This document shows, in pieces, positions 1 to 64,000 of a stretch of DNA of 64,000 bases. Under the pieces are notes generated by a model that had not been told where the DNA came from, ran no database searches, and saw nothing but the letters and a program-made list of their open reading frames with translations. Numbering within the stretch: the first letter of the stretch is position 1; the number at the start of each line of letters is the position of its first letter. The DNA comes from a bacterium (GTDB taxonomy: Bacteria; CLD3; SB21): assembly GCA_013360215.1 (NCBI GenBank), contig JABWCP010000002.1, positions 1 through 64,000 of the forward strand. The letters run 5' to 3'. The position numbers were made by a program, and so were the translations under genes.

Positions 1-1758
1 GGCAATATAGTTATTCATCATTCAGCGGCGGCACGTTTTACGGTAGACACGGTAACGATCAATAATTTTAAGATCGACAATGTTCGCAGTCTTGCGGTGA
101 CATTGGTTGACAGTTTTGGTAACGGTGTTAAAGATACATCTATCGCTTTCCGTGTGATCAACGATGGCGGCGGCGGATCCATATTGAGCACCAATCCTAC
201 GCTTACGGATTCGACAGGCCGTGCCTTTGTACAATATCAATCCGGTTTGACAGTGGGTAGTAATGTTGTTACGGCACGTGCCAATTTTGGCGGGATCACA
301 TCTACGCCGGACAGTGTTGTATTTGATATAACCACGACACTTTTGGATGCGAATGCATCGTATGTGGATAGCAGTTTAGCGCCACGGGAGGTTAGTTTAG
401 GTCAGCGTGTAGGATTTAGAGTAAGTTTTGATAATACGCAGACGTTCCCGATCAATTTGATTGGTGATTCGACGTATATTGAGTTTTATAATGATGCGAG
501 TGGTTTGGTGTATCGTACGTATTTGGATACGAGTGTGAACCGTACGATAGGTGCAGAAGGGTTATCGCAGTTGACGTTCCGAGCGGATACGATGGATATA
601 GGTTTAGGCCGTTATCCGTCGGGATCGAATGACAGTGCTCAGGTGGTGTTGTATGGTGTGGTATTTGATTCTTCGGCGAATGATTATGATACGGTACGTG
701 TACGGTTTGGTAATTCGGAGATGGATACGCTGGTGGTGAAGAGTCCGGCGTTTATGGTATTGGATTCGGTGAAGATGGCGGTAACGCAGGCGGTGCAGGG
801 CGAGGATAGTTTGCGTGTGGATTATTATGTACGCAATACGGGTGAGGTGTTAGCACGTAGTTTTGCGGTATCGGATTCGTTTGCTAATGAGGGTGTCAAT
901 GTGACGAGTGATTGGATACTGGTTGGCGGTGATAAGCCGGACACGGTGCAGGGATTATCCTCGGCGAGTTTTACGCAGTATTATCGTTTGGGTGTGAATG
1001 CACGCAAGGGTATGGTGCAGATGAGTACGCGCGTATCGGGCACGGATGGTAATGATCCGGCGCAGGTGACACGGGATACGCTTTATAATGATGACAGTGT
1101 ACGGATATATCGCAAGGCACAGTTATTTGCGGTGGCGGACAGTTTTGCGGTGTACATGCAGGACACGGTGGTAACGACGCGTACGGTACGTGTGGGCGAT
1201 GTGTTTGAGCTTCGTATGCGGGTGAAGACCGATAGCGGCAGTGTGGTGACGGGCCTCACACCGAGTCCGCTGACGCCGGATAGTTCGGGTAGTGCTCAGG
1301 TGACGTTGCAGAGTGGACCGGTATTGAGTAAGACACGTTTGGATTCCGGTGAAGTGAGTACGGTGGTGTGGACGTACCGTGCGGATAATACGGGACTGGG
1401 GACGCTTAATTTTAGCAGCCAGGTACAGGGTTATGATTCGACGGATAATGACAGGCTGATTGCAAGTAACACGGTAACTAGACTTTTGACGGTGCGTAGC
1501 GGAGTGGCTGATACGGTGGTGACGGCGCAGGCGTTAATTGATACGATAGAAGTATACGGCAGTACGCTGATAGGTGTGGTGGTGAAGGATCGTTTTGGTA
1601 ATGTGGTGCCGGATGATACGGTACGATTTACACGCACGTTGGGTAATGTAGGATTCAATGACAGCAGCCGTAGTACGGTGGACACGCTGGTAGCGACGGA
1701 TGCATTGGGCCGGGCTGCAGAATGTGGTGAAGGCGAAGCTGGTGAGTACACTGGATGA
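1..1758 (+). CDS. Giant Ig-like (Big-1/invasin-type) repeat surface protein, upstream fragment; 5'-truncated by the window edge and frameshifted at ~1711-1716
   Basis: Frame 1 is open from base 1 (GNIVIHHSAAARF...). Big-1-like motifs (VDSFGNGV...TDSTGRA, VKDRFGNVVPDDTVRF...TDALGRA); beta-rich V/T/S/D composition; homologous to the next ORF. Confidence 0.8.
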   Translation, partial: GNIVIHHSAAARFTVDTVTINNFKIDNVRSLAVTLVDSFGNGVKDTSIAFRVINDGGGGSILSTNPTLTDSTGRAFVQYQSGLTVGSNVVTARANFGGITSTPDSVVFDITTTLLDANASYVDSSLAPREVSLGQRVGFRVSFDNTQTFPINLIGDSTYIEFYNDASGLVYRTYLDTSVNRTIGAEGLSQLTFRADTMDIGLGRYPSGSNDSAQVVLYGVVFDSSANDYDTVRVRFGNSEMDTLVVKSPAFMVLDSVKMAVTQAVQGEDSLRVDYYVRNTGEVLARSFAVSDSFANEGVNVTSDWILVGGDKPDTVQGLSSASFTQYYRLGVNARKGMVQMSTRVSGTDGNDPAQVTRDTLYNDDSVRIYRKAQLFAVADSFAVYMQDTVVTTRTVRVGDVFELRMRVKTDSGSVVTGLTPSPLTPDSSGSAQVTLQSGPVLSKTRLDSGEVSTVVWTYRADNTGLGTLNFSSQVQGYDSTDNDRLIASNTVTRLLTVRSGVADTVVTAQALIDTIEVYGSTLIGVVVKDRFGNVVPDDTVRFTRTLGNVGFNDSSRSTVDTLVATDALGRAAECGEGEAGEYTG

Positions 1759-3200
1759 CAGTGTGAACTTTACGATTGAGAGTGAGCCTCGGGCGATCAG
1801 TTATCTGACGATGGGTGTGAATACGAACTGGATAGCCGGTAACAGTGAGGCGGTGACGGTACGGGGCTATGACAGGTACGGTAATTTAGCGACCAATAGT
1901 ACGAACAGTATACAGCTGAGCGGTGTGGTGACGAGTACGCTTAGGACGACACCGGCGAGCGGTGTATTGGCATTGACGAATGGTGTGGCGGTATTTACGG
2001 TGGTGGATACGTTGGCACAGGCGCTGATCCAACTCCGGGCACAGGTTCAGGGATTGGGAACGGAGGTATTGTCGCAGGCATTGAATGTGAAGCACAATCA
2101 GGCATATAAGTTTAAGGATAGTTTGATAACGATTGCCAATACGAAGATTGGCAATAGCCGCACGCTGACGGCAACAGTTCTTGACGTATATGATAATCCG
2201 GTGAAGGATACGTTAGTGACCTTCGTTGTTATTGATTCATCCGATGGCGGTCAATTGACCAGTACAATACCGGTACTTACCGACATCAACGGTCGAGCGA
2301 GCGCTGTGTATCAGACAGGAACAACCGTCGGAATTAATCGCGTGGCTGCCATTTCTTATATTCCCGGCAGTGTGATCGGTATGCCGGACAGTACGTATTT
2401 TGAACTTATTACTATACCGTTGGATGCCAACGCGCAACCTGTTGCTTCATCGTTGAACCCGACGGTTGTTTCGCGCAATCAAAATGTTTCCTTCAAATAT
2501 AGTTTCACCAATACAGGTACATTCCCGGTCAACTTGATCGGTGATTCGACTTATATTCAGATTACACATACGGGCAGCGGCACATCGTATCGCACCACAT
2601 TGGATACCAATGTCAATAAGACCATCGGTATTACCGGCGCAACCCAATTAACGTTCCGAGCCGATACGGTCAAATTACCATCCGGCGTTTACGGGACGGG
2701 CGGCGATAGCATGCGAATTGTACTCTACGGAACACTTTTTGACTCGGCCGCCGCAACATTGGATACCTTGAAGTTTACATTCTTTACGGATCAACTAGAT
2801 CCATTGACTGTTCAGACTCCGGCTTTCCTTGTAATCGACTCGGTATTGATTGATTCAGCTTTGGCGGTGCAAGGTCAGGATAGCATACCGGTTCGTTATT
2901 ATGTACGCAATACAGGCGAAGCGGATGCAATCAGTTTTACAATTACTGATTCGATCAGCAATGCCGGTGCAACTGTAACTAACGATTGGGTGCTTCTGGC
3001 AACCAACAAACCGTCAACCATTTCCGGATTGAGTTCACAAAATTTCACACAGTACTATCGCGTGAAAGGCAATGCAGTACTGGGTACGGATCGCATATCC
3101 AGTATGGTTCGAGCCGTAGACTATAATGATGCCGCGCAAATCAAGTACGATACTTTGTATACCTCTGATACATTGGGTATTCGCGTACCTGCACAACTCC
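1..3200 (+). repeat. Diverged protein-level tandem repeat, period ~2,075 nt (~700 aa)
   Basis: FP(I/V)NLIGDSTYI (ggtgattcgac at 463 and 2540) and YYVRNTGE (tattatgtacgcaatac at 823 and 2897). QLTFRADT, VLYG and FTQYYR are also shared between copies. Confidence 0.9.
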
Positions 3201-6200
3201 AGATTACGCGCACGTATATTGATACGGTTTACAATACGGGCATCTTGAATCGTGACCAGATTGTTCGGATCAAATCACTGGTTAGAAATTTTGGTGAAGA
3301 GTCGGCTAATCTCCGCGTGCATTTCGAAAGCGACGCGGGTAATGCGGATCTCGACAGTATGTTGACGACGACGCTGAACGGAGGGGATTCGCTATGGGCC
3401 GTGTCGCGTTATTTCAGAACACGTAATGCATCCGGTGCAGAAAGTTATCGTGCTTTTGTTGATTCCGGTTACGGACTCATTTCCGGTAGACCGTTAGACA
3501 TCGTTGACCCGATTTCCGGAAATCAAGTTACATTTACGCTGCAGGATTCGGCTGAACTGAAATTGAATTTATTTGTTGATATACCCGGTGACTCGCTCGA
3601 AGTGTCGGATACGGCGAATTTTAATCTGCGTGTAACGGTCACGAATATTGGTGAAGCTTCGTTAAATACGGCATTGGTTCCTGTGCGTGTCCGATTACCG
3701 ATAAACAATATGTTCCGCTACCAGGCTTCACCCACATTAGATTCAGTTTATTTTGTGACGGTCGGAAGCACATTTACAATACCGATGAGTTCGTACCAAG
3801 AAACGCCGGATTATGACTCGGTAGTTGCGCTTTTGGATACCGCTAATTCCGCATTTCCATTAGACATTAATACCAATAGTAAATCCGCTATTCATAATGT
3901 GCGGGACTCGGTTTTCCTGAAAACCAGCAATACCGGAAATCTGATTGCTACGCGCATTCGTATTATAAGCCCGAATGGCGCCGTTGATGGGACGGTTTCG
4001 ACATTCCAAGGATTTACAGTCGAAACGGTAGTAAAAGATCTATCCCGTCTCTCAGGTATGCAAGCGCGGATGATTTTACCAAGTGAAGGTCTGTCTACCC
4101 GCGATAGTTTAGCGCAGGCATTTATACAAAATGTAAATGATTCGGTTGTTACGACATGGCGGATATTCTCCAATACGGATAACGACAGCGTCTATCCGCT
4201 ACGGGTTGTGTATTCAGGTATAGATTCTACAACCGGTGACACGGTCATAAGCGACACACTCAAACTGTCTGCGACGGTTGTACGCCGTGCAGAAATGACA
4301 ACGGCACTGCGTATCACCGGGCCTGTAGGCGCATTGGATGATACACTGTCCTTCGGTCAGGAACTTAGCGTCGAAGCGACGATCCGTAATTTAGGACAAG
4401 CGGCATTCTCCGGTGCCGGTCAGATTACGCTTAATGTTCCGGTCGGATTTGATGTAGTTGCGGCTCCTAATGTATATACTTTTACACGCGATACGATTAT
4501 CAACTGGACCTTACGCGCTAACGCATCCGGTTCATTACAAATGACAGCCGTGGTAAATGTATTACCCAATGACGAAAACACAGATCAACCCGTAGTTGTT
4601 TTCAGCAATGCGGATACACAAAATGTCATGGTTGTCAATCCGGCTGAAATTCTTAACGCGTCCATAACGATCCAAGGTGTTCCGGGTGATTCGGTTTCGA
4701 CAGATCAGATATTTGTTGTCAGTGCGCAATTTACCCAATCGCGTTCACTCACGGCGCGTTATGCTACGATACAATTTCCTAATAACTCCGCGTATCGCCT
4801 GAAAGATGGCGAAGTAGTACTCAAACAAATATCCGATCTGGATAATATTGTCCGCTGGAGTGTTGTGGCGCCTTCATCGCTTATCATTCCGACGGATAAC
4901 GAACAGATCGACTTGGCTCGGATTACATTTGTCGGCGTTGATCGTAACAACAAAGACAGCAATGTGACGGCGCAAGTTGATAAGAACTTTACTTTGCAAC
5001 GTAAAGCCGTTCTGCGTTTGCGTGCTGCGATCATCGAGCCGGTAGATGCTACCGACAATTTTGTCACAAAAAATCAAACATTCCGCATACAGGCAACGGT
5101 ATCCAATCTCGGTTATGCGTTACCACGCGGCCAAGGTATGTTGCTTTTGGATTCGTTAGATGCGGGCAATGGTTTGATCTTTACAGAGCAGGATGTGGCA
5201 AACCGGGATAACATTTTTGATTTTGACAATGGTGATTTTACCGCATCGTGGCTTGTTCGTGCTCCGGATGGTGTGGTTAACCATCCTTTGGTACTGCGCT
5301 TTGTTCATTTACCAACGGATACGAATACACGCGATACCGTGACAGTTGAATCGCGTTCATTCCGCCTTGCCGTTTCGACTGAAGCTAAACAACTTCGTGT
5401 GGAACGTATAGCAACGGATCCGGGTACAACGATTTACGTAAACGGTGTTGTTGACAGCATCATGGCATTGCGGTTGAAGAATAGTTCTTCCACGACCAAC
5501 ACCAACGGCATGATCGTTCAGGAATTTAAATTTGTAGTTGAAACTTTTGATTACAAAACGCGCACGTATAACGACACCAACTGGACTGCTTATTTCGATT
5601 CGATCACGGTGCGACTTATGGGTGAAGAAGTCAGTTTCGGTCGTGCAAACAATCTAGGTACCGATGAAGATACGGCGGTCGTCCGTGTGGACCAAAATGT
5701 AGGATTGAAGAAACTAGCTCGTGCGTTGGCTGTGGATTTAGACTACGGGTTGGCCATTCTTCCCGGAGTCGCCGAAGAAGTTGTATTCAAAGCGAGGGTA
5801 AAACCAGCTGTTGCAGGCAAAAACCCAAATTTCAGATTGATATTGGTGGGCGTGACAGCCTATGACAATGATGTACTGGGCTCGCAAGATGCCGGCATCA
5901 CGGATCTTCCGCTGCTTCCTGCCGTAGATGCTACAGGCAATCTTTTGGGTTCACCGGAAGCCAATGCGGGTAATACAACGCAACAAATGGGCATACAGGA
6001 TCCGGAGAACGGCGGCAAGGTTGCTCAATTTGGTAATTTCCCCAATCCGTTTGGCAGCAGCGGCAAAGAAAAGACGACTTTCCGTTTCAGAGGAACCGGC
6101 GAAAAAGCGGTTATCGAAATTTACACGTTAGCCGGTAATCTCGTAACCAAATTGACACAAAATACTGTAGACGATACACAAGTCGAAATGGTTTGGGATG

Positions 6201-6304
6201 GCCGCAACGGAAACGGTGAAAAAGTGCGTAACGGTGTTTACATTGCCGTACTGAAATCCGGCGGTGAAGGAAAATATACGACAAAAGTGATGGTCGTACG
6301 TTAA
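1700..6304 (+). CDS. Giant Ig-like repeat surface protein, downstream fragment, with C-terminal FlgD-Ig/T9SS type A-like sorting domain
   Basis: Many Ig/CARDB-like modules (V.N.G.A motifs). C-terminus NFPNPF...IEIYTLAGNLV...WDGRNGNGEKVRNGVYI...KVMVVR. No signal peptide at the ORF start, consistent with being the continuation of 1..1716. Confidence 0.85.
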   Translation: MHWAGLQNVVKAKLVSTLDDSVNFTIESEPRAISYLTMGVNTNWIAGNSEAVTVRGYDRYGNLATNSTNSIQLSGVVTSTLRTTPASGVLALTNGVAVFTVVDTLAQALIQLRAQVQGLGTEVLSQALNVKHNQAYKFKDSLITIANTKIGNSRTLTATVLDVYDNPVKDTLVTFVVIDSSDGGQLTSTIPVLTDINGRASAVYQTGTTVGINRVAAISYIPGSVIGMPDSTYFELITIPLDANAQPVASSLNPTVVSRNQNVSFKYSFTNTGTFPVNLIGDSTYIQITHTGSGTSYRTTLDTNVNKTIGITGATQLTFRADTVKLPSGVYGTGGDSMRIVLYGTLFDSAAATLDTLKFTFFTDQLDPLTVQTPAFLVIDSVLIDSALAVQGQDSIPVRYYVRNTGEADAISFTITDSISNAGATVTNDWVLLATNKPSTISGLSSQNFTQYYRVKGNAVLGTDRISSMVRAVDYNDAAQIKYDTLYTSDTLGIRVPAQLQITRTYIDTVYNTGILNRDQIVRIKSLVRNFGEESANLRVHFESDAGNADLDSMLTTTLNGGDSLWAVSRYFRTRNASGAESYRAFVDSGYGLISGRPLDIVDPISGNQVTFTLQDSAELKLNLFVDIPGDSLEVSDTANFNLRVTVTNIGEASLNTALVPVRVRLPINNMFRYQASPTLDSVYFVTVGSTFTIPMSSYQETPDYDSVVALLDTANSAFPLDINTNSKSAIHNVRDSVFLKTSNTGNLIATRIRIISPNGAVDGTVSTFQGFTVETVVKDLSRLSGMQARMILPSEGLSTRDSLAQAFIQNVNDSVVTTWRIFSNTDNDSVYPLRVVYSGIDSTTGDTVISDTLKLSATVVRRAEMTTALRITGPVGALDDTLSFGQELSVEATIRNLGQAAFSGAGQITLNVPVGFDVVAAPNVYTFTRDTIINWTLRANASGSLQMTAVVNVLPNDENTDQPVVVFSNADTQNVMVVNPAEILNASITIQGVPGDSVSTDQIFVVSAQFTQSRSLTARYATIQFPNNSAYRLKDGEVVLKQISDLDNIVRWSVVAPSSLIIPTDNEQIDLARITFVGVDRNNKDSNVTAQVDKNFTLQRKAVLRLRAAIIEPVDATDNFVTKNQTFRIQATVSNLGYALPRGQGMLLLDSLDAGNGLIFTEQDVANRDNIFDFDNGDFTASWLVRAPDGVVNHPLVLRFVHLPTDTNTRDTVTVESRSFRLAVSTEAKQLRVERIATDPGTTIYVNGVVDSIMALRLKNSSSTTNTNGMIVQEFKFVVETFDYKTRTYNDTNWTAYFDSITVRLMGEEVSFGRANNLGTDEDTAVVRVDQNVGLKKLARALAVDLDYGLAILPGVAEEVVFKARVKPAVAGKNPNFRLILVGVTAYDNDVLGSQDAGITDLPLLPAVDATGNLLGSPEANAGNTTQQMGIQDPENGGKVAQFGNFPNPFGSSGKEKTTFRFRGTGEKAVIEIYTLAGNLVTKLTQNTVDDTQVEMVWDGRNGNGEKVRNGVYIAVLKSGGEGKYTTKVMVVR

Positions 6305-6321
6305 ACTCAAAATAAATTGTT

Positions 6322-6359
6322 CAAAAAAATCCTGATCACTACCGGTCAGGATTTTTTGT
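6322..6359 (+). terminator. Intrinsic terminator after the giant surface protein gene
   Basis: aaaaaatcctgatc-actacc-ggtcaggatttttt inverted repeat with A/T tracts on both sides. Confidence 0.85.
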
Positions 6360-6363
6360 TACC

Positions 6364-6394
6364 TTGCATTTCAATAGCTCGTTCTATACATTGC
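6364..6394 (+). promoter_or_regulatory. Putative primary-sigma promoter of uvrD
   Basis: TTGCAT-17 nt-TACATT(GC), about 30 nt upstream of the ATG; same pattern seen at three other loci. Confidence 0.6.
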
Positions 6395-6423
6395 ACGCGC
6401 CAAAAAATAAATAAGGAAAAAAT

Positions 6424-8706
6424 ATGTCCGGCGACGGTTTGACAACAAACCTCAACGATGCTCAAAAAATAGCAGTCCAAACTACCGATGGGCCGGTTTT
6501 GATTTTAGCCGGCGCAGGCAGTGGTAAAACGAGCGTTCTTACGCGACGTATTGCGTACCTTATAGCCGAAAAACAAATCAGCCCGTTTAATATTCTCGCC
6601 GTAACTTTCACCAATAAAGCCGCCGGTGAAATGAAACACCGTATCGAAAGATTAGTCGGGTATCATAGTCAAAAAATATGGATCGGCACCTTTCATTCCA
6701 TTTTCGGGAAAATCCTTCGGAATGAAGCTGAAAAAATCGGTTATTCTAAAAACTACACGATTTACGATTCGGATGATCAGCTCAATTTAGTCAAAATTTC
6801 GATGGAGTATTTGGGCATTTCTCAAGAATTATATTCGCCCAATATTATCCGCGCCAAAATCAATAAAGCCAAAAATACATTTCAAAATCCATCGCAGTTT
6901 CATAAGTCGGTTGATAATCCGATGGATGAAAAGGCGGCGCTAGTTTATACGGATTATGAAAAACGATTACGGCAAGCCAGCGCCTTTGACTTTGATGATT
7001 TGATCGTAAAACCGATTGAACTTTTCCAGCAATTTCCCGACACGCTGACTTTCTATCAGGAAAAATTTCACTACATCCATGTAGATGAATATCAAGATAC
7101 CAACCGGGCACAGTATATTCTTATGAAGATGCTTGCGGCCAAGTATCGCAATCTGTGCGTTGTAGGAGATGATGATCAGTCTATCTACGGATGGCGTCAT
7201 GCGGACATCGGTAATATTTTAAATTTTGAAAAAGATTACCCGGAAGCCAGCGTTTACAAGCTTGAGCAAAATTATCGATCTACAGCGAATATTCTTCAAG
7301 TCGCTAACGAAGTTGTTCGTAACAATGAAATACGCAAAGATAAATCGCTGTGGACAGATAAAGCCCAGGGTAAACTGATTACGGTGTTTGAATGCGATGA
7401 TGATCGCGCCGAAGCTAAGAACATCGCTCAAGTGATTCAAAAGAAAATTCAGCAGGAAAAAATTCGTTTTGCTGATTTTGCCGTTCTTTACCGTACGAAT
7501 GCACAAAGCCGCGTACTCGAAGATGCGTTACGTCAAATGTCCATCGCGTATGTCATCGTCGGCGGGGTTCGCTTTTATGATCGCAAAGAAGTAAAAGATG
7601 TGATGGCGTATCTCAAGTTGATATCCAATCCGGCCGATGTCATCAGTCTTCAGCGTGTGATCAATTTTCCTGCACGCGGCATCGGTAAAACGACATTGGA
7701 AAAGCTTGAGGAGTTTTCTCAGGTGAAAAACATGCCACTCTTTGATGCGTTTCGCAATGTGCGCTCTTTCGGTGCGGGGTTGATCCAGGAGCGAACGATG
7801 GCAGCGATCGTGTCATTTTGCGAATTTATTCAGAAGTATCAGGAATTACGCACGCAGATGGGTTTTGGCGAATGGGTGCGTATATTAATAGACGAACTCG
7901 GGTTGCTTAAAATGTATCAACAGGAAAATTCAGTAGAAGCGATTTCGCGTTACGAAAATATTGTCGAATTGCTCAACGCCGTATCTGAATTTTCTATGAA
8001 ATACGACGCCGAACAAGCTGAAGAACCGGTACTTGAAGCCTTTTTGAAAGAAGTGGCATTAGTTGCCGATGTAGATAAATATGATGAAAACAAAAATGCC
8101 GTTACCCTGATGACGATACACAGCGCTAAAGGTTTGGAATTCCCGTTAGTCGTAGTCGCGGGTCTTGAAGAAGGTTTGTTTCCTCTCGAGAATGCGCGCA
8201 ATAATGCACGCGAACTGGAGGAAGAACGACGGTTGTTTTATGTAAGCGCGACGCGTGCGCAGAGAGAATTATATTTATCATTTGCCAAACGACGTATGCG
8301 GTTTAATAACATTTATCAAACCGATCGTTCCCGTTTTATTGAAGAAGTGCCGGCTAAATTGCTTGATTGGCAGAAAATTTCAACCTATGAGCCGCGGCTA
8401 TTCGAAGGGTCGGGGAAATCCTGGCAATCCAAAAACTACTCCGGTTCTGAACGCGTTACAGCGTATGAAGACGGTCCTTCACGTGTCAAAAAATCGTTGA
8501 AAGATTTTTCAGATGAAATTGTCACATCGGCTGCGATCACTGAAACTAAATATCGTATCGGTCAGCAAGTTATCCATGCTTCGTTTGGAACCGGCACCAT
8601 AAAAAACAGCGAAGGCCAAGGCGACAAACAAAAACTCACGATTCTTTTTGGAGATGGAGTAGAACGTCGTTTGATGGTAAAATACGCCAACCTAATGGTC
8701 AAATAG
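6424..8706 (+). CDS. pcrA: UvrD/PcrA ATP-dependent DNA helicase
   Basis: Motifs LAGAGSGKT, TFTNKAA, VDEYQD, VGDDDQSIYGWR, LEQNYRST, TIHSAKGLEF, EERRLFYV; C-terminal Tudor-like domain (VIHASFGTG). Confidence 0.95.
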   Translation: MSGDGLTTNLNDAQKIAVQTTDGPVLILAGAGSGKTSVLTRRIAYLIAEKQISPFNILAVTFTNKAAGEMKHRIERLVGYHSQKIWIGTFHSIFGKILRNEAEKIGYSKNYTIYDSDDQLNLVKISMEYLGISQELYSPNIIRAKINKAKNTFQNPSQFHKSVDNPMDEKAALVYTDYEKRLRQASAFDFDDLIVKPIELFQQFPDTLTFYQEKFHYIHVDEYQDTNRAQYILMKMLAAKYRNLCVVGDDDQSIYGWRHADIGNILNFEKDYPEASVYKLEQNYRSTANILQVANEVVRNNEIRKDKSLWTDKAQGKLITVFECDDDRAEAKNIAQVIQKKIQQEKIRFADFAVLYRTNAQSRVLEDALRQMSIAYVIVGGVRFYDRKEVKDVMAYLKLISNPADVISLQRVINFPARGIGKTTLEKLEEFSQVKNMPLFDAFRNVRSFGAGLIQERTMAAIVSFCEFIQKYQELRTQMGFGEWVRILIDELGLLKMYQQENSVEAISRYENIVELLNAVSEFSMKYDAEQAEEPVLEAFLKEVALVADVDKYDENKNAVTLMTIHSAKGLEFPLVVVAGLEEGLFPLENARNNARELEEERRLFYVSATRAQRELYLSFAKRRMRFNNIYQTDRSRFIEEVPAKLLDWQKISTYEPRLFEGSGKSWQSKNYSGSERVTAYEDGPSRVKKSLKDFSDEIVTSAAITETKYRIGQQVIHASFGTGTIKNSEGQGDKQKLTILFGDGVERRLMVKYANLMVK

Positions 8707-8728
8707 TGTACATACGAAAGACTATGTT

Positions 8729-11700
8729 ATGAACATCCGTAATTCATCTATTCTGCTTACGATCATACTTTCGTTGATCCTTTCTACGCCGGCACATACA
8801 CAAGTGTCGAGCGCCGATACGGATTTTTTATATGCCCGTAAGCTGTATGATGATAAGCTCTATGCGCTCGCAGCGCAGGAATTCGGAAAATTTATACGAA
8901 ACTATCCTTCCGATATGCGCATCCCGGATGCCCGGTATTATTCGGGTATGGCGCAGTTTAATGAAAAAAATTATGAACAGGCGCGACGTGATTTTCAATT
9001 CCTTGCGATCGATTATCCCAAAGATAAACGTGCGCCGGATGCCTGGGCCAAGATAGCAGAATGTTATGCGGCAATGGGGGATTATTCCTCTGCGGCCAAT
9101 GCGCTTACGAGTATTGCAACATTTTATCCCACCGCACCCAATGCCGTGACGTCCATTATCGAAGCCAGTGAGTATTTTATCAAAGCGGGTGATCTGCGCA
9201 GCGCTAAAGATCGTTTGCAAAAACTCATCGCCGATCGTCCCGATATTCCGGAAGCTAATGTCAGCCGCTTCAAACTGGCGATGCTTCTCAAAAATGAAAA
9301 CGATTGGCCGGCCGCTTCCGGTGCACTGCAAACGGTCATTGAAAAATCAAAAGATCAGGAATTGGTGGCTTCGGCCATGTTTGAACAGGCGGGAATCGCG
9401 GATCGCCTTGGTAAATCCGATGAAGCGCGAAATGCTTATGTCCGAATCGTAACACGATACAGTAAGACCAAGGTCAACGTATATGCCTTGTTCGAATTAG
9501 GCAATATTCTATTCAGAGAACGTAATTTTATCGATGCGCGTAAAAACTTTGAAATCGTCATTTCCAATACACTTGCTCCGGAGCCACTCAAACATGCCGC
9601 GCAGATCAATCTTGGCGATATGCTTTTCGTCAATGAGAAATATACTCTGGCGCTTGATCTGTATAAACGTGTTTCATCCGAAAAAAACGATAGTCTAAAT
9701 GCATTAGAGGCCAATTTTAAATCCGGTTTAGCCTCGGAAAAACTAAATCTCCCGGTCGCCGCCGGTGATTATTATTATACTATCACAGAACAATATGCCG
9801 CAGCTTTTCAAACATCCGAATTTGTCAAATGGTCGACACTCAAGTTAGCGCAAATTTCATTTCAATTAAAACGCTATAAAGAAGCGGGTCGTTATTATGA
9901 AGATTATATCACTAAATACCCTAAATCCGGCGATTTAGATCGCGTCTTATATGATCGCGGTTTATTGCTCAAAGACCGGTTAGCTGATTATGCGGAAGCA
10001 TCGCGCATGTTTACGCGCCTGATCAGCGAATTTCCGAACAGTGAAAAAATAGATGACGCATACCTTGCTTTAGCGCAGTCGTTGCGTATGGATAATCAGA
10101 TATCTGAAGCTCTTGATGCATTAGAGAAACTTAAAAGTAATTATCCCGGAACATTACTTTGGAATGATGCGTTGAATGAGCGCCGACGTATCGAATATTT
10201 TCATCAATACGGTAATAATACGACCACGCAAAGTATAATATATCTGATCGGCAATCTTATCGAAGATAAGCCGAAAGACGAAATCACATTTGCTTACGCG
10301 CGTTTATTTTTTGAACAACTCAAAGATTATGAGGGTGCGGCTGGGTTATTCAAAAAAACCATCCTTTCAACTAAAAACCGCGCTTTGACGGAAGAAGCTT
10401 TATTTTATCTCGCTCAAACCTATGACCGTATATCAGAAATGAAGCCAACACAGGCCGGTTATGCGGACAGCGCTGTCGGTGTGTACAAACAATTAGCCGT
10501 AGGCAAATATGCCGATGTCGCCACGTTGCGTGTCATCGAAAGCACACTGAAAACGATTAGTAATTCTACCGATCGCCAGAGAAAAGCTAAAGAGATGTAC
10601 ACCGGATTGCTGGAACGATTTCCCGGTTCAACGCTAAAGCCGAACATGCTCAAAGGATTGGGTGATGCGATGATGGCGCTCGGTGAATTAAAACCTGTTA
10701 TTGTCCCACAGGTTCCTTTCGTTACCAAAAGTAAAGATAAATCACCCGTTACTGCAAAACCCGATTCACTGAAACCATTGAGTTCGGCGATGCAATGTTA
10801 TGAAGCGATTATAAAAGATTTTCCGGACAGCCCTGTGGCCGAAGATGCGTTTTATAGTATGGCCGAAGCGTATTGGTTTTCCAAACAACCGGATTTGTAT
10901 TATCAGACTTTGATCCGGTATGCGGCACAATATCCACGCGGGCGCTATATCGTCAAAACAAAAATGCTAATGGCACGCTATAAAGAGGAAAAATCTGATT
11001 ATGCGCTTGCTTTGAATAATCTCAATGAGATCATCACGCATTATTTTTACACACCGTATGCCGATAGTGCAGCTCAATCCGTAGGACATAACTATCTTTT
11101 GTCAGGCCAATATACCCAAGCGATCAAAGCGTACCTTAATGCACGCACACAGGGCGAGTCCGCATTGGAGCAGATGGATATTATTGCCGCGCAACAAAAA
11201 ATACATCATCCGCTTGATTACCGGTTGGCTTATTGCTACGACAAATCCGGTAATTTTACCAAAGCGGTGGAATACTACGAAGCGTATCTTTTTCCGGATA
11301 ACAAAGGCGAATACGCGTTGCATGCACTGACAGCGCTTGCACAGATGTATGAGAAGAAGCAAGATTTTCAGATTGCACTGCCTTATTATCAACGTATCGC
11401 GCAGTTATATCCGGAGACCGAAGCCGGATTTAAAGCGCTGGCACGGGCATCGGAGATGTACTTCAATTCCGAGCAATACGATTCGGCAAAAGTAGCGTTT
11501 ACGAAGCTAGCGTTATATACCAAAGATAAAATGCAGCAAATTGTTTTTGAGTCGCGCACGATCGTATGCGCATACCGTCTGGGTCAAATCGTCGAAACAG
11601 GAAAGTTGGAAAAAGACTTTAATAAAAAATACGAATCGGATAAAAACCTGAAACTTTTATTGTTGAATTATAACGCAGAATTTTTATTCGAATTAGGTCG

Positions 11701-12526
11701 TTATTATCAATACAATAAAACGCGTGCCGATTACGCTCAAGCTGTAAAAACATATACGCGTGTGATCGAAGATTATAAAACGGCGGCCATCATGCCTGAA
11801 GTTTTGTTTGAAATGGGAGTGATTAAGTTTAATGAAGGCAAGAGTAAAGAGGGTTTCGAATACTTTCAGCAAATTCCGCAAAAATGGCCGGATAGTGACA
11901 TACTTCCGCGTGTCCATCTGAGAACGGCATTTGAAGCTTTTCGCCTAGAAAATGTTCAGCTCGCTGTTGAGGCCTCTAAGTTGGCGCTTCAAAATCCACG
12001 TATCAAATTAGCCGATGCCAAATTGGGAACTAATTTTTTGATCAAAGTGTATAAAGCCGCGGGATATTATGAAAACGGGTTGATGCTTATGCAGCAATAT
12101 CTCGAACGTTTTCCGGACGACGATCCGGCAACGATTTGGGCCATGCGTATAGACATCGGCGCCATGCACAAAAACTTGAAGTCCTTTGATCGCGCGCTTG
12201 AGTATTTTAAAGATCTGATCAAAACGGCTTCCGGTGAAGACGAGGCGGAAATTCAATTTAATATCGCAGAAACGTATTGGGCGATGAATAATTTCGAACA
12301 GGCCTTGTTGGAATACTTACGCATCCCATATTTGACATTGGGGAAAAAATTCGATTGGTCCAGTGCTGCAAAAAGCCAAGCGGCGGAATGTTACGTGAAA
12401 TTGTCCAAATACGATGAAGCTATACGAATGTATAATGATATTATTCGTGTCAATGGTCCGCAAAGCGAATACAGTGCCTATGCCAAACAACGAATCGAAC
12501 AAATACAAGGCCTGAAAAAGAACTGA
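8729..12526 (+). CDS. Large exported tetratricopeptide-repeat protein (BamD/CpoB-like TPR units)
   Basis: Signal peptide followed by many TPR-like repeats (A...F....YP.S...DA.Y..A) over 1,265 aa. Confidence 0.85.
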   Translation: MNIRNSSILLTIILSLILSTPAHTQVSSADTDFLYARKLYDDKLYALAAQEFGKFIRNYPSDMRIPDARYYSGMAQFNEKNYEQARRDFQFLAIDYPKDKRAPDAWAKIAECYAAMGDYSSAANALTSIATFYPTAPNAVTSIIEASEYFIKAGDLRSAKDRLQKLIADRPDIPEANVSRFKLAMLLKNENDWPAASGALQTVIEKSKDQELVASAMFEQAGIADRLGKSDEARNAYVRIVTRYSKTKVNVYALFELGNILFRERNFIDARKNFEIVISNTLAPEPLKHAAQINLGDMLFVNEKYTLALDLYKRVSSEKNDSLNALEANFKSGLASEKLNLPVAAGDYYYTITEQYAAAFQTSEFVKWSTLKLAQISFQLKRYKEAGRYYEDYITKYPKSGDLDRVLYDRGLLLKDRLADYAEASRMFTRLISEFPNSEKIDDAYLALAQSLRMDNQISEALDALEKLKSNYPGTLLWNDALNERRRIEYFHQYGNNTTTQSIIYLIGNLIEDKPKDEITFAYARLFFEQLKDYEGAAGLFKKTILSTKNRALTEEALFYLAQTYDRISEMKPTQAGYADSAVGVYKQLAVGKYADVATLRVIESTLKTISNSTDRQRKAKEMYTGLLERFPGSTLKPNMLKGLGDAMMALGELKPVIVPQVPFVTKSKDKSPVTAKPDSLKPLSSAMQCYEAIIKDFPDSPVAEDAFYSMAEAYWFSKQPDLYYQTLIRYAAQYPRGRYIVKTKMLMARYKEEKSDYALALNNLNEIITHYFYTPYADSAAQSVGHNYLLSGQYTQAIKAYLNARTQGESALEQMDIIAAQQKIHHPLDYRLAYCYDKSGNFTKAVEYYEAYLFPDNKGEYALHALTALAQMYEKKQDFQIALPYYQRIAQLYPETEAGFKALARASEMYFNSEQYDSAKVAFTKLALYTKDKMQQIVFESRTIVCAYRLGQIVETGKLEKDFNKKYESDKNLKLLLLNYNAEFLFELGRYYQYNKTRADYAQAVKTYTRVIEDYKTAAIMPEVLFEMGVIKFNEGKSKEGFEYFQQIPQKWPDSDILPRVHLRTAFEAFRLENVQLAVEASKLALQNPRIKLADAKLGTNFLIKVYKAAGYYENGLMLMQQYLERFPDDDPATIWAMRIDIGAMHKNLKSFDRALEYFKDLIKTASGEDEAEIQFNIAETYWAMNNFEQALLEYLRIPYLTLGKKFDWSSAAKSQAAECYVKLSKYDEAIRMYNDIIRVNGPQSEYSAYAKQRIEQIQGLKKN

Positions 12527-13338
12527 TGATGACCGAAATTCCACGACAGGCGCGCAGCGTCGCTATTGGTGCGGCATTACAAGCGGCACGTATTATTACC
12601 GACTATTACGGGCGCGTATTTACGATTGATGCTAAGTTGCATAATGACTTTGTAACCGAAGTGGATCGTAAATCGGAAGAAGTTATCATACAGCACATTT
12701 TACGTGCTTTTCCGGATCATGCTATTTTAGCGGAAGAAACCGGTAAACATCGGAACGAAAGTCCTTTTCGATGGATTATAGACCCGTTGGATGGTACCAC
12801 TAATTTTATTCACGGGATGCCTATGTTTGCCGTAAGCATTGCGCTGGAAGTGTATGGTCAGTTAGCGGTGGGCGTTGTATATGAGCCGTTGCGCAAAGAA
12901 ATGTTTGTCGCCGAACGCGGTAAAGGCGCCTTTTTAAATGACCGCAAGATTCGGGTGTCTGTCACTACGGAGTATAATCGTTGTCTTTTAGCAACCGGAT
13001 TTCCTTTCAAAACGTTTGATTTTATTGACGACTATCTCAATATATTTAAAACATTCATGACGCAAACGGCGGGTATTCGAAGACCCGGCTCCGCCGCATT
13101 GGATCTATGTTATCTTGCCTGCGGTCGTTTTGACGGTTTTTGGGAACTCAACCTCAATCCTTGGGATATAGCTGCCGGTACGTTGATTATACAAGAAGCC
13201 GGCGGACGTATTACCGGTTTTGACGGGCAAAATAATTTTTTATACAAAGGTCATGTAATCGGTTCCAACGGTATTTTACATGACTGGATGCTTTCGAATA
13301 TTCAGAAATCACTCGGAGAGAAAATTAGTTTACTCTAA
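12526..13338 (+). CDS. suhB: Inositol monophosphatase family protein SuhB
   Basis: DFVTEVD, WIIDPLDGTTNF, GSAALDLCY, WDIAAG. Confidence 0.93.
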   Translation: MMTEIPRQARSVAIGAALQAARIITDYYGRVFTIDAKLHNDFVTEVDRKSEEVIIQHILRAFPDHAILAEETGKHRNESPFRWIIDPLDGTTNFIHGMPMFAVSIALEVYGQLAVGVVYEPLRKEMFVAERGKGAFLNDRKIRVSVTTEYNRCLLATGFPFKTFDFIDDYLNIFKTFMTQTAGIRRPGSAALDLCYLACGRFDGFWELNLNPWDIAAGTLIIQEAGGRITGFDGQNNFLYKGHVIGSNGILHDWMLSNIQKSLGEKISLL

Positions 13339-13370
13339 ATATACATTCACTTAACTAAATGAGGTGTACT

Positions 13371-13727
13371 TTGAATCCAATAATGATGATGTGGTTGATG
13401 GGTGGTAATCCGGCTCCGGGCGGTGCAGCACCGAATCCTTTGCTGAGTTTTTTACCTTTTGTGTTTATCATTGCGATCATGTATTTCATGATGATTCGTC
13501 CTCAGCAAAAACGTCAAAAAGAACATCAAGCGATGGTGAGCGCTTTGGCGAAAGGGGATAAAGTAATTACGGTCGGCGGTATCCATGGTGTAGTCCAAGG
13601 TACCAAAGAGACGACGGTATTGGTAAAAATAGCTGATAATGTAAAAGTCGAAATCGAACGTTCGGCTGTAACCACCGTTGTCAAAGGTTCCGGCGAAGCA
13701 TCCGCTGAAGTAAAATCGGCCGAATAA
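13371..13727 (+). CDS. yajC: Preprotein translocase subunit YajC
   Basis: TM segment then YFMMIRPQQKRQKEH...L.KGDKVITVGGIHG. Likely TTG start at 13371 after a GAGGTG SD (ORF track starts at 13359). Confidence 0.93.
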   Translation: MNPIMMMWLMGGNPAPGGAAPNPLLSFLPFVFIIAIMYFMMIRPQQKRQKEHQAMVSALAKGDKVITVGGIHGVVQGTKETTVLVKIADNVKVEIERSAVTTVVKGSGEASAEVKSAE

Positions 13728-13738
13728 CCGATTTCATT

Positions 13739-14239
13739 GTGAAAGTGGTTTTATACGGCGATCCCATTTTGCGCTCAGTTTGTAAACCGGTCATTGCTAT
13801 TACGGACACGTTACGCATGACGATCGCGAATATGATCGAAACGATTGCTGAACACCAAGGCGTCGGTTTGGCGGCACCGCAAGTGGGCATGAGTGAACGT
13901 TTTGTCGTCATTGATCCGCGCCTAATGGATCGCACCGAAGAAGTGATCGTGATGATCAATCCGGAAATACGCGAAAGCGACGGTTCCAATGTATTTCGCG
14001 AAGGTTGTCTGAGCCTTCCCGGGATTGAGGCTGAAATAAGGCGCCCTGCGGCAGTTACAGTTAGTTATACCGATATGGATAACTTATCACAGACGAAGCG
14101 TTTTATCGGAGTAAAGGCCCGTATCGTGCAGCACGAAATAGATCATCTCAACGGTGTCTTATTTACCGATTATTTGAATCCTGTGTGGCGGTGGCATTTA
14201 TTGCGAAAAGTAAAACGTCGGATTAACGGTAAGGCTTAG
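13739..14239 (+). CDS. def: Peptide deformylase
   Basis: GVGLAAPQVG, EGCLS, QHEIDHLNG. Confidence 0.95.
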   Translation: MKVVLYGDPILRSVCKPVIAITDTLRMTIANMIETIAEHQGVGLAAPQVGMSERFVVIDPRLMDRTEEVIVMINPEIRESDGSNVFREGCLSLPGIEAEIRRPAAVTVSYTDMDNLSQTKRFIGVKARIVQHEIDHLNGVLFTDYLNPVWRWHLLRKVKRRINGKA

Positions 14240-14241
14240 CT

Positions 14242-14445
14242 ATGAAGATTAAAATCAATGGTACGGTTTACGAATTGGATTCTGTAACAACAATTGATGA
14301 TGTGCTCCAACATTTTGGTGTTTCATATGCACATGGTGTCGCTGTGGCTGTTAATTACGACGTAATTTCTAAAGATCGCATTCAAACACAAACGGTATGC
14401 GAGGGCGATGAAATCGAAATCATAAGAGCAACACAGGGCGGCTAA
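14242..14445 (+). CDS. thiS: Sulfur carrier protein ThiS
   Basis: 67 aa; MKIKING, VAVAVN, GDEIEII, C-terminal GG; next to thiG. Confidence 0.92.
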   Translation: MKIKINGTVYELDSVTTIDDVLQHFGVSYAHGVAVAVNYDVISKDRIQTQTVCEGDEIEIIRATQGG

Positions 14446-14458
14446 AGCTTAGTTTATA

Positions 14459-14490
14459 AAACCCCGCTTTACGGCGGGGTTTGCTATTTT
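14459..14490 (+). terminator. Terminator-like hairpin between thiS and thiG
   Basis: aaaccccgc-tttacg-gcggggttt followed by gctatttt. Confidence 0.7.
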
Positions 14491-14536
14491 TATTAAAACG
14501 CGTATATTCAAAAAAGAATGTTTAGGAAAATAAAAT

Positions 14537-15307
14537 ATGAGTGCGTTGGTAATTGGCAAATATTCCTTCAATTCACGGTTGATTGTCGGTACGGGAAAAT
14601 ATAAAGATTACGATGAAACCAAAAAAGCGCTTGAAGAGAGCGGTGCAGAAATGATTACCGTGGCGCTTCGACGTGTTGATCTCACTAAACCCGACGACAA
14701 GAATCTGCTCGATTATATCGGTTCAAAATACACGTTACTTCCTAATACAGCCGGTTGCTACACGGCTAAAGATGCGGTTCTGACCTGTAAATTGGCACGG
14801 GAAGCCTTAGGTGCGACATTGGTCAAGCTGGAGGTTTTGGGTGATCCGCGTACATTATTTCCGGATAATGAACAGCTTCTCGAAGCCGCACAAATTTTAG
14901 TCAAAGATGGTTTTACCGTTTTGCCATACTGTATTGATGACCCGATCGTTTGTAAAAAACTAGAAGACATCGGTTGTGCCGCCGTCATGCCCTTAGCTGC
15001 GCCGATCGGTTCCGGTTTAGGAATTCGTAATCCGTACAATCTTGCTATTATCATTGAACATTCCAAAGTGCCTGTCATCGTTGATGCGGGTGTCGGTACA
15101 GCGTCCGATGCAGCGATTGCAATGGAGCTTGGTTGCGATGGTATTCTCATGAATACCGCTATCGCCGGAGCAAAAAATCCCATCAAAATGGCACGCGCAA
15201 TGCGTTTGGCCGTCGAAGGGGGACGTTTGGCTTATGAAGCGGGGCGTATCCCGAAAAAACTTTATGCTACGGCTTCCAGTCCTATAGAGGGTGTTATTAA
15301 GACCTAA
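14537..15307 (+). CDS. thiG: Thiazole synthase
   Basis: [46 protein letters not shown]. Confidence 0.97.
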
Positions 15308-15375
15308 ATGCTTGCAAATGCCCTCAATAACAAATATGTTTCTACATAATTATTTTACCGAATACGGAACACCTT

Positions 15376-16578
15376 ATGTCCTCAGATGAGTACAAACTTA
15401 CATCGTTAGCGTCTTCTGCGCTTTTCAAAAATATATCCGAAGATGCGCTGCGCCGTTTATTACCGCATTTTACGCTCAAAGTGTATCCGACCAATACGGT
15501 GATTTTTGAAGACGGTAATACGCAACCGGACGGTATGTACATCATTGCCAAAGGGTTCGTAAAAATTTTCAAAAGCGTGCCGGGTGAAGAAGTGCGTCAA
15601 CAAGCTGTAGCTGTACTTCCCGCAGGCAGTTATTTCGGTGAAATGGCGTTATTGGATGAAGAAGTGCGGTCGGCCGGTGCGGTGACAATGTATGAAACGG
15701 AATTATTGTTTTTTCCCAAAGAATCGTTTCATGCATTAATGCATGAAGACTTAAAACTGTCGCATGAAATCATGACGCGTTTAGCAAAAGTGATGAGCAA
15801 ACGTTTGAGGGATACCAACAATCTTTTCCGCGAAGTCGTAAGTTGGGGGTATCGTGCGCGAAAGGAAGTCCGTGACCTAAAATCTAATTTTCTTTCGACC
15901 ATATCGCACGAACTTCGTACGCCGATTCATTCGATTCAAGGTTTCAGTACGTTGATGAAAGAATCCAAAGACGTAGATGATGAAACGAAACAACGTTTCG
16001 TCGAAGTTATTTTGCACGAAAGTAAGCGTTTGGCCGATCTTATCAATGATCTTATTTCATTAGCAGAGATCGAATACGGTTCCATCATAATTGAGCGCCA
16101 TCCCAATAATCTCAAAGAATTACTGAGCAAGGCGTTTGATGAATATAAAGACCTAGCTCGTGAAAAAAATATTAACTTAGAGATGAAAGTCGAAGATACA
16201 TTTCCTATCGTGGCCATGGATGGTCCTCGTTTTATTCAAGCCATTGGTCATTTGATCGAAAATGCAATTAAGTTTACGGGTTTTAGCGGTAACGTAGGTA
16301 TGCATGCGCTGATGACTACCGATGCCATTGAAATCCATGTGCACGACACCGGTTCAGGAATTCCGAGTAAATATGTTGAGCGTATTTTTGATAAATTTTA
16401 TCAAGTAGATCAGACCACGACGCGTTCGGCGGAAGGTGCCGGTATCGGATTATCTCTCGCACGAACTATCGTAGAATTGCATGGCGGAAAAATTATCGTA
16501 ACCAGCGTCGAAGGTAAAGGTTCGACATTTACCGTCACAGTACCGTTATCCCATATTGCATTTCAGGATGGCCGATAA
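15376..16578 (+). CDS. Cytoplasmic sensor histidine kinase with N-terminal cyclic-nucleotide-binding domain
   Basis: cNMP motif FGEMALLDEEVRSA; H-box SHELRTP; ENAIKF, DTGSGI, FDKFYQ, GIGLS; no TM segment. Confidence 0.92.
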   Translation: MSSDEYKLTSLASSALFKNISEDALRRLLPHFTLKVYPTNTVIFEDGNTQPDGMYIIAKGFVKIFKSVPGEEVRQQAVAVLPAGSYFGEMALLDEEVRSAGAVTMYETELLFFPKESFHALMHEDLKLSHEIMTRLAKVMSKRLRDTNNLFREVVSWGYRARKEVRDLKSNFLSTISHELRTPIHSIQGFSTLMKESKDVDDETKQRFVEVILHESKRLADLINDLISLAEIEYGSIIIERHPNNLKELLSKAFDEYKDLAREKNINLEMKVEDTFPIVAMDGPRFIQAIGHLIENAIKFTGFSGNVGMHALMTTDAIEIHVHDTGSGIPSKYVERIFDKFYQVDQTTTRSAEGAGIGLSLARTIVELHGGKIIVTSVEGKGSTFTVTVPLSHIAFQDGR

Positions 16579-16590
16579 CCGGTAGCACGT

Positions 16591-17448
16591 ATGCAAAGGC
16601 CGCATATTTTTGTAATCATCTTATCGTATAACGGACGGCATCTCACCGAAGCGTGCGTTCGCTCTTGCTTAGACTCCGATTTCACATCGTTTACTATCGT
16701 GCTGGTTGATAATGCGTCTCCTGACGGGAGCGGCGATTATCTTAAAGAAAAGTTTAGTTCTGAAATTCACTCCGGAAAAATCAAATACATCGGTAATGAA
16801 GCTAATCTTGGTTTTGCGGGAGGAAATAATGTCGGTATTCAATACGCGCTGGACAACAACGCCGACGCTGTTTTATTGTTGAATAACGATACGGTGATGG
16901 ACAAAAAGTGCCTTACTTATCTATCCGAGGGGCTGGCGCACTATCCGCAAGCCGGTATTTTGGGTCCTAAAATCTACTACTTTGAACCGAATGATCAGAT
17001 TTGGTTTGCCGGAGCCGAATTTAAATTATACAAAGGTACGGCGCGACATATTGGCATTCGTGAAAAAGAAAACCTACAATACGAAGAAGCAAAAACGTGC
17101 GATTACATCACCGGCTGTGCGATGCTGATTCGGCGCGATGTTTTTAAGAGCGTGCCGGGACTCAATACTTCATATCATATGTATTCGGAAGATGTAGATT
17201 TTTGCTTCCGAGCAAAACAGGCCGGCTTTGAATTGATGTATATTCCGCAGGCAAAAATTTGGCATAAAATATCTGCTTCAACGGGTGGGCAATTATCATT
17301 ACGAAAAATTCGGTTACGTTTTTTTAGTAATATGAAATTGCTCATCAAATATGCCCGTTGGTATCATTGGTTGACTATTCCGTTTTATTTTTTTGCCGAT
17401 CTGATGCGAATTGCTTTTCGTATTTTGACCGGGGCTATTCGAAATTAG
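16591..17448 (+). CDS. Glycosyltransferase family 2
   Basis: IILSYNG, LVDNAS.D, NLGFAGGNN, LLNND, TGCAMLI, EDVD. Confidence 0.92.
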   Translation: MQRPHIFVIILSYNGRHLTEACVRSCLDSDFTSFTIVLVDNASPDGSGDYLKEKFSSEIHSGKIKYIGNEANLGFAGGNNVGIQYALDNNADAVLLLNNDTVMDKKCLTYLSEGLAHYPQAGILGPKIYYFEPNDQIWFAGAEFKLYKGTARHIGIREKENLQYEEAKTCDYITGCAMLIRRDVFKSVPGLNTSYHMYSEDVDFCFRAKQAGFELMYIPQAKIWHKISASTGGQLSLRKIRLRFFSNMKLLIKYARWYHWLTIPFYFFADLMRIAFRILTGAIRN

Positions 17449-17451
17449 CAT

Positions 17452-18438
17452 ATGAGTATCTCAATGGAACATATAGATGCCGTGCGTTTATTGGCGCATA
17501 ATGATCCTAAACGAAAACGTTATCTGTCCAGATTACTGTCGTCGGTAGAGAACGACGCGGAAAACGGCCCCGATATTTTGCGAGCGTTACTTCCCTATAC
17601 AGGACAAGCCTACCGGATCGGCATTACCGGCCCTCCGGGTGCCGGTAAAAGTACATTAGTCAATGCCGCTGCATTAGGATTGGCACAACAAGGGAAACGT
17701 GTCGGTATTATTGCCGTCGATCCGACCAGCGCATTTACGGGGGGTGCCATATTGGGTGACCGTTTTCGGATGCAAGCGATTTCTATGCATGAGAGTATTT
17801 TTATTCGCAGTATGGCTACCCGCGGGGCGATGGGCGGTCTGGTGCATACGGCACACGCCGCGGCAGACTTGTTGGATGCGTTTGGGTACGATGTTATTAT
17901 TTTTGAAACGGTCGGTGTAGGTCAATCGGAAATAGATATCGTCCAATTCACCGATACCGTAGTTGTTGTGCTTGTACCGGAATCAGGCGATGGGGTGCAG
18001 GCCATGAAAGCCGGCATTATGGAGATCGCGGATTTATTTGTAGTCAATAAATCCGATCGCGATCAGGCGGACATCCTCAAACGTGAATTAGAAGCTGCCG
18101 TACAAATTCGTTACGCCCATGCACCATGGATGCCGGTCGTTTTAAAAACAGTGGCAACGCAAAACGAAGGCATTGATGCCGCTTTAGAAACGGTTTTTAA
18201 GCACAGAGAATATTTGGAATCAAGCGGGGACATGGATATAAGAAGGAAGAGTCGTATTCGAAACGCATTACTTCGTGGCGTAAATAAAAAATTACACGAC
18301 CACCTTACTTCCGAAGGATATCGTGGCTTGGTAGATGAACAAATTGATGCTGTTTTTTACAAAAAAATTATCCTGCAAGACGCGGCCGATATGATTTTCC
18401 GATCAATGTATTCTTCCGCGATACCGTCCGGAAAATGA
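17452..18438 (+). CDS. meaB: MeaB/ArgK methylmalonyl-CoA mutase-associated GTPase
   Basis: GITGPPGAGKST, AVDPTS.FTGGAILGDR, ETVGVGQSE, VNKSD. Confidence 0.92.
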   Translation: MSISMEHIDAVRLLAHNDPKRKRYLSRLLSSVENDAENGPDILRALLPYTGQAYRIGITGPPGAGKSTLVNAAALGLAQQGKRVGIIAVDPTSAFTGGAILGDRFRMQAISMHESIFIRSMATRGAMGGLVHTAHAAADLLDAFGYDVIIFETVGVGQSEIDIVQFTDTVVVVLVPESGDGVQAMKAGIMEIADLFVVNKSDRDQADILKRELEAAVQIRYAHAPWMPVVLKTVATQNEGIDAALETVFKHREYLESSGDMDIRRKSRIRNALLRGVNKKLHDHLTSEGYRGLVDEQIDAVFYKKIILQDAADMIFRSMYSSAIPSGK

Positions 18439-18448
18439 CGTACCTCTA

Positions 18449-19111
18449 TCAGATGTTTCCACGTCGTATCAAAAATTCACCCTCCGACCAATCCGACATG
18501 GCTTCAAAAGCTTCCGATTCACTTTTAATGATTTTTTGCTGTGCATCCACGATAGCCATTTTTTCCGGTAGGCCTTTCACAAACGTGATCACTCCGATCC
18601 CATCGGCGTGTTTGATTCGTAAGTAGCCGTTTAAGGATTCGTTTTCACATACCGCCAGTAATTCCACTAATGGTTTATCGCTCAGTTGGCCGCTTAATAA
18701 CGTGTTGGCGCTTTGGAGTGTGCGCTCAAATGCGTCCACCATGGATTTGATTTTGGCAATAAATAACGATTCTTTGCGAATCGGTTTGATGAAATAATCA
18801 ACAGCACCTTGTTCGTAGGCATTCACCAGCACGGCTGTATCTTGGAGCTCGGACAAGAAAAGAAATGGCATCAGTTTGAGATGCGGTTTTTTTTGTATGG
18901 CTTTAAGGAACGTAAAACCGTCAGAGCCGGGGATATTCATCTCTGCGATGATCATGCGAATATCATGATTGTCCGGTTTTTCGATAAACTCCATCGCCAA
19001 GGTTGGTTTCTGGAAGCCGACAGGGGTAAAACCGGCTTTTTCCACCATAGCGGATAAATTAACTAATGACGCGGGATCATTGTCAACGATCAGTATTTTT
19101 TTGAGTTTCAT
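18449..19111 (-). CDS. Atypical receiver-domain protein with C-terminal DUF4388-like domain
   Basis: REC fold (ILIVDND, PGSDG, FLS, GAVDYFIKP) with Glu at the phospho-Asp position; C-terminal LSGQL...L.ELL...G.L...G.I.F.KG...W.EGEF. Confidence 0.82.
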   Translation of the reverse strand: MKLKKILIVDNDPASLVNLSAMVEKAGFTPVGFQKPTLAMEFIEKPDNHDIRMIIAEMNIPGSDGFTFLKAIQKKPHLKLMPFLFLSELQDTAVLVNAYEQGAVDYFIKPIRKESLFIAKIKSMVDAFERTLQSANTLLSGQLSDKPLVELLAVCENESLNGYLRIKHADGIGVITFVKGLPEKMAIVDAQQKIIKSESEAFEAMSDWSEGEFLIRRGNI

Positions 19112-19174
19112 CGGCGTCCTTCCTTTTTTTTAAAGTAATTACCGCAATGCATATAAGCAAAACGAATTTCCATA

Positions 19175-19205
19175 TTGGAATTTTTAGTCGAATAACCTAA
19201 CTTGC
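19175..19205 (+). promoter_or_regulatory. Putative primary-sigma promoter of the pepD operon
   Basis: TTGGAA-17 nt-TAACTT(GC) upstream of pepD. Confidence 0.5.
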
Positions 19206-19240
19206 CGTGCGGTTAATCATATGTATAACGGAGAAGAAAT

Positions 19241-20701
19241 ATGTCTGATCATGTATTAAAAGATCTCGAGCCTAAACGCGTTTTTGATTATTTTTATGAA
19301 ATAACTCAAGTCCCACGCCCTTCGAAAAAGGAAGAAAAAATCCGAGCGTATATTAAGGGAGTAGCACAAAAACTCAATTCGGACTGGAGTGAAGACGCCG
19401 CAGGGAATATTGTCATTCGTAAACCGGCCGCTCCCGGTTATGAGAATAAACCGGTTGTTGTTCTCCAAGGGCATTTGGATATGGTTTGCCAAAAAACGCC
19501 AGATACTCAAATTGATTTTGATAACGATCCGATCAAACCCCGCATTGACGGAGAATGGGTCAAAGCAACCGGCACGACGCTTGGCGCGGATAACGGAATT
19601 GCCGTAGCGACAATGCTGGCCATACTTGAAGACACGACCATGAAACATGGGGCGTTAGAATTACTATTTACCGTTGATGAAGAAACCGGTCTTACTGGCG
19701 CATTGAAATTGGAACCTTCCATGCTCAAAGGACGTTATTTACTCAATCTCGATTCGGAAGATGAAGGTGTGCTATTCATCGGTTGTTCAGGGGGGAAAGA
19801 CGGTGTTATTCATTTTCCGATCAAACGTAAACCGGCTAAAGAAAATGAAGCGCGCTGTCTTATCGCCATAGAAGGTGGTGTCGGTGGACATTCCGGTATG
19901 GATATTATTTTGGGCCGGGCTAATGCGAATAAAATTTTGACACGCGTGTTGTACGAATTAACCAAAGAGTTCAAATTTAAATTATCGGACATCAAAGGCG
20001 GAACCGTACGTAATGCCATTCCGCGTGACGCCGCTGCACATATAGCCGTACGCAAGGAAGATATCGGTGCATTTAAAGTACGCGTACAAAAAATGCATAA
20101 TTACCTCAGTGCGAAATATCAGAGTACCGATCCGGACCTGAAAATTATTTTTAAAGAAGCGCCCATTGCTCAGTTTACTACAATTAAACGCTCGCGTTCT
20201 GTTGAGCTGATCCGGCTTTTGAAATCATTGCCCAACGGCGTACAAGCTATGAGCAAAGATGTTGATGGTCTTGTCGAAACATCCGTCAATCTCGCAACAA
20301 TAGAAACACACGAAAAAGAGATCATAATAGGCTCCAGCCATCGCAGTGCGATCGAAGAGGAAAAACGAGACATTTTAGATCAAGTTGGCGCCATTTGTTC
20401 GTTGACGCATGCAACGGTGAAAGAAACCGACGGATATCCGGGATGGAAACCCAATCCACAGTCGAAGCTTCTGGCAATGACCAAAAAAGTTTTCAAAGAA
20501 ATTTACGGTAAAAATCCAAAGGTAACGGCTATTCATGCCGGTTTGGAGTGCGGTATTATCGGTGAAAAATTTACCGATATGGATATGATTTCTTTTGGGC
20601 CGACCCTTCGTAACGTTCACTCGCCGGATGAAGGTCTCCACATACCGACCGTAAAACCATTTTATACTGCGGTACAAAAGCTGTTGGAGACCATCGCGTA
20701 A
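19241..20701 (+). CDS. pepD: Aminoacyl-histidine dipeptidase (M20C)
   Basis: LQGHLDMV, TTLGADNGI, DEETGL, GGHSG, IHAGLECG, VHSPDE. Confidence 0.95.
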   Translation: MSDHVLKDLEPKRVFDYFYEITQVPRPSKKEEKIRAYIKGVAQKLNSDWSEDAAGNIVIRKPAAPGYENKPVVVLQGHLDMVCQKTPDTQIDFDNDPIKPRIDGEWVKATGTTLGADNGIAVATMLAILEDTTMKHGALELLFTVDEETGLTGALKLEPSMLKGRYLLNLDSEDEGVLFIGCSGGKDGVIHFPIKRKPAKENEARCLIAIEGGVGGHSGMDIILGRANANKILTRVLYELTKEFKFKLSDIKGGTVRNAIPRDAAAHIAVRKEDIGAFKVRVQKMHNYLSAKYQSTDPDLKIIFKEAPIAQFTTIKRSRSVELIRLLKSLPNGVQAMSKDVDGLVETSVNLATIETHEKEIIIGSSHRSAIEEEKRDILDQVGAICSLTHATVKETDGYPGWKPNPQSKLLAMTKKVFKEIYGKNPKVTAIHAGLECGIIGEKFTDMDMISFGPTLRNVHSPDEGLHIPTVKPFYTAVQKLLETIA

Positions 20702-21450
20702 TGATAGATGAAGCGCTTATTCGCCGTCTGCAACAAGCTAAGCGTTGGGTTTTTTTCACGGGCGCCGGGATGTCCGCCGAGAGCGGTGTTCCGACATTTC
20801 GGGACGCACAAAGCGGTCTATGGGCGCATTTTAAACCGGAAGAATTAGCCACCCCTCAGGCATTTAAACGTAATCCCAAAATGGTATGGGAATGGTACGC
20901 GATGCGACGTCAAATGATCGCAGCGGCTAAACCCAACGCGGGTCATTACGTGATTTCCAAACTGGAAAAACATTTTGAAGTGACGACAATCACTCAAAAT
21001 ATAGATAACTTACACACCATAGCCGGCAGTACACGTGTATTGGAACTTCATGGTAATATTTTTCGAACTAAGTGTTTTACGGATGATAAAATTGTAGAAC
21101 ATCCATTGGATACGGATGATATACCGCCGCTATGTCCCAGATGCGGTGGCTATGTAAGGCCGGACGTGGTTTGGTTTGGAGAATTATTACCCGAAAAAAT
21201 TTTTGAACAGTCTATGCAAGCGGCATCAAACACGGATGTTTTTTTATGTATCGGTACCAGCGGTGTCGTATATCCGGCGGCCGGGTTGCCGATACATGCG
21301 CGACAATCGGGGGCACTATTGATTGATATCAACCCTGAAACGACGCCTATCTCCGAACAAGCCGCATACCACCTTCAAGGCGCGTCGGGGCCTATTTTGT
21401 CACAACTATTTGAAAAAGTAACCGGCCATTTTATGGAATCACGCACATGA
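20701..21450 (+). CDS. cobB: NAD-dependent protein deacylase (class III sirtuin)
   Basis: TGAGMSAESGVPTFR, WY..RR, TQNID, HGN, RPDVVWFGE, GTSGVVYPAA. Confidence 0.93.
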   Translation: MIDEALIRRLQQAKRWVFFTGAGMSAESGVPTFRDAQSGLWAHFKPEELATPQAFKRNPKMVWEWYAMRRQMIAAAKPNAGHYVISKLEKHFEVTTITQNIDNLHTIAGSTRVLELHGNIFRTKCFTDDKIVEHPLDTDDIPPLCPRCGGYVRPDVVWFGELLPEKIFEQSMQAASNTDVFLCIGTSGVVYPAAGLPIHARQSGALLIDINPETTPISEQAAYHLQGASGPILSQLFEKVTGHFMESRT

Positions 21451-22079
21451 ATCGTGGTATTTTTATTTCGTTCGAAGGTATTGACGGCTGCGGTAAATCC
21501 ACCCAGATTCGACGTTTGCAAATGCGTATCGAAGCCGAGGGACTGCCGGTCATCGCTATGCGTGATCCGGGAGGTACTGCCGTATCCGAAAAAATACGTC
21601 AAATTTTGTTATCTACCGAAAGCGTCATTGATCCGGTTACGGAATTATTACTCTACGAAGCGGCGCGAGCCCAGATCTTAGCGGAAAAGATCAGACCTTC
21701 GTTGGCCGAAGGACATGTCGTGTTAATTGACCGTTTTTTTGATTCGACGACGGCCTACCAAGGATATGGGCGAAAAATTGATTTGTCGCTGATCCACGCA
21801 GCTAACCATATCGCTACACAAGGCCTTTCACCGGATCGCACCTACCTGATCGATATTTCGTGGGATGAAAGCCAGAAACGACGCATTGCGTCGCAGAAAG
21901 ATCGAATGGAAAACGAAGGGCGGGATTTTTTTGAATACGTTCGTCAAGGATACTTAGCTCTCGCCGAAAAAGAATCCGGACGCGTATTACGTCTGGATGG
22001 AGATCAAAATATAGATCGTCTATCTAATCTCATATACCAAGATTTTCTTACTCTCCGCGATAGAACGAAGTCATCATAA
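21447..22079 (+). CDS. tmk: Thymidylate kinase
   Basis: FEGIDGCGKSTQ, RDPGGT, IDRFFDSTTAYQGYGR. Confidence 0.95.
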   Translation: MNRGIFISFEGIDGCGKSTQIRRLQMRIEAEGLPVIAMRDPGGTAVSEKIRQILLSTESVIDPVTELLLYEAARAQILAEKIRPSLAEGHVVLIDRFFDSTTAYQGYGRKIDLSLIHAANHIATQGLSPDRTYLIDISWDESQKRRIASQKDRMENEGRDFFEYVRQGYLALAEKESGRVLRLDGDQNIDRLSNLIYQDFLTLRDRTKSS

Positions 22080-23326
22080 TGATCCCTTTGAAAAAAATCG
22101 AGCACTACAAAGGCGAATTGTCGCTGGGTATTATGGTGACCGGACTGTTGGCGTGTTTTTTTATCGCGGCTTCATATCCTCATTTTTCACCGATGCTGGT
22201 ATTTATTCTGCAGTCCGGTTTTGAAGCTGGTACAGTGGGCGGAGCAGCCGATTGGCTAGCTGTAAAGATGATTTTTGATGAAATCAAGATTGGTCGCTTT
22301 CGTATTGTGCCGGCTTCCGGTATTATTCCGCGAAAACAGAAATCTATTGCTGAAGGCGCCGGTAAATTAGTCGCAGAAGAATGGTTATCCAAGGACAGTA
22401 TAACCGGCTGGTTAAGCTCATTTGATGCCGCATCGGCATTAGCCGTTCATTTAAAAAAAATTGAGCAGAACGGTGAGTTGGATCGTTTTATCAATTGGGG
22501 ACGCGCACGAATTATTCAATGGCTGGATTCGCCTGGATCGGATTCATATTTTGAAATGTTATTGCGCGAAGGATTAAAAAATATCAAACCGATGCATTTT
22601 TTGGGGCACTCTGTACCGGACGAACAATTTACTAAAGTTCTTCACCGCTTACTTGATCACGCGCCTGAAAAAATAGCCGATACCATGACTTCACAAACCG
22701 TGTATGAACTCTTGCGCGATAATATTGAAAGAGAACAAGGTTTTTTTTCCAAGTTATTCTTTGACGCTGGCGAATTAACTGAACGCATCATTACCAAAGT
22801 GACATCTATATTGAGATCCATAGCTGCCGATGAAAATCATGAACTACGCCTGGAAATAATAAAACGCGCCTCGGTATGGAAACAAGCGCTTAAGGGTCAA
22901 GATAACAATACATGGGACACATGGATACAAGAGTTTATAGGTGAAACAGATTTGAAACAATACATACCAGGGATCAAAGTAAAATTAAAATCATTATTGG
23001 ATAGTGAAACGGATAGCGGAAAAAAAATAGATGAACTGTTAAAAAACATTTGGCAAAATACCATTTTTATGTTAGAATCAGATCGTAGCTTACAGGTAGC
23101 CGTCAACACCCGTTTTACTGAAATAGCGTCCGATATGCTGCAAGCGCATCACGGTAAGATTGCGGAATTGGTGACCTATAACATCAATAAATTATCTGTG
23201 CAGGAGATACGTGATCAATTCCGCTCGCGAACATATGATGATATGCAGTGGATTCGTGTCAACGGTGCCGTAGCCGGTTTTGTGATTGGAATTCTTATTG
23301 GTTTGTTTCGTTTAATTATCGGATAG
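22079..23326 (+). CDS. DUF445 family membrane protein
   Basis: EAGTVGGAADWLAVKMIF, GIIPRK, C-terminal DMQWIRVNGAVAGFVIG. Confidence 0.85.
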   Translation: MIPLKKIEHYKGELSLGIMVTGLLACFFIAASYPHFSPMLVFILQSGFEAGTVGGAADWLAVKMIFDEIKIGRFRIVPASGIIPRKQKSIAEGAGKLVAEEWLSKDSITGWLSSFDAASALAVHLKKIEQNGELDRFINWGRARIIQWLDSPGSDSYFEMLLREGLKNIKPMHFLGHSVPDEQFTKVLHRLLDHAPEKIADTMTSQTVYELLRDNIEREQGFFSKLFFDAGELTERIITKVTSILRSIAADENHELRLEIIKRASVWKQALKGQDNNTWDTWIQEFIGETDLKQYIPGIKVKLKSLLDSETDSGKKIDELLKNIWQNTIFMLESDRSLQVAVNTRFTEIASDMLQAHHGKIAELVTYNINKLSVQEIRDQFRSRTYDDMQWIRVNGAVAGFVIGILIGLFRLIIG

Positions 23327-23361
23327 ATTTCGTTATTAATAACAAAAGCGAAAGATCTGTT

Positions 23362-26193
23362 ATGCAAAAACTTTACGTGGCCGGGCTAGTTTTTCTGTTA
23401 AGTTTTTTCTCAGGCGTCATTGTCGCACAAACAAATATGACGTTCTTGAGTCAAAAAGACGATCACGGAAGCAACTATGCTAACCTCTGGGGGTATGTTG
23501 ACTCACTGGGAAATGAATATGCTATCGTGGGATGTTTCAACGGCACAGCGATAATCAATGTTACCAATCCCGCATCTCCCACTGAAATCGCATACATTCC
23601 TGCCCCCAGTTCGTCATGGCATGAAGTTCAGGTTTGGGATAAATATGCTTATGTCGTATCTGAAGGTGGTAACGGTTTGCAGGTAATTGATTTATCTCAA
23701 TTGCCGGCCTCGGCCTCATTAGTTCAAAACTGGACAACACCAAATTATTTCAGAACACACGCACTACAAGTGCGTGACGGGTATGCTTATCTAACCGGTG
23801 GTAATGTGACACAAGGTGTCCCCGGCGGCAAAGATATAGGTGGAATTAAAATCGTCAGTTTAGCGGATCCAAGAAATCCAGTGGAAGTGGGGAACTGGGC
23901 GGAAAATTATGTACATGACTGCTATGTACGCAATGATACGATCTACGCTGCTTCGATTTTTCAGGGCATTATTTATGTCATTGACACAAAAGTTAAATCT
24001 AAGCCACGTACCATTCATCAGTTTACTTATCCTAATGCATTTAGTCACAATACCGCATTATCTGACGACGGAAATTATCTTTTCACTACGGATGAAACTT
24101 CAAGCCCGGCAGGTCGTTTACGAATTTGGAATATTTCAACTCTGCGCGATGGAATTCCAAACAATACGAATATCTCGCAAGTCAAAGATTTTGGTACGAC
24201 GGCCATCGTTCACAATGTTTACGTCAAAGGGCGTTATGCCTATGCTTCCTACTATACCGAAGGCGTACGAATTTGGGATCTAAATAACATTTCGACCTTG
24301 CCTGTCGCCGGTGCATACGATACATATGATGCGGATAATTCGGCGAATTTTACCGGTGCGTGGGGTGTTTTTCCTTTTTTTCCTTCGGGTAACATTGCGA
24401 TCTCCGATATGGTACGGGGCTTGATCATGACCAGCTTTAGCGGTAAAGAAACTGGGCAAATCAATGGTACTATCAAGGACATAAACACGGACCTACCTTT
24501 AGCAGGGGTCAAGGTCGCCTTACTTGAGGATACCCAAACGCGTATGACGGATGTCTCCGGGCAATATAGTTTTTCAGCTCTGCGTGGTGCAACAACCGTA
24601 AGGCTTCGCAAATCGGGATACCGCACGGCATACCATAATACTACAGTACCGTTAAATAGCACCTCTACTTATAACTTTACGATGACACCGCTGCCTCTTG
24701 ATCCACCTTCTATGATTACAGCCATCGGAGATAGTGGCATTGCAACTTTGACATGGAATGTCATCGCACCGGATGACATAATCAAATATAGAATTTATTA
24801 CGGGACGTCGCCTAATCCTACAGCGCAGATGGATTCCGTCATTGATGCGCGGGATACGGTGCGTTTGTATTCAACGCTTACAGTTGGCGGAACATATTAC
24901 TTTAGAGTAAAAGCCGTGTATTGGGACGGCCAGGTAAGCGATTTTTCTCCTGAGGTAAGTACGTTTATTCCCAACAAAAAACCTGCCGCCACGACGATTT
25001 TGAGTTTGCAATCGGATAGCGCTCAGGCAACGTTGCGCTGGCTTAAAACCAACGATAGTGATTTCCTGCGATATCGTATATTCGCGGGCACTTCACCCAA
25101 TCCGACGACACAAGTAGACAGCGTTTCTACGCAAGCCGATACAGTACAAACGATATTCAATCTTACGAACGGGCAAATGTATTATTTTGCTGTCAGCGTT
25201 GTGGATGTGGACGGTCTTGTGAGTCGTTTGTCAAATGAGGTTTCAGTTGTTGTAAATCCAATTGCATTAAATTTGGTTACAGCCTTGTATCAGAATTCAA
25301 TTCTTCCCCAATATGTCAATGTTGTAGTGAATACGAATATTGCTTTGATCAATTCGCCCAGTGTAAGGGTGTGGCGAACCAACGATACGACGACGGTCGC
25401 ACTCAGTTCGTTACCCGGAACTACGAATACTTATTCCGGTAGTTATCAGCTTAAACAAAGCGGAACATACACAATCCAAACACGTGGGATTTCATTCAGA
25501 AATCAAGATTCTACAAAATTACGTTATCTCACGGCTACTTTGGCCAAACCAAGTTCGGATAACCGTTTAACTACTGAAGACGGGGCTTCCGTATTGATGA
25601 TTCCGGGTAGTGCTGTGACAACCGATATGTTTTTTACATGTTCGATAGAAAAAAATGAAGAAGCCGAACGAATTTACGCGTTTGGACCGGATATCAACTA
25701 TACTGCGCCACTGCAACTTCAATTCAAGTTGCCCGCTTTAACTAATGAACAGCCTAAAAAATGGTTTATTCTTCGCGAAGAAAATGGACAGTGGATCAAA
25801 CTAGAATCACATGTACTGGCCAATGAAAATATAATACGGACAAACACCTCCTCGTTAGGCCGATTTAAATTGCAATACGATCCGACGAGCGGTGACGAAT
25901 CGTTGATTGTGAAATCATTTGATCTAAAACAAAACTTTCCCAATCCGTTTAATCCGGAAACGACTATAGCCTTTACTTTGGAAAATAATTCTGATAGGTT
26001 GACGTTGGCGGTTTACAATGCACTTGGCCAAAAAATAAAAACATTATGGGATGGACCGAAAACTTCAGGCTACCATCGCGTTACTTGGGATGGAACTAAT
26101 GAAACCGGGCAACGGGTGAGCACGGGGATATATATATACCGTGTGAATACCGGCAAGTCCGTGTTTAGTAAAAAAATGCTTCTGATCAAATAA
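23362..26193 (+). CDS. Secreted choice-of-anchor B (LVIVD-repeat) protein with carboxypeptidase-regulatory-like domain, two FN3 domains and FlgD/T9SS-like C-terminal domain
   Basis: Signal peptide from ATG 23362; WGY...EYAIVG, YVHD, HN...HN, GAWGVFPFFPSG; two FN3 repeats (YRIY/FxGTSPNPT); QNFPNPFNPETTI...WDG...KKMLLIK. Confidence 0.88.
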   Translation: MQKLYVAGLVFLLSFFSGVIVAQTNMTFLSQKDDHGSNYANLWGYVDSLGNEYAIVGCFNGTAIINVTNPASPTEIAYIPAPSSSWHEVQVWDKYAYVVSEGGNGLQVIDLSQLPASASLVQNWTTPNYFRTHALQVRDGYAYLTGGNVTQGVPGGKDIGGIKIVSLADPRNPVEVGNWAENYVHDCYVRNDTIYAASIFQGIIYVIDTKVKSKPRTIHQFTYPNAFSHNTALSDDGNYLFTTDETSSPAGRLRIWNISTLRDGIPNNTNISQVKDFGTTAIVHNVYVKGRYAYASYYTEGVRIWDLNNISTLPVAGAYDTYDADNSANFTGAWGVFPFFPSGNIAISDMVRGLIMTSFSGKETGQINGTIKDINTDLPLAGVKVALLEDTQTRMTDVSGQYSFSALRGATTVRLRKSGYRTAYHNTTVPLNSTSTYNFTMTPLPLDPPSMITAIGDSGIATLTWNVIAPDDIIKYRIYYGTSPNPTAQMDSVIDARDTVRLYSTLTVGGTYYFRVKAVYWDGQVSDFSPEVSTFIPNKKPAATTILSLQSDSAQATLRWLKTNDSDFLRYRIFAGTSPNPTTQVDSVSTQADTVQTIFNLTNGQMYYFAVSVVDVDGLVSRLSNEVSVVVNPIALNLVTALYQNSILPQYVNVVVNTNIALINSPSVRVWRTNDTTTVALSSLPGTTNTYSGSYQLKQSGTYTIQTRGISFRNQDSTKLRYLTATLAKPSSDNRLTTEDGASVLMIPGSAVTTDMFFTCSIEKNEEAERIYAFGPDINYTAPLQLQFKLPALTNEQPKKWFILREENGQWIKLESHVLANENIIRTNTSSLGRFKLQYDPTSGDESLIVKSFDLKQNFPNPFNPETTIAFTLENNSDRLTLAVYNALGQKIKTLWDGPKTSGYHRVTWDGTNETGQRVSTGIYIYRVNTGKSVFSKKMLLIK

Positions 26194-26204
26194 GGGGAGA
26201 CAAC

Positions 26205-26792
26205 ATGAAACGTATAATATATTCATTATTAGTAGTTCTTACCGCGATGTCGTGCGATGTGGATGTGGAAGATACATCACCGAATTCGTATGCCGAATTT
26301 ATGTCGGAAGGATGGATTTTATTTAGCCAAACTTATTACGACTCTTCGTATCAAACATTTGTCGATGCCATAAAGAAATATCCGGATTCGGCCGATGTAT
26401 ATACGGGCGCCGGATGGGCATTGATGAAAATGGACAGTTTGAATAAAGCCGGTCAAACTTTTACAACAGGATCAACCAAAGTCGGTAAGGATGTTGACTT
26501 TTATGCCGGTTGGTCTTTTTGCGAAAATGCACGGCGTCAGTTTTCAAGTTCCAATGAAAAATTAATGACGGCACTCAGCCTTAAGCCAACCTGGTCATTT
26601 CCGTATGCCGGAAATATCGGAGCATCGGATCTTAAAGCAATGAAAGCAGAAAATTATTTTATGATGGGTGATTTTGTATCAAGCCTGGCTGCTGTACAAG
26701 TACTGGATCCTAATTTCACAGCCGATATACAATCTGATGTTGGTATAGGTGAATTGGCCGTTAAAATAGAAGCGCTAAAAAAGGCCAATTAG
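26205..26792 (+). CDS. TPR-containing lipoprotein, function unknown
   Basis: Lipobox-like AMSC; TPR-like EGW..F...Y and YTGAGWA; GGAG SD; directly downstream of the cargo gene. Confidence 0.7.
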   Translation: MKRIIYSLLVVLTAMSCDVDVEDTSPNSYAEFMSEGWILFSQTYYDSSYQTFVDAIKKYPDSADVYTGAGWALMKMDSLNKAGQTFTTGSTKVGKDVDFYAGWSFCENARRQFSSSNEKLMTALSLKPTWSFPYAGNIGASDLKAMKAENYFMMGDFVSSLAAVQVLDPNFTADIQSDVGIGELAVKIEALKKAN

Positions 26793-26848
26793 TATCTACT
26801 AAAAACGACTCCATAATAAAAAAAAGCTCTATGTAGAAGGCCGGTATT

Positions 26849-28975
26849 TTACTGTTTGTCATTGAGGTAGATTTTTAGTTTGTCGCCGACCTTAATGGTA
26901 TTGGAAGAAAGTTTATTCCATCGTTTGATGTTGGACACTTCTACATTAAACATTTTTGCAATGCTGATCAGATTATCGTTATCCTGCACGACATATATTT
27001 TCATTCCCGGCTCTTCGGCCGTCACTTCTTTGGTGCGTTTATTGGTAGCGTTACGATAACCCTCGTCCGGCATATACTGATCAATATAAAGCGTCAATAC
27101 CTGGCCAGGGAATATCGGATCGCCGTAATAAAGCCCGTTCCAGTCGCGAATGTTTTGCGCGGTGATATTATACCACTCGGCAATATGACCTAATGTCTGA
27201 CCGGCTTCGACTTTAAAAGTCAATTTCTTCTTTCCTGCCATCCAGTTGGTATTGGTTTTACCGGTACCACCCGCATTAGTAGTCTTAGTTTGATTGGAAG
27301 TATTTGCCACGGGTGTATTTCGGACAGGTGTAGGCTCTTTGGTAGCTACATACGATTTGGGCGCCACCGGGATAAGAATCCATTGGCCCGTCGTTAAGTT
27401 AACACTGCTTTTTAACTGATTGGCCTGTTGTATGGCTTTGACGTCCGTCCCATAACGATTGGCAATTCCGGACAAGGTTTCGCCGTACTTGACCTGATAG
27501 CGTACCCATGAGCGTTTCTTGTCTTGTGGAATTTTGGCATAATTTTCAAGAAATGCAGTACGTGTTCCAAAGGGAATTTTCAACAGATAGTTTGGAACTG
27601 TCGGAGGTGTACACCAACGAAGAAGTGCAGGGTTGAGGTCGCGAATACTGTCCGGTGTCGAGTTGACGCATTGCGCGATAATCTCCAGATCAAGACATTC
27701 GGTCACAGTTACCGTATCCATGCGTGCAGCCGATTCGGTTTCCAAGGCAATACCGTATTTAGCCGGGTCGCGAACGATCTGTGTAGCGGCTATAAAATAG
27801 GGAACATAGTTACGTGTTTCCCTAGGTAATTTGGTCATTTCCCAATAATCGCGTGTATTATTTTTCTTCATTGCATTATATATACGACCCGATCCGGCGT
27901 TATAAGCGGCTAATGCCAAATACCAGTCGCCAAACTCATTAAACAGATCCTTGAGGTATTTGAAGGCATAACGCGTGGAAACGTATAAGTCCCGGCGATC
28001 GTCAACCCACCAGTCAACATTCATCCCATAACCGGTAGCTGTTTTTTTGACAAACTGCCAATGCCCGACAGCGTGAGCGTGCGAACGCGCCTGTGCGCTA
28101 TATCCGCTTTCGATCATCGCAAGGTATATCATATCGTCGGGAACACCTTCTTCACGAATGATCGTGCGAATCAAGTCGGCATCGCGGCCAAATTTGCGAT
28201 ATAGATATTTGATGTTTGCGCCGCCATTTTTGGTGAGGTAGTCCGTAAACTTACGAATCCGCTCGTTATCAATATTGATCGGAATAAAATCCATGGCGTG
28301 ACCCTTGGCGATCGGTGCTTTGATCGTACCGATGGAATTACTTCCGCTCAAACCGATATCATAAAATACCAACCGGCTTATCACGGTTTGTTGGAACGAA
28401 TCCTCTTTGTATTCATTTTGGATTTCAAGCAGATTTTTGTACTGATCGATGATGCCTGAGGCTAACCAATTGGGGTAATCCATTTTTCCATTGGTGCCAT
28501 TTTCTTCATTTTCAGTTTTAGTGTCATCCGCAGGAGCGGCTTCAGATAAGTCAATATTGGGATCGAAAAGATTATTGGCATTGTCATCGGTTGTTTCTTG
28601 TTTAGCCAATACATCGCCCCAGGCGACTAACGCGTCAATGGCTTTTTGATAATACGATTTGGCAAGCGATGCATTTTGATCAACATACCAGGCTTTGAGC
28701 GCCAAACTATAATTAGCCTTAACGGATGCTATAGCTGTAGTATCTTCGACGGAACCGTTACTAAGCCCTGAAACCGCCGGAGTCAATTCTAAAAACTGAA
28801 CCGGTTGTTCATTGATCTCAGGTTTGACAGTATCTTTCATCGTCAAACTATCGCGAACCGAAACGACAGAACTCATAGGGGACGAAGTTGCTTCTTTAGC
28901 AGAGGAACAGGAGGCAAGCGATATCAAAATAACAAAGCTCAACATCATAATACAAAAATTAAAAACGCGTAGCAT
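26849..28975 (-). CDS. mltD: Membrane-bound lytic murein transglycosylase D-like (SLT plus three LysM), lipoprotein
   Basis: LASC lipobox; AMIESG, AVGHWQF, LAAYNAG, ETRNYVP; three LysM repeats. Confidence 0.92.
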   Translation of the reverse strand: MLRVFNFCIMMLSFVILISLASCSSAKEATSSPMSSVVSVRDSLTMKDTVKPEINEQPVQFLELTPAVSGLSNGSVEDTTAIASVKANYSLALKAWYVDQNASLAKSYYQKAIDALVAWGDVLAKQETTDDNANNLFDPNIDLSEAAPADDTKTENEENGTNGKMDYPNWLASGIIDQYKNLLEIQNEYKEDSFQQTVISRLVFYDIGLSGSNSIGTIKAPIAKGHAMDFIPINIDNERIRKFTDYLTKNGGANIKYLYRKFGRDADLIRTIIREEGVPDDMIYLAMIESGYSAQARSHAHAVGHWQFVKKTATGYGMNVDWWVDDRRDLYVSTRYAFKYLKDLFNEFGDWYLALAAYNAGSGRIYNAMKKNNTRDYWEMTKLPRETRNYVPYFIAATQIVRDPAKYGIALETESAARMDTVTVTECLDLEIIAQCVNSTPDSIRDLNPALLRWCTPPTVPNYLLKIPFGTRTAFLENYAKIPQDKKRSWVRYQVKYGETLSGIANRYGTDVKAIQQANQLKSSVNLTTGQWILIPVAPKSYVATKEPTPVRNTPVANTSNQTKTTNAGGTGKTNTNWMAGKKKLTFKVEAGQTLGHIAEWYNITAQNIRDWNGLYYGDPIFPGQVLTLYIDQYMPDEGYRNATNKRTKEVTAEEPGMKIYVVQDNDNLISIAKMFNVEVSNIKRWNKLSSNTIKVGDKLKIYLNDKQ

Positions 28976-29009
28976 TACAAACTCCTTAAATATACATTTT
29001 TAAACCGCG

Positions 29010-29040
29010 GCAATATAAAGCATAGGATAAGTATTGTCAA
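29010..29040 (-). promoter_or_regulatory. Putative primary-sigma promoter of mltD
   Basis: Minus strand reads TTGACA-17 nt-TATATT(GC). Confidence 0.7.
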
Positions 29041-29065
29041 CCAAAGTTTAACGAACACCGCTTTG

Positions 29066-29160
29066 TTTTTGAAAGACTTATCAAGGTGAGATATTTTGAC
29101 AATGCTTAACAAAGCGATTGTTAATGCATCAAAATATCATATATTGATTCGTCTCAAAAA
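29066..29160. repeat. Long imperfect inverted repeat upstream of rnpB
   Basis: Core gatattttga..tgc-ttaacaa / ttgttaa-tgca-tcaaaatatc (29090-29138); outer arms tttttga..gac..atcaa / ttgat..gtctcaaaaa. Confidence 0.65.
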
Positions 29161-29175
29161 GTTCTTTGAAAGCAT

Positions 29176-29625
29176 GAAAAGCAGATGCGATGATCGTTCC
29201 GTATCGTAGTGATAACGGAAAGGAAAGTCCGAACTCCTTAAGGCGCGGAACTGGCCGAGATTTCCAAGAAATGCAAGGTCGGGTGATGATCGCGAAAGCG
29301 GTGATCAACGGATAGTGGAACAGAAAATAAACCGCCACGCCGATGGTGTGGTAAGGGTGAAACCGTGCGGTAAGAGCGCACGTGGTGTTTGCGCAAGCGG
29401 CGCCATGCTAAACCCTTCCGGGAGCAAGATCAAATAAGAAGAAGTCCCGCAAGGGGCGGGCCGCCTGCCTGATTCGCAAGAGCTTCTTCGGGTAGATCGC
29501 ATTCCGTCGCATGGTATCATGCCGGTCATGATGCCGTGAACGGGATTTCCGGCTTGCCGGAAAAGATAAATGATCATCCGTATGCTTCGGCGTACGAACA
29601 GAATTCGGCTTACGATCTGCTTTTC
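29176..29625 (+). ncRNA. rnpB: RNase P RNA, bacterial type A, ~450 nt
   Basis: P1 gaaaagcagat/atctgcttttc; AGGAAAGTCCGAAC; ACAGAAA..AAACCGCC; GGTAAGGGTGAAA..GTGCGGTAAGAGCGCAC; GAGCAAG; AGATAAATGAT; ACAGAATTCGGCTTA. Confidence 0.97.
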
Positions 29626-29634
29626 AATTTTTAT

Positions 29635-29665
29635 TTGATTGAATAGAGTTTTTGCTTTATCTTGC
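29635..29665 (+). promoter_or_regulatory. Putative promoter of the HNH gene
   Basis: TTGATT-17 nt-TATCTT(GC). Confidence 0.55.
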
Positions 29666-29719
29666 GCGGTTGTTAAGGTCATGTATTAAACCGGCTTCGA
29701 AAGTGAGTGTGGTGAAGGT

Positions 29720-30229
29720 ATGGCACTTAATGGACACGTTTTGGTGCTCAATCAGAATTATGAGCCGATGACGATATGTCATGTGAAAAAGGCGTTTGTT
29801 CTGGTTTTTTTGGGCAAGGCGGAGATCATCGAAATTGCCGAAGGGCGAAGTATTCGTTCGGTTTCGCACGAGTACCCGTTCCCGAGCATCGTACGACTGA
29901 TGAGTTTCGTTTACAAAAAACGTAAAGGCATAATGTTGTCCCGAAAAAATATTTTGAAACGGGATAATTACCAGTGCCAATACTGCGGAACACGTACCGA
30001 CGCGATGACGGTAGATCATATTTTACCGAAAGTGCGCGGCGGCAAAGATGCGTGGGAAAATCTGGTCACCGCGTGTATCACGTGCAATAATAAGAAAGGG
30101 GATCGCACCCCGGACGAAGCGCGGATGGTGCTGATGACAACACCCCGCAGGCCGCACCCGCTCAGTTTTATCCAAGGGCATGCGAGCGGCCACTATGATA
30201 ACTGGAAACAATATCTTTTTATGTCATGA
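29720..30229 (+). CDS. HNH endonuclease (McrA-like, stand-alone)
   Basis: VLVLNQNYEP N-terminus; RDNYQCQYCG, TVDHILPK.RGG, WENLVTACITCNNKKG. Confidence 0.9.
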   Translation: MALNGHVLVLNQNYEPMTICHVKKAFVLVFLGKAEIIEIAEGRSIRSVSHEYPFPSIVRLMSFVYKKRKGIMLSRKNILKRDNYQCQYCGTRTDAMTVDHILPKVRGGKDAWENLVTACITCNNKKGDRTPDEARMVLMTTPRRPHPLSFIQGHASGHYDNWKQYLFMS

Positions 30230-30313
30230 TGCGCTTGTTATCACACATTACACAGGCGCGGCGACAGTGTAACCGGCTTCGAAAGCCGATTTCTCAAACG
30301 GACGAAAGGTTGT

Positions 30314-31327
30314 ATGCCGAGAATTTTCAGCGGAATGCGCCCGACAGGGAAATTGCATCTGGGACATTTGGTCGGAGCATTGGAAAATTGGGTCAAATTT
30401 CAGGACTCGTATCAAACCGTTTACGGCATTGTTGATTGGCATGCACTGACGACCGGCTACAAAGACACCGCTTCACTTCGAAACTACATACTCGAAACGG
30501 CTATTGATTGGATTTCCGCCGGTATCGATCCGCAAAAAAGTATTATCATGCAACAGTCCCGCGTCAAAGAACACGCGGAGCTGCATTTGCTTTTTTCGAT
30601 GATCACACCAACGCCTTGGTTGATCCGCAATCCCGCTGTCAAAGAACAAGCGCGCGATATGGGACTTATCGAAACGACGCAAGACGAACAAATGATGCGC
30701 ATTGATTTCGGCCATCTCGGGTATCCTGTTTTGCAAACTGCGGATATATTGGTATATCAAGCGGATACCGTACCCGTCGGTGAGGATCAGGTACCGCATA
30801 TCGAACTATGTCGTGAAATCGCACGCCGCTTCAATTTTTTATACAGCGCATCCGGTTTTCAGTTCCCGGAGCCCCAACACAAGTTGACGGTCACACCGCG
30901 GCTTCCGGGTATTGACGGTAACGCCAAAATGAGCAAAAGCCTCGGAAATTGTATTTATCTTTCTGATGATGACGCAACAATCGAATCGCAGGTGCGAAAA
31001 ATGGTCACCGATCCTCAAAAGCTGCGTAAAAATGATCCCGGCCGTCCGGAAGTTTGTTCGGTTTATAGCTATCACAAAGTGTTTAATACCGACGAAACGC
31101 AGGGCATTGCATTGGGATGTACAACCGGCGAATTGGGATGCGTCGCATGCAAAAAAAATCTTGGACAAAAACTATCTCAACGTTTAGAACCTATGCGCCA
31201 AAAACGCGCCGAATTGGTATCGGATCTCCATGCGGTCGAAAAAATAATATCCGAGGGCTCCGACAAAGCCCGTGCTATCGCGTCCGATACGATGGTTTCG
31301 GTTCGCCGAGCTATGAAACTTGATTAA
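30314..31327 (+). CDS. trpS: Tryptophanyl-tRNA synthetase
   Basis: SGMRPTGKLHLGH, YPVLQTADIL, VPVGEDQ, KMSKS. Confidence 0.97.
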   Translation: MPRIFSGMRPTGKLHLGHLVGALENWVKFQDSYQTVYGIVDWHALTTGYKDTASLRNYILETAIDWISAGIDPQKSIIMQQSRVKEHAELHLLFSMITPTPWLIRNPAVKEQARDMGLIETTQDEQMMRIDFGHLGYPVLQTADILVYQADTVPVGEDQVPHIELCREIARRFNFLYSASGFQFPEPQHKLTVTPRLPGIDGNAKMSKSLGNCIYLSDDDATIESQVRKMVTDPQKLRKNDPGRPEVCSVYSYHKVFNTDETQGIALGCTTGELGCVACKKNLGQKLSQRLEPMRQKRAELVSDLHAVEKIISEGSDKARAIASDTMVSVRRAMKLD

Positions 31328-31346
31328 CGCACGAAAGGAAAAAACT

Positions 31347-32786
31347 ATGCGTTACGTTTTGTTTTGGATACTCAGCATAAGTACACTGTGTGCGCAGGAT
31401 CAGATCCAACCGTACAAAGATTACGACAACGATTGGCTTTCACCGCAGTTTCACAAAGGACGTCGCGAGGCGTTGGCTCAGAAAATGAAACCCCACAGCA
31501 TCGCCGTGCTTTTTTCGTCGGAAGAACGCCTTCGCAGCAACGATACGTATTATCAATATAAACCCGAGAGCAATTTCTATTATCTGACCGGTTTCCGTGA
31601 ACCCAATGCGGCATTGATTTATTTGCCGGAGGGTTGGGTTGTCGGCGGAAAAACATATTCGACGGTTATGTTTGTGCCCAAACGAGATTACCGCTATGAA
31701 GTATATAACGGACGTCGCATGGGTACCGACGGCACACAGAAAATTCTCGGCATTGATACGGCGTTTACCAATGATGAATTCAGCACGCAGTTAAACAAAA
31801 TTTTACTCCAACAGCAGACTGCTTCGAAATTGGAAAATGTGTATTGTTTTAATTTACGTGAGCAATATGACACTAAGACGCTGCGTAACATGACGACGGC
31901 GTTTACGGATTTTCGTAATAATCCCCGAAGCCTTTTGGGATATATGAATTCGGCGGATTTTATCAATGTGGAACCGTTGATCGGCGAACTGCGTGCCGTA
32001 AAAACAGAAGAAGAAATCGTCTTACTTAAAAAATCCATTGAGATAACCAACGACGCCCATTTGCAAATGATGAAAAGCTGCGAACCGGGGCAAAAAGAGT
32101 TTGAAATCAAGGCGGTCGGTGAATATGTCTTTACGCGCCTGGGTGCGGAATACGAAGGTTATGGTAGTATCTGCGGTTCGGCCGAAAACAGTATTATTCT
32201 TCACTATACGACCGATCGTCGTCAAATGAAAGATGGTGACGTATTGCTCGTAGATATGGCCTCCGAATACCACGGTTATTCCGCCGATGTGACGCGTTCG
32301 TATCCGGTCAACGGCAAATTTACCAAAGAACAAGCCATCATTTACAATATCGTGCTCAAAGCTCAACAAGCCGGTATTGACCGCATTAAACCGAATGTAC
32401 CTTACCGTGAAGTAGCGGATGCCATTACCAAAACATTGGAAGATGGTCTTTTGGAAATCGGGTTGATTCAGGATCGCAAAGATGCAAAAAAATATACCGT
32501 GCACGGCTATATGCATTCGATCGGACTGGACGTACACGATCCGCAGTCGTATGACAGGCCGTTCGTTCCGGGTTTTTTTACGACGGTAGAACCGGGTATT
32601 TATATCCCTGAAAATGCACCGTGCGATAAAAAATGGTGGAATATCGGTATTCGCATCGAAGATGATATTTTGGTCACCGAAAGCGGCAATATCAATCTGT
32701 CTGAGCGTGTACCCCGCAAAATAGAAGACATCGAAAAACTTATGAAGAAAAAGGGTGTTGGTAATGTACCGTTGGATAATAATTGA
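31347..32786 (+). CDS. pepP: Xaa-Pro aminopeptidase (M24B) with signal peptide
   Basis: NFYYLTGF.EP, LHY, DMASEYHGYSADVTR, H.IGLDVHD, TVEPG, RIEDD; signal peptide from ATG 31347. Confidence 0.9.
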   Translation: MRYVLFWILSISTLCAQDQIQPYKDYDNDWLSPQFHKGRREALAQKMKPHSIAVLFSSEERLRSNDTYYQYKPESNFYYLTGFREPNAALIYLPEGWVVGGKTYSTVMFVPKRDYRYEVYNGRRMGTDGTQKILGIDTAFTNDEFSTQLNKILLQQQTASKLENVYCFNLREQYDTKTLRNMTTAFTDFRNNPRSLLGYMNSADFINVEPLIGELRAVKTEEEIVLLKKSIEITNDAHLQMMKSCEPGQKEFEIKAVGEYVFTRLGAEYEGYGSICGSAENSIILHYTTDRRQMKDGDVLLVDMASEYHGYSADVTRSYPVNGKFTKEQAIIYNIVLKAQQAGIDRIKPNVPYREVADAITKTLEDGLLEIGLIQDRKDAKKYTVHGYMHSIGLDVHDPQSYDRPFVPGFFTTVEPGIYIPENAPCDKKWWNIGIRIEDDILVTESGNINLSERVPRKIEDIEKLMKKKGVGNVPLDNN

Positions 32787-32795
32787 GGGCGCATC

Positions 32796-35069
32796 GTGTA
32801 TCGTGTAAAGTTAGAACAATTTGAAGGCCCTTTGGATTTATTGTTATTCTTCGTTCGTAAGGACGAACTGAATATATACGATATTCCTATCGCATACATC
32901 ACCAAGCAGTATCTCGAATACCTGCATTTGATGCGTACGCTCAATCTGGACATTGCGGGTGAGTTTATTCTGATGGCCGCTACGTTGATGCGTATCAAGG
33001 CCAAAATGATGTTACCACCGGATCCGACGACCGAAGAAGAAGAGGAACTGATCGATCCGCGCCAGGAATTATCACGCCGGCTTGTCGAATACCGCCAGTT
33101 TAAAGAAGCTTCCAAATCATTGGCCGAGCTGGATGAGTATTGGCGCTCCGTATATCGCCGGAGCTATTTCAATTTTGATCTGATCCCTCAGCAAACCGAA
33201 GAAGCTGTTGGTTTAAAAGATATCTCCTTTTTTGATCTTTTGACGGCTTATAAAAATGCAATGGCCAAAAAGCCGGCTGTCATTTATCACAACGTGGAAC
33301 GTCTCAATGTTACGGTCGAAGAACAGCAGGAATACATCATGGATTTTTTCCGTGATCGCAATATGTACACGTTTCTGGAACTCGTCGAGGATATGAGCAA
33401 GATTGAGGTGGTAGTTACATTTTTAGCCTTGCTGGATCTCGTTAAAAAAGGAGAAATCGCAGCACGCCAAACCACCCTTTTTGATGATATATGGATTTAC
33501 AAAGCGTCCGCATATACGGATGAAATTCCCGATGAGTTACGCGCCGACGAATCCGAAACGAAACAGCCGATACCTTTAAACGAAGAAACTGTTCTCACAC
33601 CGTCCGATGCGGCTGTGTTGAATGAAGTTTCATCTGACGATACAACGTTTGCGGTGAATGAATCCGAAGATACGGCTTTGGATTCGTCATTAACTGAGGC
33701 CGCCACATCGCCCGATAGCGAATTAGCAAACGACCGCATTGATATGGCGCAAACGGATGACCCGGTGCAAGAAGTCGAACAAGCCACAGTTGATATGAAT
33801 ATTGAGGGTGTTACCGATGAAGCGAAAACCGATGCGGAAACGGTTGGATTGAATGAAGAAATTATAAATAACGAAGCCTTCGTTGCGATTCCCCAAGTCG
33901 AAGAACAACCGCAAACGGAATATACAGATACTTCTGAGGCGTTTGCTGATTCCGAAAATGATGAAATTATAGACGCAACAGCCGAAGAAAATTTAAATTC
34001 ACTTTCAAATGAAAACATTCATTCAGTTGAAAAAACTCAATCGAATTTGTCTTCAGATGAAACAATATCTGTATCGGTGAATGAATCAACGGAAGCTGAT
34101 TTTTATACCCAAGTACCATCGGAAAATATTTCTTCCGCACAAAATCAGTCTGAAATAAGCCATGTTAAAACGGAAAATATTGATTCACACGGTGACGAGT
34201 TTTCAAACGAAGAAACGGAATCATTGGATCGTACAATAGTAAATGCAGCCGATGATACGATCGCAACGGATTTAACCGCCTCAATAACCGAAGTGACTGT
34301 TGATGAAAATGTAACCGATGATGCCGTTTTTTTAGCAACCACGACAGAAGACCAAACGATAACAGAGCCCGTTCCCGTCGAGCGTATCAGAACAGTAATC
34401 GCCGAATCGCAAGTCAATGTAAATAATTCTGATGCCGAATCGGTGGATACAATCACGGATAATGCGGCTCTATCAGACACTGAAGATAAAGTGATTGCGC
34501 CAACGAATGAGCTGATCGTTGCGACGGCTGAAACAAATGCAGACGATGTTGATCAAACACCATCGCAGGTTAGTTCAAACGAAATCGGCAATAATAGTAA
34601 AACAGATCAAACTGAATCAGATACGATAATACCAGTCGGGGAAGATGAACCCGCATTAATTCGCGCAAACGATGTTTCGACGACGGATATTCAAGCTATT
34701 CACGAAAATGAATTAACCTCCGAGGATGTGATTGAACGTGCTGCGTCGGAACCATCACAGAACACCGATCCTGTTCATATCATTGAGGCGATTCACAATC
34801 AAAACTATGAAACGATTCAACCGGATTTAGTAAAACCGCTCGTTTCACAAGACGAACCAAGAACTGATGGCGCGTCTGTTGTCTCAGCTAAAATGGAAGA
34901 TGATGCAAGCAAACCCTTGACTGAACAGCATGAAACCGCCGATGCGACTCTTAGCCGCACCGTAACAAACGGAGAAAAACCATCGCTTGATGAAATGGAA
35001 AAACCGTCTATTATAACGGTATTTGTTCGGAAAATAGTATCTTTTGTCAAACGTTTTTTTGGAAAATGA
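32796..35069 (+). CDS. scpA: Segregation and condensation protein A (kleisin) with ~520-aa acidic C-terminal extension
   Basis: FEGPLDLLL, IYDIPI..IT.QY, EFILMAATL..IKAKMMLP, DPRQEL, VVTFLALLDL...Q...FDDIWI; then a long D/E/T/S tail; followed by scpB. Confidence 0.93.
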   Translation: MYRVKLEQFEGPLDLLLFFVRKDELNIYDIPIAYITKQYLEYLHLMRTLNLDIAGEFILMAATLMRIKAKMMLPPDPTTEEEEELIDPRQELSRRLVEYRQFKEASKSLAELDEYWRSVYRRSYFNFDLIPQQTEEAVGLKDISFFDLLTAYKNAMAKKPAVIYHNVERLNVTVEEQQEYIMDFFRDRNMYTFLELVEDMSKIEVVVTFLALLDLVKKGEIAARQTTLFDDIWIYKASAYTDEIPDELRADESETKQPIPLNEETVLTPSDAAVLNEVSSDDTTFAVNESEDTALDSSLTEAATSPDSELANDRIDMAQTDDPVQEVEQATVDMNIEGVTDEAKTDAETVGLNEEIINNEAFVAIPQVEEQPQTEYTDTSEAFADSENDEIIDATAEENLNSLSNENIHSVEKTQSNLSSDETISVSVNESTEADFYTQVPSENISSAQNQSEISHVKTENIDSHGDEFSNEETESLDRTIVNAADDTIATDLTASITEVTVDENVTDDAVFLATTTEDQTITEPVPVERIRTVIAESQVNVNNSDAESVDTITDNAALSDTEDKVIAPTNELIVATAETNADDVDQTPSQVSSNEIGNNSKTDQTESDTIIPVGEDEPALIRANDVSTTDIQAIHENELTSEDVIERAASEPSQNTDPVHIIEAIHNQNYETIQPDLVKPLVSQDEPRTDGASVVSAKMEDDASKPLTEQHETADATLSRTVTNGEKPSLDEMEKPSIITVFVRKIVSFVKRFFGK

Positions 35070-35094
35070 TAGATGATAGGTTATTAAAAAGATT

Positions 35095-35898
35095 ATGGAA
35101 GAACAGAATCAAAACGAATCCAACTTGGAACCCACGGAAGTACAGATTGATACCGAGACATCGGAGGTCCCTGCGGATCCGCGTATTGTGGACGGATTGC
35201 CGCTTCAAAATGTAGTTGAGTCCATTATTTTTGCATCGACGGAACCTTTGCCGATGGATCGTCTTTTGGAGTGTATTCAAAAAGATTACGTTCAGGCTTC
35301 GTTAGTTCGACAAGTGATAGATGAGATCAATAAACATTATCAGGCCAACAATTTACCGTTGCGAATTATCAAAATCGCCGGCGGTTATCAATACGCCACC
35401 CATCCGCAGTATGACAAATGGGTTAGTCGACTTTTCAAATCAAAAGCGGAAAAAAAATTATCCCAATCTTCGCTCGAAGTGCTGGCAATTGTGGCGTATC
35501 GCCAACCAATTTCACGTGCGGAGATTGAACGTATCCGAGGGGTAAACGCCGATTGGACATTGCGTTCACTGATGGAAAAAAATTTAATCACGGTGGTGGG
35601 TCGTGAAGATGCACCGGGAAAACCTTTACTTTTCGGCACGACCAAGCCGTTCTTGGAGCATTTCGGTTTGGATGCCATCAATGAACTTCCCAAACTCAAA
35701 GAGATCGAAGACATCATCAAAGAAGATAAAGAGTTTGCCGAGACGCTGGAATTTGATTTTGCCGATAAAAAAGCGGCGGAAGCGGCGGCTAAAACGGCTG
35801 ACGAAACAGCGAAGAACGAAGGGCTGTCTCAAGAATTCGCTGAAATCGATACGATGCTTAAAGAAAATAATTTTAATCCCGAAGATCATTTGAAGTGA
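35095..35898 (+). CDS. scpB: SMC-Scp complex subunit ScpB
   Basis: ESIIFAS.EPL, AGGYQ, LSQSSLEVLAIVAYRQPISRAEIERIRGV, GKPLLFGTT..FL.HFGL. Confidence 0.96.
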   Translation: MEEQNQNESNLEPTEVQIDTETSEVPADPRIVDGLPLQNVVESIIFASTEPLPMDRLLECIQKDYVQASLVRQVIDEINKHYQANNLPLRIIKIAGGYQYATHPQYDKWVSRLFKSKAEKKLSQSSLEVLAIVAYRQPISRAEIERIRGVNADWTLRSLMEKNLITVVGREDAPGKPLLFGTTKPFLEHFGLDAINELPKLKEIEDIIKEDKEFAETLEFDFADKKAAEAAAKTADETAKNEGLSQEFAEIDTMLKENNFNPEDHLK

Positions 35899-35904
35899 GA
35901 GGCG

Positions 35905-36738
35905 ATGAATTTTGATTATTTAAATGACCAGGCTTGGATCGTCAATCAGGACATCCCATGGAAGCATTTGTCTAAAGATCTTTCCGAAGTGCGCATTGCG
36001 ATTATCACTACGGCGGGACTTTATATGTGGAAAACGCAAAAACCGTTTTCTTTTGAAGATGAGATACCGGATGTCTCATTTCGTGAAATTCCCAATTCCG
36101 TTACCCAGGAAACTGTTCGAGTGTCCCATCGTTACATGGATCTATTCGGGTCGGCCGGGGTGGATATCAATAGCGTGTTTCCTATCCATCGTTTACAAGA
36201 GATGGTATCCGAAAAACGTATCGGCGGTCTAGCGGAAACCCACTACAGCGTGATGGGCGAAGTCAGAGATCCGCGGTTGTTTATTGAAGATTGTATGCCC
36301 AAAATACTGAAATTACTCCAAAAACAATTGGTGGATGTTGTTTTGGTAACGCCGGGAGGCCCTTTGGGGCATCAAACAGCGGGGATGATCGCACGATTTC
36401 TGGAGGAAAACGATATTACGACGATAACTATCGGCGCGGTAAAAGCCATCGCGCAAAACGTTAAGTCGCCGCGTACATTACTGGTGCGTTATCCTTTCGG
36501 TATGTATTTCGGTGCGCCATTTGATGCCGATAATCAAAAAGAAATAGTCAACGAGTGCCTGGTCCATCTCAAAGCAATTCGCGAACCCGGTGAGGTGTCT
36601 GAACTGAGTGTACGGTGGCAGGATACGTTTAAAACAGCTTTGCAGATCAAACCGGAGTTACCGACGCTGATGGACACCGGCGCCATCATCGCGGAACCCG
36701 TGATCGAGAAGAAAAAAATTGCAGCGGACGAATTTTAA
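35905..36738 (+). CDS. GrdB/PrdB (reductase selenoprotein B)-like protein lacking the Sec/Cys motif
   Basis: PW..L.K.LSE.RIAIITTAGL, D.SFREIP, DINSVFPI.RL.E, HYS.MG, VDVVLVTPGGPLGHQTAG..AR.LE...I.T, PR...V.YPFG...G.P. Confidence 0.8.
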   Translation: MNFDYLNDQAWIVNQDIPWKHLSKDLSEVRIAIITTAGLYMWKTQKPFSFEDEIPDVSFREIPNSVTQETVRVSHRYMDLFGSAGVDINSVFPIHRLQEMVSEKRIGGLAETHYSVMGEVRDPRLFIEDCMPKILKLLQKQLVDVVLVTPGGPLGHQTAGMIARFLEENDITTITIGAVKAIAQNVKSPRTLLVRYPFGMYFGAPFDADNQKEIVNECLVHLKAIREPGEVSELSVRWQDTFKTALQIKPELPTLMDTGAIIAEPVIEKKKIAADEF

Positions 36739-36741
36739 ATT

Positions 36742-37455
36742 ATGATGCGACTTAATAAATTTATGGCTACGGCGGGGGTCGCCAGTCGCCGCAGTTGTGA
36801 CGAAATCATCGGCGAAGGGCGTGTTACTGTCAACGGACAAGCTGTTACGGATTTATCTTATCAGGTGGATGAGGCGTTAGATCGTGTCGAAGTGGACGGT
36901 CAACTTCTTTCGATCAAAGAAAAAGATGTGTACATTATCCTGCACAAACCGCTGCGGTATGTAACCACCGTCAAAGATGAGCGGGGCCGTGATTCGGTCG
37001 TGGATCTAGTCAAAATTACGGAACGTGTGTATCCCGTCGGCCGACTTGATTTCGATACGACCGGACTTCTGCTATTGACCAACGACGGTGAATTGGCTTT
37101 TCGTCTGGCCCATCCCAAGTTTGGCATTGAAAAAACATACATCGCTTTGCTCAATAAAAAAATCGGCGAATCGGAGTTGCAGCAATTGCGCCGGGGCGTC
37201 GTGCTGATTGACGGTAAAACAGCACCGTGTAAAGCCGAAAAATTGGGAAAAGAGCTTGTCAAAATTACCATCCACGAGGGTAAAAACAAACAAGTCAAGC
37301 GCATGTTTCGTAAACTGGGCTATAAAGTGAGGGAGCTGCACCGCTCGCAGTACGGTCCTATACAGCTGGGTAAACTCAAATACGGACAGTGGCGTAATCT
37401 CAAACCGGCTGAGGTGTTGGCGTTAAAAAAGGCCACGGGTTTGATAAAAAAATAG
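36742..37455 (+). CDS. rluB: rRNA pseudouridine synthase (RluB/RsuA family, S4 domain)
   Basis: RLNKFMA..GVASRR, PVGRLD.DTTGLLLLTNDG, EGKNKQVKRMF; usual position after scpB. Confidence 0.9.
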   Translation: MMRLNKFMATAGVASRRSCDEIIGEGRVTVNGQAVTDLSYQVDEALDRVEVDGQLLSIKEKDVYIILHKPLRYVTTVKDERGRDSVVDLVKITERVYPVGRLDFDTTGLLLLTNDGELAFRLAHPKFGIEKTYIALLNKKIGESELQQLRRGVVLIDGKTAPCKAEKLGKELVKITIHEGKNKQVKRMFRKLGYKVRELHRSQYGPIQLGKLKYGQWRNLKPAEVLALKKATGLIKK

Positions 37456-37465
37456 TCATAGTGAA

Positions 37466-38140
37466 GTGAAAAAATTACTGATCACATTAGACGGTCCCGC
37501 GGGAAGCGGAAAAAGCACGACCGCTAAATTATTAGCTAAGCGGCTTGGTTATTGTTATCTTGATACCGGCGCTATGTACCGAGCGATAACATTGCAAGCC
37601 ATACATCACGGTATTTTTCCGACCGATCCTGAAAAAATCATTACGATGTTGCCGGACATCACACTGCATATTGATTACAAAGACGGACGCCAGCAAACCT
37701 TTCTCAATGGTTGGGATGTGTCCGAAGGTATCCGATCACCCGAAGTAACACGCCATGTCAGCGCCGTTTCGGCGATAGCCGAGGTACGAACTTTTTTGCG
37801 GCAACAACAGCAACATATCGGTAACCAGGGCGGTTACGTCGTAGATGGGCGTGACATCGGAACGGTGGTTTTTCCCAATGCGGATATCAAATTTTATATG
37901 ACGGCCAAAGTCGAAGAACGCGCACGCCGACGTTTGAAAGAAATGGCGGATACCGATGAATGGGATTTGCCCAAAATGATCGAAGATATACAAAAACGCG
38001 ATCACGCCGATATGACTCGCGCCGAAGCGCCTTTGCGGCAACCTCCCGACGCGATCGTAATAGACAATTCACTCATGACCTTGGATGAACAAATACAGGC
38101 CATCATCGCACATATCGAAAACCGATTTGGTAAGCAATAA
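37466..38140 (+). CDS. cmk: Cytidylate kinase
   Basis: DGPAGSGKST, LDTGAMYRA, DGRDIGTVVFP. Confidence 0.96.
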   Translation: MKKLLITLDGPAGSGKSTTAKLLAKRLGYCYLDTGAMYRAITLQAIHHGIFPTDPEKIITMLPDITLHIDYKDGRQQTFLNGWDVSEGIRSPEVTRHVSAVSAIAEVRTFLRQQQQHIGNQGGYVVDGRDIGTVVFPNADIKFYMTAKVEERARRRLKEMADTDEWDLPKMIEDIQKRDHADMTRAEAPLRQPPDAIVIDNSLMTLDEQIQAIIAHIENRFGKQ

Positions 38141-38174
38141 TTCTGATTTTTTTTGAATTTATTCTAATGAGCCT

Positions 38175-40316
38175 ATGACAAACGAATCCTACCCTGAAAA
38201 AATCGGAAGGTATCAGATACTCAGCCTTTTGGGTGAAGGGGCCATGGCTAAAGTTTTTAAAGCTGTGGATACGCGTATTGACCGTGTCGTAGCTTTGAAA
38301 ATGTTGCAATTTCGTGAAGGGATGACCGATGAAATGATCCAGCAACTCAAGGATCGTTTTGTGCACGAAGCCAAATTTGCGGGTAAACTGACTCATCCGA
38401 ATATTGTTACCATCTATGACGCCGAAGAAGAAAATGGCGTATCGTATATGGCGATGGAGTATGTGGATGGCCGGACATTGGAATCCGTCATTGAAAACAA
38501 CGAAACCCTTACGGTTGAGCAGATTCTTGATATCCTGATCCAGCTCGCGCATGGTTTAGACTATGCCCATAAACATGATATTATACATCGCGATATCAAG
38601 CCCGGCAATATCATCCTCACATCGGAAGATATTCCTAAAATCATGGATTTCGGCATTGCTAAAATCACCACGTCCAGTACGACGGTGATCGGTACGATTT
38701 TAGGAACGCCCGGATATATGTCACCGGAACAGATAACCGGCAAATCGGTAGACCATCGGACAGACATCTTCGCTTTAGGTGCCGTTTTTTACGAATTGCT
38801 TACTCGCGAAAAAGCTTTTCCGGGAAAAAATCTAACGGAGATCATGTATCGCGTGGTCAGCGAAAATCCCATGCCGCCCAGCATGGTCAACCTCAATGTA
38901 CCGGAGATCATCAATCCTATCGTCATGCGGGCAATCGCCAAAGGCCCGGGAGAGCGTTATCAATCCGGGACCGAATTTGCCAAAGCGCTAGAGGCGACCA
39001 AAAAGCAATTATCATCGGGCGGCCACCGGACGACTATTTCTAAAAGTGCACCGCCGTCTGCCGATAAAAAAACAGAAATCGTAAGATTTTTTGAAAACCG
39101 ATATGTCGGCATGGTTTCGTTTGGTTGGGCGACATTAGCTACGATTTTGTTGCTTATCACATGGTCCGGCGGATTTGAGTTTAGCCGTATGGCACGTTCT
39201 TTGAGCGAAAAAGGCCCCGCTTCATTGATCATGAATCTCAATGTACCCGATGCCGAAATTATGATTGACGGTGATCGTTATACCCCGCAAAGTTCATTGT
39301 TTCGTCTCGATAGCGTGGGGGTCGGTGAACGCCGCATTACGGTAAAGCGCGATCATTACGAGTCGTACGAAACCGCGGTGATTTTCGGAAAAGGGGAACA
39401 GAAAAACATAGAAGTTCACCTTAAACCGTTACCGGTCGAAATACCGCCGGGAAGTGATACTTCTTTTGTTACTATTCGCTCATCGCCGGATATGGTCAAA
39501 GTGGAAACAAGCTACGGTAAGTTCTTGGGATTTACGCCGATAGACAGTTTGATTTTCCCCGGAGGTCGCTATACGTTGATTTTTTCACGTGAGGATTTTA
39601 TTTCGCGTAAACGCGACATTGCGCTTGGAAAAAAACGTCTGACGTATGTGGAGCAGTCATTAGAAAAACAACGCGGTACCGTTTCACTGGATCAAGTTTT
39701 TCCGGAACAAAGTTATCTTATGGTGAATGGAAGACGAGTTCAGAAAAATTATAGAAATAATTCGTATGTCTTGCCGGTCGGAAATCAAGTATTAACAATT
39801 AAAGCCGATGGTTATGACGATTTGGTCAAAACTTTGCGCGTGGAACCGGATTCGGTGCTTGTACTGACAGATTCCCTCAAAGCGCAATGGACATCCGTGC
39901 GCTTTGAAAGTAATCCCACAGGCGCGGACGTGTACTTAGACGGATCGGAGGAGTCGGCAGGTAAAACACCGGTTATTGTAAATGATTTGCTTGCCAATTC
40001 GCATAAATTACGAGCGGTATTGCGCAATGAAAAACGATTGATGAATTTCCGCGCTGTCAAAGGCGATACGGCTACTGTGCGTGTAGTTTTTGCAAACCCG
40101 AACGGGTATCTCAATTTGGTTAGCGATCCGCCCGGTGCCGAAATATTTCTTAATACTGTACGTGACGGTGACTACAAAACGCCGGTCAAGCGCGAATTGA
40201 AACCCGGTTTTTATAAAGTACGATTGACGCACCCGTCATTTAAAAAATATCACGAAATCACGGTAAGGGTAAGGCCTGACTTTACGACCGAGCTTGTACA
40301 TAAGTTTGAACCGTGA
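38175..40316 (+). CDS. Hanks-type Ser/Thr protein kinase with one TM and multiple extracytoplasmic PEGA domains
   Basis: LGEGAMAKV, VALK, HRDIKPGN, DFGIA, GTPGYMSPEQ; TM near aa 310-330; PEGA motifs S.P.GA.V.LDG...GKTP. Confidence 0.93.
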   Translation: MTNESYPEKIGRYQILSLLGEGAMAKVFKAVDTRIDRVVALKMLQFREGMTDEMIQQLKDRFVHEAKFAGKLTHPNIVTIYDAEEENGVSYMAMEYVDGRTLESVIENNETLTVEQILDILIQLAHGLDYAHKHDIIHRDIKPGNIILTSEDIPKIMDFGIAKITTSSTTVIGTILGTPGYMSPEQITGKSVDHRTDIFALGAVFYELLTREKAFPGKNLTEIMYRVVSENPMPPSMVNLNVPEIINPIVMRAIAKGPGERYQSGTEFAKALEATKKQLSSGGHRTTISKSAPPSADKKTEIVRFFENRYVGMVSFGWATLATILLLITWSGGFEFSRMARSLSEKGPASLIMNLNVPDAEIMIDGDRYTPQSSLFRLDSVGVGERRITVKRDHYESYETAVIFGKGEQKNIEVHLKPLPVEIPPGSDTSFVTIRSSPDMVKVETSYGKFLGFTPIDSLIFPGGRYTLIFSREDFISRKRDIALGKKRLTYVEQSLEKQRGTVSLDQVFPEQSYLMVNGRRVQKNYRNNSYVLPVGNQVLTIKADGYDDLVKTLRVEPDSVLVLTDSLKAQWTSVRFESNPTGADVYLDGSEESAGKTPVIVNDLLANSHKLRAVLRNEKRLMNFRAVKGDTATVRVVFANPNGYLNLVSDPPGAEIFLNTVRDGDYKTPVKRELKPGFYKVRLTHPSFKKYHEITVRVRPDFTTELVHKFEP

Positions 40317-41185
40317 TTTCTAATAACCGATTCGTCGCTTTAGTTTGCATTCTATGGCTTATATCGGGTTTGGGATGCGAGAAAAATATCAAAATTATTC
40401 GCGACGGGTTTCGGTTGGAATACGCGATCAACAATCCCGCTCATGCCTTCCACGTACGTCTTGTTTTTGAGACCAATCCCCGCGACAGTTTGATAGGCCT
40501 GATGTATATTGCCAGAACGGCAAAAGAATCAGGCATTTTGGATTACCGTGAAGCGCATATGTTACGTCAATCCACCGGTGATACATTATTCCTGAATTCG
40601 TCTCAGTTTTCTGATTTATTAGAGTGTGTGGGTGATTTACACAATACGATAAAGCCGTCCAACGTGTATGGACAATCCGACGGGAAAATCGTTAACATCA
40701 ATCTAAGACATTCGGGAAAGAGTTATGATTGGCGGTTATTTGGTAAATCGGATCAATCTTCAGCCAAAAAGCTGACTGCTTATATAGAAATGATGTTTGA
40801 AGAGACGTATCCCGGCATTTCTTTATCGGCGGAAAACTCGCGTATTGATTTGTCACTTCGCGATCATGTAAACTCAAGAAACACAGAAACAAATTTTTCG
40901 ATCTATTCGAACAATAATATGATCCGTGTACATCAAGATAGTCTGAGTGTATACACATTGGATGTGGGAAAATATTTGTACCTTTGGCAGGTTTTGGAAG
41001 CAAACGATGTTTGGCGTCTTGATGATAATAAAGCCATGCAGGATAAGTATCCTAGCTTTTACGAATTGAAGATTCAGATGGGCAAGCGAACACACCGTTG
41101 GTCTGTTTACGCGCCGATCTATCTTGATGATCGCCGTTATCTGCGTATTGTACAAGCCATCGAGTCAACCGTGTTGAGCCGTTAA
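40313..41185 (+). CDS. Hypothetical lipoprotein, apparently two tandem similar domains
   Basis: LGC lipobox; overlaps the kinase stop codon (translational coupling); both halves end in hairpin-plus-helix patterns. Confidence 0.6.
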   Translation: MISNNRFVALVCILWLISGLGCEKNIKIIRDGFRLEYAINNPAHAFHVRLVFETNPRDSLIGLMYIARTAKESGILDYREAHMLRQSTGDTLFLNSSQFSDLLECVGDLHNTIKPSNVYGQSDGKIVNINLRHSGKSYDWRLFGKSDQSSAKKLTAYIEMMFEETYPGISLSAENSRIDLSLRDHVNSRNTETNFSIYSNNNMIRVHQDSLSVYTLDVGKYLYLWQVLEANDVWRLDDNKAMQDKYPSFYELKIQMGKRTHRWSVYAPIYLDDRRYLRIVQAIESTVLSR

Positions 41186-41195
41186 AAGGAAATAC

Positions 41196-43391
41196 ATGTT
41201 TAGTTTTTGGCTATCCAATAAACTTCGCGGGTCAATGCTAATATTACGGATCGTCGCACCCGCGATGATGGCATTTATACCTTTAACATCCGATTTGGAT
41301 TATGAATTTGCTGAGACATTAAACATTATTAATGTCATTTTCTTCGCCGTTTGGATGAGCACGGAAAGGGCACATTCCAATACTAGCTATCATTCCGGCG
41401 TCTTACGAACCGTTAATCGGTTGCTGTTGCCGATCATTTTTTTTGATTTTGTCATCATTTCGATTGCGATGATTGCCGGTCATCATTTGCATTGGTATCG
41501 TACTTTTGGTTTGTATTTTTTACTTCCCTTTGTAGGGAGTTGGATAGGTCTTACCCTTGGATATGTCTGTCGCTTTTTTATCCAAAGAAGGCCTTGGTTG
41601 GGGGTGGCGATAATCCTGTTATTCACCTTGATCCTAAATCTGATTTGGTTGCTTTTCACCGCGCCGATTTTCGTTTATAGCATTTGGTGGGGCTATTTTG
41701 CAGGTCCGATCTACGACGAATGGATTCCATTGACGGACACACTTGTATTTCATCGTTTATTCTCATTGGGGTTCGCGTTTGCCATTTTTATATCCGGTGA
41801 TTTAATCACACGAAAATTGAATAACACTATTACTTACAAGAAATTTATTTCTTTGATGGCTGCAGTATGGTTGGTCATTACGGGCCTATTTTATTGGCGC
41901 GATAACTGGGGCTGGGACACATCCTATGCGACGCTCGAACAAAAATTGAATGTGGTGTACGATGATGAACGACTTACAATTTATAGTGATACGACTTCCA
42001 AATTTGTAACACGTTATGTCAGTGCGAGAATAAAACAGGTCACGGATTGGCTTAATATCAATCCAGCTAAAGTTAAAATATTCATCTATCCCGATGCGCA
42101 AACAAAAAAAATACTCATGGGTGCCGGGGGAACAAATTTCGCCAAAGTATGGCGTAATGAGGTCCATGTCAATTCTGATGATGCTGAATTCACAATAAAA
42201 CATGAAGCGGTACACGTGCTGGCGTCTTCGTTTGGGCATCCGCTTTATAGTACTACCAAACCCGGCATGCTGGAAGGGCTTGCTGTAGCCGCGGCTTGGG
42301 ATGAATCGCAATTAACGCCGCATGAATGGTCCGCTGCGCTATACAAACTAAACAAACTGCCGGACATTACCGCCTTGATGGAACCGATGGGTTTTTGGAG
42401 CAGTTCATCCGGTTTGGCTTATACCGTTTCAGGCTCATTTGTACGATTTCTCGTAGATCAATATCCCATTCAAAATATACACCGCGTGTATGCTTCGGAA
42501 GATTTTAAAGATGTTTACGAACTGCCATTGGATACACTCCAGGAACGATGGAAGTTTTTTTTAAATACGATCGAACTTGATTCGCTTGACCTTCGCATTG
42601 CGACTACGCTATTACAGCCTTCAATATTCAGAAGACGGTGCCCGCATTATGTTGCTGATTTGCAAAAAGAATATTACACGTCAATTGAGATGAAAGAATG
42701 GGATAATGCACTTAAGCTTACAGAGCAGATTATATCAACAGGGACGTCGCCCGAACGCTGGGTATTGAGCCGTGCACGCATCCATTTTAAGCAAAAGAAA
42801 TATGATGCTGCGTTATCGAAAGTCGAAGAAGTATTAAATAAAAGCACGCTATCCTATACTATGCGAGGATGGGCTTTATTATTAAAAGCAGATATTGTAT
42901 TTTGCCAAGGTCAAAACCAAAAATCTATGGATTTGACGCATGAGATTATGACGCTCTATGACCAAACGACATCCGTATACGAAGCGGCGTTATGGTCCGA
43001 TCACTTGATGCGGCATCCGGATAACGGTACACTATACGCTTCTTGGTTGGACGCCGTTGATCAAAATAAAGCCGGCGAGTGGTATTCAGTGCATTACGAC
43101 AAAAAAGATGATGCGATTTTTTCGTATAAATTGATTTCCTATTTATATCAAACTTCGCAATATGATTCTATTTTTTCGTACATCAAAACACACCCTATGG
43201 CTATTACCGATAGCTCGGTATATCTAAAATATAATCAGTTATTGGGTGATGCCGCACAACGAATCGAGCTATGGAGCGAAGCCGAGCAATATTATCGCGC
43301 GGCGCAGCAGTACGCTAAACGAACAACTGAAAAAGTTCAGCTCAATGATCGCCTTGAATTGATCCATTACTTGAAAAATAAAATTGAATAA
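41196..43391 (+). CDS. Multi-pass membrane protein with gluzincin-type (peptidase MA-like) domain and C-terminal TPRs
   Basis: About 7 N-terminal TM segments; KHEAVHV...MLEGLAVA (HExxH plus E); AY..SGSFVRFL; TPR-like C-terminus. Confidence 0.72.
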   Translation: MFSFWLSNKLRGSMLILRIVAPAMMAFIPLTSDLDYEFAETLNIINVIFFAVWMSTERAHSNTSYHSGVLRTVNRLLLPIIFFDFVIISIAMIAGHHLHWYRTFGLYFLLPFVGSWIGLTLGYVCRFFIQRRPWLGVAIILLFTLILNLIWLLFTAPIFVYSIWWGYFAGPIYDEWIPLTDTLVFHRLFSLGFAFAIFISGDLITRKLNNTITYKKFISLMAAVWLVITGLFYWRDNWGWDTSYATLEQKLNVVYDDERLTIYSDTTSKFVTRYVSARIKQVTDWLNINPAKVKIFIYPDAQTKKILMGAGGTNFAKVWRNEVHVNSDDAEFTIKHEAVHVLASSFGHPLYSTTKPGMLEGLAVAAAWDESQLTPHEWSAALYKLNKLPDITALMEPMGFWSSSSGLAYTVSGSFVRFLVDQYPIQNIHRVYASEDFKDVYELPLDTLQERWKFFLNTIELDSLDLRIATTLLQPSIFRRRCPHYVADLQKEYYTSIEMKEWDNALKLTEQIISTGTSPERWVLSRARIHFKQKKYDAALSKVEEVLNKSTLSYTMRGWALLLKADIVFCQGQNQKSMDLTHEIMTLYDQTTSVYEAALWSDHLMRHPDNGTLYASWLDAVDQNKAGEWYSVHYDKKDDAIFSYKLISYLYQTSQYDSIFSYIKTHPMAITDSSVYLKYNQLLGDAAQRIELWSEAEQYYRAAQQYAKRTTEKVQLNDRLELIHYLKNKIE

Positions 43392-43394
43392 CGC

Positions 43395-46028
43395 ATGCAA
43401 CTTTTGATGAAATTATTTTTAACCCTGTCTTTTTTGGTTTACGGTGTTTGTATAAACACACTTAATGCAAAAGTAAAACCTCCCAAAAGCGCTGCTTCGC
43501 ATAAAGTACAATTTGTTTTTGCGGATAGCCTTACGGGATGGGCGATCGGATCCATTAAAACCGGTGGCGCATTAAAAGACAGCTTAAATCCCAAAGCACT
43601 TTTCATAACCGGTATTTTAAAAACATATGACGGGGGATTGAATTGGGAATTGCAAACCGTCCTCGGCGCTGAAGAAAACGGGTGGGAAGTGCGTGCAACG
43701 GCCAGTCTTAATAGAACGCACGTTTGGGCGATTTTAAGTAAACCCAATTCAGATCAAAATGTATTATTACGCACGACCGACGGTCGCCGCTGGACCATGC
43801 AATCATTGAAGCTTGCCGATGGCGATCCGATTCAAATTTGCTTTTCCGACCCGGTGAACGGGTTTATGATTCTGCGCGAATTTATGGGCAGTGCCATATT
43901 GCGCACGACGGATGGCGGCGCTACTTGGGCGGCATTTGAACCGGGGCTTGGATCCGATTATCGCGGCGTGGCGTTCGACGGTACATCATGGTATGTATTA
44001 GCCCAATCTCGTACTAAACCCGAAGTGGTTACAGTTTTACGCAGTGATGACAATGGTAATATTTTGATCGAAGCCGAAACTTTTAATCCTGAATCGAACG
44101 ATCATATATTAGAAGGATTCGGCATTCGTGCACACAAAAATAAAATCTCCTTAATGCTGCGCGATATTGATTCTAAAACTCGTGAGACTTCCCGGTGGAT
44201 TTGGATGCAGTCCGGAGATCGTTTTGTATCCCATACTTCACAAGCGTTTCAATATGAAAAAGAATTCAAATCGCCTTCAGATATTCAAAACTTCTCAATA
44301 GATCACTCGATTTATGTCATTGATCGCTCGGAAGAGTATGAACCGGGATTGCCGGACGCTAAAATAAGATATAATCTTATCCGTTCGGTTGACGAAGGAA
44401 AAAGTTGGATACCCATTCCCGAGTTTCGTTTCCCGGTACTAGCGCTCCAGACTGTCGGCGACGATGTGCTTATTAGCGCCAATGACGGCAATCTGTATAA
44501 GTTTAATTACATTACAGGTATTTATCAGACGGCATCCGTTGATCTGAAAAAAGCTTTTTTGAATCCGCCACAAGCCGGCACTGAAAGTGTCGCCGAGAAT
44601 GGAGAAAATATATTTGATCTCGGCCATGATGAGTTTGAAAAAGAATCGGTTTATGAAAGCAAATGGGAAAGCGCCAATGACAGTGCATTCGCTGAAAGTT
44701 TTAGTAGCGTACGGGATGCTAACAAATACAAACCGGATGCTAAAGCCGAGTTTTCTGTCGGTATTGATTCGATAACATCTATCGGCGTGGTCTTACATCG
44801 GCGCACACGTATGGGATCTAAACATCAGGCGATTAACCTGATCAACGAAGAACTTCAAAAAGGTGAAATACGCCTTCGTAAATATAAACCTATCACATTC
44901 AAAGGGACGGTTCGCAGCACGGGTACCCGTTTTCCTGTCAAATACAGTTGGAGTTCCAGTATTAGCGGCGAACTCAGCGATCAGATCGAGTTTACTACCA
45001 GTCCTCGTCAATTGCCGCCCGGTGTTCATTATGTATTTTTTAAGGCCCAGGATAATTTAGGCGCATGGTCCAATCCGGTAGTGGTAAAAGTTATCGTAGA
45101 TGATTTTCCTAAATACAAATTTCCTTTCCACGGAAATTGGGTGCTCGGTGGCGGCGGCAGTCATTATAATATCGGTCATCATATTCGTACGGTTCCGTAT
45201 GGTATTGACGTAAATAATATCGAACAAGGTTACGGCGGGGACGCTGACATCGGTTTTCCTATTCGCGCATCAACGGACGGTATTGTTTCTTTGGCCGGCT
45301 ACATCAAAGGTTATGGCCGAACCGTAAAAATAGATTATATGTACGGCGGGAAAAAATATACGACTTTAGTTTCACATCTATCGACCATCAGCGTGGAAGT
45401 CGGTGAATACGTTAAACAAGGACAAGAAGTCGGAACGGTAGGAAGCACCGGCCGATCCAGTGCGCCGCATATTCATTGGGAGTTGAGGGTGGATGGTGCC
45501 AATCTGCCACCGGAACCGATATTCGAAAACGATACGACCATTTTGCAGAAATTACCCAACGGTCTTCATGTTTCATCCGATAATATATATGAACCTGAGC
45601 ACATCGTGATCGTTCCTGAACCGGAGATACCCGGTACACAATGGGATCATCGCGGCTATCATCACGGATACCGGTATATGTGGATTACGAGAGGTAAACC
45701 GACGGTGGAAGCCGTATGGAAACCCAAACTTCCTAAGTCGGGTTCCTATAAAATCCAAGTACACATCCCCAAAAAATTTGCCGATGGCGTGGCCTTCTAT
45801 CGTGTAAGCACTAAAAACGGTATTGATACGGTTAAAGTAAATCAAAGCAAATATACTGACGAATGGATAACTTTGGGCGTGTATGAACTTGATAAAAATG
45901 ATGAAATATCGGTTATGCTTAATAATTCAACACCTCAGGGAAAAGGTTCCGTTGCATTCGACGATGTTCGATTTGTAGGTCAATGGGACACCTACAGTAA
46001 AAAAGGTTTTAATAAACCAATTCAATGA
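43395..46028 (+). CDS. Exported multidomain M23 peptidase: BNR/YCF48 propeller, Ig-like domain, M23, golvesin/Xly-CBD-like C-terminus
   Basis: Asp-box repeats (TYDGG.NW, TTDGG.TW); H...YGID, YGRTV, SHL, V..GEYVKQGQ.VG.VGSTG.SS.PHIHWE; W.P.LP..G.Y...W..LG.Y...FDDVRF. Confidence 0.82.
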   Translation: MQLLMKLFLTLSFLVYGVCINTLNAKVKPPKSAASHKVQFVFADSLTGWAIGSIKTGGALKDSLNPKALFITGILKTYDGGLNWELQTVLGAEENGWEVRATASLNRTHVWAILSKPNSDQNVLLRTTDGRRWTMQSLKLADGDPIQICFSDPVNGFMILREFMGSAILRTTDGGATWAAFEPGLGSDYRGVAFDGTSWYVLAQSRTKPEVVTVLRSDDNGNILIEAETFNPESNDHILEGFGIRAHKNKISLMLRDIDSKTRETSRWIWMQSGDRFVSHTSQAFQYEKEFKSPSDIQNFSIDHSIYVIDRSEEYEPGLPDAKIRYNLIRSVDEGKSWIPIPEFRFPVLALQTVGDDVLISANDGNLYKFNYITGIYQTASVDLKKAFLNPPQAGTESVAENGENIFDLGHDEFEKESVYESKWESANDSAFAESFSSVRDANKYKPDAKAEFSVGIDSITSIGVVLHRRTRMGSKHQAINLINEELQKGEIRLRKYKPITFKGTVRSTGTRFPVKYSWSSSISGELSDQIEFTTSPRQLPPGVHYVFFKAQDNLGAWSNPVVVKVIVDDFPKYKFPFHGNWVLGGGGSHYNIGHHIRTVPYGIDVNNIEQGYGGDADIGFPIRASTDGIVSLAGYIKGYGRTVKIDYMYGGKKYTTLVSHLSTISVEVGEYVKQGQEVGTVGSTGRSSAPHIHWELRVDGANLPPEPIFENDTTILQKLPNGLHVSSDNIYEPEHIVIVPEPEIPGTQWDHRGYHHGYRYMWITRGKPTVEAVWKPKLPKSGSYKIQVHIPKKFADGVAFYRVSTKNGIDTVKVNQSKYTDEWITLGVYELDKNDEISVMLNNSTPQGKGSVAFDDVRFVGQWDTYSKKGFNKPIQ

Positions 46029-46038
46029 AAGGCCTTTT

Positions 46039-47787
46039 GTGAAGTTTACATTTAATCGGGTGAAAACTCTGATCGTAATAAGCGCACTGAGTGTTACGTT
46101 CATCGGCGGCTGGTTTGCCGAGTCGCTTGTCGGTGATGATTATTATTACGAAGTCAAACGTTCGCTCAGGCTGTTTGGCGATGTGTACAAAAATGTCGGT
46201 GAAAAATATGTAGATGAAATATCACCCAAAGTAATCATGCGTACGGGTATTGACGCCATGCTTGAAACGCTCGATCCCTATACCATGTTTTATGAAGGTT
46301 CTGAGAGCAGTGATTTGGATGCTTTTATGAAGGGCAAATACGGCGGCATCGGCGTGACCGTCGGTATTCGACGCAATACGATCATGGTAATCACCGTGAC
46401 AGAAGGATCACCCGCATACAAAGCCGGTTTAAAACCGGGAGATCGTATCGTCGGCGTGGATGGTAAAACGACGCGTGATATACCGATACGTGATCTTTCT
46501 AATTCCGTAAAAGGCGAACCTGGGACATCATTGAAACTTGATGTTAAACGCGAAGGTCAAAGCAGCGCCTTGCAAATGACTATGATTCGTGAGATGATCG
46601 CCATAGAAAATATACCCTATTACGGCGTATTGGCCGGAGATATCGGGATTATCAAGCTTACTAAGTTCTCTAAAACATCTACATCCGATTTCACGCGTGC
46701 TTTAAAAGATTTAAGATCACAAGGCATCAAGGGGTTAATCATAGATCTGCGTGGGAATCCGGGAGGACTTCTTGATGCGGCCATTGATATTACCAATCAA
46801 TTTGTTCGTAAAGGCGAATTGATCACATACACAAAAGGTCGAATCCAAGATGCCAATCGTTCATACTATGCCAATAATGACCCTTTGATTCCACAATTGC
46901 CGGTAGCCGTCTTAGTTGACGGTAATAGCGCCAGTGCGTCGGAAATCGTGAGTGGGGCAATGCAGGATTTGGATCGCGGTATTTTAGTAGGTAGCACAAC
47001 TTTCGGTAAAGGCCTTGTGCAAACCGTATATCCATTGCAAGAGCGTGATGCGGTTCTCAAAATTACTACGGCTAAATACTATACGCCGTCCGGACGTTGT
47101 ATCCAGCGCGAACACTATGCCCATGATCGCTCAAACGCAATGCGTTTGGAATCGGAAGATGAGCCGAATGAATTTTATTACGATGTGTTTGGAGAAGAAG
47201 ATCAGGTACGGGATAGCCTGACCAATGATTCGTTGTCGTCGAAACGCCAGGAATTCAAAACTAAAACAGGACGTATCGTATATGCCGAAGGCGGCATCAC
47301 ACCGGATATCATAAAAGATGATTATAGTTTTTTGGGATATACACGAGAAATAGTACGTCGCGGGTACGTATTCGATTTTGCAACTCGTTTTTCGGCTCAA
47401 AATACCCGAATTGATACGGGATTTGTACCGGATGAAGAACTGTTAACCGAATTTTATAAATTTCTCAAAGATCATCATTTCAATTATAATTCAACCGCCG
47501 ATTCGCAGTTGACTGAATTACGCGCTTACGCCGAAAACAATGGTTATTCGGCACAGATACAGCAATCCATTCTACAACTTCAGAACAAATTTGATGAAGA
47601 AGAAGTGAAAGAGTTCGAGGCCGCTAAAACGGCGATACGAAATCTTTTGCAGCAAGAAATCATTTCCCGATATTACGGAAACCGACGCCGTTTCGAAATA
47701 ACGCTCAAGTCAGATTCGGTGGTCGAATCCGCTCGCAGCGTGCTTAAAGATGAAGTGTTGTATAAAAAGATATTAAAACAAAAATAA
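46039..47787 (+). CDS. ctpA: C-terminal processing peptidase (S41A, PDZ)
   Basis: LDPYT, GGIG PDZ motif, DLRGNPGGLL, SASASEIVSGA, TFGKGLVQ, TAKYYTPSGR, GGITPD. Confidence 0.93.
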   Translation: MKFTFNRVKTLIVISALSVTFIGGWFAESLVGDDYYYEVKRSLRLFGDVYKNVGEKYVDEISPKVIMRTGIDAMLETLDPYTMFYEGSESSDLDAFMKGKYGGIGVTVGIRRNTIMVITVTEGSPAYKAGLKPGDRIVGVDGKTTRDIPIRDLSNSVKGEPGTSLKLDVKREGQSSALQMTMIREMIAIENIPYYGVLAGDIGIIKLTKFSKTSTSDFTRALKDLRSQGIKGLIIDLRGNPGGLLDAAIDITNQFVRKGELITYTKGRIQDANRSYYANNDPLIPQLPVAVLVDGNSASASEIVSGAMQDLDRGILVGSTTFGKGLVQTVYPLQERDAVLKITTAKYYTPSGRCIQREHYAHDRSNAMRLESEDEPNEFYYDVFGEEDQVRDSLTNDSLSSKRQEFKTKTGRIVYAEGGITPDIIKDDYSFLGYTREIVRRGYVFDFATRFSAQNTRIDTGFVPDEELLTEFYKFLKDHHFNYNSTADSQLTELRAYAENNGYSAQIQQSILQLQNKFDEEEVKEFEAAKTAIRNLLQQEIISRYYGNRRRFEITLKSDSVVESARSVLKDEVLYKKILKQK

Positions 47788-47794
47788 GCATCCA

Positions 47795-48628
47795 TTGGAA
47801 ATTCTTGCATATTTAATCATTGGCTTTACAGCCGGAGCCGTCGGTTCGATGGTAGGTTTAGGCGGAGCGATCATCATGACACCGGCCTTAACGATCCTGC
47901 TGAATGTGCCGATCAAATCCGCGATCGGCGCCAGCCTTATTGCGCTGATTGCTACTTCGGTCATGTCAACGGCGGTTTATTCTAAAAAAGAATTGATTCA
48001 TTATCGTTACGGTATGCTTCTTTTGATACTCATGGTGTCCGGATCTTTTATCGGAAGCGCAATCGGCGTGATGATGGACGCCCGTTTGCTTTCTCTTTTT
48101 TTTGTAGCGTTGATGTTTTTTGCTGCAGGTTTTTTACTGTATCAGGTTTTTCAAAATGAAAACCCGGATGCCCGGGTTGAATGGCAAAACAATGAAGAAC
48201 CGCATCGTTTTCCTCCCAACGGTGTATTATTGGAAGCGCACAGCGGTATCCGCAAATTCTACCGGGTGCAGCATGGCGTCGTTATGATGTTTATTTCGGG
48301 TATTGCAGGGGTGATTTCGGGCATGTTGGGGGTCGGTGGCGGTATTATTCAGGTGCCTTTTATGCATGCGATCAATCGTATGCCCATCAAGGCGGCTACA
48401 GCAACATCAGGATTTATGATTGGTTATACAGGTATGGCCGGAGCTCTAGTCTATGTTATTTTTGGGCAATTTGAATTGATTATGACATCGGCGCTTGTTC
48501 TGGGTATTCTCACCGGATCCCAAGCCGGGGCACGTTTAGCAATTCGCCTCCATGCGCGATGGATCATATATTTAGTCATTGTTGTCTTGACCGTTGCGGC
48601 AATTCGACTCTTCATGAAAGTATTTTGA
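47795..48628 (+). CDS. TauE/SafE (TSUP) family permease
   Basis: Two G.GGG/A..P repeats (GLGGAIIMTP, GVGGGIIQVP), A.ATS; about 8 TM segments. Confidence 0.88.
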   Translation: MEILAYLIIGFTAGAVGSMVGLGGAIIMTPALTILLNVPIKSAIGASLIALIATSVMSTAVYSKKELIHYRYGMLLLILMVSGSFIGSAIGVMMDARLLSLFFVALMFFAAGFLLYQVFQNENPDARVEWQNNEEPHRFPPNGVLLEAHSGIRKFYRVQHGVVMMFISGIAGVISGMLGVGGGIIQVPFMHAINRMPIKAATATSGFMIGYTGMAGALVYVIFGQFELIMTSALVLGILTGSQAGARLAIRLHARWIIYLVIVVLTVAAIRLFMKVF

Positions 48629-48629
48629 A

Positions 48630-48902
48630 ATGCAGCAATCAGGTTTGATGTTAAAAATCGGCGGTTGGTTCAGCGCGGTTCTTTTATCCGTCGGTTTGCT
48701 GATACGGTTGAGCGGTAATTTAGCTTTATCTCATTTTGTTTTGATCAGCGGCATTGTCGTAATGTTGATCAGTCCGTTAGCCGGCATGCTGGCAATGATT
48801 GTCAAATTTTGGAAAAACGGTGAAATCCGATTTGCATATATCGGGGTACTTATATTATTCTTATTAGCCGGTGGAACTTATATCCTTCATATTCTACAGT
48901 AA
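48630..48902 (+). CDS. Small three-TM membrane protein (DUF1634-like partner of TSUP)
   Basis: Three hydrophobic helices with GI..ML.SP motif; directly after the TSUP gene. Confidence 0.6.
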   Translation: MQQSGLMLKIGGWFSAVLLSVGLLIRLSGNLALSHFVLISGIVVMLISPLAGMLAMIVKFWKNGEIRFAYIGVLILFLLAGGTYILHILQ

Positions 48903-48912
48903 AGGGGTATCT

Positions 48913-49281
48913 ATGCAGCGTATATTTGGATTCTTAATTTTTAGTTTTTTAATGGCCGGATGCGGCAATACCAGCCGACTGATCGTTTATACCGATGCTA
49001 ATTATGCTATGGTCGAAAAAGGGAAAAATATACGCGTCAAACACGTGGACGGTAAATTTGTTCAGTTTTACAAGATGGTAATTGATAAAACAGATGATGA
49101 ATATATTTACGCCCGTTGCTGGAAAACTAAAAAAAGTACGCCGGAGGATCTACGTTTTAAGAAATCGGAAGTCATATTGGAAAGTACAGAGTTTAGTGTA
49201 TCCCGCACAACGGAATACGTCATGCTCATCGGTGTAACAATTTTATTGATATTTCTTTCAGATCGAATTTTGAGAGGGTAG
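48913..49281 (+). CDS. Hypothetical lipoprotein with C-terminal hydrophobic helix
   Basis: AAGGGG SD, ATG at 48913, MAGC lipobox. Confidence 0.6.
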   Translation: MQRIFGFLIFSFLMAGCGNTSRLIVYTDANYAMVEKGKNIRVKHVDGKFVQFYKMVIDKTDDEYIYARCWKTKKSTPEDLRFKKSEVILESTEFSVSRTTEYVMLIGVTILLIFLSDRILRG

Positions 49282-49287
49282 TACATA

Positions 49288-50214
49288 ATGTCGGGTTCCT
49301 TACGTTTTGAAACCGTGCCGTGTCCGGTATGCTCGCATGATCAATATTCACCATGGATGCGATTTAATGATAAATATGCCGATCATATGCTGGTTCGATG
49401 CGTGCAATGCCAATTTGTATATCTCAACCCAAGACCGACAGAAGATACCATCGGGGTCTATTATTCCGCCGAAGAGTACACGCCGTTTGTAAGTTCGTCC
49501 GATAACCGCAGTTTATTTGCCAAAATTTATCATACGGTCCGCCGCTTTTCTGTACGATGGAAGCGTAAAAAAGTAGAAAATAAATCAAACAAAGGTTTAG
49601 TCATTGATTTAGGATGTGGCACAGCTGAATTTCTCAATGAAATGAAACAAAACGGGTGGCAGGTTGCCGGTATCGAACCTTCGCCGGAAGCATCAGAATT
49701 TGCACGTTCTAACTATGATGTTCCTGTCCTCACGGGTACTATTAATCGGGAGCTCATAGGGCAAACACCGGACAAGCCTGATGTTATTACCATGTGGCAT
49801 GTACTGGAGCACGTGCATCGTTTGGATGAAACACTGGATTTGATTTATAAAAAACTTAAACCGGGTGGCACTTTGGTTATCGCTGTACCTAATATTAGTT
49901 CATTGGATGCTCTTTTTTACGGACGCGATTGGGTGGCATTGGATGTACCGCGTCATTTGTACGATTTTGTTTTAGCTGATCTCCGATCGTTGCTAAATAA
50001 ACATCAGTTTCGGGTCTATCGCACGCATGGCATGCCTATTGATGCGGTATTCAATGTATTAATGAGTGAAAAAAATATTATTCAACGACGCGGTTTGTGG
50101 TTTCTCCCTCTGTCATTGGTACGTATCCCATTGGTTGTGTTTATCACTACGATTGCCGGATTGATACGCGGGAAAGCGTCGGCTATCGTGGTTTATGCTG
50201 AAAAACAAGGATAA
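49288..50214 (+). CDS. Class I SAM-dependent methyltransferase with N-terminal Cys motifs
   Basis: CPVC, C..C; IDLGCGTAEFL, GIEPS, DVITMWHVLEH, LKPGG, VPN. Confidence 0.88.
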   Translation: MSGSLRFETVPCPVCSHDQYSPWMRFNDKYADHMLVRCVQCQFVYLNPRPTEDTIGVYYSAEEYTPFVSSSDNRSLFAKIYHTVRRFSVRWKRKKVENKSNKGLVIDLGCGTAEFLNEMKQNGWQVAGIEPSPEASEFARSNYDVPVLTGTINRELIGQTPDKPDVITMWHVLEHVHRLDETLDLIYKKLKPGGTLVIAVPNISSLDALFYGRDWVALDVPRHLYDFVLADLRSLLNKHQFRVYRTHGMPIDAVFNVLMSEKNIIQRRGLWFLPLSLVRIPLVVFITTIAGLIRGKASAIVVYAEKQG

Positions 50215-50215
50215 C

Positions 50216-52027
50216 ATGGAAAATCGAATACAAATACTACCGGATCATATTGCCAATAAAATTGCGGCCGGCGAGGTTGTTGAACGCCCGGCTTCGGTAG
50301 TTAAGGAATTGGTTGAAAATAGTTTGGATGCCGGTGCGGATGAGGTTACGATCACGGTCCGATCCGGAGGAAAAGATCTTGTGCAGGTGATTGATAACGG
50401 TAAAGGTATGACACAAGACGATGCTGTGCTTTGTTTTGAAAGGCACGCGACCAGTAAAATACGCCAATGGGAAGATTTGCTCAAAGTACAGAGTTTCGGG
50501 TTTCGTGGGGAAGCCTTAGCCAGCATTGCTTCCGTCTCCGACATTGAGCTAAAAACACGTACGTCCGATCAGGAGGTTGGAACCCTAGTCCAATTGCACG
50601 CCGGAAAGTTGAATAACGTAACACAAGAAGCATCGCTACCGGGTACCACGATAACCGTCAAAAATTTGTTCTACAATGTACCGGCACGTCGTAATTTTTT
50701 AAAGACCAATACAACCGAGTTTCGGCATATTGCGGGCGTCATCAAACGATTTGCTATCGCATATCCCGCCGTTGAATTTACATTGATCCATGATGATGAA
50801 AAAATATTTCAATTGCGGAAAACGGATCTTTACGGGCGCTTGGAAAAAGTCATCGGTCGGGAAATCATGTCATATACATTGCCGCTAATGGCGGATCAGT
50901 TTGGCGTAAAAATTCATGGGTATGTTAGCAAACCCTCGTTCTCATATAAAACCAAAGGCGAACAATTTCTTTTTGTCAATGGAAGACCCATCGTGAACCG
51001 CACGGCGAATTTTTCTGTAGCGTCGGCGTACGGCCATACCATTCCCAAAGGTGATAAACCATTCTTCGTTTTATTTCTGGAGTGGAATTCAGAAGAGTTT
51101 GATGTCAACGTGCATCCGACAAAAGCCGAGGTCAAATTTAAAGACGAACAGCTTTTGTACCGTGTTGTATTTCATGCCGTAAGGGACACCATGAATACGG
51201 ATGTGATGATTCCCAGCCTGACCCAATCTCATCCGATGCATTCTTCTTCCAATGATATTCGTACCTCTGATGGTACGGCTATGATGCTGGAACTTAATAC
51301 ACAGCGTCAACCTTTGCAGTGGACGACACCGGCGCATTCCGACACCGCTCCGCAACCCACACCGGACGAAACCGTAGCGCAATTTTTCTCAGCTGAAGAA
51401 ACGGCTCCGAGCTCCAAAAGTTATATACAAGATCAATTGGTCAAACGTATCCCGGTCAACCTCAACAGCATGGTTTGGCAACTGCATAATCGGTATATCG
51501 TTTCGCAAATCAAAAGCGGTTTAGCCATCATCGATCAGCATGTGGCGCATGAGCGAATCCTCTATGAAAGAGCGCTGGATGCCTTTGAACATAATCCGAT
51601 TTTTTCACAACAATTACTTTTTCCTCAGACGATTGAGTTTTCTCCTGAAGATTTTTCCATTATTGAAAAACATATTGCTTTGATGGAGCGGCTTGGCTTT
51701 ATCGTGAAAGTATTCGGTAAACGGACGCTGGTCGTCGAAGCCGTTCCGGCCGATGTTCGTCTTGGTAATGAGCAAAAAATCCTTACGGAGATTATTCGTG
51801 AATACAAAGAGCACGAGCATGATGCTATGGATCCTCGTGATAATCTGGCCAAATCGTTTGCCTGCAAATCGGCTATCAAATCGGGCGATCCATTGAACGT
51901 GGATGAAATGAACGGGCTTATAGACCAATTATTTGCCTGCAAATTCCCTTACGTATGTCCGCACGGACGACCTATTATCATCCAATTGACGTTGGATGAA
52001 TTAGACAAACGTTTTATGCGCACCTGA
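50216..52027 (+). CDS. mutL: DNA mismatch repair endonuclease MutL
   Basis: IAAGEVVERPASVVKELVENSLDA, GFRGEALASI, DVNVHPTK, DQHVAHERILYE, ACK, CPHGRP. Confidence 0.97.
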   Translation: MENRIQILPDHIANKIAAGEVVERPASVVKELVENSLDAGADEVTITVRSGGKDLVQVIDNGKGMTQDDAVLCFERHATSKIRQWEDLLKVQSFGFRGEALASIASVSDIELKTRTSDQEVGTLVQLHAGKLNNVTQEASLPGTTITVKNLFYNVPARRNFLKTNTTEFRHIAGVIKRFAIAYPAVEFTLIHDDEKIFQLRKTDLYGRLEKVIGREIMSYTLPLMADQFGVKIHGYVSKPSFSYKTKGEQFLFVNGRPIVNRTANFSVASAYGHTIPKGDKPFFVLFLEWNSEEFDVNVHPTKAEVKFKDEQLLYRVVFHAVRDTMNTDVMIPSLTQSHPMHSSSNDIRTSDGTAMMLELNTQRQPLQWTTPAHSDTAPQPTPDETVAQFFSAEETAPSSKSYIQDQLVKRIPVNLNSMVWQLHNRYIVSQIKSGLAIIDQHVAHERILYERALDAFEHNPIFSQQLLFPQTIEFSPEDFSIIEKHIALMERLGFIVKVFGKRTLVVEAVPADVRLGNEQKILTEIIREYKEHEHDAMDPRDNLAKSFACKSAIKSGDPLNVDEMNGLIDQLFACKFPYVCPHGRPIIIQLTLDELDKRFMRT

Positions 52028-52043
52028 GCAAGGCGCATCCTTT

Positions 52044-52979
52044 ATGAACGATTTGAATCCTAATGTATTAGTGATTGTCGGACCGACGGCGATCGGTAAA
52101 ACAGCTTTGGGCATAGAACTGTCAGAATATTCTGATGTTGAAATCGTTTCCGCCGATTCCCGCCAGCTTTACCGCTATATGGATATATGTACGGCCAAGC
52201 CGGATAACACACAACGCCTTCGTGTCCCGCACCATTTTATTGATCATATCAACCCGGACGAGACCTATAATGCAGCGCAATATGCGCGTGAAGCACTTCC
52301 CGTTATTCAATCCATCTTTGATCGCGGCAAGCTACCCGTGATTGTGGGAGGGTCGGGCTTGTATATTCGTGCTTTGATTGATGGATTTTTTGAAGGCGTA
52401 GATAACAACGAAACCGTACGTGACGAGATACGAAAGCAAATAGATTCTGAAGGTATCGTATCTGTTTTTGAAGAGTTACGGCAAAATGACCCCGAAACGG
52501 CGAACCGGTTGCATATCGGTGATATTCAAAGAATTGAGCGCGCATTGGAGGTTTTTCGTGTAACCGGTAAACCGCTGTCCCAATGGCACAAGGAAACCCA
52601 ATCCAAGTTTCCTTGGAATTCACTATGGGTTGGCTTGGATTGCGACCGTACAAAGTTGTATCAACGTATTGAAATGCGTGTGGATCAAATGATCGAGCAA
52701 GGGGTGATCGGTGAAACCGAGATGCTGCTTGAACGGGGATATTCGGAAAATCTGATCTCGATGCAAAGTTTGGGATATAGAGAGATTATCGCTTATCTGA
52801 AGGGAACAATGGATCGCGATACAATGGTGCGTTTATTTAAACAAGGGTCGCGTAATTACGCTAAACGTCAGTTGACGTGGTTTAGGAAGAACGAACGCAT
52901 TCGATGGATTATGACAGATAAAAATAGCCCGGAGAAAATATTGGACGATACATTAAAGCATTTCAACTTGAACAAATAA
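52044..52979 (+). CDS. miaA: tRNA dimethylallyltransferase
   Basis: GPTAIGKT, SADSRQLY, TAKP, VGGSGLY, YAKRQLTWF. Confidence 0.96.
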   Translation: MNDLNPNVLVIVGPTAIGKTALGIELSEYSDVEIVSADSRQLYRYMDICTAKPDNTQRLRVPHHFIDHINPDETYNAAQYAREALPVIQSIFDRGKLPVIVGGSGLYIRALIDGFFEGVDNNETVRDEIRKQIDSEGIVSVFEELRQNDPETANRLHIGDIQRIERALEVFRVTGKPLSQWHKETQSKFPWNSLWVGLDCDRTKLYQRIEMRVDQMIEQGVIGETEMLLERGYSENLISMQSLGYREIIAYLKGTMDRDTMVRLFKQGSRNYAKRQLTWFRKNERIRWIMTDKNSPEKILDDTLKHFNLNK

Positions 52980-53003
52980 GGATAAAATTTATACTAAATA
53001 AGT

Positions 53004-53056
53004 AACGGCCACCCGGGTCATGTCAATAACATATACCGGAGTGGCCGTTTTAATTT
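53004..53056. terminator. Long hairpin between convergent miaA and cyclophilin genes; probable bidirectional terminator
   Basis: aacggccac.cgg.t.atgt-caata-acat..accgg.gtggccgtt followed by T-rich sequence. Confidence 0.75.
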
Positions 53057-53800
53057 TTATTCTTCGATCTCCATCGTCTGTATGGAAACTTTTTTCATAA
53101 TTACGTTCTGAACAGGGCGATTATTGCGTGGGTCGGTTTGCACCATAGCAATTTTATCTATGACATCAAGACCGCTGACAACTTCACCATACACGGTATA
53201 TTCGCCGTCTAAGAAAGGCGTACCGCCCAAGGTGGTGTAGGTATCAATTTGTTCATTAGTAAAATAAAATCCCGGTTTCGCGGCTTTAAATTGAGCTTCC
53301 ATCTGTTTGAGTACATCCAGAGATACCGGGCCGTTTTGTACGATATAAAATTGTGAACCGCTGGATTCTTTTCGCGGATTGACCTGATCGGCTTGACGCG
53401 CTGCAGCTAATGCGCCACGTTTGTGAAAACGTTTTTTGTTAAACTCTGCAGGTACGGTATAACCCGGGCCGCCGCGACCGTCATTATAAGGGTCATTATC
53501 TTTGGAATTGGGGTCACCGGCCTGAATCATAAAACCGGGTATAACGCGGTGAAATGTCAGCGTATCATAAAAACCGGCGCGAGCCAATTTTTTAAAATTT
53601 TCTGTATGTTTCGGCGCTTCTTTATCGTAAAATTTGAGTATAATATTGCCAAAATCAGTTTCGATCACGGCGACTTCCGCATTTATTTTTTTCTTCTCAG
53701 TGGTTTTGGCCGATTGCGTACAAGCCGTATTAGCTAATGTAAGGCCTAATAACAGCATGGATATGTTTTTACTCAACGATATGAAATTACGGAACAGCAA
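53057..53800 (-). CDS. Exported cyclophilin-type peptidyl-prolyl cis-trans isomerase
   Basis: GGAGG SD with TTG start; signal/lipoprotein-like leader; FHRVIPGFMIQAGDP, RGALAAAR, SSGSQFYIV, LDGEYTVYGEV. Confidence 0.93.
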   Translation of the reverse strand: MLFRNFISLSKNISMLLLGLTLANTACTQSAKTTEKKKINAEVAVIETDFGNIILKFYDKEAPKHTENFKKLARAGFYDTLTFHRVIPGFMIQAGDPNSKDNDPYNDGRGGPGYTVPAEFNKKRFHKRGALAAARQADQVNPRKESSGSQFYIVQNGPVSLDVLKQMEAQFKAAKPGFYFTNEQIDTYTTLGGTPFLDGEYTVYGEVVSGLDVIDKIAMVQTDPRNNRPVQNVIMKKVSIQTMEIEE

Positions 53801-53852
53801 GGGAACCTCCTTTATTAATTATTTAAGCGATCCCAATCTATCGGAAAAAAAC

Positions 53853-54773
53853 GTGAAATTCAAAACGATTTGTATCTTCTTACTGATATGCTGCGTTCCT
53901 GCTTTCGGACAAGCGGAAATACGTTTTCAGATTAAACAGGTATTTCCCATCAAAACGTCGGATGGTAACAATGTTACACAGATCAACGCCGTATGTGTTA
54001 CTCCTTTGCGCGATGTGTATATGACGGAATCGTCCGGGCATCGTGTCATTCGAATGAATGCTGAAGGTCAAATGCTTGGTTTGTTTGGTGGGTTAGGCTG
54101 GAGCGGTGAAATGCTGGATTTTCCGACAGGGATTACCACTCATGATGGACTCAACCTTTATGTGGCCGATATGAATAATCAGCGGATTATCCGGCTAAAT
54201 AGGCGATTGGAATGGGTGGCTTCCATCGGCGGACATAATCTCGATTACTCCGGTCAAGAATCCGTTCATAGCGTGGCTTATCCCTTGTCACTAACCCAAA
54301 GCAAACAGGGTGATCTTTTTTATATATCGCAGGCGACACATCGTGTGTACAAAGTCAATTCGGTCACGGGCACTATAACGGAATGGAATAGTTTTACTAC
54401 AGGCGGCGGTTATCTGGACGATCCAAAACAGATCGTTATCGGTAAAAAAAATCTATTTATCAAAGACCGAACCGGTGTCAAAATTTTCGATATTTTTGGA
54501 AATTATATCCGAACCATAAGCGATGCGGTGTTTTCGGCAAATTTACTTCTAGCCGCCGATGAACGGGATCGTGTGTTGGTATGGGATGCCGACAAAAAAT
54601 CGTTAACGATATGGAATGCCGAAGGGCAGAGAGTGGCTTTGACAATAGCTTTTGCATTTGAAAATCCTACCGCAATGACTTGTTTCGGTCACTCGCTTTG
54701 GATAGTAGACCAGTCATCGACTGTCGGGGAATCAAAGCTCTATCAAATCGAAATTACCGAGGAATTGCGATAG
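53853..54773 (+). CDS. Exported NHL-repeat beta-propeller protein
   Basis: Signal peptide from GTG 53853; FGG.G...LDFPTGI...LYVADMNNQRI; L.DPKQI. Confidence 0.8.
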   Translation: MKFKTICIFLLICCVPAFGQAEIRFQIKQVFPIKTSDGNNVTQINAVCVTPLRDVYMTESSGHRVIRMNAEGQMLGLFGGLGWSGEMLDFPTGITTHDGLNLYVADMNNQRIIRLNRRLEWVASIGGHNLDYSGQESVHSVAYPLSLTQSKQGDLFYISQATHRVYKVNSVTGTITEWNSFTTGGGYLDDPKQIVIGKKNLFIKDRTGVKIFDIFGNYIRTISDAVFSANLLLAADERDRVLVWDADKKSLTIWNAEGQRVALTIAFAFENPTAMTCFGHSLWIVDQSSTVGESKLYQIEITEELR

Positions 54774-57700
54774 ATGCTTTATCGTTTTGCCGTTATATTT
54801 CTATCGGCCATTGTTATCGATTTATCTGTGGCGAGAGCACAGGATGAGACGTCTCCTTATATTTCGGCAGACTCCTCACTACAGCATACCTTGCTATCCA
54901 AAAATATTAACTACTTTCAAAGTGCACACACGATTCGCGGATATTCTTCCGACACATTGTACCATCTTCCGTTTCGCCGCATCATACCCGAAAGTGAAGT
55001 TTTTACCATCGGATATCAGACATTAATCCGCGAAAAGGATTATACGATACGTTATTCCGACGGCGTCGTTCGTTTTTCATTTGTCGTAGATTCTTCGATT
55101 ACGGTTGAGTGCCGTTTTTTAGTTTCACGTTTAGGCATAGATGACTCGTACGCCCGCCGTGATCTGCCGATCATTCGATCAAATATCGTTTCATCCAAAT
55201 CTGATACATTGCCGCGATGGACACCGCCTAATCCGTCATCGGATTTTACCAACGATCTGAATGGCCGTGGTACAATAACGCGCGGATTTACGATCGGAAA
55301 CAATCAGGATTTTACTCTAAACTCCGGATTGAATGTGCAAGTTACAGGTCAAATCGGGGAAGACGTAACGCTGGAAGCGGTAATAACAGACGAACAAACG
55401 CCGATCCAGCCCGAAGGAAATACCGAACACCTTCAGGAAATCGATAAAATCTATATCGAAGTACGTAAAGCGGATAAATTTACCGCGACCCTCGGTGACT
55501 TTGAAATACAAACAACAGGTACTCAGTTTGGCAATTTTCATCGTTCGCTTCAGGGCGTTCGCAGTTTGTACAACGATGGGCGTACCGACGCAGCTGCAGC
55601 TTATGGTACGGCAAAAGGCAAATATCACAGTAATACGCTAACCATAACCGAAGGCGTTCAAGGACCTTACGAATTAACCGGAAAAAACGGTGAGCGAAAC
55701 CCGATCATCGTTGCCGGTAGCGAAAGAGTGTGGCTTAATGGCGTAGCTTTGACTCGAGGGGAAAATAATGATTATGTGATGGATTATAATGCAGGTCAGA
55801 TCACCTTTACACGAAAACGTTTGGTGACGCCCGAATCAAGAATCGTTGTCGATTTTGAATATTCCAATGAAGTATTTAGACGTAATACAGCTTCAGCATC
55901 GGTGCGATCACAATTTTTTGACCGACGTTTAACTGTAGGAGGCGCATTTATATCAGAGTCCGATGATAAGAATAATCCGCTTAATCTGTCTATTAACCAA
56001 CAGTTACGCGATTCGCTTGCCTCGTTGGATGATCGGGGGCTGCAAGGCAATGGGAATACAATCCTGGTAGAGGGAGGACGATGGGTCGGGGAAGGGCGCG
56101 GTGCTTATTACAAAGTTTATGACGCGATTTCCGATGATAGCATTTACGTTTATTCCGGATCGGATAGCTCCGGTTCGTACAATGTACGTTTTACTGATGT
56201 CGGGTTTGGACGCGGTGATTATGTTCGCGGTAATATTATGGGTGAATTTATCTATGCCGGATCGGGTTTGGGTTATTATTTACCGCTTGTACCGATGGAT
56301 TTGCCTACACGGCAGAAAACGGGAATATGGTATGCAGCATGGAACCCGTTTCAGAATCTGCGGTTGCAAACAGAATTTGCATTGAGTCAATTTGATAAAA
56401 ATCTTTATTCCCCGCGCCAATCGCAAGGTTACGCCTACCAATTGGAAGCTTCCGTCGCAGATCAGGACATCCGGTTATTTAAAACGAAACTTGGAAAATT
56501 TGATTTACAAATTACACGTCGTAATCAGGATAGCAATTTTACTGCGCCCGATCGCACACAAGATGCTGAATACGGTCGCCAATGGAATATCTCCAATCTT
56601 GCGACGTCTGTATACTCAGTAACCGCGCCCGGATTACAAGAAACCGTGAATGATTTCAGATTGGCATATAAGCCGTGGAAAGGCGTACAAACTGATTTTT
56701 TTACGGGTGAATTAACGCGCGGCGATCATCAATTTGTATCCACTAAATCCGGTTCGGGTTTAAAAATAGATCGGAAAAATATTTTCATATCGGGCAGCAT
56801 TTATGATATACAGATTATGGATCGGACACAGTCCGTCATATTGAATAACCATACACAAAGGAAATTCTTTGATTTCAATGGTTCGTGGCGGATGTGGCGC
56901 CCGGGTTTGTATTACGAAGACGAATCGCAAAAGAACAGACAATCGGATTCGGTTTACGGCGCATCGTATCAGGTGATTCGCCCCAATTTAAGTATCATTA
57001 CCGGTCAATATCTTACGCTTGGCGCAAGTTATGAAATGCGATCGGACCGCATTCGAAATGATGCCGTGGACTCCCTCAATGGAAGGGTATCAAAATCTGT
57101 AAACCAACGTTATTATTGGCAATGGACGGAATGGCATAATCTCAATCACACGTTCGAGTGGCAACGAAGAAAAAGAGAATATTTTGGAAGTAAGAAAACG
57201 ATAGCCAATCCGGATCGCATCAGTAATCTGGTAAACGCAAGTGCCGATTATCATCCTTTTTCCAGAGCCGTGCAAGTCACCGTAGATTATCAGATATCTC
57301 AGGAACAACTTCAAAACCGAAAAATCGTTTTTATTCCGGTGCCGCCCAATACAGGCAATTTTGTTCAAGTCAGTCAAGATAGTTTCAGGCAGGTTCCGCA
57401 AGGGCAGGGTGATTGGATCCAAAGTGCCGTTCGCGGTCAAGGATTTACCCCTGTGGTGGAACTAAAATCAGGAATTCGGCTACGTTTGGAAATTGGTCAC
57501 TTATGGAGTCGCGCTTCAAAAGACTCAATAAGTGATAGATGGCAATCTCGATTTATAGAACGTTTGATTTATGAAGGCTTTTTTCGGATCGAAGAAAATC
57601 AAACAGATCCCGATCGTAGTTTTTATTGGCTCCAAGCGGTTCAAAACAAAAATACACAACGGGGGAATCTCCTTTTGCGGCAAGAGTTGAGCGGCTACGA

Positions 57701-58313
57701 TCGAATCTACGATATGCTCTGGCGGTTACGCTATGAAACCAACCGTACACGTAATCGTCTTTTGAATGACGGCCAGGATAAGAATCAGCGTGATATCTAT
57801 TATGTGCGCATTCAAAAACAAGTAAATCTGTTTTGGTCATGGGAACAAGAAGGAGAAGTCACGATCGCCCAAAGACAATCTTCGATCAATGTAAGCGGCC
57901 TCAATATCCAGTATGACATTCATAAAAGCAGATATTCGCCAAGTATCGTATTCAAACCAAAGCCGACGATGGAGTATCATTTACGAACCGATTGGCTGTT
58001 GGCGAAGGACTATGAAACCGGAAGTCGCGCTAAAATCATGAATTGGCAGCCGACGATAGTTTTTTCATGGCTCAACCGCGGGCGATGGACTAATTCCCTC
58101 GAACTGACACGCCTCTGGTTGAAAGGCGGATTAGGTTATACTCCGTTTGAAGTAACCGATGGCCGTGTACGAGGATGGAATTGGGTATGGATTTCCGCTG
58201 TGGATTACAGGGCCGGTGAGCACGTGATCATGCGGACAAATTATACAGGGCGAAAATACCCCGGACAAAAGATCATTCATCTCGGAACGGCCGAAGTACA
58301 GGCGTTTTTTTAA
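54774..58313 (+). CDS. Large putative outer-membrane beta-barrel protein with SprA-like motifs
   Basis: Signal peptide; G.ITRG...GNNQD..LNSGLN.Q, PIQPEGNT, GPY.L, GSE.V.LNG..L.RG...DY..DYN.GQITF; amphipathic strands; terminal Phe (AEVQAFF). Confidence 0.72.
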   Translation: MLYRFAVIFLSAIVIDLSVARAQDETSPYISADSSLQHTLLSKNINYFQSAHTIRGYSSDTLYHLPFRRIIPESEVFTIGYQTLIREKDYTIRYSDGVVRFSFVVDSSITVECRFLVSRLGIDDSYARRDLPIIRSNIVSSKSDTLPRWTPPNPSSDFTNDLNGRGTITRGFTIGNNQDFTLNSGLNVQVTGQIGEDVTLEAVITDEQTPIQPEGNTEHLQEIDKIYIEVRKADKFTATLGDFEIQTTGTQFGNFHRSLQGVRSLYNDGRTDAAAAYGTAKGKYHSNTLTITEGVQGPYELTGKNGERNPIIVAGSERVWLNGVALTRGENNDYVMDYNAGQITFTRKRLVTPESRIVVDFEYSNEVFRRNTASASVRSQFFDRRLTVGGAFISESDDKNNPLNLSINQQLRDSLASLDDRGLQGNGNTILVEGGRWVGEGRGAYYKVYDAISDDSIYVYSGSDSSGSYNVRFTDVGFGRGDYVRGNIMGEFIYAGSGLGYYLPLVPMDLPTRQKTGIWYAAWNPFQNLRLQTEFALSQFDKNLYSPRQSQGYAYQLEASVADQDIRLFKTKLGKFDLQITRRNQDSNFTAPDRTQDAEYGRQWNISNLATSVYSVTAPGLQETVNDFRLAYKPWKGVQTDFFTGELTRGDHQFVSTKSGSGLKIDRKNIFISGSIYDIQIMDRTQSVILNNHTQRKFFDFNGSWRMWRPGLYYEDESQKNRQSDSVYGASYQVIRPNLSIITGQYLTLGASYEMRSDRIRNDAVDSLNGRVSKSVNQRYYWQWTEWHNLNHTFEWQRRKREYFGSKKTIANPDRISNLVNASADYHPFSRAVQVTVDYQISQEQLQNRKIVFIPVPPNTGNFVQVSQDSFRQVPQGQGDWIQSAVRGQGFTPVVELKSGIRLRLEIGHLWSRASKDSISDRWQSRFIERLIYEGFFRIEENQTDPDRSFYWLQAVQNKNTQRGNLLLRQELSGYDRIYDMLWRLRYETNRTRNRLLNDGQDKNQRDIYYVRIQKQVNLFWSWEQEGEVTIAQRQSSINVSGLNIQYDIHKSRYSPSIVFKPKPTMEYHLRTDWLLAKDYETGSRAKIMNWQPTIVFSWLNRGRWTNSLELTRLWLKGGLGYTPFEVTDGRVRGWNWVWISAVDYRAGEHVIMRTNYTGRKYPGQKIIHLGTAEVQAFF

Positions 58314-58324
58314 TAAATGCTAAT

Positions 58325-59380
58325 CTAAGACGCGAGTTCGTTTTTCAACCGCGTGATGATATCTACCGGCGTGGGGTCCGTATTTCGGGCAATTGCCATA
58401 TAGTAGCTGAGCCAATCGCCGCGATATATGAGATTATAATAGCGCTCCATCAATGTCCCGCCGTCGGACGTGTATTCCGTCCAATGGGCTTTCCCTTTGA
58501 GCAATCGCATCAATATTTCAAAGCGTTTTTGTACCTGTGGATGATCTTCGCGATCTCGTAATAAGATCACATGACAGGGAGCATGATGGGCTTCGTGTAC
58601 GCTTTCCCAACCGACGATTTCATTGTGATTCATTTCGGGAACGGCATAACCAAAGGCTAATAGTTTAGCATTTTCCGTGATTTGCCCTTTGAGTCGCAAT
58701 GCCGCAGGAAACATACGTTCCGACGCATAGATGATTACCGGCTTGTCATGTAGTATTTTGCTATCGTGAATATAGGGATTATTATCGTGTATGGTTTTGA
58801 GGATGGTTGCGAGGTGCTTCATTTGAAAGACGATGTGAGACATCTCTTCACGAACCGAGGCGGATTTGAATATTTCGCTGAAAACCGCATGGAGTGTCGT
58901 AAGTGCATAACCGATGGCTTGGCGTGGCTGCAAACCACCCTGTATAGTGATATGCGATAATCCATGTTGAGTTGCGATGGACTGGACCTTACCACCGGTT
59001 GCAATAGTAAGAATCTGCGCTTGCGCTTCCATGGCTTCGTGTAAGGCTGCAATGGTTTCTTCCGTATTGCCTGAATAACTGCACGCTATAACTAAGCTTT
59101 CTTTATTGACCCAACGCGGAATATGATAATCACGGCAAACTTGAATCGGCAAACCTAAAACTTCTGTCCAAACGTTTTTAATAAAATCACCGGCTATGGC
59201 CGAACCGCCCATACCGCAAATTAAGATATTACGAAAACCAGCACGGCTCTTTGATAAACCGGAAAGGTTGCTTTTTTGACCGTCAAACCTATCTAGTGCA
59301 TCCGTAATGTGCTGATCAAAATGGCAGAGGACATCATAATAATTAGACTTATCAATTACGCGCAGGGATTCCTGATTCAA
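58325..59380 (-). CDS. Bifunctional phosphoglucose/phosphomannose isomerase (SIS fold)
   Basis: GMGGSAIAGD, SYSGNTEET, QPR.A, R.KGQ..ENAK, PEMNHNEIVGW, DPTPV..I..LK. Confidence 0.92.
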   Translation of the reverse strand: MNQESLRVIDKSNYYDVLCHFDQHITDALDRFDGQKSNLSGLSKSRAGFRNILICGMGGSAIAGDFIKNVWTEVLGLPIQVCRDYHIPRWVNKESLVIACSYSGNTEETIAALHEAMEAQAQILTIATGGKVQSIATQHGLSHITIQGGLQPRQAIGYALTTLHAVFSEIFKSASVREEMSHIVFQMKHLATILKTIHDNNPYIHDSKILHDKPVIIYASERMFPAALRLKGQITENAKLLAFGYAVPEMNHNEIVGWESVHEAHHAPCHVILLRDREDHPQVQKRFEILMRLLKGKAHWTEYTSDGGTLMERYYNLIYRGDWLSYYMAIARNTDPTPVDIITRLKNELAS

Positions 59381-59384
59381 AGCT

Positions 59385-60068
59385 TTAATTCCTTATATAA
59401 TTTTTAAAAGTAGAAAATTCCGATTCCGCCGATCGCCGGTCAAATACGGCACGCCCATTATCAAGAACGACGATACGGTTGCTCAATCCAAGGATTCGGT
59501 CCAGATCGTGCGTTATCATTACGATGCTATGGCCGCTAGCATGGTATTCTTTAAGCACTTCATCTAAAAAGCGGCAACCATGCACATCCAGTCCGGTATA
59601 AGGTTCATCCAAAAGTAACATCTGCGGCTCATGCAAAAGTGCTCGTGCAATAGACAGGCGCTGCAGCATGCCGCGTGAGAAGGTGCGAACTATATCATCA
59701 CCCCGTGCACCCAATCCGACACGTTTTAAAAGTGAGACCATGCGTGCCGAGGCATTGGAAACATTATACATATTAGCGTAAAAACGCAAATTTTCAATAG
59801 CCGTAAGATCATTGTATAAAAAAGATTGGTGGGATACCATGCCGATGGATTGTAAAAAAACGGAGCGACTGTTTTTTTCCATACTGTCCACCTGGATGGT
59901 GCCGGAAGACGGGCGTATCAATCCTGCAAGTAGTTTGAGTGTGGTCGTTTTGCCTGCACCGTTAGGACCAAGCAATGCCATAAAGTCACCCGGAGGGATT
60001 TCTATCGAAAGGTCATCCAGCGCTTTAAAACGGCCAAATTGTTTCGAAATGTGCTGTAATCGGATCAT
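59385..60068 (-). CDS. ccmA: Heme exporter ATP-binding protein CcmA
   Basis: GPNGAGKTT, LY..LTA.ENL.F, FSRGM.QRL, LLDEPYTGLD; lies within the ccm cluster. Confidence 0.85.
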   Translation of the reverse strand: MIRLQHISKQFGRFKALDDLSIEIPPGDFMALLGPNGAGKTTTLKLLAGLIRPSSGTIQVDSMEKNSRSVFLQSIGMVSHQSFLYNDLTAIENLRFYANMYNVSNASARMVSLLKRVGLGARGDDIVRTFSRGMLQRLSIARALLHEPQMLLLDEPYTGLDVHGCRFLDEVLKEYHASGHSIVMITHDLDRILGLSNRIVVLDNGRAVFDRRSAESEFSTFKNYIRN

Positions 60069-61270
60069 GCGCCGGCACGTTGGATGCGCTTTGAAACATC
60101 GCGCAGCTGATGCTTGAGATCGCGTCGCCGGTCTACATACTCACTGTTGTCCGAATTCTCAGCATATTCATCATCTAATCGAGCGATGGATGCGATCAGG
60201 TTTTCTTGCTCAGCCATCCAGTGTGCTTTTTGTTGCGCACCGCCGCCATCGGATTGATGTTTTCGATTGAGTGCGATATACAAAGCAAAAAGAAGAAATG
60301 ACATCAAAAGGGGAGCAAGAAAAAATACATTTCGTTGAATTTCGTTGGCGGCGGCATTTATCGGATGATCATCTTCTTGTGGCGCGCCGCCGCGTGCACT
60401 GCCGCCTTTAAAGCTAATACCTATCGTACTGCCGGATTTCAGGTTAGCAGCAGCCGTAATCGAAAAGTTATTCGCTTCCAATTGTTCATCATGAATATGT
60501 TGGAAATTCTCACCGCTGACTTCGATGTCTTTGGGCGTGACGAAGATACGAAATTCCGATACATCATAATACATCGGTTGCGCCCATGTTAAAGACTGCG
60601 AAGCATACGGTGCCGAAGCCGTGATTTGTATCTGTGTAGTGCCGGGGCGTAATGGAAAAGCGATACCTTGCTTGTCTTTATAGTTTACCACCGAAGCAGG
60701 TATTGGCATGCTTTTGTCAAAAGAGGTGGTTACCGCTTCCAATTTTACCCCGTCCGGAAGCTTAAACAAAAATGAAGGAGCATTGGGATCTTTGGGATTA
60801 AAAGTATTGGCGCCGTTATTGGTTATTTCAAAAGTTTGTTCGATTTCCAGTTTATCATCCGTACGAGCGACGATCATATGCGGAACGCGAACATCTATAT
60901 CGCGCCATTGATCGCTGACACCGGCTACGGATACATCGGCGGTATACAGTTTGTTTTCATTGATCATCACATTTTGTGTGTATAGGATGCCTTTGTATGA
61001 AGCTCGAATAAGATACGGAGCCATAGGATTGAGCGGAATATCTTTGAACGCATATTCCGATACATTGTCTAATTGCTGCAATGTTTGTAATCCTTGGCCG
61101 GATTTGATAAGTGTAACCCAATCTGCTTTTACAGGTTGTTTGGTCGAACCGAGTATAACTTTACCGCTTACCGAGGCCTGCGCAAAAAAACTGCGGGGGA
61201 CAAGTAAAGCCGATAAAACCATAAAGAGAAGCCAGCGTTTCATATAGGATTCCATAGGATAATTATGCAT
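60065..61270 (-). CDS. Periplasm-facing membrane protein of the ccm cluster (beta-sandwich domains, TM, C-terminal helical segment)
   Basis: Signal peptide (likely start at the later Met, MKRWLL); Y.I.A.YKG..Y; TM near the C-terminus; L...IA.LD..Y...Y..RR..LK tail. Confidence 0.7.
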   Translation of the reverse strand: MHNYPMESYMKRWLLFMVLSALLVPRSFFAQASVSGKVILGSTKQPVKADWVTLIKSGQGLQTLQQLDNVSEYAFKDIPLNPMAPYLIRASYKGILYTQNVMINENKLYTADVSVAGVSDQWRDIDVRVPHMIVARTDDKLEIEQTFEITNNGANTFNPKDPNAPSFLFKLPDGVKLEAVTTSFDKSMPIPASVVNYKDKQGIAFPLRPGTTQIQITASAPYASQSLTWAQPMYYDVSEFRIFVTPKDIEVSGENFQHIHDEQLEANNFSITAAANLKSGSTIGISFKGGSARGGAPQEDDHPINAAANEIQRNVFFLAPLLMSFLLFALYIALNRKHQSDGGGAQQKAHWMAEQENLIASIARLDDEYAENSDNSEYVDRRRDLKHQLRDVSKRIQRAGA

Positions 61271-61709
61271 TCAGTTTGGCTCCGCATTCGGAGCAAAATT
61301 TAGCCGTTTTCATATTTTCATGTTGGCAAGAAGGACATGTGACCTTTTGTACAACAATGGTTTTGGTGCGTCGGGATTGTATGAGATGCTCCAGATATTC
61401 GTCCGATACCTTTCCATTACCGTTGTCGCCTTGCTCGATAGCATCCATTCGTTTGAGAACATCGGCGAGCTCTTTGAGCGTAGCTTGACGCAAGTTTTGG
61501 TAATCAGCCTCGGCGATTTTGCCGATACCATACTCAAAATCCAAATCCTTGATGTCGGTATAAAGTTTTTGCTTCATATTAGCCAAATCGTCGCGATGCT
61601 GATCCTTGATCGGTTTGAGTCCGTAAGGCATCACATTTTTCGAAAAAAGCGGATACAGTACATATCCGAAAGTTGCTGCAGAAAGTAAAATCATCAATAA
61701 CGATAACAT
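61263..61709 (-). CDS. CcmI-like N-terminal domain plus zinc-ribbon protein
   Basis: TM ending YVLYPL; IKDLDFEY..GKI...DY..LR; CPSC...AKFCSECG. Confidence 0.78.
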   Translation of the reverse strand: MLSLLMILLSAATFGYVLYPLFSKNVMPYGLKPIKDQHRDDLANMKQKLYTDIKDLDFEYGIGKIAEADYQNLRQATLKELADVLKRMDAIEQGDNGNGKVSDEYLEHLIQSRRTKTIVVQKVTCPSCQHENMKTAKFCSECGAKLNA

Positions 61710-61712
61710 AAA

Positions 61713-62237
61713 TCACCGATCCATTTTTTTGAGTTCTTCTTCGATGCGTTGCGCGTACGGGTCGTCGGCGGGATGGGCCGGTGAAACCGTAACCGGAGCC
61801 GTTTTACCGGCCGTAATTTTTTTAATGAGAAAAACCACAACGATGATAAATATAACGAACAACAGAAAAGGCATGATCCACGCCAGAAGATCAAATCCTT
61901 TGGTTTCAGGTTGTGAAAGAATGGCTTTTCCCGCCGGGGGATTGTCACGAAACGAATATTCGGTCATAAAATATTGGATGATTGCATCGTGGGATTTACC
62001 TGCAACGATCATGTCTTCGATCGTATTGCGCATCGGCACAGCCGAAGGGCAGTTGATATGCCCGCATGTCCCGAGCACCAGATTGCAACCGCATTGGCAA
62101 ATCAATTCGCCCGATATCTTATTAAACATCTCATTTTGTTCGGCATTCAGTTTGGTCGTGTGTGCCGATCCGCCTTGGGAATAAAGTACGGAGGTTATTA
62201 AAAGCGAAGCGATACAATAAATCTTAAGCTTTTTCAA
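61713..62237 (-). CDS. ccmH: Cytochrome c biogenesis protein CcmH (Cys-rich variant)
   Basis: LICQCGC...C...C.SA..MR..I...G.S...I..YF, IL..P...GF.LLAW.MP. Confidence 0.88.
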   Translation of the reverse strand: MKKLKIYCIASLLITSVLYSQGGSAHTTKLNAEQNEMFNKISGELICQCGCNLVLGTCGHINCPSAVPMRNTIEDMIVAGKSHDAIIQYFMTEYSFRDNPPAGKAILSQPETKGFDLLAWIMPFLLFVIFIIVVVFLIKKITAGKTAPVTVSPAHPADDPYAQRIEEELKKMDR

Positions 62238-64000
62238 GCGTTTTTTCCTTTCGCATAGATTTGACGGATTTGCGATCTTCCTGATAAGCGGGGAGCAAAC
62301 AAATCAAAGTTCCAAAAACAAGTATCTCGGTGCCGAGCCAAACCAATGAAACCAGCGGATTGACATAAATCTGTAAAACGGCTTTTTTCTCGGTATCATC
62401 CAACCCGGTAAAAACGAGATATAAATCTTCTTTGAGTGTTTTATGTAACGCCACTTCTGTCGTAGGTTGTTGGCTGGAGCGATACATACGATATTCGGGC
62501 TTCAATTCATCAATCTTCTTATCATCTTTAAATACGGAAACGACCGCATAAGACGATTGATAGTTCGGCGTATTGGTAAAGTCCACTTTATCAACCTTCA
62601 AAAGGTAATCTTTCACCTGTCGGGATTCGCCCTGACCCAGCTCCGTTTTGGTTTCATAGTTAAAAATGCTGCCCGTAATACCTACGAAAATCACGACAAT
62701 GCCGAAGTGTACGATGTAGCCTCCGTAACGGCGCTTGTTTTTGAGTGTTAAGTTTTTGAGTGCGATTAATACATTTTCACCATTGGAACGCATACGCGCA
62801 CTTGTTCCTTTGGCAAATTCAATCACAATAACCGCCGCAACAAAAATATTGAGCACAAACGACATTAATCCGTAAAAATGCTGCGTAACAAACATGAATA
62901 TGACAACACCGCCGGCCAGGGCAATGATCGTGGGTAATAAGAAAGCTTTCCGCAAACTCGCAGCCGAAGTCTTACGCCATGCAAAGAGCGGTCCCGCGCC
63001 GGTAAGGAACAGAAGAAATAGCGCGATCGGAATATTTACTTTATTGAAAAACGGCGCACCCACGACAATTTTTTCACCGGTGACGGCTTCTGAAATGATA
63101 GGGAACACCGTACCCCATAATACGGCAAAACAAGAAATCAAAAGCACGAGGTTATTAAACAAAAAACTGCTTTCACGCGATAAGGCCGAATCAAGCTGCC
63201 CTTCGCTCTTAAGCATTGGCAAGCGCTTTACAACAAACCAAACCGAAACCAGTAAAGTCAACGTGATGAAGGATATAAAATAGATTCCTATCGAACCTTG
63301 CGCAAAGGCGTGTACCGAGGAAACAACGCCGGAACGGGTGAGAAATGTACCGAAAATACACAGAAGGTACGTGGCAATGATCAAAGAAACGTTCCAAACT
63401 TTGAACATATTCTTTTTTTCCTGAATCATCACCGAATGTAAAAAAGCCGTTCCGGTAAGCCAAGGCATCAGCGATGCGTTTTCAACCGGATCCCAAGCCC
63501 AATATCCGCCCCAACCGAGCTCTTCGTAAGCCCACCAACCGCCCATCATGATACCGGCGCTTTGAAAAAGCCACGCAAAAAGAGTCCAACGGCGCGATAG
63601 CTTGATCCATTCGTCATTGAGTTGTCCGGAAATCAAAGCTGCCATAGCAAAAGCAAACGGAATAGCAAACCCGACATAACCCACAAAAAGTGTAGGCGGG
63701 TGGATTACCATCGCGGGATGTTGCAAAAGCGGATTTAAACCACGACCGTCCTGCGGGCGGAACATGGTTTCACTCCCGTCACCATGATGGGTTACAAGGA
63801 CATCAAACGGGTTGGAAGAAAAAAGATTGAGAGCCAGAAAAAAAACTTGTGTGATCATCGTGACGACGATAACCCACGGCATGAGCTCACCAAAACTATT
63901 GCGGTATCTGTACACGACGGCAAAACTATATGCCGCTAGCAACAGCGACCACAAAAGCAGTGACCCGGCCTGACCTGCCCAAAATGTATATTTGTAAAAA
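62224..64000 (-). CDS. ccmF: Cytochrome c heme lyase CcmF, 5'-truncated by the window edge
   Basis: WAGQAGSLLLW, GLNPLLQHP.M.IHPP, WAYEELGWGGYWAWDPVENAS, TRSG..SSVHAF, YGGYIVHFG. Confidence 0.96.
   Translation of the reverse strand, partial: FYKYTFWAGQAGSLLLWSLLLAAYSFAVVYRYRNSFGELMPWVIVVTMITQVFFLALNLFSSNPFDVLVTHHGDGSETMFRPQDGRGLNPLLQHPAMVIHPPTLFVGYVGFAIPFAFAMAALISGQLNDEWIKLSRRWTLFAWLFQSAGIMMGGWWAYEELGWGGYWAWDPVENASLMPWLTGTAFLHSVMIQEKKNMFKVWNVSLIIATYLLCIFGTFLTRSGVVSSVHAFAQGSIGIYFISFITLTLLVSVWFVVKRLPMLKSEGQLDSALSRESSFLFNNLVLLISCFAVLWGTVFPIISEAVTGEKIVVGAPFFNKVNIPIALFLLFLTGAGPLFAWRKTSAASLRKAFLLPTIIALAGGVVIFMFVTQHFYGLMSFVLNIFVAAVIVIEFAKGTSARMRSNGENVLIALKNLTLKNKRRYGGYIVHFGIVVIFVGITGSIFNYETKTELGQGESRQVKDYLLKVDKVDFTNTPNYQSSYAVVSVFKDDKKIDELKPEYRMYRSSQQPTTEVALHKTLKEDLYLVFTGLDDTEKKAVLQIYVNPLVSLVWLGTEILVFGTLICLLPAYQEDRKSVKSMRKEKTLEKA

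What the first reader, a model, noticed from the sequence alone, without database searches (positions are those of the whole stretch)
32796..35069. ScpA kleisin with a ~520-aa acidic tether ending in a MinD-like membrane-targeting helix: possible membrane-anchored SMC
Seen: a complete ScpA core ends near 33515 (...FDDIWIYK). It continues in frame for ~520 aa of D/E/T/S/N-rich sequence poor in aromatic and basic residues, then switches abruptly to KPSIITVFVRKIVSFVKRFFGK-stop (35001-35069). Known: ScpA is normally ~250 aa, and MinD binds membranes through a C-terminal amphipathic helix (E. coli ...KGFLKRLFGG). Inference: the kleisin carries a long flexible leash that would tie SMC-ScpAB loop extruders, and so the chromosome, to the inner membrane. 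I know of no described kleisin with this architecture.
Basis: partly seen in the sequence, partly recalled or inferred. Interest (0 to 1): 0.88.

Follow-up and report, generated by a model that had tools for sequence, protein, structure and literature searches.

The report
Kleisin ScpA with membrane-anchor tail
The chromosome-organising protein ScpA of this uncultured bacterium carries a roughly 500-residue floppy acidic tail ending in a conserved helix of the kind that sticks proteins to membranes, so its SMC complex may be leashed to the cell membrane.

Summary
One ORF (32796-35069, +, 757 aa) encodes a full ScpA core (Pfam SMC_ScpA 22-234), a 499-residue acidic tail (net charge about -101) and an 18-residue cationic amphipathic helix at the exact C-terminus. 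scpB follows 25 nt downstream, and SMC and ParB lie elsewhere in the genome.

It is not a misassembly. Contigs from three other studies bridge the core/tail junction, and one spans the whole gene.

The architecture is clade-wide. All 18 species genomes of the organism's order have a long ScpA frame. All 15 complete ones, and 35 of 35 long metagenomic orthologues, end in the same helix. Median pairwise identity is 77% for the core, 13% for the tail (163-497 aa) and 38% for the last 24 residues. Nine helix positions are hydrophobic in 40 of 40 sequences and lie on one 160-degree face flanked by Lys/Arg. AlphaFold2 gives a disordered tail and a confident terminal helix.

An unrelated marine Verrucomicrobiota clade (111 of 119 relatives) ends its ScpA in a true transmembrane tail anchor, so a kleisin C-terminal membrane element appears to have arisen independently there.

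Four literature searches found no description of such a kleisin. Membrane binding itself is inferred, not shown. I rate this a new variant of a known kind, interest 0.75.

The parts
32796..35069 (+). scpA gene, 757 codons plus stop, GTG start
   Evidence: Only ScpA match in the 3.72-Mb genome. The exact protein was seen on 7 contigs.
32796..33503 (+). ScpA kleisin core, residues 1-236: N-terminal SMC-neck-binding domain, ScpB-binding middle and C-terminal winged helix
   Evidence: Pfam PF02616 residues 22-234. Matches solved ScpA chains 3w6j_A (E 4.9e-35), 3zgx_C, 4i98_A and 6ivh_A. Median pairwise identity 77% among 40 orthologues.
33504..33542 (+). Short semi-conserved stretch just after the winged helix, residues 237-249 (consensus A-x-E-F-x-E-E-x-x-P-x-x-E)
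   Evidence: These are the only tail columns with at least 60% one residue apart from scattered Glu. AF2 draws a short low-confidence helix at 246-253.
33504..35000 (+). Acidic, low-complexity, predicted disordered tail (leash), residues 237-735
   Evidence: Composition and net charge about -101. AF2 pLDDT is below 50 with no secondary structure over 250-735. No tandem DNA repeats. Median pairwise identity 13% and length 163-497 aa among orthologues. All but one of the 55-61 amino-acid differences of three strain variants fall here.
35007..35066 (+). Conserved Ser N-cap plus C-terminal cationic amphipathic helix, residues 738-757; putative membrane-targeting sequence
   Evidence: AF2 helix 739-756, block pLDDT 86 and 79. 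Hydrophobic moment 0.60, mean hydrophobicity 0.60, net charge +5. Nine columns are hydrophobic in 40 of 40 sequences on one 160-degree face. Unchanged in three strain variants.
35066..35079 (+). Tandem 7-nt duplication ATGATAG x2 overlapping the stop codon; one copy is missing in a strain variant and the stop is kept
   Evidence: 7 letters left out at 35066 in run X12; sequence.
35095..35898 (+). scpB, 267 aa, 25 nt downstream and co-directional
   Evidence: Pfam PF04079 residues 40-201, E 4.6e-53.

Best explanation
This is the single, functional ScpA kleisin of an SMC-ScpAB complex, and it has gained a C-terminal module of two parts.

Part 1 is a long polyanionic, intrinsically disordered linker whose sequence is free to drift. 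Only its acidic, hydrophobic-poor character and its reading frame are kept.

Part 2 is an 18-residue cationic amphipathic helix at the exact C-terminus. It would lie in the plane of the cytoplasmic face of the inner membrane, with its Phe/Ile/Val face buried and its flanking Lys/Arg on the anionic head groups.

So each SMC-ScpAB complex, and the DNA it holds, would be leashed to the membrane at a distance set by the linker. My own estimate from recalled polymer scaling constants is about 20 nm root-mean-square and under 190 nm contour length for 500 residues.

The anchor is peripheral, so it could slide in the membrane and should not stop translocation along DNA. With one helix per complex, attachment may be weak for single complexes and strong where complexes cluster.

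Shown: the gene, its domains, the partner genes, the disorder and helix predictions, the conservation pattern and the integrity of the assembly.

Inferred: complex formation (from family knowledge), lipid binding of the helix, and the consequence for the chromosome.
For: 1. Real gene. It is the only ScpA in the genome. scpB is adjacent. SMC is present (971 bits), as is ParB (177 bits).

2. Not an assembly artefact.
- In run X12 a single 8688-nt contig spans 32700-35200 with substitutions only, apart from a 7-nt indel that keeps the stop.
- Contigs of X5 (33019-33796, 0 differences) and X9 (32700-33587, 5 differences) bridge the junction.
- These runs come from three studies other than the possible source.
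- Three 757-aa strain variants exist.

3. Clade-wide and in frame.
- 18 of 18 genomes of the order have a long frame.
- 15 of 15 complete frames end in the helix; the other 2 are cut by contig ends.
- 35 of 35 long orthologues P0004-P0038 end in it.
- Large changes in tail length never break the frame.

4. Conservation contrast. Median pairwise identity is core 0.77, tail 0.13, last 24 aa 0.38. There are no conserved islands inside the tail.

5. Helix physics is conserved.
- Hydrophobic moment is 0.51-0.76 and net charge +4 to +7 in all 40 sequences.
- Nine columns are 100% hydrophobic within a 160-degree arc.
- Lys/Arg columns sit at the edges.
- Ser/Thr/Asn/Gly sit at the centre of the polar face.
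- There is a conserved Ser N-cap and almost no acidic residue.

6. Rarity in the genome.
- Only 4 of 3629 open frames of at least 150 aa have a C-terminus with moment >= 0.5, hydrophobicity >= 0.4 and charge >= +4. ScpA is the top one and the only one preceded by an acidic, hydrophobic-poor stretch.
- By C-terminal moment alone, ScpA ranks 23rd and the genome's own FtsA 24th of 3607. FtsA is a protein family known to use such a helix after an acidic linker.

7. AF2. The tail has pLDDT below 50 and no structure; the terminal helix has the highest confidence in the model.

8. Convergence. 111 of 119 relatives in a marine Verrucomicrobiota ScpA clade have core, linker and a 19-residue hydrophobic transmembrane stretch at the exact C-terminus.

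9. Precedent for chromosome-membrane bridging by C-terminal amphipathic helices: RocS (PMC11500499, passages read) and RicO (bioRxiv 10.64898/2026.03.06.710092, abstract and passages read).
Against: - No experiment or lipid-binding calculation was possible, so the membrane step is inference only.
- There is one ScpA, and so one helix, per SMC dimer. For RocS, and as that paper reports for MinD, a single copy of the helix did not hold GFP at the membrane (PMC11500499, passages read). This helix is longer and more hydrophobic, but its affinity is unknown.
- A tail of net charge about -100 would be repelled by an anionic membrane. It could also mask the cationic helix.
- Acidic C-terminal tails without any anchor occur on ScpAs of other lineages: P0067, P0110, P0145, P0207 and L110. 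So the tail may have a role unrelated to membranes.
- The peptide occurs on no other protein family, so it is not a shared, validated targeting module. In the own genome only ScpA matches (E 1.7e-7, next best 0.062). Among 5.8 billion proteins there were 15 hits: 14 ScpA and 1 fragment.
- RNA evidence is weak. RNA-library contigs cover only 13 of 30 bins, come from the study of a possible source sample, and may be DNA carry-over.
Confidence: 0.65

Rival explanations
1. The terminal helix is a short docking peptide for a protein partner rather than for lipid. Candidates are SMC, ScpB, ParB or a division or replication protein. The tail would be a flexible tether that recruits that partner to SMC, or SMC to it.
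For: The layout of folded core, long variable linker and conserved terminal peptide is also typical of protein-docking tails (established knowledge, for example the FtsZ and SSB C-terminal peptides; recalled). The helix is conserved in sequence as well as in polarity pattern: V751 and F755 are each identical in 93% of sequences.
Against: All nine hydrophobic positions freely exchange I/V/L/F/M/W, and the basic positions exchange K/R. That fits a physicochemical constraint better than a shaped interface. Half of the residues are hydrophobic on a 160-degree face with Lys/Arg at its edges, the pattern of in-plane lipid anchors. No partner is indicated by gene neighbourhood. The Verrucomicrobiota clade puts a plain transmembrane segment in the same position.
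Confidence: 0.17
2. The module acts within or between SMC complexes. Either the cationic helix folds back on the acidic tail or on the SMC/ScpAB core as an autoinhibitory switch, or helices of several kleisins bundle and cross-link complexes.
For: Opposite charges on the tail (about -100) and helix (+5 to +6). The hydrophobic pattern i, i+3, i+4, i+7 could also pack helix on helix. Kleisin-mediated dimerisation exists in MukBEF (recalled).
Against: Tail length varies three-fold (163-497 aa) and its sequence is unconstrained, which is unexpected for a defined intramolecular switch. Helices of +4 to +7 charge should repel each other.
Confidence: 0.08
3. The acidic tail is the functional element, acting as a DNA mimic or entropic bristle that modulates DNA access to the SMC heads. 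The terminal helix would be secondary, for example a degradation tag or a remnant.
For: Acidic tails without a terminal helix recur on ScpAs of several other lineages (P0067, P0110, P0145, P0207, L110). That shows an acidic tail alone can be retained.
Against: In this clade the helix is the conserved part and the tail the drifting part. The helix is unchanged in strain variants that differ at 55-61 tail positions. An 18-residue periodic amphipathic pattern kept in 40 of 40 sequences is far more than a degron needs.
Confidence: 0.07
4. Artefact: a misassembly, a read-through of two genes, or a non-coding stretch that happens to be open.
For: None found. The low-complexity composition and the long antisense open frames (173 and 111 aa) were the only grounds for suspicion.
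Against: Independent contigs of three studies bridge the junction and one spans the gene. 521 codons follow the core without a stop. In-frame conservation of the terminal helix holds in 15 of 15 complete genomic and 35 of 35 metagenomic orthologues despite three-fold length variation. There are no tandem repeats.
Confidence: 0.01

Closest known systems
Canonical bacterial ScpA kleisin of SMC-ScpAB (for example Bacillus/Geobacillus/Streptococcus ScpA; solved chains 3w6j_A, 3zgx_C, 4i98_A)
   Same: Full-length Pfam SMC_ScpA core. Sequence match to solved ScpA chains. scpB lies immediately downstream. SMC and ParB are in the genome. Single copy.
   Different: It is three times longer. A 499-residue acidic disordered tail and a conserved terminal amphipathic helix are appended after the winged helix. 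77 of the 80 nearest ScpAs of other lineages stop at 226-261 aa.
C-terminal membrane-targeting amphipathic helices of MinD and FtsA
   Same: It sits at the extreme C-terminus, is cationic, has helical periodicity and is preceded by a flexible acidic linker, as in this genome's own FtsA. Its C-terminal hydrophobic moment is comparable to that FtsA's (ranks 23 and 24 of 3607).
   Different: The host protein is a kleisin, not an ATPase or actin homologue. The helix is longer and more hydrophobic than the 11-residue MinD/RocS peptide aligned in PMC11500499 (passages read). The linker is 10 to 50 times longer. No sequence homology was tested, and the genome has no MinD over the cut-off.
RocS (Streptococcus pneumoniae) and RicO (Staphylococcus aureus): chromosome-membrane bridges with an N-terminal DNA-binding domain and a C-terminal amphipathic helix
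   Same: The proposed outcome is the same: DNA held near the membrane through a C-terminal amphipathic helix, acting in chromosome segregation alongside SMC (PMC11500499; bioRxiv 10.64898/2026.03.06.710092; abstracts and passages read).
   Different: Those proteins bind DNA directly and are separate from SMC; RicO is synthetically sick with a scpAB deletion. Here the helix is on the SMC complex's own kleisin, so the tethered object would be the loop-extruding motor. They are not homologous.
Tail-anchored ScpA of marine Verrucomicrobiota
   Same: ScpA core, a disordered acidic linker of 130-180 aa, and a membrane element at the exact C-terminus.
   Different: The anchor is a 19-20-residue fully hydrophobic transmembrane segment after a conserved ...PT[KR]DR motif, not an amphipathic helix. 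The linker is shorter and the phylum is different. I found no description of it in print.
Noc (Bacillus subtilis ParB paralogue with an N-terminal amphipathic helix)
   Same: A chromosome-bound protein that recruits DNA to the membrane through an amphipathic helix. This is recalled; only a search listing mentioning Noc was seen (PMC6852036).
   Different: The helix is N-terminal and the protein is a DNA-binding ParB fold with a nucleoid-occlusion role. It is not part of SMC.

Membership tests
ScpA kleisin (Pfam PF02616 SMC_ScpA) | Match to the family profile above the gathering score over nearly its whole length | tested here: met
   132.6 bits against a cut-off of 24.6; profile positions 4-229 of 232.
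ScpA kleisin (Pfam PF02616 SMC_ScpA) | Sequence similarity to experimentally solved ScpA chains, including the SMC-binding N-domain and the ScpB-binding region | tested here: met
   3w6j_A E 4.9e-35; 3zgx_C E 4.1e-25; 4i98_A E 1.4e-22.
ScpA kleisin (Pfam PF02616 SMC_ScpA) | Partner genes present: scpB adjacent, smc in the genome | tested here: met
   scpB at 35095-35898. SMC_prok_B scores 971.3 bits against a cut-off of 567 on contig C21.
ScpA kleisin (Pfam PF02616 SMC_ScpA) | Physical bridging of the SMC neck and cap, and binding of an ScpB dimer | not testable with these tools
   Inferred from homology only.
Terminal amphipathic membrane-targeting helix (MinD/FtsA type; a functional class, not a homology family) | Located at the extreme terminus of a cytoplasmic protein, outside the folded domain | tested here: met
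   Residues 739-756 of 757, after 499 residues with pLDDT below 50.
Terminal amphipathic membrane-targeting helix (MinD/FtsA type; a functional class, not a homology family) | Helical amphipathicity with one hydrophobic face, conserved across orthologues | tested here: met
   Moment 0.60, reached by 94 of 20000 shuffles. Moment 0.51-0.76 in 40 of 40 orthologues. Nine columns are 100% hydrophobic within a 160-degree arc.
Terminal amphipathic membrane-targeting helix (MinD/FtsA type; a functional class, not a homology family) | Net positive charge with basic residues at the polar/non-polar boundary | tested here: met
   Net charge +4 to +7. The K/R columns sit at 100, 120, 220, 240 and 260 degrees.
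Terminal amphipathic membrane-targeting helix (MinD/FtsA type; a functional class, not a homology family) | Binds lipid bilayers and localises a reporter to the membrane | not testable with these tools
   Needs a GFP fusion and a liposome assay.
Terminal amphipathic membrane-targeting helix (MinD/FtsA type; a functional class, not a homology family) | Sequence relatedness to the MinD peptide itself | not tested
   No MinD sequence was in hand, and the genome has no MinD above the cut-off. The profile of the peptide found only ScpAs.
RocS/RicO-type DNA-membrane bridge | Own sequence-specific or non-specific DNA-binding domain plus a C-terminal amphipathic helix | tested here: not met
   Pfam finds no domain other than SMC_ScpA. 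DNA contact would be through SMC. It therefore works like these proteins at most, and is not a member.

The most novel reading that the evidence does not exclude
SMC-ScpAB, the bacterial loop-extruding motor, is physically leashed to the cytoplasmic membrane through its kleisin. This has evolved at least twice. In nearly all known species of a small candidate phylum it uses a peripheral amphipathic helix on a 160-500-residue polyanionic leash. In a large marine Verrucomicrobiota clade it uses a transmembrane tail anchor. Membrane-coupled loop extrusion would be a previously unrecognised way of positioning or segregating bacterial chromosomes.
Probability: 0.55. Interest if true: 0.85.

Novelty: new variant of a known kind. 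Interest (0 to 1): 0.75.

Why it matters
Bacterial SMC complexes are treated as soluble, DNA-bound motors. Links between chromosome and membrane are ascribed to separate proteins (RocS, RicO, Noc, RacA/DivIVA) or to coupled transcription, translation and insertion.

A kleisin that carries its own membrane anchor would mean the motor itself is membrane-coupled. That would affect where loop extrusion happens, how the juxtaposed chromosome arms are placed in the cell, and how segregation is driven.

The idea is directly testable with simple reporter and liposome assays on a 20-residue peptide. The independent transmembrane version in abundant marine Verrucomicrobiota suggests it is not a curiosity of one uncultured lineage.

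The tail is also a clean natural example of a linker under selection for length class, charge and reading frame but not for sequence.

Tried and rejected
- **Complex prediction, four copies of the last 40 residues** (alignment A3). Verdict 'no answer' (score 0.02, mark 0.42, controls not folded). It counts neither for nor against self-association.
- **The protein-atlas search on residues 700-757**. No usable hit.
- **Profile of the terminal 40 residues against PDB sequences**. One chance-level hit (a ribosomal protein, E 0.21).
- **Terminal-peptide profile against all open frames of the own genome** and against 5.8 billion proteins of more than 70 aa. Only ScpAs and one 81-aa fragment of the same protein were found, so there is no evidence that the peptide is a shared module. 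The tool warns that finding none is weak evidence.
- **Tandem Repeats Finder on 33400-35100**. No rows, so the tail did not grow by recent tandem duplication.
- **HeliQuest-style discrimination factor** (formula recalled). It is dominated by charge; lysine-rich tails top the list. I dropped it in favour of a joint moment, hydrophobicity and charge filter.
- **The search of earlier findings near the locus**. Nothing.
- It failed because the query alignment was 30 aa and the minimum is 40. I repeated it with 40 aa.
- **RNA-library run X17**. Contigs cover parts of the core and tail, but the tool warns this does not show transcription. I do not use it as evidence of expression. Parts without cover in X9 and X17 mean nothing.
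- **Naming the phylum.** The nearest named records are only labelled 'Bacteroidota bacterium' or 'bacterium', so I left it unnamed.
- **Literature.** Four searches for a kleisin or ScpA with a membrane-targeting sequence, amphipathic helix, C-terminal extension or transmembrane anchor found nothing relevant. Subscription journals and supplements were not searchable.
Full report
**1. The observation**

The window holds one open reading frame at 32796-35069 on the + strand, 757 codons. It starts at GTG, the first possible start in a frame that opens at 32787. Pfam SMC_ScpA matches residues 22-234 over 226 of 232 profile positions (E 2.9e-38, 132.6 bits, cut-off 24.6). The first 245 residues match solved ScpA chains (3w6j_A E 4.9e-35, 3zgx_C, 4i98_A, 6ivh_A).

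The frame runs on for 521 residues.

Tail residues 237-735 are 24% Asp+Glu, 21% Ser+Thr, 2% aromatic and 3.8% Lys+Arg, with net charge about -101. The last 22 residues have net charge +6 and no acidic residue.

The last 18 residues have the largest helical hydrophobic moment in the protein (0.60 on the Fauchere-Pliska scale). 94 of 20000 shuffles of the same residues reach it. There are no tandem repeats in the tail DNA.

**2. Context**

The gene sits in a co-directional row: trpS (30314-31327), an M24 Xaa-Pro aminopeptidase (31320-32786), scpA, scpB (35095-35898, Pfam SMC_ScpB E 4.6e-53), a weak GRDB-like ORF, a pseudouridine-synthase-like ORF and a cytidylate-kinase-like ORF. The last two names are my reading of the translations and were not searched.

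The genome is 3.72 Mb in 56 contigs and 100% complete by markers.
- It has this one ScpA.
- It has one SMC (971 bits against a cut-off of 567).
- It has ParB next to a ParA-like gene.
- It has FtsA.
- It has no MinD above the family cut-off (best 76.1 against 212.9 bits).

**3. Is the assembly right?**

Logan contigs of four runs were laid on 32700-35200.
- X12 (a bioreactor metagenome from another study) has one 8688-nt contig across the whole stretch. It shows 97 substitutions and a single indel, which removes one copy of a 7-nt tandem duplicate (ATGATAG x2 at 35066-35079) and leaves the stop in place.
- X5 and X9 (two further studies) have contigs across the core/tail junction: 33019-33796 with 0 differences and 32700-33587 with 5 differences.
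- The identical 757-aa protein was recorded on 7 contigs, and three 757-aa strain variants exist.

So there is no stop, frameshift or chimeric join after the core.

An RNA-library run (X17, from the study of a possible source sample) has small contigs on the core and on two parts of the tail. The tool warns that this does not prove transcription.

**4. Relatives**

The organism's phylum, as held here, has only 20 species genomes, and 18 of them form its order.
- All 18 have a long ScpA open frame (393-760 aa).
- Of the 17 relatives, 15 frames are complete and all 15 end in the same kind of helix. The other two (L014, L020) run off contig ends.
- The two genomes of the other family (both 100% complete) have no SMC, ScpA or ScpB match at all.

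A search of 5.8 billion proteins of 416-1325 aa found 67 hits.
- P0004-P0038 (35 proteins, 425-680 aa) all end in the helix.
- P0003 is a C-terminally partial copy.
- P0039-P0068 (30 long or fused ScpAs of other lineages) do not end in it.

Outside the order:
- 12 of 12 ScpAs fetched are 233-261 aa measured from the core start.
- 77 of the 80 best ScpA loci from the species-representative genomes are 226-261 aa. These are Ignavibacteria, Melioribacteraceae, Balneolales, KSB1 and others.
- The three exceptions are two members of the same clade (L031 with the helix, L032 cut by the contig end) and one Chlorobiota MAG with a 132-residue poly-acidic tail and no helix (L110).

**5. Conservation pattern**

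I compared 40 non-identical orthologues; some are near-duplicates.
- The tail is 163-497 residues, median 275. The window's is the longest.
- The tail is always acidic: 22-32% Asp+Glu, 3-10% Lys+Arg, net charge -35 to -101.
- Median pairwise identity is 0.77 in the core, 0.13 in the tail and 0.38 in the last 24 residues.
- No conserved island exists in the tail except the first dozen residues after the winged helix.
- The terminal motif reads S-x-[IWF]-[KR]-x-F-[FLI]-x-[KR]-[IV]-[VI]-[ST]-[FMI]-V-[KR]-[KR]-[IL]-F-x-[KR].
- Nine columns are hydrophobic in 40 of 40 sequences and fall within a 160-degree arc of a helical wheel.
- The five Lys/Arg columns lie at the two edges of that arc (100, 120, 220, 240, 260 degrees).
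- The centre of the polar face is Ser/Thr/Asn/Gly.
- The helix is preceded by a conserved Ser (88% small polar), often followed by Pro, which reads as an N-cap.
- Hydrophobic moment is 0.51-0.76 and net charge +4 to +7 in every sequence.
- Substitutions exchange I/V/L/F/M/W and K/R freely. What is conserved is the physical pattern.

Three strain variants of the window's own protein differ from it at 55-61 positions. All lie in the tail except one in the core, and none lies in the last 22 residues.

**6. Structure prediction**

AlphaFold2 with the 29-sequence alignment gives pLDDT below 50 and no secondary structure for 250-735. It gives a helix at 739-756 whose 10-residue blocks score 86 and 79, the highest in the model. 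The winged-helix part of the core scores 75-81. The overall mean is low (46.9), as expected for a kleisin modelled without SMC and with a 500-residue disordered region.

**7. How unusual is the C-terminus within the genome?**

Among stop-terminated open frames of at least 150 aa, ScpA ranks 23rd of 3607 by C-terminal hydrophobic moment. The genome's FtsA ranks 24th. FtsA belongs to a family known to attach to membranes by such a helix, and here it also has an acidic linker before it.

Most other high-moment C-termini belong to the last helix of folded domains. I then required a moment of at least 0.5, mean hydrophobicity of at least 0.4 and charge of at least +4. That leaves 4 of 3629 frames. 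ScpA is the top one and the only one preceded by an acidic, hydrophobic-poor stretch.

**8. A second, independent case**

While listing long ScpAs I saw that P0050 (442 aa) ends in 20 hydrophobic residues. Its nearest representative P0070 (392 aa) has the following features.
- It has SMC_ScpA at 21-241 (E 5.2e-39).
- It belongs to a 21-member cluster whose named members are marine Verrucomicrobiales or Verrucomicrobiota MAGs, apart from one labelled Euryarchaeota archaeon.
- It ends in a 19-residue stretch with mean Kyte-Doolittle hydropathy 3.06.

Of the 119 proteins analysed from P0070's search listing, 111 (379-405 aa) end in a conserved ...PT[KR]DR motif followed by about 19 hydrophobic residues at the exact C-terminus. 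The 8 without it are shorter fragments or more distant ScpAs.

This is the signature of a transmembrane tail anchor. So a different phylum has built the same layout (ScpA core, disordered linker, C-terminal membrane element) with an unambiguous membrane segment. I count this as the strongest indirect support for reading the window's helix as a membrane anchor.

**9. Mechanism proposed**

- Shown: the domains, the partner genes, the disorder and helix predictions, the conservation pattern and the assembly.
- From family knowledge: the ScpA N-domain binds the neck of one SMC, the C-terminal winged helix binds the cap of the other head, and the middle binds an ScpB dimer. A C-terminal extension therefore leaves from the head-cap side.
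- Inferred: the polyanionic tail behaves as an expanded, DNA-repelled and membrane-repelled leash. My own estimate from recalled polymer scaling is about 20 nm root-mean-square end-to-end for 500 residues, with a contour below 190 nm.
- Inferred: the terminal helix folds on the cytoplasmic leaflet, with its aromatic and aliphatic face inserted and Lys/Arg snorkelling to the anionic head groups.
- Inferred: the SMC complex and its DNA are thereby kept near the membrane, and the peripheral anchor can diffuse laterally as the motor moves.

For RocS, and as that paper reports for MinD, a single copy of the helix did not hold GFP at the membrane while two did (PMC11500499, passages read). With one ScpA per SMC dimer, attachment here may depend on avidity. 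It could be strongest where complexes accumulate, for example near ParB loading sites. That last point is speculation.

**10. Rivals**

- **A protein-docking peptide (0.17).** The layout fits. However, the free exchange among hydrophobic residues, the broad hydrophobic face and the transmembrane analogue argue for lipid.
- **A fold-back switch or helix bundling between complexes (0.08).** The charges are opposite, but tail length and sequence are unconstrained and the helices are strongly cationic.
- **The acidic tail as the main actor with an incidental helix (0.07).** Acidic tails without anchors do occur elsewhere. In this clade, though, the helix is the conserved element.
- **Artefact (0.01).** Contradicted.

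**11. Comparison with what is known**

By every sequence test the protein is a member of the ScpA family. It is not a member of MinD, FtsA, RocS, RicO or Noc. It would work like their membrane-targeting helices, and like RocS and RicO as a DNA-membrane bridge, with the difference that the tethered object is the SMC motor itself.

Full-text searches of 8.1 million PMC papers and 0.36 million preprints found no paper describing a kleisin with a membrane anchor. The searches were:
- ScpA + amphipathic helix + membrane;
- kleisin + membrane targeting sequence (0 papers);
- ScpA + C-terminal extension + disordered + SMC (0 papers);
- kleisin + amphipathic + membrane + bacteria (3 papers, none on this);
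- ScpA + transmembrane + SMC + membrane-anchored (none relevant).

Subscription-only papers and supplementary files were not searchable.

**12. Verdict**

I rate it a new variant of a known kind, with 0.65 confidence in the membrane-leash reading and interest 0.75.

Noticed in passing
Proteins P0050 and P0070 and 110 further relatives (not in the window): A large clade of marine Verrucomicrobiota ScpAs (379-405 aa) ends in a conserved ...PT[KR]DR motif plus about 19 hydrophobic residues at the exact C-terminus. This reads as a tail-anchored kleisin. 111 of 119 nearest relatives have it.
   Followed up: partly
window 33504-35000 (tail of scpA): The tail is hypervariable within the population. 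Strain variants P0234-P0236 differ at 55-61 residues, all but one in the tail. In the X12 contig, 38 of the 40 listed nucleotide differences lie in 33506-33982 and only 2 in the 708-nt core; 59 further differences were not listed. The tail is far more diverged than even the synonymous sites of the core would predict. That suggests an imported divergent allele, diversifying selection or local hypermutability.
   Followed up: partly
Genomes G018 and G019 (the other family of the same phylum): Both are 100% complete by markers yet have no match to SMC (best 28 bits against a cut-off of 567), ScpA or ScpB. The whole SMC-ScpAB system seems to be missing there. Whether a MukBEF or MksBEF system replaces it was not checked.
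   Followed up: partly
Proteins P0067, P0110, P0145, P0207 and locus L110: ScpAs of several other lineages carry poly-Asp/Glu C-terminal tails of 60-300 residues with no terminal helix or anchor. Acidic kleisin tails therefore recur and may have a role of their own.
   Followed up: no
window 35066-35079: A tandem 7-nt duplication (ATGATAG x2) overlaps the scpA stop codon. One copy is absent in a strain variant, with no change to the protein.
   Followed up: yes
window 35095-35898 (scpB): ScpB is 267 aa, with about 39 extra N-terminal and about 66 extra C-terminal charged residues around the Pfam domain at 40-201. Relatives G008 and G017 have ScpB frames of 253 and 244 aa.
   Followed up: no
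Genome contig C4:35096-36433 (FtsA, outside the window): FtsA ends in an acidic Pro/Gly/Asp/Glu-rich linker followed by an amphipathic, basic C-terminal stretch. This is the classical membrane-targeting layout and served as an internal comparator. The genome has no MinD above the cut-off.
   Followed up: partly
Proteins P0057, P0059, P0065, P0068 and P0041, P0048 (not in the window): Some database entries fuse ScpA with tRNA-synthetase class I (W/Y), a poly(A) polymerase head or a purine-synthesis domain. The trpS fusions mirror the trpS...scpA neighbourhood seen in the window and may be gene-calling read-throughs.
   Followed up: no
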